In this document: positions 1-64,000 of the stretch, one piece after another | Numbering within the stretch: position 1 is the first letter of the stretch | Layout: each line of letters starts with the position of its first letter | From: a virus | Length of the DNA: 64,000 bases | Reading direction: 5' to 3' (one strand) | Virus record (IMG/VR): IMGVR_UViG_3300046318_000529 | Span: 4,190-68,189 of that record | The notes under the pieces: model-generated | The model's database searches: none | What the model was told of the DNA's origin: nothing | The model's input: the letters and a program-made list of their open reading frames with translations, nothing else | Program-made: the position numbers and the translations under genes

Positions 1-239
1 GATGCCGTTTGCCCAATTTAAACTGAATTACGTAGCAGTAACAGGATACAGTATCCCTGTTGTGCCTATTATAGCCCCTAGTGTTACCTTGGGTAAAGGA
101 CTGATACAAATGGACGTAAGCTACATCCCTATGGTAGCTACTACTGTAGGTTTTAGAATAAACATAACTGACTTGTGACATACATCATTGTATAAAGTAC
201 ACAAAACATCATTTATTTTGTAACAAATTGTAAACCTTC

Positions 240-268
240 TTGACATCTCCTCCCATAAAAGACATTAT
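240..268 (+). promoter_or_regulatory. sigma70-like promoter
   Basis: TTGACA-17 nt-CATTAT upstream of AAGGAG RBS and ORF at 296. Confidence 0.5.
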
Positions 269-295
269 ATCTTCACATTAAACAAAGGAGATACT

Positions 296-526
296 ATGTC
301 TTACACCAGAATCCTCAGAGCTTACACATCAGGCAAATATAAAGCATATTTGTTCACTGGCAAGCATCGATACACACTTGAGATACTGGACCTAAAAAGG
401 AAAACACTTAAAGTTCATACTTTTGATAGTAGTATGCTATCCAGTTCTCTATTTAAAGCTTCTTACCGCTTCTTCTTGCAGTACACACTGGTCAATGGTG
501 ATCAAAGGCTCAGTCATTATGTCTAA
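296..526 (+). CDS. hypothetical protein
   Basis: 76-aa ORF with strong RBS (AAAGGAG). Confidence 0.6.
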   Translation: MSYTRILRAYTSGKYKAYLFTGKHRYTLEILDLKRKTLKVHTFDSSMLSSSLFKASYRFFLQYTLVNGDQRLSHYV

Positions 527-971
527 AACAGCTTATCAACTAACCAAAGAATGGAACAAGGCTATAGGTAACCCTACAGTAGCTAAATTAGCCCTTAATC
601 ACCCCTACACCATCTTATGTGCCAACTTAATAGCAGAAGAGCAAAATGAGCTAGTAGAGGCTCTTGAGAAGCGTGACAGAAAGGAAGTAATTGATGCACT
701 AGGAGATATCACGGTGTGCGTAAACAACATGTTAATGGCACTAGGTGTAGATGGAGATGACCTAAACCAAGAGATATTTGATAGTAATTTGAGTAAATTG
801 TGTTATAATGAAGAGGATATAGCAGCTAGTATCAAGTTTTATGATGAAAAAGGAGTAAAATCACACAGTATTGAGGTGGAAAAGGGTGTTTGGGTTATAA
901 AAAACACTGAAACAGGGAAGACTTTGAAGGGTATACACTTTAAAACACCTAATTTAGATAGGTTTCGATGA
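519..971 (+). CDS. MazG-like / all-alpha NTP pyrophosphohydrolase
   Basis: EEQNEL...EVIDALGD and IFDSNLSK...GKTLKG..F motifs; ATG 519 preferred over track start 423. Confidence 0.8.
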   Translation: MSKTAYQLTKEWNKAIGNPTVAKLALNHPYTILCANLIAEEQNELVEALEKRDRKEVIDALGDITVCVNNMLMALGVDGDDLNQEIFDSNLSKLCYNEEDIAASIKFYDEKGVKSHSIEVEKGVWVIKNTETGKTLKGIHFKTPNLDRFR

Positions 972-995
972 TAAACAGCCATAAAGGGGTCTAAA

Positions 996-1109
996 ATGAA
1001 AAATAAGCGTATTTGTAACATTTGCACACTCATCTGGGTGTTAACACTTGTAATGCCCTTAATCACCATTGTAGGTGCCTATTTTTTGATTAACGGAGGG
1101 TATTTATGA
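996..1109 (+). CDS. small membrane protein (37 aa, not in ORF track)
   Basis: MKNKRICNICTLIWVLTLVMPLITIVGAYFLINGGYL; AGGGG RBS; ATGA overlap with next gene. Confidence 0.55.
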   Translation: MKNKRICNICTLIWVLTLVMPLITIVGAYFLINGGYL

Positions 1110-1678
1110 AGATAGTCGGTATTTCAGGAAAAGCTCAAGCTGGTAAGGACCTAACAGCACGGTTAATGAGAGAGTTCCTCATGGCCAAAGGTAAAAAGGT
1201 ATTGATTGTTCACTTTGCTGATAAACTTAAAGACATCGTCAAGTTCGCCTTCAATTGGGATGACGATATGGTCAATAGCAGCAAGAAGGATGAAGTAGTA
1301 GAAGGGACCAACTACACACCTAGGTGGGTGTTACAGCAATTAGGCACAGAATTCTTCAGAGAAAAGATTAATGAAGATTTTTGGGTAGATACATTGTTGA
1401 ACGAGTATAAAATGGATCACTGGGAGAATGAAGTAGGGTATGATTTTATCCTTATCCCTGATGTGAGGTTTAACTCAGAAGCCTTAAGAATCAAGGACTT
1501 AGGAGGTAAAATATTTTCAGTTGAAAGGGCTTCCCTTGAAAGCAAAGATCAGCATAGATCTGAATATCCTCTGATAAACTGTCTAGTTGATAGTAAATTG
1601 TCAAATAACGGCTCTTTCGAGTGGTTATCTAACATAGTAGAGAAAGAAGTATTAATTTTATTGGGGAAAGGGACATGA
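1106..1678 (+). CDS. deoxynucleoside monophosphate kinase
   Basis: ISGKAQAGKD P-loop, FADKLK, TPRWVLQQLGTE, DVRFNSE. Confidence 0.9.
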   Translation: MKIVGISGKAQAGKDLTARLMREFLMAKGKKVLIVHFADKLKDIVKFAFNWDDDMVNSSKKDEVVEGTNYTPRWVLQQLGTEFFREKINEDFWVDTLLNEYKMDHWENEVGYDFILIPDVRFNSEALRIKDLGGKIFSVERASLESKDQHRSEYPLINCLVDSKLSNNGSFEWLSNIVEKEVLILLGKGT

Positions 1679-1962
1679 CAGTATTATTTGAGCTAGATAT
1701 TCTCATGCTAGAAGCGTTTGTGGCACTCAAGAAGGTGGCTGAGAAGGTAGATAGGGCTAAGGAGAGGGGAGACTTAGAAGGAAGCCAAAAAGAGGCTTTA
1801 CAGATGCGTCTAGATGAGTTAGATGCTATGTTATGTGAGATACAAGATGTTGTAGAGCAAGAAGTAGAAGAGGACATAGGAAACCTCTTTGACTACATGC
1901 TTGGTGATGAAGAGGTAGCCAAACTATACGAGCCGTCAGGCCACCCTGGTGAGAAAGTATAA
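1675..1962 (+). CDS. hypothetical acidic coiled-coil protein
   Basis: ATGA-coupled ORF in operon. Confidence 0.6.
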   Translation: MTVLFELDILMLEAFVALKKVAEKVDRAKERGDLEGSQKEALQMRLDELDAMLCEIQDVVEQEVEEDIGNLFDYMLGDEEVAKLYEPSGHPGEKV

Positions 1963-2165
1963 TGAGAGATATTAACAATTTAAGTTTTATAAGTAAGGTC
2001 AGAAAGGAACTGATCTTACTTAACAAGGCTATCCCTGACTTCTCAATACTGGAACACGAGATGACCTTTACTTTTGGTGAAGTGTTGATGTTTCTCAAGG
2101 AGTTTGATAGGATTCAATCTAAACTGGAAATTTATGAGCCCTATGATGCAGGAGAAGAAGTATGA
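1962..2165 (+). CDS. hypothetical protein
   Basis: TAATG-coupled ORF. Confidence 0.55.
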   Translation: MRDINNLSFISKVRKELILLNKAIPDFSILEHEMTFTFGEVLMFLKEFDRIQSKLEIYEPYDAGEEV

Positions 2166-2386
2166 TAATCCTGGGTGGTTGTAGTATAGACCCTACACAA
2201 GTTAGTGAGGTTTTTACTAACGGGTTCCTAATAAACGTTACAATGATGGACGGTAATGTGATAGAGGTTACTTTCCCTTCAACTATGAACTATAGTGACA
2301 CTATCAAAACAGCAGAAGCTATATATCTAGCTGTAAGCCTCACTAGAGGTGAGCCTGTATCAACTTGTATCAACCTTAATTGGTAA
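2162..2386 (+). CDS. hypothetical protein
   Basis: ATGA-coupled ORF with AGGAG upstream. Confidence 0.55.
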   Translation: MIILGGCSIDPTQVSEVFTNGFLINVTMMDGNVIEVTFPSTMNYSDTIKTAEAIYLAVSLTRGEPVSTCINLNW

Positions 2387-2802
2387 TAAACCCTCACTCT
2401 ACCTCGCTCATCAGGTTATGTTTGTCTCGCTAACGCTCGCCAAACATAACCTTCTTCACTCGTACCCTTCCTGTCTACTAAATACTTTACATTATCCATT
2501 AATTTGTTAACAATTACCTTAACCTGATATGTATCAGTGTGAGTTACTACGCACGGTTCGGACCTTACCTCTCTTATGGGTGCGCCTTAGGGGATGCAAA
2601 CAAAGAAGAAGACCCAAACCACCTGTTCCATTGCAAATGAATTCCATATATAGGTGTGTTTGGTAGAAGAAGAAAGAAGTTAGTTTTCACAGTAGACTTT
2701 CTGTTCCTATTACTAGGATAAGTTTAGACACGTTAGATTTGGTGTGTTTAGGTTTGAGCCTTTTACAGATAAATGAGACAATACAATCTCAAAGAGGTCA
2801 TC

Positions 2803-2827
2803 CTCTGTATTATAGTCGACATTAATT
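2803..2827 (-). promoter_or_regulatory. putative phage RNAP promoter (leftward copy)
   Basis: Reverse complement reads AATTAATGTCGACTATAATACAGAG, identical to 2944-2968. Confidence 0.7.
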
Positions 2828-2897
2828 CGAGCCCATATAAACCAAGGCTTCCCAGCTGGTGGAAGTGTCATAGTAGGTTACTTTACCAGACCCCCTG

Positions 2898-2926
2898 TTG
2901 ACAAGCTATAATCAAGGTGTTAACAT
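2898..2926 (+). promoter_or_regulatory. sigma70-like promoter
   Basis: TTGACA-17 nt-TAACAT between the two inverted 25-mers. Confidence 0.6.
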
Positions 2927-2943
2927 TCAATTAAACAGAAAAC

Positions 2944-2968
2944 AATTAATGTCGACTATAATACAGAG
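2944..2968 (+). promoter_or_regulatory. putative phage RNAP promoter
   Basis: AATTAATGTCGACTATAATACAGAG upstream of helicase RBS; same 17-mer at 12543; resembles T7 TAATACGACTCACTATAG. Confidence 0.75.
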
Positions 2969-2993
2969 CTTACACCAAAGAGGACAAACTTAA

Positions 2994-4121
2994 ATGTCAT
3001 TGAAACTTTTCTCAGAAGATCAGCTTAAAGCCCTAGAAGCTATTTCCTCTTGGTACAAATCTAAAAGTATGGATCCTTTTAAACTTTCTGGCTTCGCGGG
3101 GTGCGGAAAGAGCACTCTAACAGCCTATTTAAGTACACACCTGGATGTACGGGTTTTGTACATGGGGCCAACAGGAAAGAGTGCGGCTGTACTTAGAAGT
3201 AAAGGGGTATTAGCAAGCACCATCCACAGTACAATTTATATTCCTGTTGTTAATACCTACAGGAGAAGGATAGACTACACCCTTAAAAATGATATGGAAG
3301 ACTCTTGTGACCTTATTGTGGTAGATGAGGCATCTATGGTTAGTGAAGACATACAAAGAGACCTAGAGTCACTAGGGCCTAAAGTTATTTACGTAGGAGA
3401 CCCTTTTCAGCTCCCTCCTGTAGGAAGCTCCACCAATCATATGGAACATGCTAATTTTACACTAAGCAAATTACACAGGTTTGCTGAGACAAACGAAATA
3501 TACCTACTCTCGCAGCGTGTAAAGGCAGGTAACAGTGTTCCCTATGGAAAGGTAGGGGATAACCTCAAAAAAGTAACTAAAGGCCTAGCTTTGCTTCCTA
3601 AGACCCTTGTTGAGGCTGATGTAGTGTTGTGTGGGATGAACAGCACCAGAAAAAGGATTAATGACATTGTAAGAAACAAGAAAAGATTCAAAAATATACT
3701 AGAAGATGGCGAGAGGGTCATTATTACCAAGAATAACAGAGAGACAGGTTTAGTCAATGGTGATATGGGTGTGATAACCAGCGTTGGCAGAGAAAGCAAG
3801 GTAGATTACCTAATTGAAGTCCAATATTTGGATGACCAGAGTGACAAGCCGAGGACATTGACGGTAGATACACATGCGTTTTATGGGGTAGATTTGGCTA
3901 AGGAGTCTCATATGTCAGATAAGAAGTTTAACATGGCTAGAGAGGCTCACAGGGTGGTTGTAGACTATGGGTACGCATTGACATGCCACAAGTCACAAGG
4001 TAGTGAGTATGATAATGTGGTTTTGATAGAAGAGCCGATAGGTGAAACAGCCCTAGATAAGGCACGTTGGCTTTATACAGCGGTTACGAGAGCAAAGAAG
4101 ACTTTACTAATAGGAAAATAA
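2994..4121 (+). CDS. Dda/RecD-like SF1B DNA helicase
   Basis: GFAGCGKS, VVDEASMV, GDPFQLPPV, YALTCHKSQGSEY, YTAVTRAK. Confidence 0.92.
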   Translation: MSLKLFSEDQLKALEAISSWYKSKSMDPFKLSGFAGCGKSTLTAYLSTHLDVRVLYMGPTGKSAAVLRSKGVLASTIHSTIYIPVVNTYRRRIDYTLKNDMEDSCDLIVVDEASMVSEDIQRDLESLGPKVIYVGDPFQLPPVGSSTNHMEHANFTLSKLHRFAETNEIYLLSQRVKAGNSVPYGKVGDNLKKVTKGLALLPKTLVEADVVLCGMNSTRKRINDIVRNKKRFKNILEDGERVIITKNNRETGLVNGDMGVITSVGRESKVDYLIEVQYLDDQSDKPRTLTVDTHAFYGVDLAKESHMSDKKFNMAREAHRVVVDYGYALTCHKSQGSEYDNVVLIEEPIGETALDKARWLYTAVTRAKKTLLIGK

Positions 4122-4124
4122 CTT

Positions 4125-4865
4125 ATGAATTTTTATGATGATGATGACTACATGTTTTGTCCTAAGTGGAAAAAATTACTACTGAAAATAGTCCCTAAAA
4201 AAATCATTTTACGCTGGAATCTGTTTTCCTACAAACACGATGCCCTTGTTTTCGCTGTAGAAAATAAAATAGAGGCCATTAAAGACGCTCTGAGGCCTAA
4301 AACTTATTACAGCATGCTTAACTGGTACCAAGATAACTTAGGTGGTGCGCGTGGCAGGATTAAGACATCCTGGGACTACGCCAAATTTGCTTGGAAAGAT
4401 TTTGACTATGACTACTCCTTCTTCCTTAAGTTAATGAAGTTCAAGTTAGATAGGATGGAAAGCAATATCAGAGAGAATGACAGACATGTAGACTCACAGG
4501 TATATGCAGACCAAATGAAACTGGTTTCAGAGTGCCTAGGACGACTGATAAACAACAACCATAATGTCATGGCTTATGAGGAGATAAACAAACACTTCCC
4601 TGGGCGCCAAATAGACATTTTTGAAAACATGAAGCGAGAGGTGCATCTAAATTCGACAGGTAAGAAGGTTGTTCTGTACAGTACTGAACACAAAGAGATG
4701 ACGGGTGACTATTATACTATGCAGAAAGAACTTAACGCCTATTATAATGACTTTATGGTGGCTGATATGCGGGTAATGTTCCATATAATGCTTCCTATGA
4801 CGTCTGGACAGAAAGAGAAGAGAGTTGGAGAGAGACACTACGGGATCTTGAGCTGGTGGGACTGA
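4125..4865 (+). CDS. hypothetical phage protein
   Basis: 246-aa ORF; WKDFDYDY and terminal SWWD typical of an uncharacterised phage family. Confidence 0.7.
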   Translation: MNFYDDDDYMFCPKWKKLLLKIVPKKIILRWNLFSYKHDALVFAVENKIEAIKDALRPKTYYSMLNWYQDNLGGARGRIKTSWDYAKFAWKDFDYDYSFFLKLMKFKLDRMESNIRENDRHVDSQVYADQMKLVSECLGRLINNNHNVMAYEEINKHFPGRQIDIFENMKREVHLNSTGKKVVLYSTEHKEMTGDYYTMQKELNAYYNDFMVADMRVMFHIMLPMTSGQKEKRVGERHYGILSWWD

Positions 4866-4889
4866 TTTAATTTAACTAGGGTAAACAGT

Positions 4890-5105
4890 ATGACAGAAAA
4901 TGAAGAGAAAATGACTTTAATTTTTCAGAACGAAGATGGAGTCCCATACACGGAAGGACTTTGCTCTCTTGACATAGATATGGAAAGTTTCCGCTGTATA
5001 GAGTACATAGCTGAAACAGAAAACATCACTTTTAGTCAGGCATTTATTAACTTAATGAAAAAGTCAGGCTTAGTTAAAGAGGAAGGTACAAATGAAGAGA
5101 AGTAG
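4890..5105 (+). CDS. hypothetical protein
   Basis: 71-aa ORF in operon. Confidence 0.55.
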   Translation: MTENEEKMTLIFQNEDGVPYTEGLCSLDIDMESFRCIEYIAETENITFSQAFINLMKKSGLVKEEGTNEEK

Positions 5106-5805
5106 AAGCAGCAAGTACCAAGAGAAGACAGAAAAAAATGAGAGTAAAAAGGTTAACTTTAGGCTAAAGGCACTTAACAGTAAGCAGGCTGAGTATATAA
5201 AACTCTTAAACACTAAAGATGTTGTTATGGCAATAGGTGTGGCCGGGACAGGGAAAAGCATGGTGGCAGCTATCCATGCTGCTGAAAAACTAGCTAATCA
5301 TGAAATAGAAAAGATAATAGTTACAAGACCTTACCTAGGAACCACAGGAACTATTGGGTTCCTAGGGGGCAGCTTAAACGAGAAGATGGCCCCAGTTTGT
5401 GCCCCTATTTTAACAGTCTTAGAGAACTGCTTAGGGAAGTCACAATATCAATATGCGCTTGATAATAAGCAAATTGAAATGGTACCAACAGAATTTTTAC
5501 GTGGCGCTTCATATAACGATTGTGTAGTCATAGCTGACGAAGCCCAGAATAACAACCAAGATACAATGAAAGCTATTTGTACTAGAATAGGATACAATTG
5601 CCAATTGGTACTAACAGGAGATGTCGTGTTCCAGTGCGATTTAGGGTCAAAAAATGATAGTGGATTAGCCTGGTTGATAAGAATGCAAGAAAAATATGGA
5701 TTAGATGAGATAGGGGTAGTCCAATTTGAAGTTGAGGATATCGTGCGCAGTGGTTTTTGTAAATCTTTTGTAAGGATGATGTATCAGGAAGGAGAGTACA
5801 AGTGA
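5092..5805 (+). CDS. phoH: PhoH family ATPase
   Basis: GVAGTGKS, IIVTRP, FLRGASY, ADEAQN, TRIG, DIVRSG. Confidence 0.93.
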   Translation: MKRSRSSKYQEKTEKNESKKVNFRLKALNSKQAEYIKLLNTKDVVMAIGVAGTGKSMVAAIHAAEKLANHEIEKIIVTRPYLGTTGTIGFLGGSLNEKMAPVCAPILTVLENCLGKSQYQYALDNKQIEMVPTEFLRGASYNDCVVIADEAQNNNQDTMKAICTRIGYNCQLVLTGDVVFQCDLGSKNDSGLAWLIRMQEKYGLDEIGVVQFEVEDIVRSGFCKSFVRMMYQEGEYK

Positions 5806-5921
5806 CAAGGTTAGTAGATTTAACAGGTGACAGATATGGGAGCTGGACAGTAGTCGAGAAATCAGACCCATCTAATTTTGTAGTGAAAGATGGCAATCTA
5901 GTGACATTAACGGTTTTTTAG
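5802..5921 (+). pseudogene. N-terminal remnant of HNH-type homing endonuclease
   Basis: 39 codons reading (M)TRLVDLTGDRYGSWTVVE..., matching the DLxGxRFG start of the intact HNH at 35243. Confidence 0.55.
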
Positions 5922-5936
5922 TTTTCAGGAGTTCAG

Positions 5937-6926
5937 ATGGACTTATTTAAAGAGAATTACGGCGGGGCATACATTTATACCCCAGAACTGGCCCCTGCCC
6001 TAGCTTTTGAAAAACAACAGTTAGATTTTCTGTGGCGTGCAGATGAGATGTTGGTAGAACAGGATAGGCACACATTACTTACACAGACAACGATAGCAGA
6101 GAAGCATGCACTTCTCACTGTTTTAAAAACTTTCACTCATTACGAGGTACGTGCAGGGAATGATTATTGGTTAGGGCGTGTTTTGAATACGTTTTCACCG
6201 ATAGAAATAAAACGTATGGCCACAATTAACGGTTTTGTAGAAAATGTATCCCATGCACCTTTTTATAATAAGATAAATGAAGTGTTATATGTTAATGATG
6301 CGTCTTTTTATAATGACTACTTAAAAGACCCTGTTCTTTCAGAGCACATGCAAGAGGTTGATAGGGCAGCTAGTGGGGAGAACCTATTATTGAGTTTAGC
6401 AACATTCAGTCTTATCGAAGGTGCTGTTTTGTACAGTAGTTTTGCTGTGTTAAAATCATTTAGGGCAAATGGATACAATAAAATGGGGGCAATAGCTAAC
6501 GGCATAAACCTGAGTGAACGTGATGAAACATTGCACAGCGCAGGAGGTGCATGGTTATACCTAACCACATTGAAATACGGAAATCTGCCAAAAAAGGATA
6601 AAATAGAGTGCGAAGAGATGTTACCACACGTTATAAAAAGATTAGTCAAGCACGAGGATCATATTATTGAATTGATTTTTGAAAAAGGTGATTTTTGTGG
6701 GTTAACGAAACTTGATGTTCAACTGTGGGTCAGAGAGCGTGTGAATTATTGTCTTAAGCAGTTACGTATGCCGTCAATGTATGATGTAGGTAAGACAAAA
6801 ATAGGAAGATGGTTTGATAGTGAGACAAAAGGGATAACTCACACCGATTTCTTTGATGGTTTACCTAAATACAGAAAAGGGTTCCCATTAGAGGGTTTTG
6901 ATTTTAGTGGATTAATAGAGGTTTAA
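5937..6926 (+). CDS. nrdB: ribonucleotide reductase class I beta subunit
   Basis: W..DE, FTHYE, ENVSHAPFY, IEGAVLYSSF, RDETLH di-metal ligands. Confidence 0.9.
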   Translation: MDLFKENYGGAYIYTPELAPALAFEKQQLDFLWRADEMLVEQDRHTLLTQTTIAEKHALLTVLKTFTHYEVRAGNDYWLGRVLNTFSPIEIKRMATINGFVENVSHAPFYNKINEVLYVNDASFYNDYLKDPVLSEHMQEVDRAASGENLLLSLATFSLIEGAVLYSSFAVLKSFRANGYNKMGAIANGINLSERDETLHSAGGAWLYLTTLKYGNLPKKDKIECEEMLPHVIKRLVKHEDHIIELIFEKGDFCGLTKLDVQLWVRERVNYCLKQLRMPSMYDVGKTKIGRWFDSETKGITHTDFFDGLPKYRKGFPLEGFDFSGLIEV

Positions 6927-6930
6927 GGTT

Positions 6931-8619
6931 ATGGATTATGAAGGATTTTCAGAACAACGTAAGTCAGGTCAAAAAAGAGGGACAGTGCCTGATTGGGTAA
7001 GTACGGCAGGTTATCAATTACTCTGCAACAAGAACTATATTGATAAAGACGAGACACTCAAGGATAGGCTTAAAAGCATTGCCTCTGTCCTTTCTCAAAA
7101 AAAATATTCAATACTACCTATTACTGAACAACGTGTTTTTGACATTCTTTGGAAGGGCTGGTATTCACTACCTACACCTGCCCTGACAAGTATTGGTAAA
7201 AATAATAAGGGTATGCCAGTAAGTTGTACTGGCAACTTAATCCCTGACAGTATTAATGGATTTTACAGCTCCTCTAAAGAGATAGCTGAGCTAACTAAGT
7301 CAGGCTTTGGTACCAGCAGTGATTTATCTGCAATAAGACCTAGAGGTACAACAACAAGTAATGGCCTAAGTGCAGCAGGGGTCATGCCTGTTGTAGAACT
7401 TATGACTCAAACTGTACAAAATGTTAGCCAAGGTAAAAATAGGTCAGGTGCATGGGCAGGATATATCACATTTGAGCATGGCGATTTCGACGAGTTCTGC
7501 CAATACATACTCCACAACCCTAAAGCTGTTAATGCAGGATTTACACGTACAGAAAGTTTCTCTAAACTAGTATCTAAAGGTGACCCAGAAGCACACAGGC
7601 GTTTGAAGATGTGGATGAAGATAAGGTTTGAAACTGGGACAGGGTATCTAGTTAAGCGTGATGTGATAAATAAAAGATGGGAGGGTTGGGGTCGTAAAGA
7701 TAGGTTCAGGGCTTCAAATTTGTGTACCGAAGTGGGTTTGCCATCACGTCAAGATTTAAGCTACACTTGTGTATTGAGCAGTATAAACATAGCTAAATAT
7801 GATGAGTGGTCTAAAGATGACATGTTTCTACATGACTCTTTTATTATGCTTAACGCAATAAATGAACTGTTTACTGATATGGCCACCAAAGCAGGTTGGA
7901 GGGATAACCTTGAACTTGCCCGTACATTGAAATTTGCGAAAGAGTACCGTGCTGTTGGTATGGGGGTGTTAGGTTACCATACCTACTTACAATCTAAGTC
8001 TATACCGTTTTCAGAACAAGAAAAACTCAATAAGCAACTGTTTCAAAAAATACAGTCAGCAGGTGAAATGGTAAGTCGTGGAATATATCAAAGTACAGGA
8101 CTCTCAGCAGTAGATACACCTGGGAGATATAATTATGCACTCTGTGCAGTCGCCCCTACTTTAAGCACAAGCTTAATACAAGGAGGTGTGTCTCAGGGGA
8201 TAGAGCCGGTATTCAGTAATGCCTACACTCAAGCTATGGCAGGTGGCACTGTGAACAGGGTCAACCCAATATTGTTACACCTACTTAAAAGTAAAGGTAA
8301 AGGACAGCAACCTATTCTTGATGACATTGTTGAGCATGATGGAAGTGTCCAGCATTTGGATTGGCTATCAGACCATGAAAGGAGTGTATTCAAAACAGGA
8401 TTTGAAATTGATCAAATGCAGATAATAAGACACGCATCAGCTAGGCAACCCTATATTGATCAAATGCAATCTATAAACCTGTTCAATTGTAATGATCAGA
8501 AATATATGTCTGATGTACACTCATACGCTTGGTCTAATGACAATATACACAGTTTATACTACCTACACCCAAGTGATAAGGTTAGGCCTGTTCCTAGATG
8601 TGAGTCTTGCGAAGGTTGA
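6931..8619 (+). CDS. nrdA: ribonucleotide reductase class I alpha subunit (no ATP cone)
   Basis: PVSC, SNLCTE, APTLSTS, GIEP, IDQMQSINL, SLYY, C-terminal CESCEG. Confidence 0.93.
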   Translation: MDYEGFSEQRKSGQKRGTVPDWVSTAGYQLLCNKNYIDKDETLKDRLKSIASVLSQKKYSILPITEQRVFDILWKGWYSLPTPALTSIGKNNKGMPVSCTGNLIPDSINGFYSSSKEIAELTKSGFGTSSDLSAIRPRGTTTSNGLSAAGVMPVVELMTQTVQNVSQGKNRSGAWAGYITFEHGDFDEFCQYILHNPKAVNAGFTRTESFSKLVSKGDPEAHRRLKMWMKIRFETGTGYLVKRDVINKRWEGWGRKDRFRASNLCTEVGLPSRQDLSYTCVLSSINIAKYDEWSKDDMFLHDSFIMLNAINELFTDMATKAGWRDNLELARTLKFAKEYRAVGMGVLGYHTYLQSKSIPFSEQEKLNKQLFQKIQSAGEMVSRGIYQSTGLSAVDTPGRYNYALCAVAPTLSTSLIQGGVSQGIEPVFSNAYTQAMAGGTVNRVNPILLHLLKSKGKGQQPILDDIVEHDGSVQHLDWLSDHERSVFKTGFEIDQMQIIRHASARQPYIDQMQSINLFNCNDQKYMSDVHSYAWSNDNIHSLYYLHPSDKVRPVPRCESCEG

Positions 8620-8627
8620 TGGTCAAC

Positions 8628-8654
8628 ACTAACCCTACTTTTTGTTAGGGTTAG
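8628..8654 (+). terminator. stem-loop after nrdA
   Basis: CTAACCCTA / TAGGGTTAG inverted repeat; weak U-tract. Confidence 0.4.
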
Positions 8655-8683
8655 TTGTCACTTAATATTCAGGAGGTGCGGGT

Positions 8684-9841
8684 TTGAAGATCTCTAAAAA
8701 GGAAAATAGGGCAAACCTTAATATCATGGCGTTTTACGGTAACGATGATGTTTTTTATTTATCTCGATCTTTTTCTGAGGGTTTTTGTAAGAAACCAAGC
8801 AATAATAGTAGAAAAGTCAGGAGAATAACTGACCTTATCCTTTTGTTAATTTCCAATGGCCTATACCACTATCCAGAACCTTTCGGTATTTCAATTTCCT
8901 CTGGTGTGACGTTAAAAGGACAACAATACTCATCTTTTGTGCTCAGGAAAGTTGTTAATTACTTAGTGAAAAGGGAGGTTATAAACTATAAGAAAGGTTA
9001 TAGCTTCAAAGGTAATGTACAAAATTCACAAATAGTCCTTGTTCCTTCTTTTCTTAAGAGTTACAAAGAGGAACTAGCTACGGCTAAACAAGATAAAGGA
9101 ACTAGGCGTGTATTTATTAGGGACAAGAACAAAGAGGACATGTTTAAGGAATACAATGACAACACTTTCATGTCTCAGGTTTTTCTTAACAAATACGAGG
9201 ACTTCCTGATAAGTAACAATGTTCTACTAGATGGACTGCCACTTACTGTATCACCTATCTATCGGATTTTTAATGGAGATGAAGATCACGGAGGAAGGCT
9301 ATATGGGAAGTGGACTAACCTACCTAAAGAGACAAGGAAAAGGATTACAATAGGAGGAGAAGGCCTGGCAGAAATTGACTTGAAAGCTTGTACATTGTCA
9401 ATAGCTTGTCATCTTAATGGTATAGAATTAGATAGAGATCCTTACGATTTTGGTGTAAAAAGAGATGTAGCTAAAAAGGCTATGATAATAATGTTTTACT
9501 CTCAGACAGAAATCAGGGCTAAGAGGGCTATAGCAGGGTTAGGAGCAGTTAACGGATTTAAAAAGGGAGAGCTCTTCACCAAGTGTGTTAACCACTTAGA
9601 AGAGAAGGGACTTAAAGGGATAATGATGAAGGGTGAAGGATTGTCCTACATTAAGAAAGAGTCTGATTTTTGTATTGACGTAGTTAATACTTGTATTGAG
9701 CAAAAGGTTGTGGTACTTTCAATACACGATGCTTTCCTGTGCAGGGTTAGCGATGTGGATAAACTGCAAAATAACATAGATATAACCTACTTAAAATGTT
9801 TTAAAAGGCTACCCGAATGTCACAGAATGTTGTTAGATTGA
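8684..9841 (+). CDS. uncharacterised protein with family A polymerase-like palm motifs
   Basis: GGRLY, EIDLKAC (motif A-like), RDVAKKAM (motif B-like), SIHDAF (motif C-like); AGGAGG RBS with TTG start. Confidence 0.65.
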   Translation: MKISKKENRANLNIMAFYGNDDVFYLSRSFSEGFCKKPSNNSRKVRRITDLILLLISNGLYHYPEPFGISISSGVTLKGQQYSSFVLRKVVNYLVKREVINYKKGYSFKGNVQNSQIVLVPSFLKSYKEELATAKQDKGTRRVFIRDKNKEDMFKEYNDNTFMSQVFLNKYEDFLISNNVLLDGLPLTVSPIYRIFNGDEDHGGRLYGKWTNLPKETRKRITIGGEGLAEIDLKACTLSIACHLNGIELDRDPYDFGVKRDVAKKAMIIMFYSQTEIRAKRAIAGLGAVNGFKKGELFTKCVNHLEEKGLKGIMMKGEGLSYIKKESDFCIDVVNTCIEQKVVVLSIHDAFLCRVSDVDKLQNNIDITYLKCFKRLPECHRMLLD

Positions 9842-10197
9842 AAACTAAAGACAAAAGTACTTTTAAACTGTTCATCCAATATGTCTTCAGGAACTACGGT
9901 AATAAGGTAGGTATGAGGCTTGAGGACTTGTTAATGTTCATGTGGTATGAGAAAACTTTTCCTAAAGAACTCCTAAATAGGGAAGAACTTTCGAGTATTT
10001 ATTCAGAATTCAAAGAGGATTGTGATAAGCTGACAGATTCTCTTTGTAAGTTTGAGAAGTTTAAAGAGCCTTCACAGAAAGCTTTTGTCGCTACAATATT
10101 AGTGTTAACGGAACTATCACTAGGTTATGGAATATTCCCTAGTGATTATGGCTTCAGTAGCTTCTTTGATTCCCAGGAAAATGTCGATTTCACTTAG
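9817..10197 (+). CDS. hypothetical protein
   Basis: 126-aa ORF directly upstream of RNAP. Confidence 0.6.
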   Translation: MSQNVVRLKTKDKSTFKLFIQYVFRNYGNKVGMRLEDLLMFMWYEKTFPKELLNREELSSIYSEFKEDCDKLTDSLCKFEKFKEPSQKAFVATILVLTELSLGYGIFPSDYGFSSFFDSQENVDFT

Positions 10198-10205
10198 GAA
10201 ACAGT

Positions 10206-12509
10206 ATGTCGCCAATCGAAAAACAAATAATTGCTGAGAAAGAGATACTCGATTTAGGTGTATCTAAACTTAAGGAAGTAGCTCTAGAAACTCTCAACGG
10301 AGAGGAAGGGTGGTTACATTCTTATGTCAGGGAATTAGTTTGGCCACTGTCTTTAGTGATACAGGATAGGTTTGAGGCAGAAGATAAAAGAGGAGGGGCA
10401 GGAAGGAAGACCTTATTTTACACCTTACTTAAAGAGGGGTTTGATCCTTTTGCCATATCTGTTTGTGTTCTTAACGCGACAATAAAAAGTGCGATACAAG
10501 AGAGGATACTCTTAACAATCTTATCGGGGGAGATAGGCAATAACATACAGGACTATTTTGGTAAAAAAATAACTAAATTCAATAAAATAGGACTAGGTGT
10601 AACTTTGCTTCACTCTCTTTCAGTTTCTTCACCAGGACTTTTTGAACTTGAGAAGGATATGGCTACAGGTACGGCAATTTACATGGTACAATTTAAAAGT
10701 TGTAGTAGTTTTAAAACCATAAAAAAATGTATTTCTCTTATATTGGGGAGGTATAGCCCTATGTCTGTTCCTCCTAAAACTTGGACAACAAGTAAAGAGG
10801 GTGGGTACCTATCGAGTGACTTATCTAAAAAAGCAACACTAGTAAGAAAAAGGAGTTCTGAAGCATATGAGAGTGTTTATAGTTATGAAGCAATGCCAGA
10901 TGTCTATGATTCAGTCAACTACATACAATCAGTACCTTACAGAATAAACAGTTTTATTTATGACGCGTTCACAAAAGCAGTGAGAAAGGGATTGAAAGTC
11001 AAAAACCTCCCAGCTTGCAAGCCTCTTACTTTATACTCTTATCCTCTACCAAAAAAACTAACTAAAGATAAGATGACAGAGGAACAAAGAGGTGTTCTTA
11101 AGAAGTGGATGACTGTTAATGGGCACATCAGGAAGGAGAAACAAAGATACCAATCAAAGATGTTCAACATAAAGATCATTAAAGAGGTTTGCGGTAAACT
11201 CCTTAACGAGGGAGACTTCTATTTCCCCCACAACCTAGATTATAGGGGGAGAATATATCCTGTTCCTGTTATTTTTAATCTTCACAGTCTAGACTATGTA
11301 AGGGCTATGTTGTTGTTTTCAGAAGAGAAAGCCCTCAAAAATGAGGAGGGTGTTAAATGGTTAGCAGTCCATGGTGCAAACTGTTTCGGGGTGGATAAAG
11401 AGTCATATGAAGACAGGGAGAGATGGGTAAAAGATAATGAGATGGCTATTCTTTTCGCGTACAGAGAACCTATGGCCTCTACTTTTTGGCACAAAGCTAA
11501 AGACCCTTTTCAGTTTCTAGCGTTTTGTAAAGAGTGGGCAGGGTATTGCAAGTTTGGTTATGGGTACAAAACAGGGCTGCCTATTGGGGTGGATGCAACT
11601 TGTTCTGGTTTGCAACATTACAGCGCTATGTTAAAAGACCCTGTAGGGGCTAGGTATGTTAACATCCTGCCGTCAAATAAACCCCAAGATATATATCAAG
11701 AAGTGGCTAATGTACTTGTCAAAAAACTAGAAGAGCTGGTGGCCTCAGGGGCTATACAAGACTCAGAAGAGGCTAAAAAATGGCTGGCACTAGGGATTAA
11801 TAGGAGTACTACTAAGAGGGTGGTTATGACAACTGTCTACAGTTTAACCCAATACGCATCTAGACAATATATTGAAGAGTACATAATAGACACCAACAAA
11901 GATGCCTTTATAGATACCTTTAAGGCCAGTTTATGGTTGTCGCCTTTTCTTTGGAAAGCCGTCACAGAGGTGATAAAAGGTGCAAGGGTAGCTATGGATT
12001 ACCTTAAAATGTGTACAAAAGACCTATCTAAGATGCAGGAAGGGATAATATGGCAGGTTCCTAGTGGTTTTATATCCCACCAAAAATGTATGAAGAAAGA
12101 GAAAAAAGAAGTCAAGTGTGATTTTGGAGACAGGAGGATATCTCTCACTATCTATGATGACTCAGACAAGATAAACTCAAGTAAACAAGTTAATGCAGTT
12201 TGCCCTAATATTATCCACAGCCTAGATGCCTGTCATCTAATGATGGTTGCTAATAGGTCTAAAGGGGAGGGTTTGTCAGGGTTCGGTGCTATACATGATT
12301 GTTTTTTTACGCACCCTAGTGATGTAGGTGTTTTACAGAAGGTTATAAGAGAGTCTTTTGTGGACATGTACCATGAAAGTTCTTTTTTAGAAGATTTTAA
12401 GGTCTTCTTAGAATATAAATATAACATAAAACTACCTCAAGTACCTGTAGATGATAGTTTTACCCTCAACCTAAGAGAGGTCTTACAAAGCCCTTATTTT
12501 TTCTGCTAG
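10206..12509 (+). CDS. T7-like single-subunit DNA-directed RNA polymerase
   Basis: PMSVPPKTW, DYRGRIY, DATCSGLQH, RSTTKRVVMTTVY, PNIIHSLDA, IHDCF, SPYFF. Confidence 0.97.
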   Translation: MSPIEKQIIAEKEILDLGVSKLKEVALETLNGEEGWLHSYVRELVWPLSLVIQDRFEAEDKRGGAGRKTLFYTLLKEGFDPFAISVCVLNATIKSAIQERILLTILSGEIGNNIQDYFGKKITKFNKIGLGVTLLHSLSVSSPGLFELEKDMATGTAIYMVQFKSCSSFKTIKKCISLILGRYSPMSVPPKTWTTSKEGGYLSSDLSKKATLVRKRSSEAYESVYSYEAMPDVYDSVNYIQSVPYRINSFIYDAFTKAVRKGLKVKNLPACKPLTLYSYPLPKKLTKDKMTEEQRGVLKKWMTVNGHIRKEKQRYQSKMFNIKIIKEVCGKLLNEGDFYFPHNLDYRGRIYPVPVIFNLHSLDYVRAMLLFSEEKALKNEEGVKWLAVHGANCFGVDKESYEDRERWVKDNEMAILFAYREPMASTFWHKAKDPFQFLAFCKEWAGYCKFGYGYKTGLPIGVDATCSGLQHYSAMLKDPVGARYVNILPSNKPQDIYQEVANVLVKKLEELVASGAIQDSEEAKKWLALGINRSTTKRVVMTTVYSLTQYASRQYIEEYIIDTNKDAFIDTFKASLWLSPFLWKAVTEVIKGARVAMDYLKMCTKDLSKMQEGIIWQVPSGFISHQKCMKKEKKEVKCDFGDRRISLTIYDDSDKINSSKQVNAVCPNIIHSLDACHLMMVANRSKGEGLSGFGAIHDCFFTHPSDVGVLQKVIRESFVDMYHESSFLEDFKVFLEYKYNIKLPQVPVDDSFTLNLREVLQSPYFFC

Positions 12510-12542
12510 GTCCAGTAATAAACAACAACTTAGATGCTGTTC

Positions 12543-12566
12543 AATTAATGTCGACTATATAAAGAG
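12543..12566 (+). promoter_or_regulatory. putative phage RNAP late promoter
   Basis: AATTAATGTCGACTATA identical to 2944-2960, positioned at the head of the packaging/structural operon. Confidence 0.75.
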
Positions 12567-12666
12567 ACTGTGACCATATAAAACAGACATCACTTTGTGA
12601 CGCATAGCGATCACCCTGCTGCACAGTGTGTGTTAGAATTAAACGAAACACTATGAAAATGACCCT

Positions 12667-13242
12667 ATGAACAATTTTGAAGGTAGGACACTTAAGCCAC
12701 TGACCTACGACGAGATAAAAGAATTACCAGATACAGAGAAGCCTAATTATAGAGGTGAAGATTCTCTAGGTAAATATATCGTTGACGGTTATGGTATTAA
12801 AAGACGAGAGGGTGAGAGGGGTGGGCCTTTGGCAGAAAGACCACCTCTGGTGACTGAAAGATCAGAGTCACCCCAACCTAAGGTAGCTAAAATACAGAAA
12901 AAAACCCTTAAGTCATTCTTAGCTAATAAACCAAGATGGAAAGACCCAGGGGAGATACTGTTAGCTATAGCTAATGGTGATAAAGAATTTTTCAACAACT
13001 CTAGGCTAAACAAAGATACGAAAGTAGAGGATATCCCTCTTTTCATGAGAATGGATGCTGCTAAGCAACTTCTACCTTACCTATACAGTAAGCCTGTGTC
13101 TATACTAGAGACAGAAGAAACAGTAGAAGAGAAAGCACATAGGCCTCAGGTCATGGTTATTCTCGGCAGTAACGGTCATGAGCTTGTTAAACCTGAAAAT
13201 AGAGGTTATAATGGTTTAGAAGATAACCAAGAAGAGATTTGA
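12667..13242 (+). CDS. probable terminase small subunit
   Basis: Immediately upstream of TerL; RMDAAKQLLPYLYSK motif. Confidence 0.65.
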   Translation: MNNFEGRTLKPLTYDEIKELPDTEKPNYRGEDSLGKYIVDGYGIKRREGERGGPLAERPPLVTERSESPQPKVAKIQKKTLKSFLANKPRWKDPGEILLAIANGDKEFFNNSRLNKDTKVEDIPLFMRMDAAKQLLPYLYSKPVSILETEETVEEKAHRPQVMVILGSNGHELVKPENRGYNGLEDNQEEI

Positions 13243-13245
13243 AAT

Positions 13246-15795
13246 ATGAGAGACGATGCTTATGATGATAAAGATAAGATTTTCAAGCCTCAGCCAGGCC
13301 CACAGACAGCCTTTATAGAAAGTAAAGCGGATATTGCCATTTATGGGGGCTCAGCAGGCTCGGGTAAGCTCTTGATTTTAAAGGAGAAAGTACAAACGCC
13401 CACAGGAGAGGTTGAGATACAAGATGTAAAAGTAGGAGACAAGATCTTTAACCCTGACGGCAACACTCAAGACATTCTTCAAATACACCATCATAAAAAT
13501 GTTAATATTTATAAAGTTTCATTTAATGATGGCACATTTGTAAAGGCTTGTGAAGATCATCTATGGAACACTTGGAAGGCAGGCATAAGAACCAACAAAG
13601 CCATAAAACTGATTAAAAGTGGAACCCCTGATCCAGTTTTTAGCCTCTACCCACTGTCAGCTGAGGTAATGCGCACTAAAGATATAAAAGACAACTGGTT
13701 GTCAAAAGGGATAAAACCTCTGATACCTTGCACAAAACCCCTAGACTACAAAATAAAGAGCAACCTACTAAAAATAGACCCTTACCTCCTTGGGATTCTT
13801 ATAGGGGACGGTTGCTTCTCTGATAAGAGTATGGTTAGGAGTAAAAGGATACGTATTTGTAAGCCAGACAAAGAAATCCTAGAATATCCCTCTAAAGTAG
13901 GGTTCTCGACTGAAATTATCCCACCCTCTGGGTCTAAATGCCCTTACGTAGAGTTTAAAAGGGATAAAAAAGACGCTGAACTAAGGGAGGATCTGGTTAA
14001 GTGCGGTTTGTTTGGGACTTATTCACACAGTAAGTTTATACCAGAAGAGTTTTTTACCCGCCCATTAAAAGACAGGTTATCACTGGTTCAAGGGATATTT
14101 GACACAGACGGCACTTGTGCAGAAAAAGAATCCAACATAACATGGACTACTGTTTCTGAGAAACTGTCTGAAGGGGTTGTAAAATTAGTACAATCTTTAG
14201 GAGGGTGGGTCTCTGTATCTACAGAGGAAGCTGGGGTGAACCCTAACAGGAAACATAAAAGAGATTGCCAAAAACTTTATAAACATTATGTGAAACTCCC
14301 TGTAGAGTGCCCTCCTTTTAGGATGAAGAGAAAACTTTCCAAATACAGGAAACCTACTAGGAGGTTGTATAGAACGATAGTTTCTATCGAGTTTGATCAC
14401 ATAGGAGAAGGGAAGTGCCTAACTGTATCTAACCCTAACGGACTTTTCATAACCACAAATTTTATAGTGACCCACAACTCTTTTGCAATTCTTTTGGAAT
14501 CTTTGAGGAACATTAATATTCCTAATTTTTACACAATGATTTTGAGAAGAACTTCTAATGAGGTACTAGGCCCAGGATCTTTATGGGATGAATCTCACAA
14601 TATTTACCCTCATTTTGAAGGGGAGTCTTTTGTTACTAGAAGAACTTGGAAGTTCCCTACTGGGGCTAAAACTCAGTTTGCTTTTATAGAATTAGAGAAG
14701 GATTTGGAGAGGTTCAAAGGTACACAAGCCCCTCTAATCATGTTTGATGAGTTGACAACATTTTCAGAACGTATGTTTTTCTATATGTTATCAAGGAACA
14801 GGTCAACCACAGGTATCCCTGGCTACATTCGTGCTACTACTAACCCTGAAGAAGGTTGGGTAAGAAAACTCATAGCTTGGTGGTTAGATGACACAGGTTA
14901 CCCTATCCCTTATCGTTCTGGCGTTATCCGTTGGTTTGTAAGGATAGAAGGAGAGATGTTTTGGGCAGACAAGCCGGAGGAACTTATTGAGATGTTCCCT
15001 GGCCAACGAGTCCTACCTAAGTCTTTAACTTTCATCCCGGCTAAGTTGTCAGACAATAAAAAGATGATGGATAAAGACCCAGGGTATGAATCTTCACTGA
15101 TGGCCATGTCAAGGGTAGACCGTCTTAAATTGTTAGACGGCTGTTGGCTAGCACAAGCTACTTTCGGAAGCTATTTTGAGAGGTCTTGGTGTGACCTAGT
15201 AATGATGCCAGATGAACCTTGCCGATGGGTAAGGTACTGGGATAGAGCTTCTTCTGAGCCGAGTGAAACATACCCAAACCCAGATTATACTGCTGGTGTT
15301 TTGATGGGTATAGGTAAACAAACAGGCTCATTCTACATAAAAGATGTGGTAAGGTTTAGGGCAAAACCAATGAAAGTCCATGCTGAAATCAGAAAAACAG
15401 CTGAAAAGGATAAAAAACTTTACGGCAATGTTCGTGTCGTAATAGAGAAAGATCCAGGACAAGCAGGGGCATCAGATGCTCACTACCTTGTCAACCACCT
15501 CAAAGGGTTTGAAGTCAGAGTAAGAAGTGCTACTAAAGATAAGCTTACACGGTTCCTGCCTTTCTCAGCAGCAGCAGAGAATGGCTTAATTAAGGTTTGC
15601 CGTGGGGAATGGAATGAAGCTTTCTTAGCTGAACTAGAAAGGTTTATAGGTGATGGCGTAGGAAAGGACGATCAAGTGGATGGAGCTAGTGGTGGTTTTA
15701 ATGAGCTACTAAGTAAAGCGTACTCAGCACCTAATCTCGTAATGCCAGACTTATCTTTCAAAGGACTAGGCATCTCATCTAATGTAAGGTTTTAA
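13246..15795 (+). CDS. terL: terminase large subunit, intein-containing
   Basis: YGGSAGSGK|S Walker A, FDELT Walker B, RATTNP, RYWDRA, DDQVDG nuclease motifs. Confidence 0.95.
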   Translation: MRDDAYDDKDKIFKPQPGPQTAFIESKADIAIYGGSAGSGKLLILKEKVQTPTGEVEIQDVKVGDKIFNPDGNTQDILQIHHHKNVNIYKVSFNDGTFVKACEDHLWNTWKAGIRTNKAIKLIKSGTPDPVFSLYPLSAEVMRTKDIKDNWLSKGIKPLIPCTKPLDYKIKSNLLKIDPYLLGILIGDGCFSDKSMVRSKRIRICKPDKEILEYPSKVGFSTEIIPPSGSKCPYVEFKRDKKDAELREDLVKCGLFGTYSHSKFIPEEFFTRPLKDRLSLVQGIFDTDGTCAEKESNITWTTVSEKLSEGVVKLVQSLGGWVSVSTEEAGVNPNRKHKRDCQKLYKHYVKLPVECPPFRMKRKLSKYRKPTRRLYRTIVSIEFDHIGEGKCLTVSNPNGLFITTNFIVTHNSFAILLESLRNINIPNFYTMILRRTSNEVLGPGSLWDESHNIYPHFEGESFVTRRTWKFPTGAKTQFAFIELEKDLERFKGTQAPLIMFDELTTFSERMFFYMLSRNRSTTGIPGYIRATTNPEEGWVRKLIAWWLDDTGYPIPYRSGVIRWFVRIEGEMFWADKPEELIEMFPGQRVLPKSLTFIPAKLSDNKKMMDKDPGYESSLMAMSRVDRLKLLDGCWLAQATFGSYFERSWCDLVMMPDEPCRWVRYWDRASSEPSETYPNPDYTAGVLMGIGKQTGSFYIKDVVRFRAKPMKVHAEIRKTAEKDKKLYGNVRVVIEKDPGQAGASDAHYLVNHLKGFEVRVRSATKDKLTRFLPFSAAAENGLIKVCRGEWNEAFLAELERFIGDGVGKDDQVDGASGGFNELLSKAYSAPNLVMPDLSFKGLGISSNVRF
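13369..14478 (+). mobile_element. class 3 intein with LAGLIDADG homing endonuclease (370 aa)
   Basis: Inserted between K and S of Walker A; block B CEDHLW, LLGILIGDG and QGIFDTDG, block F KCLTV, block G FIVTHN/S; starts with Leu. Confidence 0.88.
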
Positions 15796-15867
15796 ATTAA
15801 CAGTACCTGCCAAGCCTATGCCTAGGTATGCTCAAACCGGCAGGTCATTTATTTTGTAGGGTGAAAA

Positions 15868-17211
15868 ATGGATAAAAGTTTATATAAGCCCATAGGAGTT
15901 TCTGGCCTGCGCCACTCTGGTGGCATAATTCAGGAAGAGTTTCTACCTGAATTAAGGAACAGTGAAGCTCTTAAAGTTTTTAGACAAATGTCCACTAATG
16001 ATGCTACTGTCAGCTCAATGTTGTTTGCTATTAAAATGCTTATACGTGGAATAGAGTGGGATGTCACCCCTTTTTCAGACAAGCCTAGGCATATTAATCA
16101 AGCTGATGAATTGAGAACAATGCTAGATGATATGGATATAAGCTGGGCAGACACCCTCTCAGAGATTATGTCTTTTCTAGTTTACGGTTTCAGCATTCAT
16201 GAGATAGTCCTCAAAAAGCGTCAAGGCCGTAAAAAAGGCTCTAAATATAATGACGGTCTTGTGGGCATTAAAAAACTTGCAATTAGAGGCCAAGAAACTA
16301 TCCAATATTGGAAGTTTGATGAGTATGGTGACCTTTTGTGGGTGGAGCAAGTAGACCCTAATACCGCTAAACGTAACATTTTAAGGCGAGATAAGTTTCT
16401 TCTTTTCAAAGCAGATTCCTATAAAGAAAACCCAGCTTCTACCTCTATTCTAAGGAATAGTTACAGAGCATGGAAACTTAAAACTAAAATAGAAGATTAT
16501 GAAGCTGTAGGCATAAGTAGAGACTTAGCAGGAATGCCTGTTATATATGTTCCTGCTCAAATGCTAGGAGAAGATGCAACAGACGAAGAGAAAAGTGCAG
16601 TAGAATATTTCAAAAAGGTAATAACCTCTGTTCAAAACAACGAACAATCAGGTGTTATGATCCCTGCTCTCTATGACGAAAATGGTAACAAACTTTTTGA
16701 CTTCCAGCTAATGAGTTCAGGCGGGACAAGACAGTTCGATACTTCTGCAATTATCCAACGTTATAATACACAGATAGTGCAAACAGTACTGGCTGATTTT
16801 ATCATGCTTGGCCAAGGTTCACAAGGTTCTTATGCCCTTTCTAGTAATAAGACTAAGCTTTTTACAGTGGCCATCCAATCGTGGTTAAAATCTGTAGTCC
16901 ATGAATTAAACAACAACCTAGTTACTAAACTAGGTGAGTATAATGGTTGGAAGCAAGATGAGCTGCCAAGGATAACACACGGTGAACTTGAAAGCCAAGA
17001 TGTTAATGGTATCTCAACGTTCATATCCGACCTAGCTAAAGCTGGTGTTATCACATATGACGTTAAACTAGAGAACTACATGAGAAGTCTTGTAGATGGC
17101 CCACTTACCGATGGAAGTGGTAAACCCTTAGGGGCAGCTAATAAAGATAATAAAAATGTTACTACTACCCCAACTGCATCAGGCAAACCAACAGGAGAGG
17201 CGAAAACTTAA
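15868..17211 (+). CDS. portal protein
   Basis: Follows TerL; YGFSIHEIV, RDLAGMPV, LADFIMLG, GSYALS. Confidence 0.88.
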   Translation: MDKSLYKPIGVSGLRHSGGIIQEEFLPELRNSEALKVFRQMSTNDATVSSMLFAIKMLIRGIEWDVTPFSDKPRHINQADELRTMLDDMDISWADTLSEIMSFLVYGFSIHEIVLKKRQGRKKGSKYNDGLVGIKKLAIRGQETIQYWKFDEYGDLLWVEQVDPNTAKRNILRRDKFLLFKADSYKENPASTSILRNSYRAWKLKTKIEDYEAVGISRDLAGMPVIYVPAQMLGEDATDEEKSAVEYFKKVITSVQNNEQSGVMIPALYDENGNKLFDFQLMSSGGTRQFDTSAIIQRYNTQIVQTVLADFIMLGQGSQGSYALSSNKTKLFTVAIQSWLKSVVHELNNNLVTKLGEYNGWKQDELPRITHGELESQDVNGISTFISDLAKAGVITYDVKLENYMRSLVDGPLTDGSGKPLGAANKDNKNVTTTPTASGKPTGEAKT

Positions 17212-17648
17212 TGAGTTTTAAAGCAAAACTAAAAGCAATGTTTGAGTCTTTCTTAGACAAAGAGATTGTTGAAGATGATAGTAAGTTTATTAGTAAATCG
17301 AACGATGAGCTTAGAGAAGTTACTGGCATTGTCCTCGTACCGGAAGAAGTTGATCTTCAAGGGGACATATACTCTGAGGAAGAAATACACAAAGCTATGA
17401 TTAGTTTCAACACTTTGTGTAACAGAACTAAGTTACAACACGCTGTAGGCTCCGAGTCCCAAGTAATAGAGAGTTGGCAAGCCAAGTCAGACGAGATCAT
17501 AAACGGCAAGGTAGTTAAAAAAGGCAGCTGGCTTTTAACAATGAAGCTTCCCCTCACAGAGTGGGAAATGGTTAAGAACGGCATGTTTAGTGGGTTCTCA
17601 GTAGGTTGTAGGGCCAGACCAGAAAATTTAGGAGAACAGTATGACTGA
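17211..17648 (+). CDS. XkdF-like prohead serine protease (N-part)
   Basis: VLVPEEVDLQGD, QH, ESW, KKGSW, WEMVKNGMFSGFSVG. Confidence 0.85.
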   Translation: MSFKAKLKAMFESFLDKEIVEDDSKFISKSNDELREVTGIVLVPEEVDLQGDIYSEEEIHKAMISFNTLCNRTKLQHAVGSESQVIESWQAKSDEIINGKVVKKGSWLLTMKLPLTEWEMVKNGMFSGFSVGCRARPENLGEQYD

Positions 17649-18543
17649 CATAGCAAGACCAGAGCCAAGAAAGAGGCTTTTCGACTTCGACTTCTCTGAG
17701 GAAGGCGCAGAGATAAGCTTAGTAGACAAAGCTGCTAATGGGCATAAATTTCTTATGCTTAAAGCTGCCCCTGCTTCTGAAGAAGAAAAACCTGTTGAGG
17801 TTGTTGAAGAAAAAGATGCTGAAGAGGTAACTAAAAACCTAAGCACTTTAATGGGGATATTAGGACAACTCCTAGGAAACCCTGAACAGCAACAACAAGC
17901 CGCACCAGTTACTCAGCAGAACGGATTCGATGTTGAGTTAGGTAAGTTCTTGGCGTACTTGACTGATCAAGTCAGACAAAGTGCACCTGAATCACCATCC
18001 CCGCACCGTGTGAACGAAAGTACCCAATACAATCCAACACCAGCAACTATGTATTTAACAGAAAAAAGTGAGGAAAATGAAATGCCTTTAGAGGATGTCA
18101 TTAAGTCAGAAGAAGGTCAAAAGTTTATCAACGAATTAGTTGAGAAAGCTATTGATGGCGTGAAAAAGGAAAATGAGGATCTTAAAAAGTCTTTGAAGTT
18201 TTTCCAAGAAGAGCAAGAAGTACTACGTTCAAAGCAGTTTGTAGAAGTTGCTAAAAGCTTAGGTTCGCTTGGTTTCACAGAAGAGCATGGTAATTTGTTG
18301 AAAAGTATTTGTGACAAATCACCAGAAGAATATCAACAACTATCTGTAATTTTAGAAAAAGCTTCTAAGATCAGCAAAAGTGAAGATATGTTCCAAGAAG
18401 TAGGTACTGCCGCTGAAGGTGATTCTGATCAACTTATAGACGGTCTTCCTAAAAACATAGTCCTTATGGCTAACGAATTACAAAAAGCAGACAAATCTTT
18501 AACACGTCCCCAAGCTGTTGCTAAGGCTTACAAATCTAGATAA
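17641..18543 (+). CDS. protease C-part / capsid scaffold
   Basis: EISLVDKAANG then long acidic coiled coil; in-frame internal ATG 18082 with GAGGA RBS. Confidence 0.75.
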   Translation: MTDIARPEPRKRLFDFDFSEEGAEISLVDKAANGHKFLMLKAAPASEEEKPVEVVEEKDAEEVTKNLSTLMGILGQLLGNPEQQQQAAPVTQQNGFDVELGKFLAYLTDQVRQSAPESPSPHRVNESTQYNPTPATMYLTEKSEENEMPLEDVIKSEEGQKFINELVEKAIDGVKKENEDLKKSLKFFQEEQEVLRSKQFVEVAKSLGSLGFTEEHGNLLKSICDKSPEEYQQLSVILEKASKISKSEDMFQEVGTAAEGDSDQLIDGLPKNIVLMANELQKADKSLTRPQAVAKAYKSR

Positions 18544-18556
18544 GAGGTATTTTTAC

Positions 18557-18970
18557 ATGTTTTCATACAAAGGCGAAGATGTTGGTGTTTTTGTTTCTAG
18601 CGCAAACTTAGACCCATTAAACGGCGGAACTAACCACCTATACAAAGCAGTTAAACTTAATGGCACGACTGGCAAAGTTGATGTTGTTTCTGCAATCGGT
18701 GACGTAGTTTTCGGTGTTCTTCAAGGACAACCAAGAGCTGACCAAGCTGCATTAGTAAGGATTGAAGGCGTAAGCAAAATGATCGCTGGTGGAGTTATTG
18801 CACTTAACTCACCTGTTTACTTAGCCGCTACGGGCAAATGCTTAGCTACGGCTGGCGCTGCTTCTGGTGCAAGATTTTTAGGCACGGCACTTTCTGCCGC
18901 AGCAGCTGATGGAGAGCATATTACTGTTCTTTTAGCTGACCAAAATACAACCACCCCTGTTAAAGCTTAA
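18557..18970 (+). CDS. DUF2190-like capsid cement/decoration protein
   Basis: Between scaffold and MCP; GVLQ..P, G.ALSAAAADGE.I.V; GAGGT RBS supports ATG 18557. Confidence 0.75.
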   Translation: MFSYKGEDVGVFVSSANLDPLNGGTNHLYKAVKLNGTTGKVDVVSAIGDVVFGVLQGQPRADQAALVRIEGVSKMIAGGVIALNSPVYLAATGKCLATAGAASGARFLGTALSAAAADGEHITVLLADQNTTTPVKA

Positions 18971-18991
18971 CAACTAATCTAGGAGATAACC

Positions 18992-19957
18992 ATGCCTAAT
19001 CCAAATATGAATGCTGTACACATTGATGTACCACTAAGTAACATTGCTATTGCTTTTATGCAATCTAGCGAAGGTTTTATCGCTAACCAAGTATTCCCAG
19101 TAGTACAAGTAAGCAAGAAATCAGACAAGTTTTATAAATATAAAAGAGAAGATTGGAACAGAGTTGAGATGAAACCTCGCGCTCCTGGTTCTGAATCAGC
19201 TGGCGGAGAGTACAACTTAGATACCGACTACTTCGTTTGTGAAGAGTTCGGCCTACACAAAGACGTTAATGATGCTGAAGTTGAGAATGCTGATAGCTTA
19301 TTCAACTTGCAAGCAGAAGCTGCTGAATGGTTAGCTATGCAACAAATGCTTTTCACTGAGAAAAAATGGTTTGACACCTTTTTCAAAACTGGCGTATGGG
19401 GCGTTGACACAACCGGTACGGCTTCTTTAGGTGGCGTTCTATCTAGCCCTACTTCAACACCTATTAAAGGTTTGAAAGAGCTTATCCGTAACCAACAACA
19501 AATTACCGCTGGCTACAAACCTAATACGCTAGTAATTGGCGCTAAAGTTTGGGATGCTCTTCAAAGTAATGATGACTTCTTGTCAAGAATCATTGGTGGT
19601 GCTACCATTTCTCAACCTGCTGAAGTTAGCAAACAGCTTTTAGCTAACATGCTAGGTATTGGTAAGATTTTGGTTTCTGAAGCCATCATCAACACGTCAG
19701 CACAAGGTGCTGCTGAGTCTAACAGCTTTGTTGCTTCTGACTCTATGTTGTTATGTTATGCAGCTCCTAAAGCTGGTATCAAAAAGCCTACCGCTGGTTA
19801 TAGCTTTGCTTGGACTGGTATGGGTGGAGTTGAAGGCTCTGCTATCAAAAGATTCCGTATGGAGCATTTAGAATCAGAAAGAGTTGAAATTAATTCTTCT
19901 TTCGTTCAAAAAGTTATCGCTCCTGAAATGGGAACTTTTATCCGTCCTTTAGTATAA
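18992..19957 (+). CDS. major capsid protein
   Basis: HIDVPLSNIAIA, FIANQVFPVV, R.PG, KPNTLVIG; strong RBS; followed by hairpin. Confidence 0.88.
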   Translation: MPNPNMNAVHIDVPLSNIAIAFMQSSEGFIANQVFPVVQVSKKSDKFYKYKREDWNRVEMKPRAPGSESAGGEYNLDTDYFVCEEFGLHKDVNDAEVENADSLFNLQAEAAEWLAMQQMLFTEKKWFDTFFKTGVWGVDTTGTASLGGVLSSPTSTPIKGLKELIRNQQQITAGYKPNTLVIGAKVWDALQSNDDFLSRIIGGATISQPAEVSKQLLANMLGIGKILVSEAIINTSAQGAAESNSFVASDSMLLCYAAPKAGIKKPTAGYSFAWTGMGGVEGSAIKRFRMEHLESERVEINSSFVQKVIAPEMGTFIRPLV

Positions 19958-19965
19958 TCTAAGTT

Positions 19966-19983
19966 TAGGGGCGAAAGCCCCTT
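19966..19983 (+). terminator. hairpin after MCP
   Basis: AGGGGC-GAAA-GCCCCTT. Confidence 0.65.
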
Positions 19984-19999
19984 CCCAGAGAGGTATTAA

Positions 20000-20293
20000 A
20001 TGGGATATTCAGTTACGCGACCATTGTTTTGGTTGCAAGATCACAATGAACACAAAAGAGGAGAGCCTGTTGGTAAACTAGCATTAATTGCTGTTGCCAG
20101 GGTAAAAATGCTTTGTGCTCAAGGTATTGTAGGAACAGAAGATGACCTAGTAGCTACAGCTTGTAAAGTTGAAGTTAAGGTTGTTGAAGTTGTAAAAGAG
20201 GAAGAAGTACTTGAAGAGGTTGTTGAGCCTGAAGAAGTATCTGCCCCTGTCTTAGAAGAAAAGAAAGATTACTCTAAAAAGAAAGGTAAATAA
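20000..20293 (+). CDS. hypothetical virion-associated protein
   Basis: GAGG RBS; Glu/Val-rich tail. Confidence 0.65.
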   Translation: MGYSVTRPLFWLQDHNEHKRGEPVGKLALIAVARVKMLCAQGIVGTEDDLVATACKVEVKVVEVVKEEEVLEEVVEPEEVSAPVLEEKKDYSKKKGK

Positions 20294-20295
20294 AT

Positions 20296-20715
20296 ATGTC
20301 TTGGTCATATTCAGGTGACCCATCTACGTCTAACGTTGATGCGGTTAGGTTTCTGATTGGTGACACAGACATCGCCGATCCTATTATGAGTAATGAAGAA
20401 ATATCTTGGCTCCTTACCCAACACGGGACACCAGCTAAGGCTGCTTACCATGCTGCCCTATCAGCAGCTGGCAAGTATGCAAGAATGGTTAATCAGGAGG
20501 CAGGAAGAATAAAAGTCAAAGCTGAAAGTAAGTTTTTGCATTACAAAATGCTTGCTGTACAACTTAGGGACGATATGATCTCAGGGTTTAGTGTAAGAAA
20601 CCTTAAAATGTATGCTGGTGGCATCTCTGTCTCTGACATGCAATCTAAGAATGCTAATACTGACAAAGTTCAAAACCCGTTCTCAATAGGTCAAGATGAC
20701 TACTATGAAAATTGA
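20296..20715 (+). CDS. head-tail adaptor
   Basis: WSYSGDP...VRFLIGDTD...SNEEI motif. Confidence 0.75.
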   Translation: MSWSYSGDPSTSNVDAVRFLIGDTDIADPIMSNEEISWLLTQHGTPAKAAYHAALSAAGKYARMVNQEAGRIKVKAESKFLHYKMLAVQLRDDMISGFSVRNLKMYAGGISVSDMQSKNANTDKVQNPFSIGQDDYYEN

Positions 20716-21154
20716 AATGGTGGTTAACTCAAAGGCTTTAAAGGCAATAAAACGAGAGTTAGCTAAGAAAATCAAAGTAGGTTATCTGAAAGATGACGGT
20801 GAGCATGACATCCCTTCCCCTTTATTAGCTTCAATACTACACAATGGTAACGAAGAGGTATTAATACCTCCTAGGCCATTCTTCAGCAACTTTAAGAACA
20901 ACTATAAGATGCAAATCGAAAGTGGACTTAAGTTGATGGCAGTTAAGGCTTTACAAGGTGAAAGTGGCCATGCAGAAGCTGGGTATATCTTTAAAACCAA
21001 TCTTAGAAAGGCCATAGAGGATTATAAGTTTGGTGCAGGTATGATAAACAAAGATAACACCAAATCGACCATCAAACAGAAAGGGTTTAACAAAGCCCTT
21101 ACAGAAGAAGGTTTCTTAGTGGAAGGTGTCGATTTTGAAACAGTCAATAACTAA
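20696..21154 (+). CDS. neck / tail-completion protein
   Basis: IKVGY, IPPRPF, STIKQKG. Confidence 0.65.
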   Translation: MTTMKIEMVVNSKALKAIKRELAKKIKVGYLKDDGEHDIPSPLLASILHNGNEEVLIPPRPFFSNFKNNYKMQIESGLKLMAVKALQGESGHAEAGYIFKTNLRKAIEDYKFGAGMINKDNTKSTIKQKGFNKALTEEGFLVEGVDFETVNN

Positions 21155-21165
21155 AGGTAACAGAA

Positions 21166-21525
21166 ATGACAACATTTGATCCAACTTCTGTTGGTTTTGT
21201 TAATCTGACAGTTACAAGACCTGGCACTGGTGGTACATATGTTCTTGGTTTATATCAAGAACCCGTAGCTACTACTTTTGTTATAAAAGCTAACATACAG
21301 CCATGTGACTTCGAGATTCTAAGAAAGATGCCTGAGCTTGAGAGAGCTGACGACGTTATTGTTATCTTTACCCCGACGGTTCTAAAAGTAGGTAGTCGTC
21401 CTAATAAACAGAAAGCAGATTACTTCACTTGGAATGGTGGGGTATATGAAGTGTTTAAGGCAGGAACATTCTCTATGGGTGTTCAGAACCACACAGAAGC
21501 TATCTGTGCAAGGATATCATCATGA
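21166..21525 (+). CDS. head-closure protein
   Basis: Position; ANIQP, ADYFTWNG.YEV. Confidence 0.6.
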   Translation: MTTFDPTSVGFVNLTVTRPGTGGTYVLGLYQEPVATTFVIKANIQPCDFEILRKMPELERADDVIVIFTPTVLKVGSRPNKQKADYFTWNGGVYEVFKAGTFSMGVQNHTEAICARISS

Positions 21526-22058
21526 TAAATGACACAGCCACACTACAAGAGCTTTTATTTATCTTAGGCCAGAACACAAGCCTAGGCCCTAGTAAATACG
21601 TCCTTTCTCACCACAACAGCCCACAACCTGACCTACCCTACGCTACCTTGAGTACTAGGGCTTTAACACCCTATGGAATGCTCCAGAATGGTGAAATAGA
21701 TAATGCAGGTAATAGGGAAGTGGTCGGTTGGTATAGGTGGGATGTAAGATTCTCATTCTTTGGTGACAACTCAGTAGGTTTAGCATTAGAAACTTTGACA
21801 GCACTTAACTTCGAGACAATCAGACTTCTTTACTTGCAAGAAGGTTTCAATCTGCTCCACTCAGGTGGTATAGAGAGAGCGCCTTATCTTGTGGATAACC
21901 TTTGGCGAGACAGTTCTTTTTTCATAGTATCCTTCCTTATTTCGGATAAAAACAACGAGTTTGTATCTTTCATAGAACACCTTGGTGTTACAGAAGGTAA
22001 ATTCTTACGTGGCCAGGGAGATCCTGACCCAATCATAAACAACTTCACAATTAATTAA
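21522..22058 (+). CDS. tail terminator / neck protein
   Basis: Directly before sheath; PQPDLPYAT. Confidence 0.6.
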   Translation: MINDTATLQELLFILGQNTSLGPSKYVLSHHNSPQPDLPYATLSTRALTPYGMLQNGEIDNAGNREVVGWYRWDVRFSFFGDNSVGLALETLTALNFETIRLLYLQEGFNLLHSGGIERAPYLVDNLWRDSSFFIVSFLISDKNNEFVSFIEHLGVTEGKFLRGQGDPDPIINNFTIN

Positions 22059-22070
22059 TCGAGGTATTTA

Positions 22071-23390
22071 ATGGCCGATATAGATCAAGTCATTACAGTC
22101 AATATCTCTAGGGAAACTTCTGCCGTTAGTCAAGTAGGCTTCGGTACAGGTATGTTCCTAGGTGATCATAGACGTTTTATCGAAAGATACAAATCTTATA
22201 AAAGTGCCGCAGAAGTATTAGCAGATGGTTTTGCATCAACAGATGCAGAGTACATTGTTGCTACTAAATTCTTCGGACAAGAACTTAAGCCAACGAAACT
22301 AGCTATTGGCCGCAGAAAGGCTGTTGATATTGCTACGTTAACTTTCTCAGCAGCAGTTTCAGGAACATCTTATAGCGTCACTGTTAATGGTGTTGTACTG
22401 AGTTATACTGCTGCTGGCATCATGACAGCCATTGCTGTTGCTGCTGCTTTTGAAACAGCTAATGCTGCTGGGTTTGTCACTGCTGGTATTACGTTCAGTG
22501 ATGCTGCTGCTGATGGCACTGCTACCATTACACCTACTGTTGCTGCTACACCTATTTCAATAGTTGGTGAGACATCTACTATTGTTATTGTAAACACGTA
22601 CACAGAAACATTGACAGATGCACTAGCTGCTGTTGCTGACGAAAACTCAGACTTCTTTGTAGTTATGGCTAAGTCACACATCAAAGCTGACCAACTTGAG
22701 TTGGCAACGGTTGTTGAGTCTATGGACAGAATATATGTTACATCATCTTCTGATGTTAACATTAAAAACCAATCAGCTGTAGTTGATACTACATCTATTG
22801 CAAGGGCCTTGAAAGATGGCTCTTACAACAATACCGCTCTTATGTATTCAGCTGTAGCTAACAGCCAATACCCTGAAGCAGCTTTTGTCGGCTATAACCT
22901 AAGCTACCAACCTGGTGAAAATACCTGGAAGTTTAAAACCCTTTCTGGAATCACTGTTGACAGTTTAACAACCACACAGATCAACAACATTAAAGCTAAA
23001 TACTGTAACTACTACACCAACATTCGTAATATTAATATTACATCTGAAGGCGTTACGTCATCATCTGAATTTTTGGATGTAACGGTAGGAGTGATGTGGT
23101 TTAAGGCTCGTTTAGCTGAAAGATTGTTCAACCTATTGATTAACGCACCTAAAATTCCTTATACCGCTGCTGGATTGGCTGCTGTACAAGCAGAAGTTCT
23201 TGGCCAACGTCAAGAGGGTATTGCATCTGGTTTCCTATCAGGAAGCAAGTCAGATTTAACAATAGTACCTAACATGAAAGATGTCTCATTTGCTGATAAA
23301 GCTACGAGAACATTAAACAATGTTAAGTTTGAATACAAATTAGCAGGCGCTGTACATTTTATCAATGTAGCCGGATCAGTTGTACTTTAA
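22071..23390 (+). CDS. contractile tail sheath (DUF3383)
   Basis: ITVNISRET, FFGQ..P, TWKFKTLSGI, KIPYT..G, LAGAVH. Confidence 0.9.
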   Translation: MADIDQVITVNISRETSAVSQVGFGTGMFLGDHRRFIERYKSYKSAAEVLADGFASTDAEYIVATKFFGQELKPTKLAIGRRKAVDIATLTFSAAVSGTSYSVTVNGVVLSYTAAGIMTAIAVAAAFETANAAGFVTAGITFSDAAADGTATITPTVAATPISIVGETSTIVIVNTYTETLTDALAAVADENSDFFVVMAKSHIKADQLELATVVESMDRIYVTSSSDVNIKNQSAVVDTTSIARALKDGSYNNTALMYSAVANSQYPEAAFVGYNLSYQPGENTWKFKTLSGITVDSLTTTQINNIKAKYCNYYTNIRNINITSEGVTSSSEFLDVTVGVMWFKARLAERLFNLLINAPKIPYTAAGLAAVQAEVLGQRQEGIASGFLSGSKSDLTIVPNMKDVSFADKATRTLNNVKFEYKLAGAVHFINVAGSVVL

Positions 23391-23402
23391 GGGGCATAAA
23401 AA

Positions 23403-23843
23403 ATGGCATACGACAAAACACGTCAATACAGCCCTTCAGATATTAAATTTATCTTTGGCGGTGTTGAGATTACTGGCTTAGCTGACGGTACCTTTTTAGG
23501 TCTCGAATTCGGCTCTGACAGGTTCATGAAAACGGTAGGAGCTGATGGCTCTGTTGTCCGTACAAGATCAGCAGATGAAAGTGCTGTTATTACTTTAACA
23601 CTCCTCCAAAGCTCTATATCTAACGATATTTTAAATGCTTTTGATGCAGCTGATTTTGAAGGGTTAACAGGCGCTCTACCTATGATCATCAAAGATGCAA
23701 ATGGTAACAGCTTATATACAGCTGACAAATGCTGGATCTCTAAGCGTCCTTCTGTTGAGTTCGGTAAAGAGCTTGGCACGAGAGCATGGGAATTCACTGT
23801 TGACCATGTATTCGCTATCACTGGTTCTTCTAATCAGTTATAA
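23403..23843 (+). CDS. tail tube protein
   Basis: YSP, ITGLADG, VGADG, ITLTLLQSS.SN, R.WEF. Confidence 0.88.
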   Translation: MAYDKTRQYSPSDIKFIFGGVEITGLADGTFLGLEFGSDRFMKTVGADGSVVRTRSADESAVITLTLLQSSISNDILNAFDAADFEGLTGALPMIIKDANGNSLYTADKCWISKRPSVEFGKELGTRAWEFTVDHVFAITGSSNQL

Positions 23844-23858
23844 TAAATAATGATGCGA

Positions 23859-24135
23859 GTCAGATATGTTGGCAACAACATTACATCACACCACCTGAAA
23901 AGGTCATCTCCTAGAGAGCTGGCCTTGACAGGTCAGCCAGTGGCGGTAAGGGTGATCTGTGCAGTCCCCGCACTTGGGATGGCCTGTGAGACAGGTGAAG
24001 GTGTGGTTAACCCCGCTAGAGATCGCATCTCTAGTCTGACGTCACTAAGCTATATGTTGTTACTGTTTATCGGGGGCAACATTTAGTGACGTTTCTTTCA
24101 ATGCTCACCTGTAATAGGGTGGGCATTATTTTTTT
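23859..24135 (+). ncRNA. putative large structured non-coding RNA
   Basis: GC-enriched intergenic segment made of nested perfect helices, two GNRA tetraloops and a terminal intrinsic terminator. Confidence 0.6.
24100..24135 (+). terminator. rho-independent terminator
   Basis: AATGCTCACCT...GGGTGGGCATT followed by ATTTTTTT. Confidence 0.75.
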
Positions 24136-24136
24136 G

Positions 24137-24165
24137 TTGACAACACACCTGTATCAATTTATAAT
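24137..24165 (+). promoter_or_regulatory. consensus sigma70 promoter
   Basis: TTGACA-17 nt-TATAAT, perfect match. Confidence 0.8.
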
Positions 24166-24209
24166 TTTCTTGTCTAGGGCAATTACAAATTAACACCAAA
24201 GAGGCGTTT

Positions 24210-24839
24210 ATGATTTTTCCTTTTAAAATAGAATACGAAGGGTATTTAACACAATCAAAACTTCTGGGGATCTTAAAACAAATACCAGAAATAACATTCC
24301 TTGGGGAGGAGGTTAAAGTTAGCCCTAAGTCCAGGAGGAGATGGGACATGTTGTTTAAGAAAGGTGAACAGGTATTAGCAATAGAGTTTGATGGGGACAG
24401 TCACTACCAAAACTCATTAGTATCTAAATCAGACAAAGAGAAGAACAAAGAAGCAGAGTCACAAGGGATAACAGTGGTTAGGGTTCCTTTCTTTATACAA
24501 CTGGACAGTGATGTTTTTGAAATACTTTTTGGTTTCAGGCCTTCTGTTGAGATATTGAACAATTTTCCTAGTGGTTTCATAACAACAAAAACATTCCCTT
24601 GTTCTTTCGGTGATATAGGCATTTCTAGACTTTTCCATGAAGTTAAAGACATGCCAGAAAAAACAAAGAAAGAGGTAGTGCAGAGTTTGATTGATAGGTC
24701 TTTAGTCTATGGAGAGGAATATGTGTGGCCCCCTTCCTTTAAAAGGACAGCGATAGGGATAATTGAGGAGTTCGGAGGAGAAGAAAAGGATTATTCCTTA
24801 AAAGAAGACCTTGACATTTTCTTCAATGTACTACAATAG
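24210..24839 (+). CDS. PD-(D/E)XK Vsr/DUF559-like endonuclease domain protein (moron)
   Basis: RWDM...LAIEFDGDSHY...DKEKN..A...GITVVRVPF. Confidence 0.72.
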   Translation: MIFPFKIEYEGYLTQSKLLGILKQIPEITFLGEEVKVSPKSRRRWDMLFKKGEQVLAIEFDGDSHYQNSLVSKSDKEKNKEAESQGITVVRVPFFIQLDSDVFEILFGFRPSVEILNNFPSGFITTKTFPCSFGDIGISRLFHEVKDMPEKTKKEVVQSLIDRSLVYGEEYVWPPSFKRTAIGIIEEFGGEEKDYSLKEDLDIFFNVLQ

Positions 24840-24850
24840 ATTAAATAAAA

Positions 24851-24879
24851 TTGACAAAGTTTGTATAACATAGTAAAAT
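24851..24879 (+). promoter_or_regulatory. sigma70-like promoter re-starting the tail operon
   Basis: TTGACA-17 nt-TAAAAT. Confidence 0.6.
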
Positions 24880-24912
24880 ACAAGCTGACATTAAACATTT
24901 AGGAGATAGGCA

Positions 24913-25284
24913 ATGATAAAGTTGTGCGAAGTAAATATTGATGGCAAGTACTATAGCTTTAACCAATACACGGCGTCTAAAGGGCTTAACATTCTTAAGC
25001 GTGTCGCTAAAGTAGCAGGCCCAGCTATTATAACTGCTATGCAAGAAGGCAGGGGTTTCGGATTAGATCTTCTCCGTGATGCCGCTCAAGAGCTTGTTAT
25101 GGGCCTTGACCAAGAAGACCTAGGACAACTATGTAAAGACATCTTAGCTGATGTAAAAATCGATAACAAGCCTATTTCCTTTGACCTCCACTATGGTGCT
25201 AACTACAGAGAACTGTTCAAAGCAGTTTTTGAAGTACTCAAAGGTAACTTCTCTGATTTTTTGGAACAAAAAGATTCTCAGTAG
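24913..25284 (+). CDS. tail assembly chaperone (gpG-like)
   Basis: Between tube and tape measure; FDLHYGANY...NFSDFL; AGGAG RBS. Confidence 0.75.
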   Translation: MIKLCEVNIDGKYYSFNQYTASKGLNILKRVAKVAGPAIITAMQEGRGFGLDLLRDAAQELVMGLDQEDLGQLCKDILADVKIDNKPISFDLHYGANYRELFKAVFEVLKGNFSDFLEQKDSQ

Positions 25285-25490
25285 CCAGCTCAGAGTCTGA
25301 AGTACACCCAGTAAGCAAAAAAATTGCTAAAGAATCACAATTAGAGTTAACCTTGTGGAGGCCAGTTCTCGCCAAGGTGGCCTCATGGCATGAAGTATCA
25401 ACATATTGGACAATCAACGACTTATACGATTGTATTGAGGCGCTTGATATAGAACACGCCTACGAGGCACACCAAAACAAAAAAGGTTAG
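25257..25490 (+). CDS. tail chaperone frameshift extension (gpGT-like, -1 frame; not in ORF track)
   Basis: T TTT TTG slippery site at 25257-25263; -1 frame opens right after a TGA and reads ...LWRPVLAKVASWHEVSTYWTINDLYDCIEALD... to TAG 25490. Confidence 0.72.
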   Translation, partial: FFGTKRFSVASSESEVHPVSKKIAKESQLELTLWRPVLAKVASWHEVSTYWTINDLYDCIEALDIEHAYEAHQNKKG

Positions 25491-25494
25491 ACTA

Positions 25495-27443
25495 ATGGAA
25501 AACTTATCCGGTGCGATAGCCCAATTCTTTGCCACTTTATCTATCAAAATAGACAAGGCTGGCATTGACACTGCACTAAAATCAATGAAGGCTCTTGTTG
25601 AATCAAGCAACGAATTAGCCGTTAAACTCCATGTAGCTCTTGATACCAGTGGCATAAAATCTCAATTAACTAAAGTAAAAGAACAACTCAACCTGACAGT
25701 AAACACAGCTACTGCAAAAGAGGCTACATCTAGTCAAATAAGAAAAGTAAAAGATAAGGTCACTAGGGGAGATCTAATAAAAGCTGCCGACATCCACACA
25801 AATATGGTGAAGGATGTTGGGCCTAATAGACTTGAGAACATGCTTAACCAAGCTGACCATCTTAAAAATGTCATGGCTGAGATGGATAAAGGCACACTAA
25901 ACCTTGCACAAGACTTTAAGGGGCGCCTAATACCCACTTCAGAACAGTTAGGTGTGTCCTTTAAAAAGCTTCAAGGACAAATAGAACTTTTAAGGACACA
26001 AAACTTGTCCCCTAAAGCTACCAAAAACATGGTCAGCAGGGTACAAACCTCCTCCAAAGAGCTTGAGTCACTTTTACCTATTATGGGTGCTGAGAATGCT
26101 AAACCTATGGCTACTTTAGCTAACAGAAGATTAGCAGATATCTCAGCACTAGACAAGGCTGGCACTAAAGGTTTCGAGCCTTCTAAGGCTATCTTTGAGG
26201 AAGTTATCAGGAAGGCCAGTAAAACTCTCGGAGATGCGTCACAAGGCAAGGCACAGGAGATTAATAGGTCACAGTACAACAGGACGTTAGATAGGCTTAA
26301 AGAGCACGCTGCGCAGATTAAGGAGGGTTTAAGTAACCTTGCGCCTAGTCAAAGATCATTTGGTGCAAGAGCATTGCCTCAATTAAAAGCTAACACTGGT
26401 GTTTTTGGTAAAGATGACCAAAACTTCATCTCTGGATATGAAAAACTTCTAGTATCTCAAAGAGAAGTTGCTAAAAATAACAGAACTATTAATGAGCTTA
26501 AGAAATATGAGCATCAAATTAATAGAGAGTTAGCTAAAGATGACGCATCTGCTGCTATCAAACAGTCAGCTACTTATTCAAAAAGAATAAGAGAGCTTAA
26601 GTCGCTTATCAGTAATGAAGAAAAGCTCCTTAAGACAATGTACGAGAAGAAGAATGGTAAAGGAAGCTTTAGGCCAGGCTCTGAAGAAGCTAGAAAGTTC
26701 TCTTTAAGTGAGCCATACCTCAACGCTTTACCTAGACGTGGCCCTAATACAGGCCTTCTTGAGGCACAATCTCAAGACCTACTTAACAGGTTGTTATTAT
26801 CTGAGGTAGCCCTTAAAGAGCGAATTAGCGGCGTACAACAAAGAATAAATAGTTCTGAAATAGGTTCTATTGAAAACAACAAAGCTTTGATTGAGCTGCA
26901 AAAAGTACAGAGTAACCTTCAATCAGTTATGAGTTCTAAAATGGCTGTAGCAGGAGATGCTTCTGTTGCCCGTTATAGAGCGGAAGAAGTATCGATACGT
27001 AATCAAGAAAGATCACTAGGTGGCTTCTTACAACGTACCAGAACATTAATGACAGGTATCAGGGACATAGCTAATAACATATTCCTACCCTTCATTGCTT
27101 TCTCTGGTGCTAAATACATCAGTGATGTAGCTGCTAAAGTATCATCACTTAAAGCTAGCTTAGAGGCTATTACAGGCAGTACAGCCGCAGGAGCAGATGA
27201 GTTTGCCTTCTTAGAAGCAGAAGCTAAAAGGTTAGGTGTCACATTAGGTGGCGTAGGTAAAGAATACGTTAAGCTTGTAGGTTCAACAACCTTATCAGGT
27301 ATTGACAGTAAAGTGACCAGAGACCTTTTCACAGGGGTATCACAGTCTGCTGCTGTCTTTAACCTTGATGATCAAGAAACAGGAAGAGTATTAACCGCAC
27401 TAGGTCAAATTGCCTCTAAAGGTAAGGTATATTCTGAAGAGCT
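25495..27443 (+). CDS. tape measure protein, exon 1
   Basis: Long helical protein ending ALGQIASKGKVYSEEL at the intron 5' splice site. Confidence 0.88.
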
Positions 27444-28510
27444 TAAATATAGGCTCGCGGCATAGTAATATGTCGAAAAATAAATCTCTTTAATTGCTGG
27501 AAACACTTGTTAAGTGTTGACTACTAACTAGGATAGTGATAACCTAGACAGTAATAATGTCAACAATAGAGTCAATCAGCAGGTAAGAATCTTAGAAAAC
27601 TCTGAACACCAGTAGGAGGATAAATGAACGAGAAAATTATAGACGGTAAGATAGTCAGAATGAGCAATAAGCACGAAGGGTATGGTTCCACTAGATGTGG
27701 GATTGTTTATTTGTGGTCAACTGAGAAAAAGGCAAGAGTGCACCTTAGGGGTGGTGGGAATTCTACACCATACCACTGCTTTAATTGCCGTAAGAATGGC
27801 AAAAACAACTCAGCCTTCGTGCATGTAGTTGTTGCGGATTGTTGGGTATTTAATGATTCCCCAGATCACAAAATAGTGGTCAACCATATTGACGGGGACA
27901 AGAACAACAATCATTCAGAAAACCTAGAGTGGTGTACAAGGTCTCAAAACCAAAGGCACGCCTTTAGTACAGGACTATCCCCTAAAGGTGCTGATCACCC
28001 TAACTCCTACCTAGACCCTAACCAAGTCCATTTAATCTGCCAAAGACTACAAGAGGGGTGGAGGGTGAAGGACATAACAGACAGTTTTGGCGTGCCCCAG
28101 ACTGTCATAAAAAAGATAAAAAGTGGTGATTCTTATATTAATATAAGAAGTTTATACATTATAGAAAACAAATTTTATTATTCACTATCTGAAAGTACAG
28201 TAAGATGGGTGTGTGAAAGGATGAAGGAAGGTCTCTCTGATAAGAAGATATCTTTAATCTCCTCTAACAAAAACTTAAGCGTTATCGAAGTAAGAAGGAT
28301 ACGCAATAAAATCAGGTATAAAACTATATCTGATGAATATCTCTAAGATTAAACTCCAACGATCAGCCGAAAGGCGTAGGGCCAAGTGGCCCGAAATGGG
28401 AGACAACGTAACAAGTAATGTTGACGTTGAAGATATGATCTGGTCTGCATGGAGACATGCAGCAGCCTTTACAGGCGGGTAATGTTTAACGCACATTATT
28501 GAACAAAACG
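27444..28510 (+). mobile_element. group I intron (IA2-like) carrying HNH ORF
   Basis: P1 GAGCU/GGCUC with U.G; P AAUUGCUGGAAA; Q AAUCAGCAGG; P7 GAUCA/UGAUC; P7.1/7.2 hairpins; S AAGAUAUGAUCU; P9 hairpins; terminal G; splicing restores frame. Confidence 0.9.
27624..28346 (+). CDS. intron-encoded HNH homing endonuclease
   Basis: VHVVVA..W, VNHIDGDKNNNHSENLEWCTRSQNQRHA, HTH-like C-terminus; AGGAGG RBS. Confidence 0.9.
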   Translation: MNEKIIDGKIVRMSNKHEGYGSTRCGIVYLWSTEKKARVHLRGGGNSTPYHCFNCRKNGKNNSAFVHVVVADCWVFNDSPDHKIVVNHIDGDKNNNHSENLEWCTRSQNQRHAFSTGLSPKGADHPNSYLDPNQVHLICQRLQEGWRVKDITDSFGVPQTVIKKIKSGDSYINIRSLYIIENKFYYSLSESTVRWVCERMKEGLSDKKISLISSNKNLSVIEVRRIRNKIRYKTISDEYL

Positions 28511-29735
28511 AAAAGGTCAAATAGCTGAATCGTTACCTGGTGCTTTCAAACAAGCAGCAGATTCGATGGGTATTACGACCGCTGAACTTACTCAAAAACT
28601 TAAAGATGGTGCTTTAGACTCTAAAGAGTTCCTAGGCAATTTCTCTGTATACTTAAAAAACTCTACCGATGAAAAATTTAAAAAGATACTAGGCTCCTAT
28701 GCTTTCTCTCTAAAAAGACTAAATGTAGCTAGGGAAGAGTTCATTAGAGGTATTGCAGATAACGGCGGTGAGGAAGTTTTTCAACAACTTACTGAGTTTG
28801 CTATTTACCTACTACAAATACTTAAACCTGTTACAGCTGCACTTGCTGCTGCTTTCAAATGGTTCTCTAGGATATTCTTTGGGCCACTAGGAAGAGCGAT
28901 AAAAAGGGTAAGTGATGTAATTGGGGATATGGCAGAAAACGCTGGGGAAGGCAGTAAAGAATTAAGGAAAATTAAATCTGAGCTAGCCAGCATGATAGTT
29001 GTTATGACACCTATAATTTTCATGTTTAGAAAATTCTTCCTAGGATTATTAGTTTTCGAGCTTATGGTGGCTATTTGGGATGACCTGAATATGTACATCA
29101 AGGACGGTAAGGGACTATTAGGTGAGTTCATGGATAAAATGGACGACCCTAAGTGGCGGGAAGAACACCCTATAATTGACACATTTATGACAGCATATGT
29201 GTTGTTAGGTGAACTGATAGACTCAGTTGATAAACTCTTCAAAAACCAGGAGTTCTTAGATAACCCATTAGTCAGGGCGTTTACAGATATAGAAGAAACT
29301 ATTAACACAATTATAGAACTTCTAACTAAAACTCTTCCAGCAGCATGGTCTTACTTTAAAGGTTCTTTAGGGTACGGCACTGATGAAGAAGTTGCAGATG
29401 CTCAAAAAACTAACGAAGAAAAAAGTACTCCTGAATATAGAGATAGGATAAAAGCCCAGGCTACTAAAAGGAAAGTAGGAGGTATTAATAATAGCAGTCT
29501 TCTCCCATCAAAAGAGACTCTTATTAAAGGTATTCTAGGTGACAATAAACTAGGCAACTGGGCTGTTAACACCCTTAGCGGTGAGACTCAAACTAATAAA
29601 AATGTCACTGACATCAATATGTATGTCAAAGTAGAGGGGGCATCACAAATGGATAAGACCACAGCTAATCAGATAGCCAAGGAAGTCTCTGGCAGAGTTA
29701 CTAATCAGGCGGCGTTGGCAGGAGTTCCACAATGA
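28511..29735 (+). CDS. tape measure protein, exon 2
   Basis: Continues KGQIAESLPGAFKQAADSMG; spliced product about 1057 aa. Confidence 0.85.
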
Positions 29736-30436
29736 CAAGCCCTAAATCTCTTCTCTCTCTCATCGTCTCATCTACAGCAAGTTTAGCTAATAATTTCCCT
29801 AGGGTGTCCAGCACACTCAAGGGGAATAACTCTATATTGGTTTTTGATTGTGTGCCAGAGTACACTGAATCGTACAGCAGTGACCTGTCCTCTTTCCCTA
29901 TAGAGAGAGGGTCGGACATAACCGATCATGTTGTTAACAAGAACCCTGAGATACAGCTTAAAGGTATCGTCACCTCAATCTATCACAGATTAGGCAAGAC
30001 ATTAGTGCCATCTATAAAAATGACTAATGGTGTATTGTCTATTAGTCAAAATAAAACACCTGGTGACTGGAAGGATGCCTACAAGACTTTGAAAGGTATG
30101 TGGGAAAGTAGGTCACTGTTGACACTAAGCTCTGTATTAGGTGAACATCAAGATCTTATAATAAAAGATTTGACTTTCCCTAAAACAGTAGACAACTTCG
30201 CTAGCCTTGATATAAATATTACCCTTACCAAAATAAGGACAGTGGCTACAAAAACAGGGATTGTTCCTGTGCCTGTTGGGCTTCTTAAGAAAAGTGGTGT
30301 TGAGGATTCTGGTAAAGGCCAAGGCAATGCTTCTGCTAATAGTGCGTCTGAGGATGTTAAAAAGAAGACAACGTTCACACCTTCTCAACTACAGGAGTTT
30401 AGAGATATTCTTACAAAAGGATTGCCCTTACAATGA
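29732..30436 (+). CDS. baseplate hub / tube initiator (Dit-like)
   Basis: FD...E, SFPIERGSDITDHV motif after TMP. Confidence 0.75.
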   Translation: MTSPKSLLSLIVSSTASLANNFPRVSSTLKGNNSILVFDCVPEYTESYSSDLSSFPIERGSDITDHVVNKNPEIQLKGIVTSIYHRLGKTLVPSIKMTNGVLSISQNKTPGDWKDAYKTLKGMWESRSLLTLSSVLGEHQDLIIKDLTFPKTVDNFASLDINITLTKIRTVATKTGIVPVPVGLLKKSGVEDSGKGQGNASANSASEDVKKKTTFTPSQLQEFRDILTKGLPLQ

Positions 30437-30765
30437 TAAAACTTACACTTTTAAATAAATACAATTACACACAATCCTTTACTTTAGATGGTATTGAGTT
30501 TAAACTTAACTTTAAATATAACTCAAGAGAGAGCCAATACTACCTGTCTCTCTTATCTTCTGATAATACAATACTTTTAAGTGGTGTTAAAATAGTTAAA
30601 GATACTCTTCTTACTGGCAGATTCAGGAAAGAAGGGTTCCCTGTTGGTGATTTCATAGCAATGTCCCCTTACATCTTTGATAAAATAGGTGAAGTGGATT
30701 TCTCCGATACCTTAGAGTTATTTTACATCACTTCAGCGGATATTGAGGAGCTAGCAAGTGCCTAA
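30433..30765 (+). CDS. baseplate protein
   Basis: QSFTLDG...YNSRE...LLSGVKIV; myovirus synteny. Confidence 0.65.
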   Translation: MIKLTLLNKYNYTQSFTLDGIEFKLNFKYNSRESQYYLSLLSSDNTILLSGVKIVKDTLLTGRFRKEGFPVGDFIAMSPYIFDKIGEVDFSDTLELFYITSADIEELASA

Positions 30766-31666
30766 TTTCATTCGTAAGTATGAGATGCTTATAGGAGAGG
30801 GCGGCAAGGAGGGTCTCCTTATCACCGACTTTCAAATTGAATTTGACATAAAAAAATCTTCTGACTCGAAAATGAACACAGCTTATTTTAGGATATATAA
30901 CCTTAACCAAGAACATAGGCGCCAGTTACAGTCACTAGAAGCTAAGGATGGTTTTATCTTCTTTAAGGTAGGATACTCAGGTGAACCTTTAGTCCTGCTT
31001 TTCACAGGCAATATTATCGACTACAAGGTGAAAAGGGAAGGAGCTGACATTATCACAGAGTTGCTTTGTGGTGACGGTTACTCCTATATCAGAGACTCAG
31101 TTGTTAATGTATCTTACCCTGAGAATGTCCAACTATCTAAAGTACTCCTTGACTTAGCTAAGCTCACAGGGGCATCAATAGGGAACATTGCAGGCCTGGC
31201 CACAGGTAAAGTGTTTAAAAACGGACTTACGCTGAACGGTAAGGTTTATAATTACCTAGACACATATACCAAAACGCACAACATGACATGGGCCATCAAT
31301 GATGGCATTATCAACATCAAAGATGTTAACAGTGCATCTAGTGAGTCTGCTTTCGTTATCAGCACAAATAATGGCCTGATTGGTGTCCCTGATATTATAG
31401 GTGATAAAATAGGACGTAAGAAGGATAAAGGGCAAAAAGCTTTAGATAAAGTGAATAAAGGTGAAGCACTTGAAGATTACACACTAAAATCTGGTGTTTC
31501 TTTCCAAACACTATTGCAACCTGAGCTAAGGCCTGATAGATTCTGTAAACTAGAATCAGTTTTCGTTAATGGTTTTTATGTAATAAAAGAAGTAGGTCAC
31601 TCAGGCTCTTATGAAGGGCAAGATTGGACTACAACAATAGAAGCTGAAAATTTGGAGCAAACGTAA
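30758..31666 (+). CDS. baseplate hub protein
   Basis: IEFDIKK, IYNLN, VGY, CGDG, GLIGVP, LLQP. Confidence 0.75.
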   Translation: MPNFIRKYEMLIGEGGKEGLLITDFQIEFDIKKSSDSKMNTAYFRIYNLNQEHRRQLQSLEAKDGFIFFKVGYSGEPLVLLFTGNIIDYKVKREGADIITELLCGDGYSYIRDSVVNVSYPENVQLSKVLLDLAKLTGASIGNIAGLATGKVFKNGLTLNGKVYNYLDTYTKTHNMTWAINDGIINIKDVNSASSESAFVISTNNGLIGVPDIIGDKIGRKKDKGQKALDKVNKGEALEDYTLKSGVSFQTLLQPELRPDRFCKLESVFVNGFYVIKEVGHSGSYEGQDWTTTIEAENLEQT

Positions 31667-32511
31667 TGGCGAAGGAAGTATCACTATCTGAGGTAATCAA
31701 GCACTACCTGAGTAATTTCTCTGAACACTTAAGGACAGCCTTGCCTGCCACAATAGTGACATATGACCCTGCCACACAAAAAGCATCTGTTCAGCCTATG
31801 AACCATCGTTTAGATAGTGATGGGACACTCCACAAGCCCTCAGTGATGTATGGTATACCTATCATGTTCCCATCATCAGGAACAGGCATCCTAAGCTTCC
31901 CTATCAAGCCTGGCGACCCTGTTTTATTGATAATATCAGACAGGAGTATAGACAATTACACCTACAGTGAAGGCATTGTTCCTGTAGACCCTACAGACAG
32001 GAAGACACACGACCTCAGTGATGCCATTGCAATACCTGGCTTCTACCCTTACAGGAAGGCACTAGGCATCCACTCAGAGGATGTTGTGTTGCGGATGAAT
32101 GCTATTGAGAACAATGCACAAAACCCTGGTGAGAACAGCCTACACTTACTCCCTATTGGCAAAACAGATGCTGTTGTGATAAACGCTAACCAATATAACG
32201 GTAACTATAGTGTTATTAAAATATTGCAGAATGGCGATATTAATATTGATACTTTACAAGGCACAAATATCTTGCTAAACCAAGCAGGAGATGTTACAGT
32301 TAACAGCCCTACTAAGGTAGTGGTTAATTCTGGCGCAAACACTGAGGTAAATGCTGGCGGTGATTGTAAAATCGTAGCAGATGGGCAAGTTACTCTAGAG
32401 GGAAGTGGAGGTGGGGTTGTTGCTGGGATTATAAATGGACTCTCAATTAACGAATTGACAGGGTTACCTTTTGCTGACCCTTCCTCTAATGTTTTTAACA
32501 CAAAAGGTTGA
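31666..32511 (+). CDS. baseplate central spike (gp138/gpV-like)
   Basis: RTALPATIV.YD, FPIKPGD, RSID, HDLSDAIAIPG, beta-helix repeats. Confidence 0.85.
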   Translation: MAKEVSLSEVIKHYLSNFSEHLRTALPATIVTYDPATQKASVQPMNHRLDSDGTLHKPSVMYGIPIMFPSSGTGILSFPIKPGDPVLLIISDRSIDNYTYSEGIVPVDPTDRKTHDLSDAIAIPGFYPYRKALGIHSEDVVLRMNAIENNAQNPGENSLHLLPIGKTDAVVINANQYNGNYSVIKILQNGDINIDTLQGTNILLNQAGDVTVNSPTKVVVNSGANTEVNAGGDCKIVADGQVTLEGSGGGVVAGIINGLSINELTGLPFADPSSNVFNTKG

Positions 32512-32574
32512 ATTTGGTTTGTATGGTTAAAGATCTGACAGGTGAAAAGAATACTACTATATAAAGAGGAACGT

Positions 32575-32757
32575 ATGGCACTATCCACATCAATTATTAA
32601 GTCAGCCATCATGTCGTCAATGGTTTCTAGGGGTTTTAACCCTAGTGCTGGCCTTTATGGAGAACAGTACATAGAGGCTTTGGCTGAGGGCATTTACATA
32701 GCGATAACAACCTCAGCAACAGTAACTGACGAGACATCCACCTGGCCTGTCCAGTAA
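32575..32757 (+). CDS. small baseplate-region protein
   Basis: GAGGA RBS before ATG 32575. Confidence 0.55.
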   Translation: MALSTSIIKSAIMSSMVSRGFNPSAGLYGEQYIEALAEGIYIAITTSATVTDETSTWPVQ

Positions 32758-32774
32758 CAATAAGGACAACTAAC

Positions 32775-33176
32775 ATGGCTAGAGACCTACTTCTTAACTT
32801 AGAAACACACGACCTAGATTTAACTAACCTTCAAACAAGTTTAACAGTTGATGAAGATGGCCAGTCCTTGCAACAAAGATTGAAGATAAACCTTCTCATA
32901 AACGTAAAAGAATGGTTTTTCAACCAAAGTGACACTTTTGGACTACCTTACCTAAGAAGCTCTAGTGACCAGTTCCAACAGTTTATTCTGTCTGACAAGA
33001 CAAACGACATATCTATTATTGATGCCATTTTCAAAGAGCACATTCTAAAGGTGGAAGGTGTATCTCAGTTGCTAGAGTACTCTTCAAACTTCGACAAGGC
33101 AACACGTACTTATAATTTCAACTTCACAGTATCCGATATAAACGGGTCACTGGTCAATTTATCATTGGTGGCTTGA
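32775..33176 (+). CDS. baseplate wedge protein (gp25-like)
   Basis: DLLL, QRLKINL...EWFF...GLPY, ILKVEGV. Confidence 0.75.
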   Translation: MARDLLLNLETHDLDLTNLQTSLTVDEDGQSLQQRLKINLLINVKEWFFNQSDTFGLPYLRSSSDQFQQFILSDKTNDISIIDAIFKEHILKVEGVSQLLEYSSNFDKATRTYNFNFTVSDINGSLVNLSLVA

Positions 33177-33177
33177 T

Positions 33178-34620
33178 ATGGCAGGATTACTTTCTACAGG
33201 CTTAGTCATAAAAAATTATGACGAAATAATAGCAGAGATTAAAGAAGATTTAAAAATCAACCTAGGGTCAGGCCTCAATGTGAGCGATGACTCTGTTATC
33301 ATGCAAATACTTAAGCCTGAAGCTTTACAGATATCAGAACTGTGGGAAGCCTTACAGGCCATCTATAACTCTACAGACCCTGATACAGCTTCAGATGAGG
33401 CTCTCGAAAGGTCTGCCAACATTATAGGTGTGCCTAGGCTACAAGCCACTAAATCTGTTGTAGAGGTGATGAACACAGGTGACCACAACACAGTAATTCC
33501 TATTAATTCTGTGGTAGAGGTAGATGGAACAGGAAGCAGGTTTGTTAATAGTGATCCTTACACCCTAGATCTCACCAATATACAAATATTAACTATCGAG
33601 TTCACAACTGTATCAAACAACGCAACATACACTGTGACCGTAGATGCTACACCTTTAAACTATTTATCTGACGGCTCAGCAACAGCGGCAGAGATAGCAG
33701 CTGGTATTACCTCTGCGATAAACCTGTCATCTTTGACTGTTACAGCTACTGTTATCACAGGTAATAAAGTACAAATAACTGCTGATAGTAGTCTTGTTGA
33801 CCACTCATATGTTTTATCGGCTGGTATAACCCCCAGAAAAGTGACTAAAAGGGCAACCTTTCAAGCAGATGTCACTGGTGTTATTAGGGCACCAGCATCT
33901 ACCCTCAATAAGATAATCACACCTGTTAGTGGTTGGGATAGTGTATACAACCCTCTTGATGCTGTTTTAGGTAGAGATATTGAGACTGACACTTCTTTCA
34001 GAGTCAGAAGAAAAGCATCTTTATCTTTAGCAGGAGCCAGCACATTGCCAGCGATAAGGGCGGCTCTATTAGCTATCAATGCTGTTACCGCAGTTGTAGT
34101 AAAAGAGAACGACACAGATGTCATAGATTTACAAGGAAGGCCCCCTCATTCCTTTGAGGCTATTGTCCTTGGCGGTACAGATGCCCAGATCGCAGAAGTG
34201 ATATGGGAAGATAAGCCATTAGGCATAAAGACGTATGGTTCTACAACCTACACCCACCTCGATGAGCAGAATTTCCCTAGGGACATCAATTTCTCTAGGC
34301 CGACAGAGATTTACCTCCACGTAAAAATAGAGTACACCTTAAATAGTGAGGAACTCTTCCCATCAGGTGGTGAAGCAGCTATAGCTGCCTCTGTATTGGT
34401 GACAGGTAAAACCTTATCTATCGGTGATAATGTGATACCTAAAAGGTTTGTTGGCCCTATATACACAGCTGTACAAGGCATAGAAGACCTTATAGTGAGT
34501 ATTGCTACCAGTGCAACACCTCTAGGGCCTCCTGGTGCCTTTTCACAAGTGACATTGGCTATAGGAGACACAGAGTTGTCATCTTTTGATAGCGGCAGAA
34601 TAACAGTAGATCTAATTTAA
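33178..34620 (+). CDS. baseplate J-like wedge protein
   Basis: DPDTA, GWDSVYN, GRDIETD..FR.R, PPHSFEAIVLGG, FSRP. Confidence 0.9.
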   Translation: MAGLLSTGLVIKNYDEIIAEIKEDLKINLGSGLNVSDDSVIMQILKPEALQISELWEALQAIYNSTDPDTASDEALERSANIIGVPRLQATKSVVEVMNTGDHNTVIPINSVVEVDGTGSRFVNSDPYTLDLTNIQILTIEFTTVSNNATYTVTVDATPLNYLSDGSATAAEIAAGITSAINLSSLTVTATVITGNKVQITADSSLVDHSYVLSAGITPRKVTKRATFQADVTGVIRAPASTLNKIITPVSGWDSVYNPLDAVLGRDIETDTSFRVRRKASLSLAGASTLPAIRAALLAINAVTAVVVKENDTDVIDLQGRPPHSFEAIVLGGTDAQIAEVIWEDKPLGIKTYGSTTYTHLDEQNFPRDINFSRPTEIYLHVKIEYTLNSEELFPSGGEAAIAASVLVTGKTLSIGDNVIPKRFVGPIYTAVQGIEDLIVSIATSATPLGPPGAFSQVTLAIGDTELSSFDSGRITVDLI

Positions 34621-34632
34621 AGTAGGTAAAAG

Positions 34633-35232
34633 ATGAGTGAGAGTTATGAGAAAATAACAGACCATGCTGAAAGGGCAAAAGGTTTGATGTTGAGTCAGTT
34701 TTCAGACTCCACTCTACTTAAAGCTGTCCAGGATGTTGTTTGTAGACAAATACAAGATATAGAGAATGTTATTTTTGATGTTATGTTGAAAAACAATAAC
34801 ATAGATTTAGGAGAAGGTGTCCAACTTGACCTGCTAGGTAAAATAGTCAACAGGAAAAGAAATGGCTTCTCAGATGATGACTATAAAGACCTTCTAAGAT
34901 TGCAGATAGCGATAAACAATTCAAAAGGTAACCCTGAGCCTATAACCTCTACGATACAGAAGATAACTGGCTCTACTTTTATTCAAGTGCAGGAAAACTT
35001 CCCTGCCGCGATAGATTTCATCATAGGTGACGCTAACATTAACCCAGACCTCCTACCTCTTATCGAGGAAGTAGCATCCGCTGGGGTTAATGTGAACATA
35101 CTAGCTATAAATTCCTTTGATGGAGATGTGTTCGCGTTTGAGGGGTACCCTGAAGATATTTTTGCACTAGGGTTTGGTGATATAGACGACCCTTTGCTAG
35201 GTGGAAGGTTTGCTAGTTTAATAGAAGTGTGA
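34633..35232 (+). CDS. baseplate wedge protein (DUF2612-like)
   Basis: SQF, GVQLDLLGKIV.R, DDDY...L. Confidence 0.75.
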   Translation: MSESYEKITDHAERAKGLMLSQFSDSTLLKAVQDVVCRQIQDIENVIFDVMLKNNNIDLGEGVQLDLLGKIVNRKRNGFSDDDYKDLLRLQIAINNSKGNPEPITSTIQKITGSTFIQVQENFPAAIDFIIGDANINPDLLPLIEEVASAGVNVNILAINSFDGDVFAFEGYPEDIFALGFGDIDDPLLGGRFASLIEV

Positions 35233-35242
35233 TGAGGGTTAA

Positions 35243-36052
35243 ATGGAAGACTTGAGGGGCTTGAGGTTTGGTAGCAGGGTGGTGACAAACACTCCCTCTG
35301 TGATGTTTGGCAACCAAAGAAAATACCAGTGCCTGTGCGATTGTGGTTACTCTTCTTGGGTTTTAGCTAATAACCTTAAAAGAAAGGAGTATAAAAGTTG
35401 TGTTAAGTGTCGAGAGAGAAAACCTCCAATACCATTATACGGCATGAAGGTAGGTAAAAAACAGATAGTAAGTGAAGTGCCAAATAAGATAGGAAGAAGG
35501 GTTTTATGGACATATCTTTGTGATTGTGGCTACCAAGGTGTAACTAACTCCCACAAATTCCTTAAAAACACAAATAAAGATTGCCCAAGCTGTTCAGGGA
35601 TTTTAAGTAAAGGTGAAGATGCCGCTAATAAATCTCCTTTATGGAGAAGATGGGACAGTATTAAATCTAGGTGCTACAACCTTAACTCTCCTAACTATAA
35701 ATACTACGGAGGTAGAGGGATCACTCTTGAAGAGTATTTACATGATTTTAGGAATTTTGAAAAATGGGTAATAGAGAATTTAGGGCCACCTCAAAAAGGG
35801 TTGAGTTTAGATAGGGTGGATAATGAGAAAGGATATCAACGAGGGAATTTAAGATGGGCCACAGGAACTGAACAAAACCTTAATAGAAGGAGAGGTTTCT
35901 TTACCTTAATCCCAACCTCAGACGGGAAAGACATCACTGTAAGGGAGTATGCAAGCCTCCATTCCCTAACAGCCCAAACAGTAAGGTATAAAATGAAAAT
36001 AGGCGAGATAAGCTTTAAACAACCCACACTAGGAGAAGGTAAATGCCACTAA
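35243..36052 (+). CDS. free-standing HNH homing endonuclease
   Basis: DLRGLRFG, CLCDCG, WDSIKSRC, YGGRGI, SLDRVDNEKGY..GNLRWAT..EQ..NRR. Confidence 0.88.
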   Translation: MEDLRGLRFGSRVVTNTPSVMFGNQRKYQCLCDCGYSSWVLANNLKRKEYKSCVKCRERKPPIPLYGMKVGKKQIVSEVPNKIGRRVLWTYLCDCGYQGVTNSHKFLKNTNKDCPSCSGILSKGEDAANKSPLWRRWDSIKSRCYNLNSPNYKYYGGRGITLEEYLHDFRNFEKWVIENLGPPQKGLSLDRVDNEKGYQRGNLRWATGTEQNLNRRRGFFTLIPTSDGKDITVREYASLHSLTAQTVRYKMKIGEISFKQPTLGEGKCH

Positions 36053-39000
36053 CACCCCCATCAAAATACCCAGAGTTCGCAAGGCAACTTTTGAACAACG
36101 GCCCTTTAGGAAGCCCTAATAAATCTGAGCCTAGTGAGATTAAAAAAGATACAGGGTGGCTGCATGGCGAGAGGCCCCCCAGACAAACCTTTAATTACCT
36201 CCAAAACCTGACCAGTGATTGGATCGTGTACTTCGATAAGCTTTGGTCAACCTCTGGCCAAATTAACTTCCACTTCAACCAAGACCTATCAACCACAACA
36301 GGTTTAGTTTTTGGCATAAGTGCAGGAACTATCACTTTTGATGGCCAAGAATCAACTGTCGCATCAACTACACTAACAATGACAGCAAATGCTACCACAG
36401 TTATAGGCTTTAACCTAGACGCTTTAACCATATCTCAGTATCTCTCTGGTGGTGAGCCTACTTCTGATTTTGTTAAACTGTTTGTGGTCACTACCAACGG
36501 CAGTGCTATCACAGCCGTAGATGACAGACGCACACCATTCCAAGTGCAATCACGCTTACAGTCAGGAGACAATAAATTAATCATAGACGGCGCTACTGAC
36601 ACATTAAACTACACTAATAACGGTGTGTCGGTTCTATATACTTCTTTTGGAGGCGATGTAGGTATTAACACCACCACCCCTCTAGGTAAACTACACATCA
36701 AAGACGGATCTTCAGGTGTCACGTTAGTCTCAAATAAAGACTTAGTTATTGAGAGTAATGACTCCACAGTTATTCAGTTGATGTCTCCTAATACAGCATC
36801 TCCTGCCATATTCTTCGCTGACCCACAAGCAAACAGTGCAGGTGGCTTAGAGTATTCCCACGGTGCTGGTAAGATGCACCTTCGTGTAGAAGATCAAAAT
36901 AGAGTGTCTTTAGATAGTGCTGGGCAGATGGTTATAGCCAACGCTTCAGATACTGTTTCACCTTTGGCAAAGCTTCATGTTAAAGCAGGAACATCGGGCG
37001 CTGCTCCGATCTCCTCTGACGGTATTTTTGTAGAGAGTGCAGGAAGCACACACATTACGATAGGAACAAGCGCTACTGATATAGGAGCACTTAACTTCGC
37101 TGACACAGGATCACAGGTAGTAGGAGCTATCCAATATGACAACAGCACAGATAAGCTTCATTTAGCAGCATCTGGTGCGAGCAAGGTAACTATTGTAGGT
37201 TCTAATGGTAATGTTGGTTTTGGTGAACAAACTCCTTTTGCTAAAGTACATATTAAACAAGGCTCATCTGGTGTAGCTTCTCTTAATGCTGGCGGAGATG
37301 GTTTGTTTGTTGAGGATGCAGGCATAGCAGGGTTGACTATAGGTACCCCTAATAATGTTGAAGCAAATATATTCTTTGCAGACCCTCAAAGTAACACTCA
37401 AGGTGGTTTCCAGTATAATCAAGCTAATGATACTTTATCTTTGAGGGCAGGCGACCTACAAGTAGTGCAAATTGATGGTATTAATGATGTATTAAATCTA
37501 AACCCTCATGGCGTCAATGATTATTCTGTGAGTACCAAGAGGTCTTTAAGGATAAACATTGATAGTGATGCAAATCAGACAGGGGCTTCTTTTACGGTAG
37601 GCCACGATCAAAACACAACAGTTGACACTAATGTACTTCTGAAAGTGCTAGATACAGGTAATGTCGGTGTGGGGGTGACAAACCCTACACATAGGCTAGA
37701 TGTTGCAGGTGATGCTAGAGTTAGTGGTTCTTTTTACAGGCCAGATGACTTAGGGTTAGTGGCAACTCTTGGCAACGGACAAAACATACTATTCGCAGAT
37801 ACCCACCTCTTCCGGGATGCCACAGGGACAACTAACAGAGCTGTATTAGATTCTTTAGGTAATACAGGCATTGGGGATATAACTGTACCTCAAGGTAAGC
37901 TTCACGTCTTCCAAGGAGAATCAGGTGTGTCTTCTGCTTTAACAGATGCAGATGCACTTATATTAGAAGATTCAGGAAGTACAGGGATAACCATCCAGAC
38001 ACCTAACTCTGCAAGTGGTAACATCAGGTTCGTAGATCCTGAGAGTAATAACGCTGGCAGTTTATCTTTTAACCATACCACTGATACATTCAGTGCTCAA
38101 ATTGAAGCTGTAACTAAGCTTAGTATAAGTCCAGCTACTACAACAGTTACGAATGATTTAACTGTTGCAGGTAACCTTACAGTAAATGGCACTATAACAA
38201 CTATTAACAGCACTACAGTCACAGTAGATGATAAAAATATTGAGATAGGCTCAGTATCTGTTCCAACAGACGTCACTGCTGATGGCGGTGGTATTACCCT
38301 TAAAGGTGCTACTGATAAAACCATTAACTGGACAGCAGCTACTGGTGACTTTGATGTGAGTGAAAACTGGGATTTAGCCAGCGGTAAAAGTTACAAGATA
38401 AATAATATATCAGTTCTTAATGGTACAACATTAGGTAGCGGTGTTACTGCCTCTAGTTTAACTTCAGTAGGTACTTTAGGATCATTAGTTGTCAGTGGCA
38501 ATGGTGGTTTTGGTTCACTTAATGTAAGTGGACTAACAGGATTAGGTGGTAGTGCTTTCTCTGGAGCAAAACTGACAGTATCAGACGGTACTTCAACTGC
38601 TTTTAAATTTATAGTGAGTGGGTCATCTTCTACTTTACAATCTAGAGATCATGTAGATGGATCTTATACTCCTTCAATCTATGATGCTATTCAGCATATA
38701 TTTCAAGAATCAGGAGTTGAAACTTTTAGAACTTATGCTGGCAACTTAAGTGTAGGTGCAGGAGCAACTGCTTTATCTAAACTACACGTTAAATATGGAA
38801 CATCAGGTATCTCTGGGGTTGTGACTGATGGGTTATTAGTAGAAGGCTCATCAACTACTGGTATAAATATAGCTACACCTAATACTCAAGTAGGTTTAAT
38901 TGCTTTTGCTGACCCTGAGAACACCTCTTCTGGCTTCATAAGCTATCATCACACTGTTGATACTTTGTACGTAGGTACTGCCGCTGCCACAAAAATGACT

Positions 39001-41241
39001 GTTGACAGTGCAGGTAAAGTGCTTGTAGGTTCCTCTGGCACAGCATTAGGTAAACTTCATGTTAAACAAGGCACATCAGGTGTCACATCTGTCTCCAACC
39101 AAGCGGATGCCCTTGTAATAGAGGACAGTAACTCTACAGGAATTACAATAGCCACACCTAACACCCAAGACGGTGCCTATCTATTCGCTGACCCTGAGTC
39201 GAATACTGTAGGGGGTATGACCTACCTTCACGGTGGGGATGTTTTGACCTTACGTACAAACGACAATGATAGGTTAGCTATAAACAATATAGGTGATGTT
39301 AGTATTTCTAGCCCTCCTACGGTAAATGCTCTAGGAAAACTACATATAAGACAAGGGGCTGTGGCTGGTGTTTCAGCAGACGGCAATGCTAATGAACTTG
39401 TATTAGAATCAAACAATAACGTAGGGATGACTCTCCTTACCACTAATGTTGGTGTTTGTAATATATTTTTTGGTGACCCTGAAGGTAACGCTACTGGGCA
39501 ATTAAGTTATGATAACCAAATAAACCAGTTAAGAGTAGGGGTGAATGGAGAGATAAGGTATGCAGTGCACAACTCTGGTGATTTTGTTATTGCTTCTGCT
39601 GCACACGCAACCACACCACAAGGCAAACTACACATCAAAGACGGGACTTCAGGTGTCACGTTAGGCTCAAATAAAGACTTAGTTATTGAGAGTAATGACT
39701 CCACAATTATTCAGTTTATGTCACCTAACACGGCCTCTCCTGCCCTCTTCTTTGCTGACCCACAAGCTAATAGTGCAGGTGGCTTAGAGTACTCACATGG
39801 TGCTGGTAAGATGCACCTTCGTGTAGAAGATCAAAATAGAGTGTCTTTAGATAGTGCTGGGCAGATGGTTATAGCCAACTCTTCAGATACTGTTTCACCT
39901 TTGGCAAAGCTTCATGTTAAAACAGGGACATCGGGCGCTGCACCCATATCTTCAGACGGTATCTTCGTAGAGAGTGCAGGAAGCACACACATTACGATAG
40001 GCACACCTAACAACAGAGAAGGGGGTATCTTTTTTGCTGACCCTGAGAGCAATACTGTAGGGGGTATGAGTTATAATCACTCTTCTGAGTATTTAGCACT
40101 TAGAGCAGGTAACGTTGAAGGCGCTAGGTTAGAAGGAGATGGGGATTTCTTTCTCAACACAGGTAGGTTAGGTGTAGGGATCTCACCTTCATCAGGTAAG
40201 ATACACTCACAAGTAACTAGCGCAGATAATGTCACCTATATTGAAACTGTTACATCAGGTAACCCTGTTCTGAGCTTAAGTGCTACGGGTGCAGGTGGCT
40301 ACCAACTTTATAACGATAGGGCCACAAATAGTTTCAGGATAAAAGCTGAAGGTGGTGCTGATAGGGTGACGGTGAGTAGTGCTGGTGACGTAACTGTGGC
40401 GCAACAGTTGTTGGTTAAACAGGGGACAGCTGGTAGCCCAGGCATATCTTTCACAGGAGAATCAGGGACTAACACAGGGGTGTATAGTGGTGGTGAAGGT
40501 TTAGTCAATATATCATGTGACTCTAACAGGAAGTTCAATATTTCTGATTCAGCTTTTACTTTTTACCAATCAGGAAATTCATCTATTGCTCTTTTAAGGG
40601 CCACGTCAGATAAAATAGAGATTCAAGGGACTGGTACAGGCATAGTAGATGCAGGGCTAAATGTATCAGGAACAACAACGGCGATTACACTATCTACGAC
40701 AGCAGCACCAAGCTCATCTAAATACTTCCTGACAGCCTATGGATCAGCCTCCTCCGACAGGGAGTTTATTATAGATAGTACAGGGGCTATTTTCACAGAC
40801 GGGTCAACTGCTATAACAACCCCTGCTGGGGATTATGCTGAAATGTTTGAGTGGTTAGATGGCAACACCGGTAATGAGGATAGGGTAGGCTTCTCTGTTA
40901 GCTTATCAGAAGGTAAACTAGTGAAGGCGACATCAAAAGAGGGGGTAATAGGGATAATCTCGGCTGCTCCTTCTATACTAGGAGACTCTGCTGAACTTTC
41001 TTGGTCAGGCAAATGGTTAGTGGATTCTTTTGGTCGCAGAATATTAGACGAGAATAACTCCCAGATATTGTCTCCATCTTATGATCCAGAAGCACCTTAC
41101 ACCCCTAGATCTAAACGTCCAGAATGGTCCCCAGTGGGTCTTCTAGGTAAGTTAATCTTACGTAAAGGACAACAAACTGCACCTACTTGGATTAAGTTAA
41201 AAGATGTCAATGAAGATCTTGAACTATGGCTTGTTAAGTGA
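36043..41241 (+). CDS. long modular tail fibre with C-terminal autoproteolytic chaperone (peptidase G2-like)
   Basis: N-terminal GW..GE.PPRQ.FN anchor; nine KLH...FADP modules; DYAEMFEW...YTPRSKRPEWSPVGLLGK. Confidence 0.85.
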   Translation: MPLTPPSKYPEFARQLLNNGPLGSPNKSEPSEIKKDTGWLHGERPPRQTFNYLQNLTSDWIVYFDKLWSTSGQINFHFNQDLSTTTGLVFGISAGTITFDGQESTVASTTLTMTANATTVIGFNLDALTISQYLSGGEPTSDFVKLFVVTTNGSAITAVDDRRTPFQVQSRLQSGDNKLIIDGATDTLNYTNNGVSVLYTSFGGDVGINTTTPLGKLHIKDGSSGVTLVSNKDLVIESNDSTVIQLMSPNTASPAIFFADPQANSAGGLEYSHGAGKMHLRVEDQNRVSLDSAGQMVIANASDTVSPLAKLHVKAGTSGAAPISSDGIFVESAGSTHITIGTSATDIGALNFADTGSQVVGAIQYDNSTDKLHLAASGASKVTIVGSNGNVGFGEQTPFAKVHIKQGSSGVASLNAGGDGLFVEDAGIAGLTIGTPNNVEANIFFADPQSNTQGGFQYNQANDTLSLRAGDLQVVQIDGINDVLNLNPHGVNDYSVSTKRSLRINIDSDANQTGASFTVGHDQNTTVDTNVLLKVLDTGNVGVGVTNPTHRLDVAGDARVSGSFYRPDDLGLVATLGNGQNILFADTHLFRDATGTTNRAVLDSLGNTGIGDITVPQGKLHVFQGESGVSSALTDADALILEDSGSTGITIQTPNSASGNIRFVDPESNNAGSLSFNHTTDTFSAQIEAVTKLSISPATTTVTNDLTVAGNLTVNGTITTINSTTVTVDDKNIEIGSVSVPTDVTADGGGITLKGATDKTINWTAATGDFDVSENWDLASGKSYKINNISVLNGTTLGSGVTASSLTSVGTLGSLVVSGNGGFGSLNVSGLTGLGGSAFSGAKLTVSDGTSTAFKFIVSGSSSTLQSRDHVDGSYTPSIYDAIQHIFQESGVETFRTYAGNLSVGAGATALSKLHVKYGTSGISGVVTDGLLVEGSSTTGINIATPNTQVGLIAFADPENTSSGFISYHHTVDTLYVGTAAATKMTVDSAGKVLVGSSGTALGKLHVKQGTSGVTSVSNQADALVIEDSNSTGITIATPNTQDGAYLFADPESNTVGGMTYLHGGDVLTLRTNDNDRLAINNIGDVSISSPPTVNALGKLHIRQGAVAGVSADGNANELVLESNNNVGMTLLTTNVGVCNIFFGDPEGNATGQLSYDNQINQLRVGVNGEIRYAVHNSGDFVIASAAHATTPQGKLHIKDGTSGVTLGSNKDLVIESNDSTIIQFMSPNTASPALFFADPQANSAGGLEYSHGAGKMHLRVEDQNRVSLDSAGQMVIANSSDTVSPLAKLHVKTGTSGAAPISSDGIFVESAGSTHITIGTPNNREGGIFFADPESNTVGGMSYNHSSEYLALRAGNVEGARLEGDGDFFLNTGRLGVGISPSSGKIHSQVTSADNVTYIETVTSGNPVLSLSATGAGGYQLYNDRATNSFRIKAEGGADRVTVSSAGDVTVAQQLLVKQGTAGSPGISFTGESGTNTGVYSGGEGLVNISCDSNRKFNISDSAFTFYQSGNSSIALLRATSDKIEIQGTGTGIVDAGLNVSGTTTAITLSTTAAPSSSKYFLTAYGSASSDREFIIDSTGAIFTDGSTAITTPAGDYAEMFEWLDGNTGNEDRVGFSVSLSEGKLVKATSKEGVIGIISAAPSILGDSAELSWSGKWLVDSFGRRILDENNSQILSPSYDPEAPYTPRSKRPEWSPVGLLGKLILRKGQQTAPTWIKLKDVNEDLELWLVK
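36685..40001 (+). repeat. ~380-bp near-identical direct repeat in tail fibre (36685-37064 and 39622-40001)
   Basis: Sequences align at offset 2937 nt with only scattered substitutions. Confidence 0.9.
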
Positions 41242-41270
41242 TATTATAGTTACTAAATAAAGGGGCCTTT

Positions 41271-41786
41271 ATGGCTGTAGATTACATTTCCCAAGTTATA
41301 GGTATTTTCAGGGCTTCTGAAGATCTCTCTGGCCACCAATACAGAGTAGTGCAACTCAACAGCCTTAACGCTGAAGTGTTGTGGCAGAAACCTAGTTTAT
41401 CTGGCACCCCGCAAGGGGTGTTAATCAACGCACCAAGGATAGGTGAGTCTTGTGCTGTCCAGGTATTTGGCATAGCCAAGTGCATATTAGGCGGCACACA
41501 ACCTATTATGGCAGGGAGAGGGGTAGGGACACTTGATGATGGTACAGTAGTGGAAGGTGGTAGTTTCGCTACCACCACTTCATCTGGTAACCCAGGTGAC
41601 ATTATATCTATCTTGTTAGGTGGCTCGTCATCCTCAACTGAGTCTTTCTCATGGGAGACAGTCCTACCAGGAAGAGTGATTAAAGTACCTTCAAACCAAC
41701 AGATGCACGTTCACTTGCTTTGTGATGAAGAGTATGTTATAAATGGCGACTTATATTTAGACGGCAACTTAGTAATTGAGTTATAG
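41271..41786 (+). CDS. second DUF2190-like cement protein with C-terminal extension
   Basis: ASEDLSGHQYRVV, GVLINAP..GE...V...G.AK resembles 18557 ORF. Confidence 0.6.
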   Translation: MAVDYISQVIGIFRASEDLSGHQYRVVQLNSLNAEVLWQKPSLSGTPQGVLINAPRIGESCAVQVFGIAKCILGGTQPIMAGRGVGTLDDGTVVEGGSFATTTSSGNPGDIISILLGGSSSSTESFSWETVLPGRVIKVPSNQQMHVHLLCDEEYVINGDLYLDGNLVIEL

Positions 41787-41801
41787 ACAAAAAGGTGAAA
41801 T

Positions 41802-42524
41802 ATGTCCATTATAAGAATGGTTACTCAGACGGAGATTAATACACCTCCAACAGATAGGGTGTGTTTCTATGTCTCTTCTGAGACACTCACTGCCCAGATA
41901 AAGGACGATGAGGGGAGTATACAATACCTCTCAGGTATTACTGGGCTTGTCAATGTAGCCAAGATAATCGATGACGGCTCAGCTGAAGCGCCAGGAGTAG
42001 GCCTTCCTTCTGAGCAACCTGGTGTAAGGTACATCATACGTACCAACACAGGTATAGGGTCTTTAAACGCTGGCTGGGGGCCTATAACAGGCCTACTGCC
42101 TAATGACATTATACAAAGAGCAAATAACAACTCTCAGTGGCACATAGTGAGGCCTGCTTCATTAGGTGCTGGTGATGTATTTGCTTACGATTTATCAAGG
42201 AAAGAGATATACACCTACAACAATACGTCTTGGGTGTCTACACAATCAATAAGGACGCAATTAGTAGTAGCTAATGATACTCTGCAATATAATAAACTTC
42301 ACCTAGTAGATAACACTGGTGGGCCACTCACACTGGTTTTACCTAGTGCTATCAGTCACGAAGGGGACAGTGTAACGATAAAAATATCAGTAAATAGTTC
42401 TAACATTGTTACGATAAACACAACATCTGGGCAGACCATCGATGGCTCTGGTTCAGATTCTCTTTCAATAGGTTACAGTTCCGCTAAATATACTGCTTAT
42501 GCAGGTAACTGGTTGAAAATATAA
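41802..42524 (+). CDS. virion fibre-associated protein
   Basis: C-terminal VDNTGGPLTLVLP...TIDG...Y..NW domain typical of fibre proteins. Confidence 0.6.
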   Translation: MSIIRMVTQTEINTPPTDRVCFYVSSETLTAQIKDDEGSIQYLSGITGLVNVAKIIDDGSAEAPGVGLPSEQPGVRYIIRTNTGIGSLNAGWGPITGLLPNDIIQRANNNSQWHIVRPASLGAGDVFAYDLSRKEIYTYNNTSWVSTQSIRTQLVVANDTLQYNKLHLVDNTGGPLTLVLPSAISHEGDSVTIKISVNSSNIVTINTTSGQTIDGSGSDSLSIGYSSAKYTAYAGNWLKI

Positions 42525-42553
42525 CTTACCAATTTCCTTCGACTATTATGACA

Positions 42554-42583
42554 GAGATGGCACCTTTTTGGTGCTGTCATTTT
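42554..42583 (+). terminator. stem-loop terminator
   Basis: GATGGCACC...GGTGCTGTC then ATTTT. Confidence 0.55.
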
Positions 42584-42614
42584 CTCGTTTTCTTTTCACA
42601 AAGAGGTATTTATA

Positions 42615-44267
42615 ATGGCTGGTAATTTTCTTAGAACAAAGACAGGCCTTTCAATTGATGATTTAGCGTTTGTAATGTATGTTGACGCCGTTCCTGGTGC
42701 GTCTGGGTTAAGCTCTACTGTAGCACCTGGTGCTGTAGCTATCGGTTCTTCAGGTAGCCCTGTCCAAGGTAAGATTTATCAAAAACTTACATCAGGATCT
42801 GGTACTGATAAATGGCAAGCAATGGTTAACTCACAAGAGTTGGCTGATGCAATTGCTTCTAGTGCCTCTGCTTTTGATGGTAAAGAATCTGTAAGGGTTT
42901 CTACCTTAGCTAACCTTGCTGTAACAGCGGCTGGTACTGGCGTAGGAAAAACCTTAACAGCTACCGCCAATGGTGCTATTGTTATTGACGGTGTAACACT
43001 TGCTTTAAATGACCGTGTGCTTGTTAAAGACCAAACAGCACAGGCTGACAATGGTATTTACCGTGTATCTACAGTAGGTAGTGGTGGAGCTCCTTATGTA
43101 TTAACAAGATCTCTTGATGCTGACCAAGATGCTGAAGTAACAGCAGGTATGTTCTGCTTCGTAGAAGAAGGTACAGCTGGTGCTGATAGAGGTTATATCC
43201 TTGTCACAAACAATCCTATTGTTGTAGATACAACCAACTTAGTTTTTACTTTATTCTCTACAGCAGGCGGCCTATCTGGCTTACAAGCTGAGATTGATGC
43301 AATTGAAGTTACCTTAGGGTCAGCTATCAACACCGATGGCACCTTTGCAGGTTTTACTGGCACTAACCACATCAACAGTGCTACGTCATTCACAAATGCT
43401 ATAACTTTGTTAGATGCTGAAATAGGTGCTGACCCTACAGCTAATGCTAGGACTAATAACCCCATCATAGCTGGTGCTAACCTTAATGATAACATTGAGA
43501 AATTAGATGACTCAATAGGCTCGGACAGTCAACTTTCCCCACTCACTCGTACGGTTGGTCAACTATCACTAGCAGCATCTGTTTATACGAGCTTAGATAG
43601 CTTAGATACAGTGGTAGGTGCTGATTCTGACCTCACCCCTGTTACCCGCACTTCAGGACAATTGAGTTTATCTAACAGTATCTATGCTAACTTTGAACAA
43701 CTTGACACTTTAGTTGGTGTTGATGTTACTCCACAAGTACGTACATTTGCGCCTATCTCTGCTTCAGGGACACTTAACGCTAACACTGATGCACTAGACT
43801 CTGCAATAGGTATAGATGTTTCTAGCGTTAACTACGTTGCGATCTCTAGTACGATCAATGCTAACCTATCTGCACTAGATACGCAAGTAAAATCTAACAG
43901 TGATGCACTTGTTGATATTCGTACCAAATCAGTTACCGCTATTGCTGGTGGTTCATTTGTAACTGTTGCTTCTATTAACGTTAATAGTTACCAACAAGGC
44001 ATGTTTAAAGTCCTTGTTAAAGAGAACGCTGCTCCTGCTAAAATGGAATCCATCACAATTAACGGCTTACACAACAAGACAACTGGTGATGCGACTCTAG
44101 TAGACAGCACTGATAGTCATGAGTTGAAGTTCGCTGCTAATGCTGTTGCAGGCTTTGACTACCAAGTTACCCTTTCTGGCACTGGTGCAGGTCAAACCAT
44201 GGATCTTCAAATTAAAACCACAAACGCTTCTAGCTGTACAACCTACACAGAAAGGTTTGCATTTTAA
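42615..44267 (+). CDS. head/tail fibre-like structural protein
   Basis: KESVRVST..N, IDGVTL..NDRVLVKDQT...NGIY, then repeated LD coiled-coil units. Confidence 0.7.
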   Translation: MAGNFLRTKTGLSIDDLAFVMYVDAVPGASGLSSTVAPGAVAIGSSGSPVQGKIYQKLTSGSGTDKWQAMVNSQELADAIASSASAFDGKESVRVSTLANLAVTAAGTGVGKTLTATANGAIVIDGVTLALNDRVLVKDQTAQADNGIYRVSTVGSGGAPYVLTRSLDADQDAEVTAGMFCFVEEGTAGADRGYILVTNNPIVVDTTNLVFTLFSTAGGLSGLQAEIDAIEVTLGSAINTDGTFAGFTGTNHINSATSFTNAITLLDAEIGADPTANARTNNPIIAGANLNDNIEKLDDSIGSDSQLSPLTRTVGQLSLAASVYTSLDSLDTVVGADSDLTPVTRTSGQLSLSNSIYANFEQLDTLVGVDVTPQVRTFAPISASGTLNANTDALDSAIGIDVSSVNYVAISSTINANLSALDTQVKSNSDALVDIRTKSVTAIAGGSFVTVASINVNSYQQGMFKVLVKENAAPAKMESITINGLHNKTTGDATLVDSTDSHELKFAANAVAGFDYQVTLSGTGAGQTMDLQIKTTNASSCTTYTERFAF

Positions 44268-44296
44268 TTGACATAACCTAAAATACAAGGTAGTAT
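44268..44296 (+). promoter_or_regulatory. sigma70-like promoter
   Basis: TTGACA-17 nt-TAGTAT. Confidence 0.6.
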
Positions 44297-44302
44297 TATC
44301 GG

Positions 44303-44430
44303 ACAAGGAAGTTATTGTTGTTCTAAAGGTCGCCAAGTACCTTCAAACTTGGCACTTATTCAAGAAAACCCAACCTTAGGGCTCCGCCAGTGGTCGGTGA
44401 TGCAACTTACATCAGTACCACTCCTTATTT
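44303..44430 (+). ncRNA. putative small structured RNA or structured leader
   Basis: AAGGT/ACCTT plus GCCAAGT/ACTTGGC pseudoknot; AGTGGT..TGATG/CATCA..ACCACT hairpin. Confidence 0.4.
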
Positions 44431-44451
44431 ACACAATCAACAGGTAATATT

Positions 44452-45030
44452 ATGCCTACCGAAGATTTCTTCAAACGTACAGCCACGTTCAAAGGTTTAT
44501 CCTTAAACGACAACGTAGGTATTCTAACAGGTGCAGATGTGCCTTGGAACCTTTATACAGGTGTCCCTATAGGCAGTAGGTTCTTCCACACCAACGGCAC
44601 TGAATATAAAAAAATAAGCGCTAGTGACCTACAAGCCGGGTGGGCTATTGCTTATGTAATAACAGAACTCCCTACACCACAGTATGTTTACAGTCCCTCA
44701 ACGGTCAACAATGCAACAACAACATATGTTAATATAGTAACACTCAACGCCACCACAGTTATCGGTAAATCTTATTTGGCTAAGTTTAGTGGCATAGCTA
44801 AAACTCCAACTTCACAGGGTTGTACTATAGGTTACTTCAACGGTGCAACAGAGGTAACAAACAGTGGTTACAGAATTAATCATGTAGACAGTGAACTTTG
44901 TATTAACCTCACGCTACTTATAGTAGCAGTGGCAACCACAACCTCTATAACCCTTAAGATGAAGTCAAGAGGTGCAGGTTCTACCTGTAGTGTCAGAAAT
45001 GCAGCAATAACTTTTGAGGTGGCACAATGA
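44452..45030 (+). CDS. virion fibre-associated protein
   Basis: N-terminus (F...KGLSLND, GS) parallels that of the 42615 ORF. Confidence 0.55.
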   Translation: MPTEDFFKRTATFKGLSLNDNVGILTGADVPWNLYTGVPIGSRFFHTNGTEYKKISASDLQAGWAIAYVITELPTPQYVYSPSTVNNATTTYVNIVTLNATTVIGKSYLAKFSGIAKTPTSQGCTIGYFNGATEVTNSGYRINHVDSELCINLTLLIVAVATTTSITLKMKSRGAGSTCSVRNAAITFEVAQ

Positions 45031-45443
45031 ACTATACTTATACACTTGTTACTGGGACTGATATTCCTAGTTTGTGGTCTTCTATTTTTGATACAGTTTC
45101 AGAAACTTTAGCCTCTATTACAGAGAACGTTGATGATATTACAATATCCTTCTTACAGACCCTCAACCAACAACAAGAGGATATTTTAGTTGCTCTTATG
45201 GCCAGTCCACCTTTAGTAGCACTTTCAAGAAACATTTCTAAACTTCAATTCAGGCTTCTTTTTACGTTTGAGGAAAGGGTTGCCTTAGATAATTCAACAG
45301 ACCCTATAATAAATACCTTGAGAAGAGATTTGGCCAGTGCTGAGTTTGTTGATTTAGACTCCCCTTTAATCTCTCAAGGTTTAGATTTACTTATTTACAA
45401 AAACATCATCTTATACACAAGAAAAGCTGAGATACTAGCTTAG
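45027..45443 (+). CDS. hypothetical protein (fibre assembly-like)
   Basis: ISKLQFRLLFTFEER...AEFVDLD...RKAEIL family motif. Confidence 0.6.
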   Translation: MNYTYTLVTGTDIPSLWSSIFDTVSETLASITENVDDITISFLQTLNQQQEDILVALMASPPLVALSRNISKLQFRLLFTFEERVALDNSTDPIINTLRRDLASAEFVDLDSPLISQGLDLLIYKNIILYTRKAEILA

Positions 45444-45464
45444 TGTTGTTCACCGGAGATACTT

Positions 45465-46073
45465 ATGCTGCCTAAAAAATATATTATTGGACTTTTATTG
45501 CAAACTATTCCTCTTTTCCTCATCAACCTGGTTGCAGTTATTTCAGGGCTAATCCTAGTCCCTATAGGCCTCTTATTCAGGTATGAAGATAAATCACACA
45601 AAGGTGACCCTTCTTACCCTAAGTGGAAGATGGTTAAAATGCCTAAGATGTTTCATATCTGGAATAATTATGAAGAAGGCTGCATCGCGAAAGGTGAGTA
45701 TTTATACCTTGTAGGGGAAGATCGTGAATCTCCTTTTTACATGTGGTGGTTTTTGGCAGTGAGAAATCCTGCCAACAACCTTAGAACTTTTAATCTATTT
45801 AGATGTGACTCCCTTAATTGCGAACATGTTCTATACACCTCAAATTTTTGGTTTTTTATTGTCTCAACAGATACTACCTCTAAAAAGGAATACTATTCTT
45901 TCAGGTATAGGAAAACACATAAAAACCCTGAAAAAGGAGATTTAGTTGTACATATCGGGTACAAAGTGTTCCCAGAGACATTAGAGCTAATAAAAAATGG
46001 CAAAATAAATAAAGAAGACACAATATTAAGGTATAGGGGGTTCGCCACACAGTTTATCCCCTCAAGAAGGTAA
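45465..46073 (+). CDS. membrane-anchored hypothetical protein
   Basis: N-terminal TM segment; WWFLAVRNPANN. Confidence 0.6.
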   Translation: MLPKKYIIGLLLQTIPLFLINLVAVISGLILVPIGLLFRYEDKSHKGDPSYPKWKMVKMPKMFHIWNNYEEGCIAKGEYLYLVGEDRESPFYMWWFLAVRNPANNLRTFNLFRCDSLNCEHVLYTSNFWFFIVSTDTTSKKEYYSFRYRKTHKNPEKGDLVVHIGYKVFPETLELIKNGKINKEDTILRYRGFATQFIPSRR

Positions 46074-46074
46074 T

Positions 46075-46743
46075 ATGAGACGTGATTATGACTCTGTTTT
46101 AGAAAGTGCAGAAAACTTTCTAAGGGTAGAGATAGGGAGTAGTATAGTTAAAAGCCTCATACCTGCCAGAGTAGGAGGTAGGTGGCTTTTTGAGTGCCAA
46201 TGTCAAATTTGTAGCAAGGTTAGCCTTATCCGGGTGTCTGATATAGAGAAAGAACTGTATAAAGGTTGCCTTTTGTGCAGGCCTAAAAAGAGAAAAGATA
46301 ATGCGGTGAAGAGACACCCTCTCTACCCTACATGGTCTAACATCAAAGCCAGGACCCTCAAAAAATCTAACCATAATTACCATCTCTACGGTGGCAGAGG
46401 TATAAAAATGGAGGAGAGTTGGCTTCAGGATTTTTGGAAATTTGTCAAAGATATAGAAGGTACTTTAGGGGTTAAACCTTCCCTCTCTTATTCTTTAGAT
46501 AGAATAGATAATAATATAGGATATTTCGTTCATAACCTTAGGTGGGCAACTACTAAAGAACAGGCCCAGAACAGAAGAGGATCTCCTCCTAGAAGGAGGT
46601 TTGTTGATTTTGAAGGGAAGAAGATAGGTTTGAGAGAACTTTCAGAGTTGCTAATGGTACCTTTGAATTTAGTGGTATCAAGTTATATTAATCAAGGATG
46701 GAGAAACTCAAACCAATTCACCACACTACAGGAGTCTGTATGA
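46075..46743 (+). CDS. free-standing HNH homing endonuclease
   Basis: HPLYPTWSNIKAR, YGGRGI, SLDRIDNNIGY..NLRWAT..EQ..NRR. Confidence 0.88.
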   Translation: MRRDYDSVLESAENFLRVEIGSSIVKSLIPARVGGRWLFECQCQICSKVSLIRVSDIEKELYKGCLLCRPKKRKDNAVKRHPLYPTWSNIKARTLKKSNHNYHLYGGRGIKMEESWLQDFWKFVKDIEGTLGVKPSLSYSLDRIDNNIGYFVHNLRWATTKEQAQNRRGSPPRRRFVDFEGKKIGLRELSELLMVPLNLVVSSYINQGWRNSNQFTTLQESV

Positions 46744-47360
46744 TTTACCCTATAACGCTTGACACCTTTAAAAAGGCTGTACCACTTTGTAAAGACCCCA
46801 CCAAATGGTTAGAGGCTTTTAACAGTAAACTACCTTCTAGCACAATCAACACTAAACTAAGGCTCTGTGCCTTTATCGCACAATGTGCACATGAGTCTAG
46901 TAACTTCAACATCTTGCAAGAGAACCTTAACTACAGTGCAAAAGGACTTAAGGTTACCTTCCCTAAATATTTTGTAACTGATGAAACTGCTCTTATGTTT
47001 GAGAGGCAGCCTGCAAAAATAGCCAACCGTGTTTATGCTGACAGGATGGGCAATGGGACAGAGATGTCAGGTGAAGGTTACAAGTACCGTGGCAGAGGTA
47101 TTATCATGTTGACTGGTAGAGATAACTACTTGAAACTATCTAGTGCAATAGGCATAGATAACAAGTACACAGTTAACCCTGACCTACTAATGAAACCAGA
47201 GGACGCGATAGACGCTGCCCTCTGGTTTTGGAATAAAAATAACCTTAACCAATTTGCTGATAAGTCAGATATGATCACCTTAACAAAAAGAATAAATGGT
47301 GGTTTAATCGGAATAGATGAACGTATCGCTAACTACAAGAGGGCATTAGTTGCCCTATAG
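46740..47360 (+). CDS. endolysin, glycoside hydrolase family 19
   Basis: FIAQCAHES, ENLNYS, YRGRG..LTG..NY, TKRINGG..G..ER; CAGGAG RBS supports ATG 46740. Confidence 0.92.
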   Translation: MIYPITLDTFKKAVPLCKDPTKWLEAFNSKLPSSTINTKLRLCAFIAQCAHESSNFNILQENLNYSAKGLKVTFPKYFVTDETALMFERQPAKIANRVYADRMGNGTEMSGEGYKYRGRGIIMLTGRDNYLKLSSAIGIDNKYTVNPDLLMKPEDAIDAALWFWNKNNLNQFADKSDMITLTKRINGGLIGIDERIANYKRALVAL

Positions 47361-47362
47361 GG

Positions 47363-47734
47363 GTGATTGTGAAAGAGCTTAAAAGAAAGCCTAACTTTTG
47401 GGAAAATGTCTTCCTTACTATAGATATAATTCTTTGTTTCCTTACGTTCGGACGTGTAGGGGAAACATTGTCTAGTCACTTTGGAAAATCCAGCCTGCTT
47501 ATGAGGCCAGCGCACATGAGATTAGAGAAAGCTGTAAACTGGTTGTTTATGCGATCTTGGATACCTCATGAGTGGAGAGGACCTGACCACTGTTTCAGGT
47601 GTATGGATTTTGATACAGGATTGAGTAGAGATTGTCTTGTTGATAGAATTATTAAAAAATACCTAGTCACCAAAGACCACAGGCTTATAGAGAGTCTTGA
47701 AAAATTAGGGCACTTTAAACCAAAGGAGATGTAG
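47363..47734 (+). CDS. lysis-region hypothetical protein
   Basis: ID.......G...ETLSS...VNWLF...DHC family motif. Confidence 0.6.
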   Translation: MIVKELKRKPNFWENVFLTIDIILCFLTFGRVGETLSSHFGKSSLLMRPAHMRLEKAVNWLFMRSWIPHEWRGPDHCFRCMDFDTGLSRDCLVDRIIKKYLVTKDHRLIESLEKLGHFKPKEM

Positions 47735-47992
47735 ATGAAAGAGACGTTTGAATTAAGAGCTATTAGGTTCGTGTGCTTTTTAGCCATGGGCATAGGCTAC
47801 CTATACCTGACTTATATGATGGTAATGTGGTTCACTGAAAGTAGTGAGATTAGTATGGAAAAGGCTGCTGCTTTTGGGGCATTCATTACAGCCACATTTG
47901 CGTTTAGTAAACATTTTATGGCATCTCTTAACAAAGAGATAGACGATGAGGAAAAGGAAGAGAAAGAAGATGATTCCGATAAATCCAATTAG
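47735..47992 (+). CDS. putative holin
   Basis: Two TM helices and a highly charged C-tail in lysis cassette. Confidence 0.55.
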   Translation: MKETFELRAIRFVCFLAMGIGYLYLTYMMVMWFTESSEISMEKAAAFGAFITATFAFSKHFMASLNKEIDDEEKEEKEDDSDKSN

Positions 47993-48401
47993 CGCTCTTA
48001 AACTGGGGGTGATTTTAGTTTTCCTTTCTGCATTAAGTCTCAGTTATTTTGTGTATCAGAAGAACCAACAACTCAAGGAAGAGTTAGTTGTTGAAAAATT
48101 AAAAGTTTCAGAGTATGCTAGTCAAATCGCTGTTCTTGCTCAGGCTAGGGCAGATGACCAAGCACTAATACTCGCGTATAGCGCTAAGATTAATAAAGTT
48201 GAGAAAAGGTATAAAGATGGTATCACTTTCCTTGAGAAGCAGAAGCAAAAGAAGAAGGTTCTACTTAGCAAGCCTGATATGGTTACTAATCGTATTAACG
48301 CTGCTTCTAAGCGCCTGTTCCTCGAATTCTCCTGCATTTCCGGAGAAGCAACATCCTGTAATGATACATCCGCCACTGCCAATGCCAATAACACCGATTG
48401 A
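47970..48401 (+). CDS. i-spanin (Rz-like)
   Basis: N-terminal TM then coiled coil, with C-terminal Cys residues. Confidence 0.75.
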   Translation: MIPINPISALKLGVILVFLSALSLSYFVYQKNQQLKEELVVEKLKVSEYASQIAVLAQARADDQALILAYSAKINKVEKRYKDGITFLEKQKQKKKVLLSKPDMVTNRINAASKRLFLEFSCISGEATSCNDTSATANANNTD

Positions 48402-48576
48402 ACCTAACTTCAAGATAATTAAAACTTCTGCACCTGACGCTGTAGTAGCCCTAGATTGGGAAGAGTACCTTGAGTTGGCTAAGTTTATGGCAGATGTTAA
48501 GCGTTATATGGAAGAGACTAAAATCCTTGTCTGTAATTATCGTAAAAGTTTAAATGAAACCTACTGTAAAAAGTAG
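48199..48576 (+). CDS. o-spanin lipoprotein (Rz1-like), overlapping Rz
   Basis: Lipobox LLSAC, Pro-rich segment; exact start uncertain. Confidence 0.75.
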   Translation: MRKGIKMVSLSLRSRSKRRRFYLASLIWLLIVLTLLLSACSSNSPAFPEKQHPVMIHPPLPMPITPIEPNFKIIKTSAPDAVVALDWEEYLELAKFMADVKRYMEETKILVCNYRKSLNETYCKK

Positions 48577-48584
48577 TTTATTCG

Positions 48585-48617
48585 ACGCCCTTGCCTATAT
48601 GGTAAGGGCGTTTTTTG
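48585..48617 (+). terminator. terminator at convergence of late and replication arms
   Basis: ACGCCCTTGCC-TATAT-GGTAAGGGCGT-TTTTT. Confidence 0.8.
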
Positions 48618-48623
48618 TTGGCT

Positions 48624-48944
48624 CTACCACCTAATTAAGTTCTTACGATCTTTAGTACCTTTGTGTAGGATCTTATCTATCATAGCCAAAGCACCTATAG
48701 TGTTAGCATCTAAGAATAACCTCCTAGACCTCACCTTATGATAACCTTTCCTTTCCTTCCTACTTTCCATACGAGATACAGCTATCTCAGACCTATGGAA
48801 AGTTAAATGTTCAAATGTTACATCACCTAAGTTAAAAGACAGGTACTTTGATGTGTACCTATAGTTTTTTCTTTGCTGCCTTTCAATTTCTATAACATCT
48901 GAGTAACTACTAGTGTAGTTAAACTTACGCATCAAAACCTCCAC
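48624..48944 (-). CDS. hypothetical basic protein
   Basis: ORF coupled to upstream gene; GGAGG RBS suggests a start about 4 codons in. Confidence 0.55.
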   Translation of the reverse strand: MEVLMRKFNYTSSYSDVIEIERQQRKNYRYTSKYLSFNLGDVTFEHLTFHRSEIAVSRMESRKERKGYHKVRSRRLFLDANTIGALAMIDKILHKGTKDRKNLIRW

Positions 48945-50254
48945 TTACCATTAATAAAGTTGATTAACGTAGCACCATAAGGGTAGATCAAACAGCTTGA
49001 GTGTATCCAAGAGGACAGTCCACCGACATTATATCCCATATCAAGTAGGCTATTTGTCCCTACAACAATCGAACCATCCATCACTTGAGGTGTATGCGAA
49101 TGTCCCGTCACTGTAGGTACACCAGCTGTACAGAATGATTTGAGTGATCCTTTAGCCCCATTAGCCCCTTTATGACCGTGCATGGCCAACTCGTAACCGC
49201 CTATAATTAAACTATCTTTGTCATTCAAAAAATCTACATCATTAAGGAATGATTGTTTTTCTTCAACAAATAACGCTAGAGGGGAAGCCAACCCTCCACA
49301 ATCCAACCTATCAAAATTAAGTTTGTGCCATATCTTAAGGTTAATACCTGTAGGTATAGGGCCTTCTAGCCACTTGGTTATGTGGTCATTATGGTTGGAG
49401 GATACCACAAAAGTTTTTGCTGGCATAGAATCTAGAAAACTCACAACCTTATTCAACTCATTTTCGACATTGTGCTTATTTGTTGTTTCTTTAAAATAAG
49501 AAGATGCACTTCCTTTATCATGGTGGCTAGCACTTTCAAAATCTAAAAGGTCATGAACTATTATGTCCTTAGGCTTAGTGACTGAGTAAAGACTTTTATC
49601 ACCAAGGAAAGTAGATTTATATACATCCAAGTCATTGTTAGGCACATGAACATCTCCTAACACTAAGGCTAGGCAATTACTCATACTGACACCTCTATGG
49701 GTGTATTTCTTATCTAAATCATAGAAGTAGCCGCCTACAGGGTGTATTGTCAACTGCCTGTGATGGAAAGTTCCCACTCCATCAGTCTCTAAGTAAATAG
49801 CTGACAAGGTATGTTTGGTCTCAGCGATATAGCCTGCCCTGTTTTTCCTATAATTAGGCTTAGTGATAGCACCAGGACAGATAAGCATCTTAGGTAGCCT
49901 GTTTTGCTTAACAGGGACAACCTTAACTCTTAGCTTAGTCCCAGGCACTATACAGCTCCTGTCTTTAGTTATGTTCTCAATACCTGCCACAGGATCGGCA
50001 TTTTGGTAATTGATAGGCATAGAGGTAACGACATCGAGATTGTTACAGATGCTGAAGTCTTGTGTAACTTCGTTATCTTGTAGGTACTCACTGAGGAAAG
50101 GGTGCCACTCTGCCTCTTTATCTTTACCCATGAAAGGAAGTACAATAAGTTCTGCACCATTAAGCTCGCAGAATACTTCTAAGCTTTTAAGGCCCTTCTT
50201 GAGGATTGCAGTTTTGTTCTGAGCCGAGGTTATAACCATCTTTTTAATTGTCAA
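48932..50254 (-). CDS. T5 A1-like metallophosphoesterase/nuclease
   Basis: ITSAQN, GDVH, HDLLD, SNH, HGHKGANGAKGS, GHSHTP, SSW.HS. Confidence 0.72.
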   Translation of the reverse strand: MTIKKMVITSAQNKTAILKKGLKSLEVFCELNGAELIVLPFMGKDKEAEWHPFLSEYLQDNEVTQDFSICNNLDVVTSMPINYQNADPVAGIENITKDRSCIVPGTKLRVKVVPVKQNRLPKMLICPGAITKPNYRKNRAGYIAETKHTLSAIYLETDGVGTFHHRQLTIHPVGGYFYDLDKKYTHRGVSMSNCLALVLGDVHVPNNDLDVYKSTFLGDKSLYSVTKPKDIIVHDLLDFESASHHDKGSASSYFKETTNKHNVENELNKVVSFLDSMPAKTFVVSSNHNDHITKWLEGPIPTGINLKIWHKLNFDRLDCGGLASPLALFVEEKQSFLNDVDFLNDKDSLIIGGYELAMHGHKGANGAKGSLKSFCTAGVPTVTGHSHTPQVMDGSIVVGTNSLLDMGYNVGGLSSWIHSSCLIYPYGATLINFINGKWRF

Positions 50255-50267
50255 AGTATTCTCCTAG

Positions 50268-50843
50268 TTAACAGGCTTTAAAAAATGGGTCAAATAATCC
50301 GGCGAAGTGTGCTCCTGTATAGTAGGTTGCCACAGCGTCCCCTATATGCTCACAATTTGCTTGCGGCTCACCTGTCTGCTTACTTATCTTCCAACCATTT
50401 GCATCAGGAGATAGGTCGTAAGCACGATTAATAATAAACCTCTTGTCTGCTTCCTTCGATCCAGCGAACGTCTTCTTTATTACAGGCACCCTTAACCCTG
50501 TGAACTTGATGTGTTTGAACTCAGCCTCCAAGGCCGCCATCATCATGACTGTGAAGGCGTAGCTTATCAGGGCAGATGCCGATTTACTACCGATAGGGTA
50601 CTCAAAGAAGACATTTTGAGGCTGGTAATCGTCAATAACCTCTTTGAGGCCTTTATACATCTGCATCGCATCGAGAGTATGGCTCTCAACCTTGTATTTA
50701 CAAGTAATAGCTTTTGTCCTGACAGTACCTACGGTGTGTATTTTATGGTGTTTTCCATCGTAAATACCAACACAGTACCCTATGTTCCTCATCGCTGGGT
50801 CCACGCCCATTGATTTTACCTTGATCATTTTGGGACACTCCAC
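50268..50843 (-). CDS. RuvC-like Holliday junction resolvase
   Basis: MGVDPAMRNIG, FEYP.G, ADK, EHIGDAVA. Confidence 0.8.
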   Translation of the reverse strand: MECPKMIKVKSMGVDPAMRNIGYCVGIYDGKHHKIHTVGTVRTKAITCKYKVESHTLDAMQMYKGLKEVIDDYQPQNVFFEYPIGSKSASALISYAFTVMMMAALEAEFKHIKFTGLRVPVIKKTFAGSKEADKRFIINRAYDLSPDANGWKISKQTGEPQANCEHIGDAVATYYTGAHFAGLFDPFFKAC

Positions 50844-51895
50844 GTTTGTATGTTAGCTATTTTATCAAAAGGTTTTCTCAGCATCCATAACAAAGTCATA
50901 ACCTCTCTTAGATACTCATCGATTGAGACCTTCACCCTCTTCGCCCCTTTCTTCAAAACTCTCTTTGTCTTTATCTCATTCGGGTCTACCAGTTCAGTCC
51001 AAGGGTGATAGATAACTTCATTACCTAACGCCTTTACATACTCATGCCTGACAGTCTTGTACAGCTGTTCTTCAGTTTCGTCCCCTAAAAGGGCTGTATA
51101 TGCTTTTTTCTCGCTCATAATTCCAGGGATAGCGTCTACATCATCCCCAACTAGCGCTTGAAAATATAACCCTTTAAGGCCGTTAAAACGCACCTTATCT
51201 TTACCGTTACCACGCTCTTCTATATACAGTTCGCCTAATTCAGTTATGAACTCAGCTTCATTGTTATGACTGCCGAAATTATAAAACCAACCAGGACATT
51301 GCTTAAGGTCTTTATCTCTTGACATCAGAATAGTATTACAGTTCATTTTAAGGTCTGTTAGGTCATCAGAGATGTTTTTAGCCCTTTCGTATTCTTCAAA
51401 ATGATCCATTACCAACTGATCGTCTGTTTCCCAATTATCAATAATAATTGCTTTATGCTCCTTCACCAAATGGTCCCTTATCAGTCCTAAATAGACAGGC
51501 TTTTCACTTCTTCCTGCCTTATACTTATTTATGCTAGCCACTTGATCGCGAAAGTTGTTTTTACCTTGTAGGTATAGCCTTACTTCCTTAGGGTTAAATG
51601 ACCTGTATAAAGACTTAAGCTGTGACTCTAAGCTGTAAATGGCTTGTGATTCACTTTCAAGTTTTGTGCCTTTCACTGTTACTAGGCCATCAGGTAGAAT
51701 ACCTTTGTGGTATTTTGTTTTCAAGTCTGCCATACAATTGAAAGTCTCTACAACATCATCCCCATCTTTCACCTCATAATAGCTCTTCTGGCAAGCAAAA
51801 GCACTACTGTAGACCAGGCCGTCAGCATCTATTAGGAGTGTCTTGTCGCCTTTGAATTGGTCGAAGGTTATCTTAGAATTGTTCAAAATAATCAT
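50825..51895 (-). CDS. 5'-3' exonuclease (T7 gp6 / RNase H-like)
   Basis: LIDAD, NFR...YKAGR..KP, ETDD, DKDL, GDDVDAIPG. Confidence 0.9.
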   Translation of the reverse strand: MIILNNSKITFDQFKGDKTLLIDADGLVYSSAFACQKSYYEVKDGDDVVETFNCMADLKTKYHKGILPDGLVTVKGTKLESESQAIYSLESQLKSLYRSFNPKEVRLYLQGKNNFRDQVASINKYKAGRSEKPVYLGLIRDHLVKEHKAIIIDNWETDDQLVMDHFEEYERAKNISDDLTDLKMNCNTILMSRDKDLKQCPGWFYNFGSHNNEAEFITELGELYIEERGNGKDKVRFNGLKGLYFQALVGDDVDAIPGIMSEKKAYTALLGDETEEQLYKTVRHEYVKALGNEVIYHPWTELVDPNEIKTKRVLKKGAKRVKVSIDEYLREVMTLLWMLRKPFDKIANIQTWSVPK

Positions 51896-51924
51896 AATGA
51901 AAAGGGGCGTTAGCCCCTATACTC

Positions 51925-52653
51925 CTAATACATGTCTGATTCGTCACACTCTTCATCAGCTTCAACGACTGGGGCTGGCTTTGCCTTTTTAGCAGGAGCA
52001 ACATCTTTCTTAGCTGGGGCACCTTTAGGTTTATTGTCCCTTTCTTCTTTATCTTTAGCGAACTGTTCTTCTAGCGCAGTCAATCTCTCAGCTAACTCAT
52101 CCTCACAACAAATCTTATCAGCATTATGTGACTCTAATATTTTAATGATAATGTGTCTAGGAAGGTATTTAACACACTCCATGTCTTGTTCTTTATCCCA
52201 AGCATCAAAAATGAAAACAGGGTTGTGAATCTCATCCATTTTACTCACATCTTTAGCTCTGATTTTAGATGTGCCTTTGATCACATTGTAATCATTTTCG
52301 TTTATATCAAGGATAAGCGCTACAGGGCGTCCGATTAAAGCAGAGCCATCTAGGCTTTTACCCACAACAACAGCTTCTTGGTTGATATCTAGAGCATATT
52401 TAACCAGTGTAGCTTTCTCATGTGCACTTGCTGTTAGGTTTTTGCTGAGTCTTCTCGGGTTACCACTAGCATCCTTCTCTTCTGGGATCTCAAAATCTAA
52501 ACATACAGTGTTAATCCATTTCAGGGGGTTACCTTGGCTATCTTTGTCATAAGAAGGTTGTTCACCTAAGTTTACCATACTAAGACAGTATGATGAATAG
52601 GTACCTGCTTCTATAGCTGGTAATTTTGGCTTTGCTGAATTTGTTATCTTCAT
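51925..52653 (-). CDS. putative ssDNA-binding/annealing protein
   Basis: GTY...NLG.Q family motif; acidic C-terminal tail; between polymerase and exonuclease. Confidence 0.55.
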   Translation of the reverse strand: MKITNSAKPKLPAIEAGTYSSYCLSMVNLGEQPSYDKDSQGNPLKWINTVCLDFEIPEEKDASGNPRRLSKNLTASAHEKATLVKYALDINQEAVVVGKSLDGSALIGRPVALILDINENDYNVIKGTSKIRAKDVSKMDEIHNPVFIFDAWDKEQDMECVKYLPRHIIIKILESHNADKICCEDELAERLTALEEQFAKDKEERDNKPKGAPAKKDVAPAKKAKPAPVVEADEECDESDMY

Positions 52654-52740
52654 TGTGTTTTCCTATTGTGTTACTATATTTTGCAGGTTTCACCTACGGT
52701 TACCTAGTCTTAACGACTAAATTCTTTTAACTCCTTGATT

Positions 52741-54951
52741 TTAATGGGTATTTAACCACGAAAGGCCTTCTTTCGCTACACCGTCCAGAGGGCACTTGAG
52801 TTTGTAATATTCTCCAGCCTCTACAATAGACTCTACAAGCGCCTCTTTTGCAAACTCCCTGTGTTTAGGGTCAGTTATTATCTGTTGCTCGTCATGCATG
52901 AAAGTTACTAAATTGTAAGGCACCCTGGCCTTCTTAAACATCTCTTTAGCTATAATGATGCTTCTTTTGTATACAATAGCTCCTGTGCTTTGTATCTTAA
53001 GGTTCAGTGCAGCATGAGGTGCTCTGCATGTCAGCTTCCTGCCATCTATACCTACTAGATATTTATTAGCTTTGGCGAAATCTTTTAGTTTGGTAACAAG
53101 CTCACCCAGCTCTGGAATACCATTCAAGTAGTTAGATGTGATATTAGCGCCTATAACTGTATTCTGTGCTACTAAGAAGTTGACAGGTGATTCACCCCTC
53201 TTCTCCATGTAAGGCAGGATAAACGTACCATCACCTACTTTCTTCCATCCATACGATAATATCTCACTTAGTCCTACAGAGTCTCTACCATTATCAGCCA
53301 TTGATCCTAATTTATCTTTACCACCACCATACAGAAAAGCATATGTTACACCTTTGCTTGCACCTCTAGACCCTATCCATTTAACATTCACACCCCAGAA
53401 CCTGGAATGGATATCACCTGATATTACTTCAGCTGTAAACTCAGGGTCATCTAAGAAATGGGCTAATAACCTCAATTCTATCCCGCTTGCATCACAACCT
53501 ATTAGGGCTGGTTTGCAAGTCTCAACAGTGATTACTTTCTTCTGTCCCTTACTATCTAATACATAGTTGCCATCTTTGTCTCTCAGTTCTGTTTTAAATG
53601 ACCACATAGGATACTCTGGACTGTTACCAGATGTAAACATCTTTCTAAAATGTGGGCCATAAAGTGTATCAACAGAAGGCAGGTTCACAATACCCCTATG
53701 CGTACCTCTTCCTGTAACAGCCCCTACAGTGTTGTTATAAGGCGTAATACGGCCATCTTCTCTGATAAGGTTAAGTAGGCCTTTACCTTCTTTCTTGCCT
53801 TTCAAAACATTCCTTCTGTGCATCAGTTGTGACCTAAGGGATATCTTCCCTAGTACAGGTGTCTTCTTTGCCACCCTTTCTAAGCTCTGCTCACAAATCT
53901 GAGGAGACCCCTTGTCAGTGAACTGTAATGGCTCCCACCCCTGTGTCAGGAGGTAGGTTTTCAGTTGACTGTATGAGTTTATGTCCACTTTCTCAAAAGT
54001 AACCTTTGTGAACGGCCCAGACACATTAACAAAATCATCACCAAACCATTTCTTAACAGTCTCTGAATGTGCACTGTTACCTTTACACCACTTCATTGTA
54101 GGTTTTGGCAGTTTCTCGTGCCTTTTAGAGTACACTGACTTGAAGCGGGATACCCACTCCTCTACGCCAGACTTCATTACATCCCTTAAAACAAATTCAT
54201 TATAGGTACCCTGCTCCATTAACTCTGTATGCCAAACTACAAGGTAAGGTAATAGTCTATTTAACTCTTCGTCTATCTTCTCTACCTCACCGTTTATTTT
54301 GTTATAAACCTTCTCCATCCAAACTCTATCAACAGGGAACCCTCTGACCTCTGAGTCAAACATGATAGATGAGATCTCATGCTCCATAACCAGAGCTGCA
54401 TTCCACTTCACACCTTTACCAGCTTCATGTCTGTTATCTTTTTCTTTGCTTAAGTGTTCATAAAGTTTCCTAGTAACAACAACATCTTGGATGTTATATC
54501 TCAGCATCTCTAAAGAGAATTGGGAGAAATCGTGGAAGTCCCCTTTAGGCATCTGTAACCTCTCCCCCCAAGCCCTTAGCGAGTGGCCGCCTAGTCTGTC
54601 TGGTGAAAATATAGAGCTTAATATGAAAGTATCTGTGCATTTTTCCCACGACAGGCCAGTACCTAGTAGTTTATTTACTAAAGGGATGTCAAATTTAACT
54701 ATATTGTGCCCAATAATCCTCTTAGCTTCATTAAGTAGTTTTGGAAGAGATGACATTGGGTAGATGTACACACTAGAGCTTTTACACCATTGAACTACCC
54801 TCTTCTTTACTTCACCTGTAATATCTGAGATGTGATTATCGTGTATAAAGATGTGCCAAGCCAGCCCATCTAGGTCAAAACATGATGCACACCATATTTT
54901 TTTAGCTGTATCATATAGACCATCAGATTCTAGATCAAATATCAGTTTCAT
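52741..54951 (-). CDS. DNA polymerase family A (T7-like)
   Basis: FDLESDG, GHNIVKFD, YNIQDV exonuclease; TGR, CDASGIELR, RGASKGVTYAFLYG, MHDE. Confidence 0.96.
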   Translation of the reverse strand: MKLIFDLESDGLYDTAKKIWCASCFDLDGLAWHIFIHDNHISDITGEVKKRVVQWCKSSSVYIYPMSSLPKLLNEAKRIIGHNIVKFDIPLVNKLLGTGLSWEKCTDTFILSSIFSPDRLGGHSLRAWGERLQMPKGDFHDFSQFSLEMLRYNIQDVVVTRKLYEHLSKEKDNRHEAGKGVKWNAALVMEHEISSIMFDSEVRGFPVDRVWMEKVYNKINGEVEKIDEELNRLLPYLVVWHTELMEQGTYNEFVLRDVMKSGVEEWVSRFKSVYSKRHEKLPKPTMKWCKGNSAHSETVKKWFGDDFVNVSGPFTKVTFEKVDINSYSQLKTYLLTQGWEPLQFTDKGSPQICEQSLERVAKKTPVLGKISLRSQLMHRRNVLKGKKEGKGLLNLIREDGRITPYNNTVGAVTGRGTHRGIVNLPSVDTLYGPHFRKMFTSGNSPEYPMWSFKTELRDKDGNYVLDSKGQKKVITVETCKPALIGCDASGIELRLLAHFLDDPEFTAEVISGDIHSRFWGVNVKWIGSRGASKGVTYAFLYGGGKDKLGSMADNGRDSVGLSEILSYGWKKVGDGTFILPYMEKRGESPVNFLVAQNTVIGANITSNYLNGIPELGELVTKLKDFAKANKYLVGIDGRKLTCRAPHAALNLKIQSTGAIVYKRSIIIAKEMFKKARVPYNLVTFMHDEQQIITDPKHREFAKEALVESIVEAGEYYKLKCPLDGVAKEGLSWLNTH

Positions 54952-56705
54952 TTATTGGCCCCTCCTTTAAATATAACACCACCCAGTTCCTGTTTCTCTA
55001 ACATCCACCCAGTTTCTGGTGTATACACAAAATCACAAACTTTCCCTGTCTCCCCCCAAACCCTATTTTTCCGTATGTGACACTCTATTACATTAGAGCC
55101 TTCCGCTACATTCCTAGATAAAGTGATAATATTGAAGGCCAGTTGCTCTATTGAGGATGAGCCTTTTGTGGATTCAGCTAATATCTCGCCACCTTTTGAG
55201 GCTACAGAGGAACCATTACCCCTTTTTATGTGGCTTACAATAAAGATATGGCAACCTGTTTTTACTGCAAAAGTGGCTAATTGTGTCATTACTTGCCCAA
55301 TAACTTTATGGTCTCCGCCTTTATCTTGGTTATTGTTCCCATCAATAAGCATTGATAGATGGTCTAGGATAATAAATTTACAATCCTTAGCATATACTAG
55401 GTAGTGTATTTTCTCAATTAAATCCTCTATAGACATAGAGCCAAACTGGTCAACATAAACCTCCATAGAAGTGACTTCTTTAAGGCCTTCTAGCCACTCC
55501 TCCTCTGTTAAAATAGAGGGATCTTCCGATAGGTTTTTTACTGCTTTTTCATAGTACAAAGCAACCCCTTGTTGTTTTGTGAATTGGACTGTTTGCTCTA
55601 GACAGAGGTATGCTACCCTTCTCTTTAGTTCTGTGGCTATGAAAAAACCTAGTGTCCTGGTAAATGTACTTTTCCCACAACTTGTACCAGCTGTGATTAC
55701 TGTCAACTCCCCTTCCCTTAGTCCTCCCAACTTTTCTGATAACTTTTGAAAAGGGATTGTAAGGCCTCTCTTTCTAGGGGTCATTATCTCCTCTAAAGTG
55801 GTGTCCCTCCCGTCTACTACCCAACTAGGGACAAAAGGTTTAGCCTTGTAGTAGGCATTTATAAAGTCTTGGTAACCTTGTTGGCCGCCCATAAGTGCAT
55901 CATTAGCGTCTTTATAGTCTGAAGGTAGCTTCATTATCTTCAACTTATCTGTGAAACCAAGCACTTCTACAGCATCTTTTACTGCCTTCTGTCCAGGCTC
56001 GTCATTATCAAAACACACCAACACTTCGTCAAAACTGGAAAGGAATTCCAGATTATCCGCAAATACCCTTTTAACTGATCCTGCACCATCGGGGATAGAC
56101 ACTACATTGGCTTTGAAGTTACGGTATTTAGGATCTCCGGTCAACCTATGCTTCGCCATCATAGAGAATGCGGCAATTGCATCGAACTCTCCCTCTGTCA
56201 CTATTATTTTCTTAGCATTAGGGTCACATACCTCTTGGCCAAAAAAACCTAAACCTTTAGTATCTCCTACAGACTTCATAAACTGCTTAGGGATGCCCAC
56301 TACCTTATAAACCTTTCCACCTTTATATGGGAAATAAACTACATTAACTTCCCCCGACACTTCTGACACAGTTGTCTTCACGCCATAATAAGCTAATGCC
56401 TTCTGCTTAAGCCCACGATGCTTTATTTCAAGCGTAGGAAGCTCAGCCACATCTAAGGCTGATAAGGGCTTAGCATAGCTATTCTTATCGATTTTAGGTG
56501 CTTCCTGGTCATTTGAAAAATGGCCCACAGAATGAGGCACATCATCACTATCCAGCAACGAGATGTCATTTTTAGTGTAAAATTTACTACATCTATCGCA
56601 ATACCCTGTTAAGGTTTCAAAAATCATAAGATGGTTATCTGTTTTGTCTCTACCTTTAGCTTTACAGCCAGGGCAAGCGATACTCCTAATAATCTTATTA
56701 GCCAT
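54948..56705 (-). CDS. primase-helicase (T7 gp4-like)
   Basis: CPGC...CDRC zinc finger, TEGEFDA, FDNDEPG TOPRIM, AGTSCGKST, ILDHLS, KGSSSIEQ. Confidence 0.94.
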   Translation of the reverse strand: MANKIIRSIACPGCKAKGRDKTDNHLMIFETLTGYCDRCSKFYTKNDISLLDSDDVPHSVGHFSNDQEAPKIDKNSYAKPLSALDVAELPTLEIKHRGLKQKALAYYGVKTTVSEVSGEVNVVYFPYKGGKVYKVVGIPKQFMKSVGDTKGLGFFGQEVCDPNAKKIIVTEGEFDAIAAFSMMAKHRLTGDPKYRNFKANVVSIPDGAGSVKRVFADNLEFLSSFDEVLVCFDNDEPGQKAVKDAVEVLGFTDKLKIMKLPSDYKDANDALMGGQQGYQDFINAYYKAKPFVPSWVVDGRDTTLEEIMTPRKRGLTIPFQKLSEKLGGLREGELTVITAGTSCGKSTFTRTLGFFIATELKRRVAYLCLEQTVQFTKQQGVALYYEKAVKNLSEDPSILTEEEWLEGLKEVTSMEVYVDQFGSMSIEDLIEKIHYLVYAKDCKFIILDHLSMLIDGNNNQDKGGDHKVIGQVMTQLATFAVKTGCHIFIVSHIKRGNGSSVASKGGEILAESTKGSSSIEQLAFNIITLSRNVAEGSNVIECHIRKNRVWGETGKVCDFVYTPETGWMLEKQELGGVIFKGGANK

Positions 56706-56716
56706 AAATAACCTGT

Positions 56717-56899
56717 TTACTTCTTGATGTTCTCACTAATATCTTTGACGACTACAGCATAGTAGAAGCCGTTAACTGACATCCTCTGGGCGATCTGCTG
56801 TGCTGTGTATATATCTTTCACCCAACCTATCTCTTCTTCTGTCTCATAATCAACTATAGCGTAAACTTTCATACCTTCCTCACAAATACATAACGACAT
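56717..56899 (-). CDS. hypothetical protein
   Basis: Small ORF in the - strand operon; real start probably MKVYAIVD. Confidence 0.5.
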   Translation of the reverse strand: MSLCICEEGMKVYAIVDYETEEEIGWVKDIYTAQQIAQRMSVNGFYYAVVVKDISENIKK

Positions 56900-57009
56900 A
56901 CCTATTAGTGAATGCGTTCATCTCCTCACAAGCTGCCCTAGCTTCATCGTGGTCTGTATAATCACCCACTATTTCCCAACCCTCTTGGGTATCAACTACC
57001 ACCCATCTA

Positions 57010-57249
57010 TTATTCACAATTTTCTTCCTCTTCATCTGTTCCAATTCCATATAGGCTTAGAAAATCTTCAGAGGCATATACATCATCAAAAACCCAAGCG
57101 TTTTCCTTGTCAAGCATAAAACTTTTTAGGGCCTCTCTGTCCTCTGACATAAACATATTGGTAGGTGTCCTCTTAATAGCCTTTTTCAACCTTTTCAAAT
57201 ACTTATGCGCAGTATCTCTGTGGTTTGTAAGCAGTTTGCTGTTGTTCAT
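57010..57249 (-). CDS. hypothetical protein
   Basis: Coupled ORF. Confidence 0.55.
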   Translation of the reverse strand: MNNSKLLTNHRDTAHKYLKRLKKAIKRTPTNMFMSEDREALKSFMLDKENAWVFDDVYASEDFLSLYGIGTDEEEENCE

Positions 57250-57593
57250 ACTATTCTCTCATTTGTTTTTTCTTTCATGTCACTTTGTTGGTCAACTACA
57301 CTGGCCTTAGGTTCAGGTGGAAAAATCCCTCGACTTATCTTATGTGGAACATGTTTAGGCATAGGCTCATCTAGGCCGGGGATATAGTCTATTACACGTG
57401 CAACCTTTCTGTTAACCCTGCTACAAGCTAGGCATGTTCCTCCGCTAACACTTCTCGGTGAAAGGTGTCCTCTTCCACAAGGAATGCCAGTATAATAGTT
57501 AGTCAGTCCTTGTTCTTTGGCCCGTGCCCTCGCCATAGTCACAACTCTTTCAGTCTTCAGGAGCCTATTATTCCTCAAAATCATAATCATCAT
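57246..57593 (-). CDS. protein with zinc-finger motif found at the N-terminus of HNH endonucleases
   Basis: RARAKEQG...YYTGIPCGRGH..PR..SGGTCLAC; no HNH core. Confidence 0.55.
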   Translation of the reverse strand: MMIMILRNNRLLKTERVVTMARARAKEQGLTNYYTGIPCGRGHLSPRSVSGGTCLACSRVNRKVARVIDYIPGLDEPMPKHVPHKISRGIFPPEPKASVVDQQSDMKEKTNERIV

Positions 57594-58083
57594 CCTCCTC
57601 TACCAACAAATCTCCACCTTCTGTTACCAGCTTGCAGAACATTATGATTTGTTTTAACACTTCGCAGAATGTATCATACTCTCTCACACTCTCATCGTCA
57701 ACAATAATTACTTCTTTGTTGAATGCAAATGTAGTCAACATAGCTTTCATAATAATTTCAGCATCAAGAATACCCACTTCAACTGGGATGTTGCTGACAG
57801 GGAATGAAGGGTATTTCGGATAGAGAGATACAACAACTTGTGCATCCTCATGTGCTTGTTTCTTTTCTAGAACATGAAGCAAGATCAACCCTGCAATACC
57901 TGCTATACTCCTGGCGTAAGGTGACAGGTAGACAAGCTCTTCCCACCCTTTAGCGTCAGTGGGGGTGGCTTGGAACCACATACAGACAGTGTAAGCGTAG
58001 TTGAGAAGGCGTTCTTTAGTCTCATCTTTGTCTAGGCCCTTGAAACGTGCGTGTGGGTCAACAACCTCGGTTTCTTTTGTCAT
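57568..58083 (-). CDS. hypothetical protein
   Basis: 171-aa ORF with AGGA RBS. Confidence 0.65.
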   Translation of the reverse strand: MTKETEVVDPHARFKGLDKDETKERLLNYAYTVCMWFQATPTDAKGWEELVYLSPYARSIAGIAGLILLHVLEKKQAHEDAQVVVSLYPKYPSFPVSNIPVEVGILDAEIIMKAMLTTFAFNKEVIIVDDESVREYDTFCEVLKQIIMFCKLVTEGGDLLVEEDDDYDFEE

Positions 58084-58145
58084 TACACTTCCTATAAACT
58101 TTTGATAAGTGTCCTTATTAGGTTTATTTTATTATAGAGCATACA

Positions 58146-58493
58146 TCATTCTCTTGTATTTAAAAGCATATCTACGACTTCAGATAGTTCCTCATAGAAT
58201 CTTCTCTCATCTTTATACCTTGAGATAATGACCTTATTACCAGACTTACCTGATGGCATTATCAACCAATCTACGATAGTAAAAGAGTTTCCGCTCATAC
58301 AATCTACCCTTAAAATATTCTCTCCCCTCTCAATAATATAAGGTGTCCAGTACAACGATTTAACTATTCTATGTTTTTCACGGAACTGTGAGTCTAGATC
58401 TAACAAACCTTCAATACAAGGTGCAACAGCTAAAGCAACATCTAGTTTAGCTTCCTCTTCTCCAAGCTTACCATTCCTCTCAAATTGAAACAT
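58146..58493 (-). CDS. hypothetical protein
   Basis: GAGGTG RBS. Confidence 0.6.
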   Translation of the reverse strand: MFQFERNGKLGEEEAKLDVALAVAPCIEGLLDLDSQFREKHRIVKSLYWTPYIIERGENILRVDCMSGNSFTIVDWLIMPSGKSGNKVIISRYKDERRFYEELSEVVDMLLNTRE

Positions 58494-58563
58494 ATCACAC
58501 CTCTTTAATTTATAAATCCAACTTACTTCTGAACCCTAATAACACTGGGAACCTAGGCACATC

Positions 58564-58800
58564 TTATGCCCCATAATCAGTGTACTTTAATTTTATAAGT
58601 TTACCTATCAAGTTGTCCCTTGTCAACCAAAACTTCACCCTTTCTTCGCCTGTGAAGCCACTCCCACTGTTCATCCAAAAAATTACTGCAGTATTGTAGT
58701 ACAAGCCCGTCTGACATGAGAAAGCTGTAGATGTAGCCGTCATCCCATAGCAACCCTCTTTCTTTATAAGCTTCATATAATTATCCATCTTTTTCCTCAC
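58564..58800 (-). CDS. hypothetical protein
   Basis: ORF in operon. Confidence 0.55.
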   Translation of the reverse strand: MRKKMDNYMKLIKKEGCYGMTATSTAFSCQTGLYYNTAVIFWMNSGSGFTGEERVKFWLTRDNLIGKLIKLKYTDYGA

Positions 58801-59014
58801 TTAGGCTGCCTATCTCATCCCAGTCACCGTCAGATAAAGCTAGAGCATAAGCTAATATCTTTTCTTTTATGACCGTCTCATCTTTCTCTAGCCAATCTAT
58901 ACCTGCCTTCCAACTAAAAATATTATAACCTAATACACCGTTCTTTATTATGAGATAGGAAACACCGTCATCCCTGCACCCTGTTGTTTCAATATAGCTG
59001 TATGTATCCGCCAT
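58781..59014 (-). CDS. hypothetical protein
   Basis: AGGGG RBS. Confidence 0.55.
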   Translation of the reverse strand: MADTYSYIETTGCRDDGVSYLIIKNGVLGYNIFSWKAGIDWLEKDETVIKEKILAYALALSDGDWDEIGSLSEEKDG

Positions 59015-59025
59015 GTTATATCCCC

Positions 59026-59229
59026 TTAATCATTAATATTTCTAACCTTAGGCACCTTATAGTCTGTCTCATACCATCCTTTGCCCACTAACCTAAACAC
59101 AGTAGGTGTGATCATCTTAGACACCTCACCTGAGCAGTTTTCACAAACCTTAAGCGGCTCCTCTGATATTTTCTGAAACTTTTCAACAACTTGCGAGCAG
59201 TTATTACATTTGTATGTGTAAGTAGGCAT
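59026..59229 (-). CDS. FmdB-family zinc-ribbon protein
   Basis: MPTYTYKCNNC...CENC...F.L.G.GWYETDY. Confidence 0.9.
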   Translation of the reverse strand: MPTYTYKCNNCSQVVEKFQKISEEPLKVCENCSGEVSKMITPTVFRLVGKGWYETDYKVPKVRNIND

Positions 59230-59261
59230 AGTTTAATCTTCTCTGTTTCTTAGTAGGCCTA

Positions 59262-59290
59262 ATACTACATCAAAAATATTTTCATTGCAA
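59262..59290 (-). promoter_or_regulatory. sigma70-like promoter for the replication arm
   Basis: TTGCAA-17 nt-TAGTAT on - strand; divergent TTGTTT-17-TAGTAT at 59294-59322. Confidence 0.55.
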
Positions 59291-59353
59291 GGCTTGTTTT
59301 TTAAATAAATAGAGATTAGTATTATCTCAACGAAACAACAGGCAAGGCACAAT

Positions 59354-59626
59354 ATGACAAATGCAGACTTCTATAAAAACATGCTTTACTTTGACGGCAC
59401 AGTTTACCACTACAACACTGAGACAGAGGCTTGCAATGCCTTTATGTCAGTATTAGCAGAGGAAGGTGTTCCTGATGGATACCACTACACTATGCCAATA
59501 ACAATAGAGAAATTTTCCCATTGGATAAGCGTAGATGAGAGAAGAGTTCTTGACATTATGTTGAATGAGATGGATAATCAGCAAATGGGATTGTTGAGTA
59601 AGAAAAAGGAGGAGAGAAGTGTATGA
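59354..59626 (+). CDS. hypothetical protein
   Basis: 90-aa ORF coupled to next gene. Confidence 0.55.
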   Translation: MTNADFYKNMLYFDGTVYHYNTETEACNAFMSVLAEEGVPDGYHYTMPITIEKFSHWISVDERRVLDIMLNEMDNQQMGLLSKKKEERSV

Positions 59627-59991
59627 CAGAATTGCCTAGCTTTGATGAGTTAGTTAAATTACACAAATCGTCACCAGATGAGCTAGAAGCCCTTAGATTG
59701 AGTCTTATCGAAGAGGTGATACTTAGTGCACCTGAGGAGAAGCAAGCGCGTTTAAGGGGCTTACAGTTCCAAATAGACGCACAAAGGTCTATGGCTAAGA
59801 ATCCTATTGATGCAACTGTAAGGATTAGTCGTATGTTGCAGGACAGTTTTGTTAAGCTAAGAGCAGCTTTAGAAGTAGTACAAGGTAAAGACGCCAACAA
59901 ACAGACGATACCGCAAAGTAATCCCGAAAGGTTACAAAGTAATCCCGAAAGGTTACAAAGTAATGTGGTAAGTTTTAAGAAAGATACTTAA
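59623..59991 (+). CDS. DUF3135-like protein
   Basis: LPSFDEL...P..LE.LR...RLRGLQFQID...NP. Confidence 0.8.
   Translation: MTELPSFDELVKLHKSSPDELEALRLSLIEEVILSAPEEKQARLRGLQFQIDAQRSMAKNPIDATVRISRMLQDSFVKLRAALEVVQGKDANKQTIPQSNPERLQSNPERLQSNVVSFKKDT
59914..59964 (+). repeat. 21-bp tandem repeat x2.4
   Basis: CAAAGTAATCCCGAAAGGTTA repeated, encoding QSNPERL. Confidence 0.9.
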
Positions 59992-60001
59992 TAGGTGTTT
60001 T

Positions 60002-60226
60002 ATGAATAAAATGATTAAAAGGCTGGACAATGGTGATTTCGAGGTGTTAGAAGTGGTCTCAAGCAATGAGCCGTCATCAAGCCATCTCTCTAAATATCCC
60101 GAAGGGGTCTCTGAAGGGGATGAGACGTCAGGCCATCTCTCTAAAGATGAGATCAATTGCAGTGACATTCCAGAGCTAGGTGATGAATTTTGGGATGAGG
60201 CTGTTTGTACAAACAGCTTGGCTTAA
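60002..60226 (+). CDS. small acidic protein with BrnA-like DIPEL.DEFW motif
   Basis: SDIPELGDEFWDEA. Confidence 0.45.
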   Translation: MNKMIKRLDNGDFEVLEVVSSNEPSSSHLSKYPEGVSEGDETSGHLSKDEINCSDIPELGDEFWDEAVCTNSLA

Positions 60227-60852
60227 TTCTTTACAGATTTAGCAAGTAAACAAAACCCCTAGGTGAGGAATTCACTAAAGTCCTGAATGATAATTTAGAT
60301 ACGTTATATAGGTCTTAGAAGATGATATATTGGGAAAATAATTTTTTAGGTGATTGAGATATTTATCGAAACTTACCGCTTCGCGTTAACAAAACTTACA
60401 TGTAAACTAAGGCAACCCAACTTTGTTGGTATACAAATTTACACATAAGCTAACATTAAGTTACACTTATACCTTGCTTGTTGTGTAGTGTAATTGAACA
60501 AGCTTTGTTTGTAAGCGTGTCTAAAGGCTCGCCAGTAGCTCAAATTGACGTCTAAAATGATAGGGAATGGGTAAGGTAGGGTAAGAAAACACAACCACCT
60601 AGAAACGCTTTTAAATGCTTTGTTCAATATGTGCAATACGTCACATTTTTAATGTGTATAGCTTGCTTTGTTTGTAGTGCATACTATAATTAAATTAAGA
60701 ACACGGAGTGTCATGCGAAGCAAATGAAAGAAGATAAACAAATCTAGGTAAGAATATGTTAGAACTAATCATAACCTACACATTAGCAATAGAAGTGGTT
60801 ATTTTTACGGTCGGAAAGATGCGCGGTTACTAATAATAACCTGATAGAACGA

Positions 60853-60880
60853 CAAAACCCGCTTAGATGCGGGTTGTTTG
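60853..60880 (-). terminator. terminator hairpin
   Basis: AACCCGC-TTAGAT-GCGGGTT flanked by A-rich and T-rich tracts. Confidence 0.6.
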
Positions 60881-60897
60881 TTGCTTGTTGCTTTTGT

Positions 60898-61260
60898 CTA
60901 GTTATTTCTACATATAACTTTTATAGTGTCACGATTGTTATAAACTATCTTAGTGATTGCATAGTCTAGCCATTCCCTAAATGAACAATCAACTTGATAA
61001 GTTAACCAGCCGAATATAATACTTTTTGTAACAGTTTGTGGCACTGCTAAATAATCTATATTGTATTTATCACAAAAAAGCATATTAGAATACTCACCCA
61101 TATCTTTTTGTCCTATACCAATTATTTTATGACTAAGCATACCTGTCCCAGTCACGTGACTGTAAGCACTACTTGTTAGACATAAAACACTATTATAGCA
61201 TAGTTTTTTGTCTAATATCGTTTGATACAGCACCTTGCTTAAGTCTAGTTCTAATTTCAT
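60898..61260 (-). CDS. hypothetical protein
   Basis: GAGGG RBS; coupled ORF. Confidence 0.55.
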   Translation of the reverse strand: MKLELDLSKVLYQTILDKKLCYNSVLCLTSSAYSHVTGTGMLSHKIIGIGQKDMGEYSNMLFCDKYNIDYLAVPQTVTKSIIFGWLTYQVDCSFREWLDYAITKIVYNNRDTIKVICRNN

Positions 61261-61454
61261 TTAATAACCCTCTCGTTAAGTTCTTGCGACATTCTTAATA
61301 TTTCATCGTCTCTCTCCTGACTTTTTAGCAACTTCTTTAATTTAACAAAGTTATCATAGTTTAAATTCATATAAACACTTTCTCCTTCTTTTGACAAGAC
61401 TTTTATCTTGATTTCGCTTCTTATTTCTGATAAATCAACTAACATAATTACCAC
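61257..61454 (-). CDS. hypothetical protein
   Basis: Small ORF. Confidence 0.5.
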   Translation of the reverse strand: MVIMLVDLSEIRSEIKIKVLSKEGESVYMNLNYDNFVKLKKLLKSQERDDEILRMSQELNERVIK

Positions 61455-61700
61455 CCTCTATTTTAGCTTGTTCGTTCATAAAAACTCACAAAATTAAAAT
61501 TACAATTAAATCCCTTCTATCTCATAGCCGTCAATATTTTGATTTTCTATATCAATTGTAAAGTGTGATCTAGTATTGTTACTTTTTGCTTATCCTCTGT
61601 ATATTCAATCGGGCAATTTAAGGCCTCATTAAAACTATTGGCGTAGAATAAAACTTCATTAACAATTTTTTGACCTTCTGAAATATTCATAACTTAATTC

Positions 61701-62177
61701 CTAAAAATCATTAGCGTTAGTTATTAAATAACCATTTAATTTATAAACAGTACCCTCTAACATTAAATCACGACCGAAAGCTCTATAGTCTAAATAATGT
61801 AAAATAGTTTCTGGCACACTATAGCATTCAGTCATTAGACCGTAAGCGTAATCATCTAATGATTCAGATGAAACACAAACATCTTCAAACTTATCAAGTG
61901 CATAACTGATATCATGACCGCAACTTAGCAAGAATTCGACAGCTGTCAGTTGTTCTTCAGTCATATTTTCTAGTGTATCAGCAATATCAAATGATTCTTC
62001 TATATTACATTGTGTTACTTTCATACTATTAAAAATAACACTATTGAAATCAGCATCTAATAAATCGATCTCAAACTCTTCAGCACTTGTTGACAATAAA
62101 CCTTCTTCATACTCATCAAAACTAGAAAATTGAAAGCTTCTGTAATCACTGTTGTAAGGTCTTGCGTATAGTTTCAT
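61701..62177 (-). CDS. ardA: ArdA-like antirestriction DNA-mimic protein
   Basis: Highly acidic; EEFEI, VPETILHYLDYRAFGRDL; AGGAG RBS. Confidence 0.75.
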   Translation of the reverse strand: MKLYARPYNSDYRSFQFSSFDEYEEGLLSTSAEEFEIDLLDADFNSVIFNSMKVTQCNIEESFDIADTLENMTEEQLTAVEFLLSCGHDISYALDKFEDVCVSSESLDDYAYGLMTECYSVPETILHYLDYRAFGRDLMLEGTVYKLNGYLITNANDF

Positions 62178-62518
62178 TTGTTTACTCCTAGTCAGTTAAT
62201 AATCATTTCCTTCCATGTTTAAATTATAACTTATCACAAAAATATAGCAATCTTAAATGGGTAATGAAATGTAAGATAAGGTAACAACTTGTTAAGTGTC
62301 TACAAGGTATCATTGCTTCGCATGCACTCTATAAGAGTGTCATTTAGGCGTTTAAAATGATAGGGAAGGGGTAAGTGGGGGGTAACAGGTAGAGCAGTCT
62401 TAAACGACGCTATAGGTGGGTTTAAGGTTTATTGTGTATAAATGTAACAAGGGCTAGCAATAACAATCAATCAATACTATATTTAATACATGAGAAGATA
62501 ATAACTGAGGACAAACAA

Positions 62519-62707
62519 ATGAAAATACTTAAAATGATTGTAGAGTTGTTCAGCTTAGAAAATGAAGATGTTGTGATCATGGAACAGTTAGAGTTAGAAT
62601 TAGCAGTTGAAAGAGTTAGACAATTGAGACTAAGTAAAGAGATTATGCAAGAGTTATCAGATGCTGAAGCAGCACAACAAAAGTATCACACTTTGAGTGA
62701 CGTATGA
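62519..62707 (+). CDS. hypothetical protein
   Basis: GAGGA RBS before ATG 62519 (MKILKM). Confidence 0.5.
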   Translation: MKILKMIVELFSLENEDVVIMEQLELELAVERVRQLRLSKEIMQELSDAEAAQQKYHTLSDV

Positions 62708-62740
62708 AACGATAATAGTTTAGCTAACTAATTTTAAGGA

Positions 62741-62965
62741 GTGATGATGATGAATAACAAAGAACTTAAAACTAAAGTTAAAGAGTATTTAAATAAATGT
62801 AGTTTATATAATGTTAAAGAAATATATCTACAAGGAATACACAATGTGACTAATCAGTTTAATAATGATAATGAACTATATGATAAGTACAAAGAAGAAT
62901 TTTATAATCAGAGTTATAAGATATTAGGACTAGCGATAATTGAGACATTATATTATGAAGAATAA
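62741..62965 (+). CDS. hypothetical protein
   Basis: AAGGAG RBS. Confidence 0.5.
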   Translation: MMMMNNKELKTKVKEYLNKCSLYNVKEIYLQGIHNVTNQFNNDNELYDKYKEEFYNQSYKILGLAIIETLYYEE

Positions 62966-63289
62966 AATTATTAGTAAAGCTGATTATCAGAAAATGATAG
63001 ATAGAAATATCAATAAGTTAAAAGCTTATCACTTTGTGACACGTAGTGATAGTGAGATTAGTATAAATAAAGGTTTAATAGTAAACATAAAAATATAAGG
63101 CGGTAAATGTATGAGTAAGCTAACATTAGTAGACTATAAAATAATAACATTAGTAACATTGTGGATAATATTATCGAGATGTATAGAGACTATAATTATG
63201 ACATCATTTTGATATAGATTATTATCATCGTTATTGTTATCATTATGTAAGCTTATATTAATAGTATATCAGTGTAAGCTTATAGACGT

Positions 63290-63395
63290 TACTACTATTA
63301 TAATTATTATTATTACTATTATAATTACTACTACTACTATCATCGTTATTATTATAATTACTACTACTACTATTATTATTATTACTATAACTACT
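63290..63395. repeat. low-complexity ATT/ACT triplet tract
   Basis: Runs of ATT, ACT and ATA triplets. Confidence 0.85.
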
Positions 63396-64000
63396 AGTTC
63401 CTTCGCTATTGATTCGCTGTTGAGTCCTTATGCCGCAAGGCTTTGCGTCAAAAGCTTCACACTATATGGGATGGTCACTGATTATTTAACGAAATCACCC
63501 TGCCCGCTAGATGTAGTTTTGCCATGTTTGTTTTTATGTCATTTTATAGTCGATTAATTACTAAATATATACAACATAGTGACTAACTGTTTATGTTGTT
63601 GTTCTACTCACTCATTCGCGTTACACGCTCATTCGTTCGTCTTACGCGTAGCGTCTTAAAGCGTAAGCAAGTATCAAATATATACAACATAATATGACTA
63701 CTACTACATTGTTGGTCACCAATAACACTATTGACAACATCATTAAAGTGTGATAGCAGCATCTAACAATCAACAATTTAGCTTTTTAATATAACCAGTA
63801 ATAAGTATTACTGGTGGTAAGAACTGTAACAAGGGTCTATGTTCACGGTAAGTGATTGATCTATACAGTCAGCATAGTTGATTCTCACAGTTAACATAAC
63901 AAAAGTAGACAGACTCTGTATAAAGCGTTTTAAGGCATGTTGTAGGCTTAGGCATAGGTTGATATAGGTAAACAGTTTAAACCTTGTTTAAGGCTATTGT

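What the first reader, a model, noticed from the sequence alone, without database searches (positions are those of the whole stretch)
8684..10197. A third, compact family A polymerase-like protein in the operon leading to the RNA polymerase
Seen: the 385-aa ORF carries GGRLY, EIDLKAC, RDVAKK and SIHDAF in the order of the Pol A/T7-RNAP palm and fingers motifs (pre-A, A, B, C), keeping both catalytic Asp positions. It lacks an exonuclease domain and has a basic N-terminal region that could bind DNA. The phage already has a full DNA pol A and a full T7-like RNAP. Inference: an uncharacterised nucleotidyltransferase, possibly a primer-synthesising replication initiator or a second specialised transcriptase. 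The 126-aa ORF between it and the rather short (767-aa) RNAP could be a partner subunit.
Basis: partly seen in the sequence, partly recalled or inferred. Interest (0 to 1): 0.72.

Follow-up and report, generated by a model that had tools for sequence, protein, structure and literature searches.

The report
Minimal winged-helix family-A phage polymerase
This phage gene encodes a stripped-down relative of DNA polymerase I and T7 RNA polymerase with a DNA-binding-type domain in front; it belongs to a large phage family that has been described by computation but never assayed, so its job is still open.

Summary
ORF385 (8684-9841, +) carries GGRLY, EIDLKAC, RDVAKK and SIHDAF in Pol A order. G204, R205, D232, K264, H348 and D349 are invariant in 81 of 81 aligned relatives. 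[quoted passage not shown] Residues ~20-140 form a basic winged helix.

It is not a new kind. My family profile hits AUR84708, the published divPolA2 representative (Yutin et al. 2024), at E 2.8e-49. The model also matches a barbavirus protein. This scan noted the family before on other DNA. I found no paper reporting an assay of it.

The phage has its own PolA, primase-helicase and full RNA polymerase, so the enzyme is accessory.

Having the gene directly upstream of the RNA polymerase recurs in only one other phage type, and shared ancestry explains that.

ORF126 is a real gene confined to this lineage. Nothing I ran gives evidence that it is a partner subunit.

My best reading is a DNA-tethered polymerase that starts chains de novo. 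This is inferred, not shown.

The parts
8628..8655 (+). Unique perfect 10-bp hairpin (8-nt loop) between the stop of the ribonucleotide reductase large subunit and the ORF385 ribosome-binding site. Its role is unknown, and whether it belongs to the system is uncertain.
   Evidence: There is one match in the window against 0 expected. One search did not list it as an intrinsic terminator.
8671..8676 (+). AGGAGG ribosome-binding site, 7 nt before the TTG start
   Evidence: Read directly from the sequence.
8684..9841 (+). ORF385: minimal winged-helix family-A polymerase of the divPolA2 family
   Evidence: (phrog_4756, E 1.7e-35).
8741..9103 (+). Residues ~20-140: basic winged-helix domain (pI 9.8-9.9)
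9104..9838 (+). Residues ~141-385: polymerase core (beta-hairpin, palm, reduced fingers)
   Evidence: model residues 131-385 align to family-A DNA polymerases and single-subunit RNA polymerases; 132 Foldseek hits at E <= 0.001.
9290..9304 (+). GGRLY (residues 203-207): beta-hairpin with invariant G204 and R205, matching the T/DxxGR motif
   Evidence: (strands 193-197 and 203-207). It resembles DYRGRIY of the phage's own RNA polymerase.
9371..9391 (+). EIDLKAC (residues 230-236): motif A with invariant D232. The residue five positions after the Asp is Thr237, not the Glu of DNA polymerases.
9461..9499 (+). RDVAKKAMIIMFY (residues 260-272): motif B / O-helix with R260, K264 and Y272
   Evidence: (hhalign places it on NRSTTKR of the RNA polymerase).
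9719..9736 (+). SIHDAF (residues 346-351): motif C with invariant H348 and D349
9817..10197 (+). ORF126: a real small gene confined to this lineage, overlapping ORF385 by 25 nt. Function unknown.
   Evidence: two metagenomic homologues at 76% and 72% identity; no family; model pLDDT 41.8.
10206..12509 (+). 767-aa T7-like single-subunit RNA polymerase (context: the downstream neighbour)
   Evidence: PF00940, E 1.1e-98; phrog_414; 28-35% identity among the 25 listed records.

Best explanation
ORF385 is an active, template-dependent nucleotidyl transferase of the divPolA2 family. It is a minimal family-A polymerase core (Arg-bearing beta-hairpin, palm with two metal-binding Asp, short fingers with RxxxK), and the usual thumb and accessory domains are replaced by a basic N-terminal winged helix. 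Proposed mechanism, inferred: the winged helix docks the enzyme on phage DNA, perhaps at a particular site. [quoted passage not shown] The products would serve as primers for replication initiation or restart, or as short transcripts. It is an accessory enzyme made together with the late RNA polymerase. It is not the main replicase, primase or transcriptase. I put identity and fold at about 0.9. The confidence given below is for the de novo, DNA-tethered chain-starting mechanism.
For: Shown:
- All catalytic and substrate-binding residues are invariant in 81 of 81 relatives.
- The model is confident (pLDDT 90.4).
- A profile-profile match to 23 phage RNA polymerases spans motifs B to C (probability 80%, E 1.3e-5).
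- The family includes divPolA2.
- The N-terminal part is a basic winged helix.
- The phage has its own PolA with an exonuclease-type N-terminus, a Toprim+DnaB primase-helicase, a FEN-type exonuclease and a full RNA polymerase, so ORF385 is accessory.

Inferred:
- The position five residues after the motif A Asp is H in 47, Q in 11 and T in 4 of 81 sequences and was not among the commonest residues as Glu. ORF385 has T237 there. The phage's own PolA reads DASGIEL and its RNA polymerase reads DATCSG. That fits acceptance of ribonucleotides.

Precedent:
- An A-family polymerase becomes a primase when a template-binding module is added (CcPol-MP; PMC7581432, abstract and passages; PMC10061031, introduction and discussion).
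- Iyer et al. predicted prim-pol activity for minimal family-A cores (PMC2579912, section 4).
Against: - No activity has been measured for any divPolA2.
- No iterons or repeats flank the gene here. There is only one unique hairpin.
- GC skew shows no feature at the gene.
- The phage already has a DnaG-type primase.
- Yutin et al. report variable neighbourhoods and 2-3 paralogues per genome in other phages, and one search shows 2 places in several records. That is unusual for an origin initiator.
- CcPol-MP, the only assayed precedent, uses dNTPs and an OB-fold partner, and neither is seen here.
- The steric-gate argument rests on motif register, not on a measured structure.
Confidence: 0.45

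Rival explanations
1. It is a specialised second RNA polymerase in the strict sense. The winged helix recognises a small set of promoters, and the enzyme transcribes particular genes or a non-coding RNA, as phage N4 uses more than one T7-like RNA polymerase (the N4 biology is recalled).
Against: The core is about 245 residues, with no specificity loop and no N-terminal promoter-opening domain. Processive transcription from so small an enzyme has no precedent that I know of. The phage already has a complete RNA polymerase. 71 of 81 family members have Asn, not Tyr, at the K+8 position. I did not look for a repeated promoter-like motif tied to this gene.
Confidence: 0.2
2. It is a primer-dependent DNA polymerase for repair, gap filling or lesion bypass. 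This is the first suggestion of Yutin et al. 2024.
For: The top Foldseek hits are all family-A DNA polymerases. The motif A consensus of the family, DYSxLHxR, resembles what I recall of the Pol I motif (family consensus; the Pol I motif is recalled). The gene coexists with a replicative polymerase and is dispensable in many relatives. It lacks proofreading, as bypass polymerases do.
Against: There is no Glu steric gate. No repair genes are next to it; its neighbours are ribonucleotide reductase and the RNA polymerase. A sequence-specific-type winged helix is not an obvious asset for a repair enzyme.
Confidence: 0.2
3. It is a conflict (counter-defence or exclusion) enzyme that makes or consumes nucleotides or short oligonucleotides, or it is a DNA-binding regulator whose catalytic site plays a secondary role.
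For: It is patchily distributed, has several paralogues per genome and sits in variable neighbourhoods. These are typical of accessory conflict genes. Rice 2023 raises a defence role for the PolA-SSB primases.
Against: There is no PADLOC match. The strict invariance of the template/primer-contacting Arg and of the motif B residues argues for a templated polymerase. Here the gene sits among nucleotide-metabolism and transcription genes, not among early anti-defence genes such as ArdA at 61701-62177.
Confidence: 0.1

Closest known systems
divPolA2 (Yutin, Tolstoy, Mutz, Wolf, Krupovic, Koonin 2024, Virol J 21:200, PMC11348598; representative AUR84708 of Vibrio phage 1.063.O; first found in Rheinheimera barbaviruses)
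   Different: ORF385 is only 20-29% identical to most members. Its three-member clade (with P0002 and P0003, support 99) is shorter (379-388 aa) and has Tyr at K+8, where 71 of 81 members have Asn. Its regular polymerase is PolA, not PolB. It lies directly upstream of a T7-like RNA polymerase, which the four complete 84-89 kb genomes I searched lack. I read the N-terminal domain as a winged helix, whereas the paper reports no detectable similarity.
TV-Pol family (Iyer, Abhiman, Aravind 2008, Biol Direct 3:39, PMC2579912)
   Same: It has the same minimal core plan: a beta-hairpin with an invariant Arg (R205), two palm Asp (D232, D349), and fingers with a conserved Asp plus RxxxK (D252, R260, K264). 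It has no nuclease. A subset has an N-terminal globular domain. A prim-pol role was predicted.
   Different: My profile found nothing in Microcystis phage Ma-LMM01, a named TV-Pol carrier. No D5-like helicase, integrase, resolvase or transposase is next to the gene. The N-terminal domain in the paper is described as all-helical, whereas here it is a winged helix with strands.
CcPol-MP / PolA-SSB primases of SCCmec and other Bacillota elements (Bebel et al. 2020, PMC7581432; Rice 2023, PMC10061031)
   Same: The catalytic core is an A-family polymerase. A small gene follows the polymerase gene directly. These enzymes show that this fold can prime de novo once a template-binding module is supplied.
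   Different: CcPol derives from Pol I and keeps part of the 3'-5' exonuclease domain and the residues that exclude ribonucleotides. It needs an OB-fold partner and sits with a helicase and recombinases. ORF385 has a fused winged helix instead. ORF126 is predicted to be helical, at low confidence, and no helicase or recombinase follows.
T7-like single-subunit RNA polymerases, including the minimal N4 RNAPII (PDB 6dt7)
   Different: It scores below the Pfam RNA_pol cut-off (10.7 against 22 bits). The core is about 245 residues, against roughly 390 C-terminal residues (379-767) in the phage's own enzyme. It has no RPOL_N-type N-terminal domain.
Family-A DNA polymerases (Pol I, T7 DNA polymerase, apicoplast Pol)
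   Different: There is no Pfam DNA_pol_A match, no exonuclease domain and no canonical thumb. The Glu steric gate is replaced.

Membership tests
divPolA2 (Yutin et al. 2024) | Detectable sequence homology to the published representative AUR84708 (MG592441.1) | tested here: met
   The A1 profile hits MG592441.1 at 25490-26707 (-) with E 2.8e-49, and AUR84708.1 is annotated at 25469-26761. Pairwise BLASTP gives E 2e-9, 29 of 99 identical.
divPolA2 (Yutin et al. 2024) | Palm domain with motifs A, B and C and the catalytic residues kept | tested here: met
   D232, K264, H348 and D349 are invariant, and R260 is kept in 80 of 81.
divPolA2 (Yutin et al. 2024) | No 3'-5' exonuclease domain, and an N-terminal globular domain instead of a canonical thumb | tested here: met
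   The model holds a winged helix (residues ~20-140) and a polymerase core (~131-385) only.
divPolA2 (Yutin et al. 2024) | Encoded in addition to a regular replicative DNA polymerase | tested here: met
   A 736-aa PolA lies at 52741-54951 (-).
divPolA2 (Yutin et al. 2024) | Predicted fold like that of barbavirus members | tested here: met
   BFVD hit A0A4P8NBL2 (Rheinheimera phage Barba31A): E 5.2e-18, TMq 0.55. The top 11 hits are 400-450-aa phage proteins.
TV-Pol (Iyer et al. 2008) | [quoted passage not shown] | tested here: met
   Strands 193-197 and 203-207. R205 is present in 81 of 81.
TV-Pol (Iyer et al. 2008) | Fingers with a conserved Asp and an RxxxK motif, and a palm with two Asp | tested here: met
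   D252 is present in 75 of 81, R260 in 80 of 81, and K264, D232 and D349 in 81 of 81.
TV-Pol (Iyer et al. 2008) | Bi-helical antiparallel thumb N-terminal to the hairpin | tested here: inconclusive
   Helices 121-134 and 159-176 precede the hairpin, but I could not inspect their packing.
TV-Pol (Iyer et al. 2008) | Sequence link to a named member (Microcystis phage Ma-LMM01) | tested here: inconclusive
   The A1 profile found no match in AB231700.1. One profile at one sensitivity does not exclude a link.
TV-Pol (Iyer et al. 2008) | Linkage to a D5-like helicase, or to an integrase, resolvase or transposase | tested here: not met
   The neighbours are ribonucleotide reductase, ORF126, the RNA polymerase and terminase.
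PolA-SSB primase (CcPol-MP) | Small OB-fold ssDNA-binding partner encoded directly downstream | tested here: inconclusive
   The ORF126 model has pLDDT 41.8 and is mostly helical. ORF126 matches no family.
PolA-SSB primase (CcPol-MP) | Operon with a helicase and serine recombinases | tested here: not met
   The RNA polymerase and terminase follow.
T7-like single-subunit RNA polymerase (Pfam PF00940) | Score over the family's gathering cut-off, and an RPOL_N-type N-terminal domain | tested here: not met
   PF00940 scores 10.7 bits against a cut-off of 22, over residues 334-371 only. There is no RPOL_N hit.
Family-A DNA polymerase (Pfam PF00476) | Match to the DNA_pol_A model | tested here: not met
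   One search gives no hit at E <= 1. PF00476 is not among the 23 families that any of the 81 members matches at E <= 0.1. The fold is nevertheless shared.

The most novel reading that the evidence does not exclude
In this phage lineage the minimal polymerase and the unusually short RNA polymerase encoded right after it (767 aa here, 682 aa in the relative G001) work as a pair. For example, the winged-helix enzyme would choose the sites and make the first few nucleotides, and the RNA polymerase or the replisome would then extend them. That would make it a division of labour between an initiating and an elongating family-A polymerase, with ORF126 as a lineage-specific adaptor. The evidence does not exclude this. 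The gene order polymerase -> RNA polymerase -> small gene -> terminase is kept between two phage types whose polymerases share about 24% identity and whose RNA polymerases share about 31%.
Probability: 0.06. Interest if true: 0.8.

Novelty: new member of a known kind. Interest (0 to 1): 0.38.

Why it matters
divPolA2 is one of the largest phage enzyme families with a clear catalytic fold and no assayed function. One phmmer search gave 2236 clusters (at 50% identity) with E <= 0.001. Members occur in well-studied phages such as ICP1. This window adds a clean case. The phage already has a full T7-type replisome and a full RNA polymerase, so the minimal enzyme cannot be standing in for either. 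Its clade also keeps a canonical O-helix Tyr. An assay would show whether a ~245-residue family-A core can start chains de novo, which bears on how DNA and RNA polymerases of this superfamily arose. A 385-residue polymerase with a built-in DNA-docking domain could also be a useful tool enzyme. On its own, the finding is one more occurrence of a published family.

Tried and rejected
- **ORF126 as partner, co-fold.** A co-fold of ORF385 (alignment A1) with ORF126 (A4) gave no verdict: score 0.00 against a mark of 0.32, controls not run. This is evidence neither way.
- **ORF126 fold.** The model has pLDDT 41.8, too poor to search. The ESM Atlas gave nothing at 0.9 or above. Pfam, PHROGs and PADLOC gave nothing significant.
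- **A conserved small downstream partner across the family.** 36 of 44 family genes have an ORF of at least 40 aa starting within -60 to +100 nt of the stop. These ORFs fall into 32 BLASTP components (29 singletons), and ORF126 is alone.
- **A general link between the family and T7-like RNA polymerases.** The RNA polymerase is found in 2 of 42 family loci, and those two loci carry identical copies of the family protein. 0 of 21 loci around RNA polymerase relatives hold a family member within 6 kb. PF00940 is in 1 of 5 genomes searched. An AU test does not reject one clade for window+P0002+P0003+L016 (p 0.81; the constrained tree is better by 24 lnL units). Shared ancestry is therefore enough to explain the shared order.
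- **Context of the closest homologues (P0002, P0003, P0167).** I could not fetch it. Two metagenome scans, one genome scan and three viral scans found nothing.
- **Iterons or an origin beside the gene.** None were found, only a unique hairpin.
- **Defence-system membership.** There is no PADLOC hit.
- **Direct sequence match to solved structures.** A single-sequence search gave only a chance hit (E 0.89). The profile search gave only weak PadR-type hits.
- **Pfam and NCBIfam.** No family is significant for any of the 81 members.
- **ICP1 origin.** Its early coverage peak is reported 'near the 60 kb position' (PMC7145576, passage), while ORF100 lies at 53.1-54.8 kb of HQ641347. The isolates and coordinates may differ, so I keep this only as a weak lead.

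Full report
**Observation.** The interval 8684-10197 holds two + strand ORFs.
- ORF385 (8684-9841) starts at TTG, with AGGAGG 7 nt upstream.
- ORF126 (9817-10197) overlaps the end of ORF385 by 25 nt.
- ORF385 contains GGRLY (203-207), EIDLKAC (230-236), RDVAKK (260-265) and SIHDAF (346-351) in that order.
- Upstream on the same strand lie a RecD/Dda-type helicase, PhoH and both ribonucleotide reductase subunits.
- Downstream lie a 767-aa T7-like RNA polymerase (PF00940, E 1.1e-98), a 191-aa ORF, the large terminase and the portal.
- The window is bases 4190-68189 of a 68,189-bp viral record.

**Is it more than chance?**
- Single-sequence searches gave only hints. Pfam RNA_pol scored E 0.22 at residues 334-371. 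PHROG RNA polymerase scored E 0.019 at 333-374. There was a solid match to phrog_4756 of unknown function, E 1.7e-35.
- BLASTP against the phage's own RNA polymerase aligned SIHDAF with AIHDCF (E 0.035) and DHGGRLY with DYRGRIY.
- An exhaustive phmmer search found 2236 representative clusters at E <= 0.001, 195 at <= 1e-10 and 2 at <= 1e-30. The shared core lies at residues ~187-378.
- I aligned ORF385 with 80 of the 150 listed hits. I chose them for comparable length, so they are not a random sample.
- In that alignment G204, R205, R218, D232, Y254, K264, H348 and D349 are invariant. Y207, E230, D252, R260 and L345 are at least 90% conserved.
- None of the 81 sequences matches a Pfam or NCBIfam family convincingly. 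RNA_pol is hit by 2 of 81, best E 0.067.

**Structure.**
- AlphaFold2 on this alignment gave pLDDT 90.4 and pTM 0.72. Only residues 1-19 are disordered.
- Foldseek against the PDB gave 132 hits at E <= 0.001. All rows shown are family-A DNA polymerases (best 8jrb_A, E 6.7e-6).
- The alignment profile has a weak PadR-type hit, E 0.014.
- Residues 1-140 are basic, pI 9.9.
- hhalign of the family alignment against 23 phage RNA polymerases gave probability 80% and E 1.3e-5. It placed R260/K264 on NRSTTKR and IHDSF on IHDCF.
I did not measure the Asp-Asp distance itself.

**What is known.** Notes from this scan on other genomes pointed to two papers, which I then read.
- I tested membership directly. 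The A1 profile hits Vibrio phage 1.063.O exactly at the published representative AUR84708, E 2.8e-49. BLASTP gives E 2e-9. The model matches a Rheinheimera Barba31A protein at E 5.2e-18 among eleven 400-450-aa phage proteins at TMq 0.55-0.59.
- ICP1 ORF100 is also a member, E 6.9e-57.
- Iyer et al. 2008 (PMC2579912; abstract and the whole of section 4) defined the TV-Pol minimal core. It has a hairpin Arg, two palm Asp, and a fingers Asp plus RxxxK. They predicted prim-pol activity. ORF385 has all four residue features. However, my profile did not find the named member in Ma-LMM01, and the typical helicase or integrase context is absent.
- The only assayed minimal A-family primase is CcPol-MP (PMC7581432, abstract and passages; PMC10061031, abstract, introduction and discussion). 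CcPol extends primers and becomes a dNTP primase only when bound to the small OB-fold protein MP, which is encoded just downstream.
- Full-text searches found no assay of a divPolA2 protein. The search for divPolA2, TV-Pol, TVpol and transposon-virus polymerase returned 24 papers. A search on A-family polymerase, primase, phage and winged-helix from 2023 returned 7 papers. A third search is.
- I did not read any supplementary files.

**What this window adds.**
- The phage has a complete T7-type set. This comprises PolA with an RNase-H-fold N-terminus, a Toprim+DnaB primase-helicase, a FEN-type exonuclease, a RuvC-type nuclease and a full RNA polymerase. ORF385 is therefore accessory.
- ORF385 forms a well-supported clade with P0002 (48% identity) and P0003 (28%). 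This clade is short (379-388 aa).
- The clade keeps Tyr at K264+8, as Pol I and T7 RNAP do (their residue numbering is recalled). 71 of 81 family members have Asn there.
- Five residues after the motif A Asp, the family has H (47), Q (11), T (4), A (4) or N (3) as its commonest residues, and ORF385 has Thr237. The phage's own PolA reads DASGIEL and its RNA polymerase reads DATCSG. The absence of the Glu steric gate is compatible with ribonucleotide use. This is an inference from motif register.

**The link to the RNA polymerase.**
- Among 42 viral-contig loci with full-length family members, only L015 and L016 also carry an RNA polymerase. They carry identical copies of the family protein; L016 lies in G001, a 69,667-bp record with terminal repeats.
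- There the order is family member (445 aa), RNA polymerase (only 682 aa), a 162-aa ORF, terminase and portal, with no ORF126 equivalent.
- Four complete 84-89-kb genomes that carry family members lack PF00940.
- None of the 21 loci around RNA polymerase relatives (~30% identity) holds a family member within 6 kb.
- A tree of 60 sequences leaves L016 unresolved on a long branch. An AU test does not reject a clade of window+P0002+P0003+L016 (p 0.81), and the constrained tree is better by 24 lnL units.
- The shared order is therefore most simply inherited. It is real, but it is weak evidence for a functional pair.

**ORF126.**
- It is a genuine gene, with homologues at 76% and 72% identity.
- It has no family, no confident fold and no relative next to other family members.

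**Mechanism.**
- Shown: ORF385 is a conserved, almost certainly active family-A polymerase core fused to a basic winged helix, and it is accessory to a complete replisome and a complete transcriptase.
- Inferred: the winged helix tethers the core to DNA. The core starts chains de novo, probably from NTPs, giving primers or short transcripts. I put this at about 0.45.
- Rivals: a promoter-specific second RNA polymerase (0.2), a primer-dependent repair polymerase (0.2), and a conflict enzyme or regulator (0.1).
- Against the initiator reading: there are no repeats by the gene, paralogues exist elsewhere, and the phage has its own DnaG-type primase.

**Verdict.** This is a new member of a kind that is already described but has not been assayed. 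Interest is moderate. The value lies in the open function of a very large family and in the clean genetic background here, not in novelty of kind.

Noticed in passing
window 13246-15795 (+): The large terminase (849 aa) is interrupted by an intein-like insert carrying a LAGLIDADG homing endonuclease (PF14528 at residues 279-319, PF05204 at 276-348). Residues 16-45 and 412-821 align to the uninterrupted 599-aa terminase of L016.
   Followed up: partly
window 2390-2990: A ~600-bp stretch without long ORFs holds a perfect 25-nt inverted repeat (2803-2827 / 2944-2968, 116 nt apart) and a 12-bp hairpin (2413-2424 / 2441-2452).
   Followed up: partly
window 8628-8655: A perfect 10-bp hairpin with an 8-nt T-rich loop lies between the reductase stop and the ORF385 ribosome-binding site. 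It is unique in the window and was not listed as a canonical intrinsic terminator.
   Followed up: yes
whole window; portal 15868-17211, RNAP 10206-12509, primase-helicase 54948-56705 (-), ArdA 61701-62177 (-): The phage combines an unusual set of modules. The portal and terminase are like those of Felix-O1-type and barbavirus myoviruses (portal 36-41% identity to the nearest records). With these come a T7-like RNA polymerase, a T7 gp4-type primase-helicase, PolA and an ArdA anti-restriction gene, all in about 68 kb. Among the listed records, the RNA polymerase reaches at most about 35% identity and the portal at most about 41%.
   Followed up: partly
L016 8843-10891 (record G001, 69,667 bp with terminal repeats): The related phage encodes a T7-like RNA polymerase of only 682 aa (PF00940, E 2.8e-69). 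That is very short for this enzyme class.
   Followed up: no
HQ641347.1 53113-54780 (ICP1 ORF100; locus L076 3114-4781): The cholera phage ICP1 carries a 555-aa member of the family (profile E 6.9e-57). A paper reports ICP1's early bidirectional replication peak 'near the 60 kb position', possibly within a few kb of this gene, but the isolate coordinates may differ.
   Followed up: partly
alignment A1, column of ORF385 residue 272: Most family members (71 of 81) have Asn where Pol I and T7 RNA polymerase have the O-helix Tyr. Only 4 of 81 sequences have Tyr there, ORF385 among them.
   Followed up: partly

Follow-up and report, generated by a model that had tools for sequence, protein, structure and literature searches.

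In the window, the 64,000-nt stretch of viral DNA analyzed here, a GC-enriched non-coding segment (23852-24136) lies between the genes encoding the tail tube (23403-23843) and the tail assembly chaperone (24913-25284), both of which match their families over nearly the full length, so that neither gene is split. The segment begins 9 nt past the tube stop codon, has a GC content of 0.527 at 23850-24074 versus approximately 0.34-0.45 in the flanks, and is followed by the gene for a 209-aa nuclease-like protein (Table 1). The promoters and the terminator, recovered by consensus scan, and the nuclease gene lie at the positions proposed in an initial annotation made from the letters without database searches. 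Upstream of the RNA, the promoter scan returned none, with no -35 element matching the TATAAT hexamer at 23839..23844; -10-like hexamers are found 9 nt 5' of GATG in two bacterial homologs (L281 and L282). One relative of the tube protein, a distant one (L002, 36% identity), was found in the viral contig collection; its tube-chaperone gap of about 400 nt contains a reverse-strand ORF and says little about the usual adjacency of the two genes. The same arrangement as in the window occurs in contigs from three other freshwater runs, with 0 differences and no joints, and the contigs of four runs contained, in the parts covered, no joints of strain variants without the RNA or without the nuclease; no RNA run was found that contains the stretch. 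The RNA and the nuclease gene may plausibly have been inserted into the tail operon.

Table 1. Features of the RNA locus and its surroundings, numbered from the first nucleotide of the window
Feature	Position	Strand	Basis or remark
TATAAT hexamer, possible -10 box	23839..23844	+	Putative, by inference only; overlaps tube stop codons; 7 nt 5' of GATGC
Conserved 5' leader GATGCGAGT (family consensus GATGCRA)	23852..23860	+	Two alignments and element parse
Core assigned to the SroH family	23861..23959	+	Match to model R1; covariation on 20 homologs
P1, CAGA/TCTG	23861-64 / 23956-59	+	Part of core
P2 hairpin, ATGTTG-GCAA-CAACAT (GCAA loop)	23866-81	+	Part of core
Junction ACATCA	23883-88	+	Part of core
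P3, CACC/GGTG	23889-92 / 23951-54	+	Part of core
P3a, ACCT-GAAA-AGGT	23893-904	+	Part of core
P3b, GCC-AGT-GGC	23936-44	+	Part of core
Junction GGTAAG	23945-50	+	Part of core
Window-specific 29-nt insertion at the P3a/P3b junction	23907..23935	+	Absent from the other 8 aligned sequences; GGTCA repeats on flanks
Hairpins within the insertion: TCTC-CTA-GAGA and GCTGGCCT-TGAC-AGG...			Part of insertion
Phage-specific 3' extension	23960..24040	+	Sequence and folding
Second possible P3 3' strand, GGTGTG	24000-05		In 3' extension
Second possible P1 3' strand, TCTGAC	24035-40		In 3' extension
Hairpins GTGC/GCAC and CCTG-TGAGA-CAGG			In 3' extension
Hairpin CTAGAGAT-CGC-ATCTCTAG	24016-34		In 3' extension
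Long bulged hairpin GTCACTAA...TTAGTGAC	24041..24090	+	Reuses P2 arm sequences ATGTTG/CAACAT
Intrinsic terminator, 11-bp stem (24100-24127) then T run	24100..24136	+	Consensus scan
Sigma-70-type promoter of the nuclease gene, TTGACA-17-TATAAT	24137..24165	+	Scan, 12/12
209-aa nuclease-like gene, outside the RNA element	24210..24839	+	ORF; profile and fold comparisons
Promoter-like TTGACA-17-TAAAAT, 5' of the tail assembly chaperone gene	24851..24879	+	Scan, 11/12

The + strand of 23850-24135 folds at -111.1 kcal/mol versus -85.9 +/- 5.2 kcal/mol for shuffled sequences (n=200; z -4.83, 0 shuffles as stable), and the - strand gives a z of -2.77 in the same test. Together with the GC profile, the + strand value bears out the earlier description of a GC-rich segment made of helices, and all the helices named in that description were located when the sequence was read directly. 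They include an outer stem pairing GTCAGA (23859-64) with TCTGAC, an inner stem pairing CACACC (23887-92) with GGTGTG, the hairpin GCTGGCCT-TGAC-AGGTCAGC, a GTCCC/GGGAT stem and the hairpins listed in Table 1. The exact global fold proposed there scores -59.1 kcal/mol versus a minimum free energy (MFE) of -75.4 kcal/mol for the window RNA, which makes any overall topology tentative. In the MFE structure, long-range pairings replace the family helices P1 and P3, and the family fold is 16 kcal/mol costlier.

Covariation among homologs, by which the initial annotation had proposed to judge the RNA, is evident in helices common to 20 homologs. In the five common helices, 92.0% of cells are paired, as against 28-40% with slid partners. 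Both sides vary in 17 of the 22 pairs, and none of 500 shuffles attains any of the five measures. An alignment by MAFFT, in which nothing was fitted to the model, gives 90.4% paired cells, with 8 pairs varying on both sides. The core consists of a 4-bp closing helix (P1) around P2 and P3, with P3 in turn enclosing P3a, P3b and an invariant GGUAAG junction. P1, P2, P3, P3a, P3b and the junction motifs were parsed automatically in the window and 12 other sequences, and the elements of a 14th (L285) were read by eye. The window retains the invariant unpaired motifs GATGC, ACATC and GGTAAG as well as a compensatory P3a pair; all five core helices are intact, and the 29-nt insertion falls within a junction and interrupts none of them. 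The bacterial 3' module, comprising a P4 hairpin, CGAA and an intrinsic terminator right after P1, is absent from the window, where other helices occupy 23960-24090 and the terminator follows only from 24100. The Rfam entry RF00372 annotates the terminator stem only, whereas the five-helix core was derived in the present analysis and shows that SroH conserves, beyond that annotation, a covarying core of several helices.

As judged by covariance-model matches, the first ~100 nt of the window RNA (23861-23959) is a divergent member of the SroH family (Rfam RF00372), and the earlier view of an RNA outside the known classes is not supported. The window and eight homologs, with E. coli left out, served to build a covariance model (R1). 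Searched against the 4.64-Mb E. coli K-12 chromosome, it gives sroH as the sole significant match (40.3 bits, E 1.3e-6; next E 2.2), and the RNA is its single match in 64 kb (74.3 bits, E 3e-17), the window being among the sequences from which R1 was built. RF00372 matches seven of the seven bacterial intermediates tested, in the positions given by R1 (45-59 bits, E 2e-11 to 8.5e-8); on E. coli sroH it scores 201 bits. Applied directly, Rfam assigns no class to the window: there is no match at the gathering threshold (80 bits for sroH), the sroH model is unreported at E <= 10 on 23700-24300, and the only rows for that interval are chance-level snoRNA, CRISPR and fstAT ones (E 3-9). The proposed membership of the window RNA hence rests on the home-built R1 and the intermediates, not on the curated Rfam model. 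The curated model misses such copies; in genome annotation, an unknown structured RNA adjoining a phage nuclease is best compared with SroH by means of a structure-aware model.

Other assignments were also considered. The statement that the RNA is neither a tRNA, a tmRNA nor an intron holds: ARAGORN finds 0 genes in the window, Intron_gpI gives no match at E <= 10, and the tube and chaperone genes are complete; unlike the RNA segment, the tape-measure gene of the same phage does match Intron_gpI. A relationship to RNase P was set aside, the 17-mer AGTGGCGGTAAGGGTGA being treated as a shared short motif rather than as homology; it also lies in sequences that we take to be RNase P-like RNAs, 10 of its 230 occurrences pass a downstream-motif filter, and nearly all of the ~225 matches of the 17-mer in metagenomes and genomes were discarded as chance. 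Other pattern matches discarded as chance are L003, L004, L234 and L236-L238, L275, which lies in a protease gene, and L294 and L298, which give no match to R1. The patterns yielded 4 + 6 viral records. BLAST against GenBank phages returned no match for the 1.9-kb region or for the 82-nt phage core of L005. The idea of an attP or integration site was dropped, as the 34 annotated ORFs include no integrase and the phage has genes of a virulent type.

E. coli SroH (NC_000913.3 4190327-4190487) is convergent with yjaZ/htrC. It has in common with the window RNA the GATGC leader, P1 (CAGA/TCTG), a P2 tetraloop hairpin, the ACATC junction, P3 around P3a and P3b, and the GGUAA(G/U) junction. The window copy differs in lacking yjaZ as a neighbor, in carrying the 29-nt junction insertion, in having ~180 nt of other helices in place of the P4 hairpin, CGAA and terminator, and in its location within the tail operon of a virulent-type phage. 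In passages of three papers (PMC5389530, PMC6172242, PMC13572404), the function and partner of SroH are described as unknown, and a passage on a y-ome listing gives YjaZ as poorly characterized (PMC11551758).

At 8 of 12 yjaZ-like loci found in 401 sampled genomes, a sample representing one order outside enterobacteria, the RNA lies within 1.5 kb of the gene, as it also does in E. coli. The profile of p180, the ~180-aa protein adjoining the RNA, aligns to E. coli YjaZ with an hhalign probability of 99.7; three full-length p180 proteins (from L246, L245 and L274) have no match in PADLOC or among the Pfam models searched. The RNA is convergent with the yjaZ-like gene at five loci and in E. coli, and the two are on the same strand with a terminator between them at L279, L281 and L282. 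A recombinase gene is found near two of the yjaZ-adjacent RNA loci. No YjaZ-like protein was detected in the four viral records searched, the 68-kb record of the window included. Viral SroH cores without yjaZ occur in L005, L077, L232, L295, L297 and L301; the RNA is together with yjaZ in the viral records L296, L299 and L300, so orphan status is no general rule for phages. Unlike the copy in the tail operon of the window, those of L005 and L077 adjoin tRNA genes, and 81 of 82 positions of the L005 core are identical in a copy on a Cellvibrio chromosome, which indicates recent exchange. Conservation of the core in at least four distinct viral records and a metagenome contig argues for selection.

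The 209-aa protein is probably a separate free-standing homing endonuclease, of the restriction-endonuclease-like fold, and not the partner of the RNA. Like homing endonucleases of the Vsr/DUF559 and EDxHD types (such as I-Bth0305I), it is small, has its own promoter and is encoded between conserved phage genes; the phage has many other genes for mobile nucleases. Residues D46, E59, D61 and H65 (D...E-x-D-G-x-x-H) are invariant in five of five homologs, and matches were obtained to PHROG HNH/intron nuclease families (E 1.9e-5 and 5.4e-4). Its identification as a PD-(D/E)XK or Vsr-like enzyme is weakly supported: the match to Pfam MTES_1575 (E 0.0057, 17.1 bits) lies below the cut-off of 38.2, and the predicted model, of middling confidence (pLDDT 70.7), gives weak Foldseek matches to Hjc, Bax1 and I-Bth0305I, every one with E > 0.01 and none <= 0.001 (Hjc 2wiw_A: prob 0.98, TM 0.50 over 80 columns, E 0.09). 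Four homologs of the nuclease were found (P0012-P0015), none of them in the viral contig collection, and PADLOC has no match for this nuclease.

The explanation favored here, to which as a whole we would give an even chance, is that a yjaZ-less phage copy of SroH acts in trans on a host factor, the nuclease being separate. The segment would be the gene for a phage-borne orphan copy of bacterial SroH, transcribed on the + strand at the 3' end of the tube message or else separately, from the weak -10 box at 23839, and its transcript would end at the intrinsic terminator. During infection, the conserved core would be presented in trans to the host factor that binds chromosomal SroH, and the phage RNA would thereby mimic or titrate host SroH. 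YjaZ is the best candidate for this factor because it is encoded beside sroH in bacteria, and an interaction between the two is one that we infer from synteny only. The adjoining nuclease gene would be mobile in its own right and driven by a host-type promoter of its own. Phages carry the SroH core alone, in the present case mid tail operon, and a folded, conserved core copied by phages suggests that the RNA binds a protein or another RNA and is not an ordinary antisense regulator.

A different pairing follows one of the options put forward in the initial annotation: the RNA serves as guide, antitoxin or cofactor of the 209-aa nuclease and both move together as a mobile cassette. Their adjacency on the same strand between two complete genes suits this proposal, which the wider comparison makes very improbable: by tblastn the nuclease is in the flanks of 0 of the 12 other RNA loci compared, and it is found in none of four whole records (one bacterial genome and three viral records). 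Furthermore, a terminator and then a promoter matching the full consensus lie between the two, their GC contents differ (0.53 for the RNA versus 0.29-0.41 for the nuclease gene), and the conserved bacterial neighbor of the RNA is yjaZ, whose product has no relationship to the nuclease (BLASTP E 45). We attach next to no credence to the segment being a protein gene, despite a 78-aa open frame with an ATG start (23850-24086). Its product has no Pfam or PHROG family, the window-specific indel of 29 nt is not a multiple of 3, and the frames of the window and L128 diverge past it; ORFs over the homologs do not share a frame at the conserved bases (TSHH in the window and L128, DIPP in L245), and variation tracks base-pairing, not codons. 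The earlier claim of a structured non-coding RNA is upheld by this lack of a protein family and of a common frame.

The segment might instead act in cis, as a 3'-UTR element that stabilizes the abundant sheath/tube message against 3' exonucleases and attenuates read-through to the genes for the chaperone and the tape measure; its homology to SroH would then reflect origin only. We hold this to be unlikely. It would accord with the start of the segment so soon after the tube gene, the scan without an upstream promoter, the strong terminator followed by new promoters, and an MFE that favors window-specific long-range helices over the family fold; however, a plain terminator would suffice, the invariant unpaired motifs and the compensatory P3a pair have been kept, and other phage copies are placed elsewhere, for example by the tRNA genes of L005 and L077. 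It is quite unlikely that the RNA is a functionless passenger, a piece of sroH acquired from a host or phage by illegitimate or endonuclease-stimulated recombination and now decaying. The abundance of mobile nuclease genes in this phage, the recent exchange shown by L005 and Cellvibrio, the loss of the bacterial 3' module, the gain of the insertion and the absence of yjaZ are all compatible with such a history, whereas the intact helices and junction motifs, the insertion falling outside the helices, the unchanged arrangement in contigs of three other runs and the recurrence of orphan copies in unrelated viral records argue against it.

A bolder form of the favored trans-acting explanation, tentative and rather doubtful, would make SroH the RNA inhibitor or antitoxin-like regulator of YjaZ, with YjaZ adopting a RelE/BrnT-like ribonuclease fold, the pair forming a mobile, patchy toxin-antitoxin-like or defense cassette, and the orphan, embellished phage cores acting as decoys that neutralize YjaZ. 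If true, such decoy cores would constitute a natural RNA-based counter-defense, and E. coli SroH and YjaZ would receive a first function, a matter open for two decades. In type III toxin-antitoxin systems (ToxIN), a folded RNA is encoded beside a small protein, and phages carry the RNA alone (pseudo-ToxI). The likeness concerns the way of working only, in that the RNA lies by a small-protein gene with a terminator between them (L279, L281 and L282). Unlike ToxIN, the SroH-like RNA is convergent with the gene rather than upstream of it at five loci and in E. coli, and YjaZ is not of the ToxN family, its toxicity being putative. A type III toxin-antitoxin RNA was rejected as an assignment for the window, where R1 finds a single copy instead of the expected tandem repeats. 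With respect to the fold of YjaZ, Foldseek gives no match at E <= 0.001 (best HigB2, E 0.04-0.1), and a structure search places BrnT best (Z 5.0), followed by RelE, YoeB, YafQ, HigB and ParE (Z 3.5-4.6); Z values under 8 may represent a common arrangement, and these matches are a lead only. In separate look-ups, PF27200 was the label reached for YjaZ-like proteins.

The structured RNA encoded between the tail tube and tail assembly chaperone genes of this phage is real and represents a variant of the known SroH RNA family, not an RNA-nuclease system. The window covers the greater part of a 68-kb IMG/VR virus record. Its phage has a contractile tail and encodes a single-subunit RNA polymerase of its own, DNA polymerase I, primase-helicase, ribonucleotide reductase, PhoH and MazG; an integrase was not seen among 34 annotated ORFs. 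Going from tube to chaperone, the gap holds first a GC-enriched stretch of 285 nt (GC 0.53 versus roughly 0.34-0.45 in the flanks), then an intrinsic terminator, a promoter (a perfect TTGACA-17-TATAAT in a consensus scan), a 209-aa ORF and a second promoter-like site. The same arrangement is present in contigs from three other freshwater runs, with 0 differences and 0 joints, and is therefore not an assembly artefact. All helices listed in the initial annotation were recovered where it had placed them, and the RNA region folds with a z-score of -4.83 on the plus strand and -2.77 on the minus strand relative to shuffles.

Features of the RNA and of the surrounding tail operon (window coordinates)
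Feature	Position	Basis
Tail sheath	22071-23390	family match
Tail tube	23403-23843	family match over nearly full length
SroH-type core	23861-23959	
29-nt insertion at the P3a/P3b junction of the core	23907-23935	
Further hairpins of the 3' extension (~80 nt)	23960-24040	
Long hairpin repeating the exact P2 arm sequences (ATGTTG ... CAACAT)	24041-24090	
Tail assembly chaperone	24913-25284	family match over nearly full length
Tape measure	from 25495	family match

An Rfam scan of the window RNA, an ARAGORN search of the window for tRNA and tmRNA, and a BLAST search of GenBank phages with the window region all returned no match. Exact-pattern scans with conserved-looking stretches did recover relatives: L005, L006 and L232/L233 among viral contigs, L077 on a metagenome contig and L128 at a Cellvibrio genome locus. 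Three more came from a BLAST comparison of the Cellvibrio copy with 401 genomes belonging to the same order. These relatives share their first ~85 nt and are unlike in sequence beyond. A second pattern scan yielded six additional viral copies confirmed by the model (L295, L296, L297, L299, L300 and L301). In two phage or metagenome copies, the RNA has a tRNA gene as a neighbour no more than ~150 nt away (L005 1549-1635, minus strand; L077 1312-1385, plus strand).

In four of four bacterial loci, the RNA is adjoined by a protein of ~180 aa. This protein matched no model in the Pfam copy searched; a database search names it 'heat-shock protein' or 'stationary phase growth adaptation protein' of family PF27200 (YjaZ), and a profile of these proteins aligns with Escherichia coli YjaZ at an hhalign probability of 99.7. 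The K-12 annotation places yjaZ (htrC) convergent with the small RNA gene sroH. A covariance model built from the window RNA and eight homologues, with E. coli left out (R1), matches E. coli sroH at 40.3 bits, the only significant match in the whole K-12 chromosome (E 1.3e-6; next, E 2.2). The Rfam sroH model, which annotates the terminator stem only, matches seven of the seven bacterial intermediates tested, at positions that agree with those of R1 (45-59 bits, below its 80-bit threshold), and does not report the window RNA. Taken together, R1, the YjaZ profile and the Rfam-matched intermediates indicate that the RNA, initially considered to belong to no assignable class, is very probably a divergent SroH-family member missed by the curated model.

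Read from the related sequences, the common architecture starts with a 5' GATGC leader and helix P1 (CAGA/UCUG), followed by P2, a hairpin of 5-7 bp whose short loop is mostly GNRA or UUCG, and an ACAUC junction. P3 (CACC/GGUG) then encloses P3a (ACCY-loop-RGGU), the 3-bp hairpin P3b and a GGUAAG junction, and the 3' strand of P1 comes last. In an unfitted MAFFT alignment of nine sequences, 90.4% of cells are paired versus 32-42% with slid partners, and eight pairs change on both sides. For 20 sequences aligned to the model, the corresponding values are 92.0% versus 28-40%, with both-side changes in 17 of 22 pairs and 0 of 500 shuffles matching any measure, figures that overstate independence because the sequences are related and were aligned to fit the structure. 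Compensatory variants occur in P1 (CAGA/UCUG, CUGA/UCAG in L077 and CGGA/UCCG in L232), P3b (GCC/GGC versus GGC/GCC) and P3 (CACC/GGUG, CGCU/GGCG and CGUA/GACG), the last being the weakest helix at 77% paired; the closing pair of P3a is U-A, C-G or A-U.

A 17-mer of the core, AGTGGCGGTAAGGGTGA (window 23940-23956), recurs at L011, L014, L022, L040, L163, L189, L191 and L194, where it occurs in the context GGCGGUAAGGGUGAAA, then GGUGCGGUAAGAGC. We take these loci to resemble bacterial RNase P RNA genes, and the common 17-mer may reflect a shared tertiary motif or coincidence.

In bacterial SroH, P1 is followed by a covarying hairpin, CGAA and the terminator; the window terminator stands only after both 3' hairpin stretches (23960-24090). 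The second of these may be a duplication relic or may, in an alternative fold, form base pairs with P2. The 3' extension also offers a second P3 3' strand (GGUGUG, 24000-05) and a second P1 3' strand (UCUGAC, 24035-40), which are exactly the 'inner' and 'outer' stems of the initial annotation, and analogous distal strands are present in L005. The predicted minimum free energy of -75.4 kcal/mol uses long-range pairs, whereas the family fold and the initially proposed fold each evaluate to -59.1 kcal/mol; the RNA may adopt any one of these predicted conformations or switch between them.

The Cellvibrio order, sampled with 401 genomes, yielded 12 yjaZ-like loci in 11 of them. The RNA lies within 1.5 kb of the gene in eight of the 12, and the four loci without it encode the most divergent proteins of the set. 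In three loci it precedes the gene on the same strand, and in five it is convergent downstream, as in E. coli. The module has flipped relative to yjaZ during evolution. By locus, the same-strand arrangement was noted at L279, L281 and L282 and the convergent one at L278, L280, L283, L284, L285 and L290, always at ~100 nt or closer. A serine recombinase gene is located within ~1.3 kb at two examined loci (L128 and L274), a tyrosine integrase gene ~0.5 kb from the RNA at L245, and a protein whose N-terminus looks ParA-like by eye is encoded nearby in some loci. The picture in viral records is mixed: a YjaZ-like protein was found in none of four (the window's own, L005, L232 and L006), and yjaZ adjoins the RNA in three of the six additional viral copies (L296, L299 and L300) and not in L295, L297 or L301. 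The L005 core (1992-2073, minus strand) equals its counterpart in the Cellvibrio sp. OA-2007 chromosome (L128 1492-1573, minus strand) at 81 of 82 positions, with complete divergence just past P1, which points to recent phage-host exchange at the locus; the yjaZ beside the L128 RNA is truncated (a 134-aa frame).

SroH is a known RNA family still without an explained role, of which the phage carries a variant. Three papers describe its function as unknown (PMC5389530, PMC6172242, PMC13572404); they report envelope-stress sensitivity of a deletion mutant and polyadenylation of the RNA (PMC5389530), one in vitro target, kbl (PMC6172242), and binding to PNPase (PMC13572404). A literature search by title and abstract found no paper on SroH structure, YjaZ binding or phage copies. 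The junction-rich conserved core, the tight linkage to a single small-protein gene and the orphan phage copies suggest that SroH is a factor-binding RNA, YjaZ being the first candidate. The nearest structural neighbours of a YjaZ model (L274 protein, pLDDT 82.3) are RelE-superfamily toxins (BrnT, Z 5.0; RelE, YoeB, YafQ, HigB and ParE, Z 3.5-4.6), and RelE/ParE-superfamily or CdiA toxins make up 20 of the best 22 neighbours in a wide structural search (Z 3.6-5.0); at such low Z scores, this resemblance is only a lead. The window RNA might act in trans by mimicking host SroH, a proposal to which we give an even chance; that it serves as a decoy of YjaZ appears unlikely.

The initial annotation had also raised the possibility that the RNA and the adjacent nuclease form one cassette. 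A homologue of the window nuclease was found in the flanks of 0 of 12 other RNA loci compared and in 0 of 4 whole records searched, so that, from the RNA's side, the two occur independently, an outcome that the initial annotation had named as refuting the link. Four homologues of the nuclease (44-47% identity) retain D46, E59, D61 and H65 as invariant residues; it matches a restriction-endonuclease family below threshold, and its model (pLDDT 70.7) weakly resembles the folds of Hjc, Bax1 and the homing endonuclease I-Bth0305I, with no match at E <= 0.001. The ordinary reading is a putative free-standing homing endonuclease gene with its own host-type promoter. The phage encodes a T7/N4-like single-subunit RNA polymerase (10206-12509; phrog_414, E 5e-196) alongside its contractile tail, and the sigma-70 consensus promoters flanking the nuclease gene would therefore be host-polymerase sites inside a late operon.

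Mobile nuclease genes are unusually numerous in this phage, three of them of the HNH type. Two HNH genes (35243-36052 and 46075-46743; phrog_374, E 7e-44 and 7e-36) are situated one inside the baseplate/fibre region and one just ahead of the endolysin. In the region 27466-28565, the tape-measure ORF breaks off at residue 656, midway through its TMP_3 domain (positions 3-112 of the 192 in the profile), and an HNH endonuclease gene (27624-28346) lies downstream. A sub-threshold group I intron match follows (28240-28462; 37 bits, E 1.7e-7), beyond which tape-measure-like sequence resumes; the tape-measure gene is probably split by a group I intron that carries a homing endonuclease.
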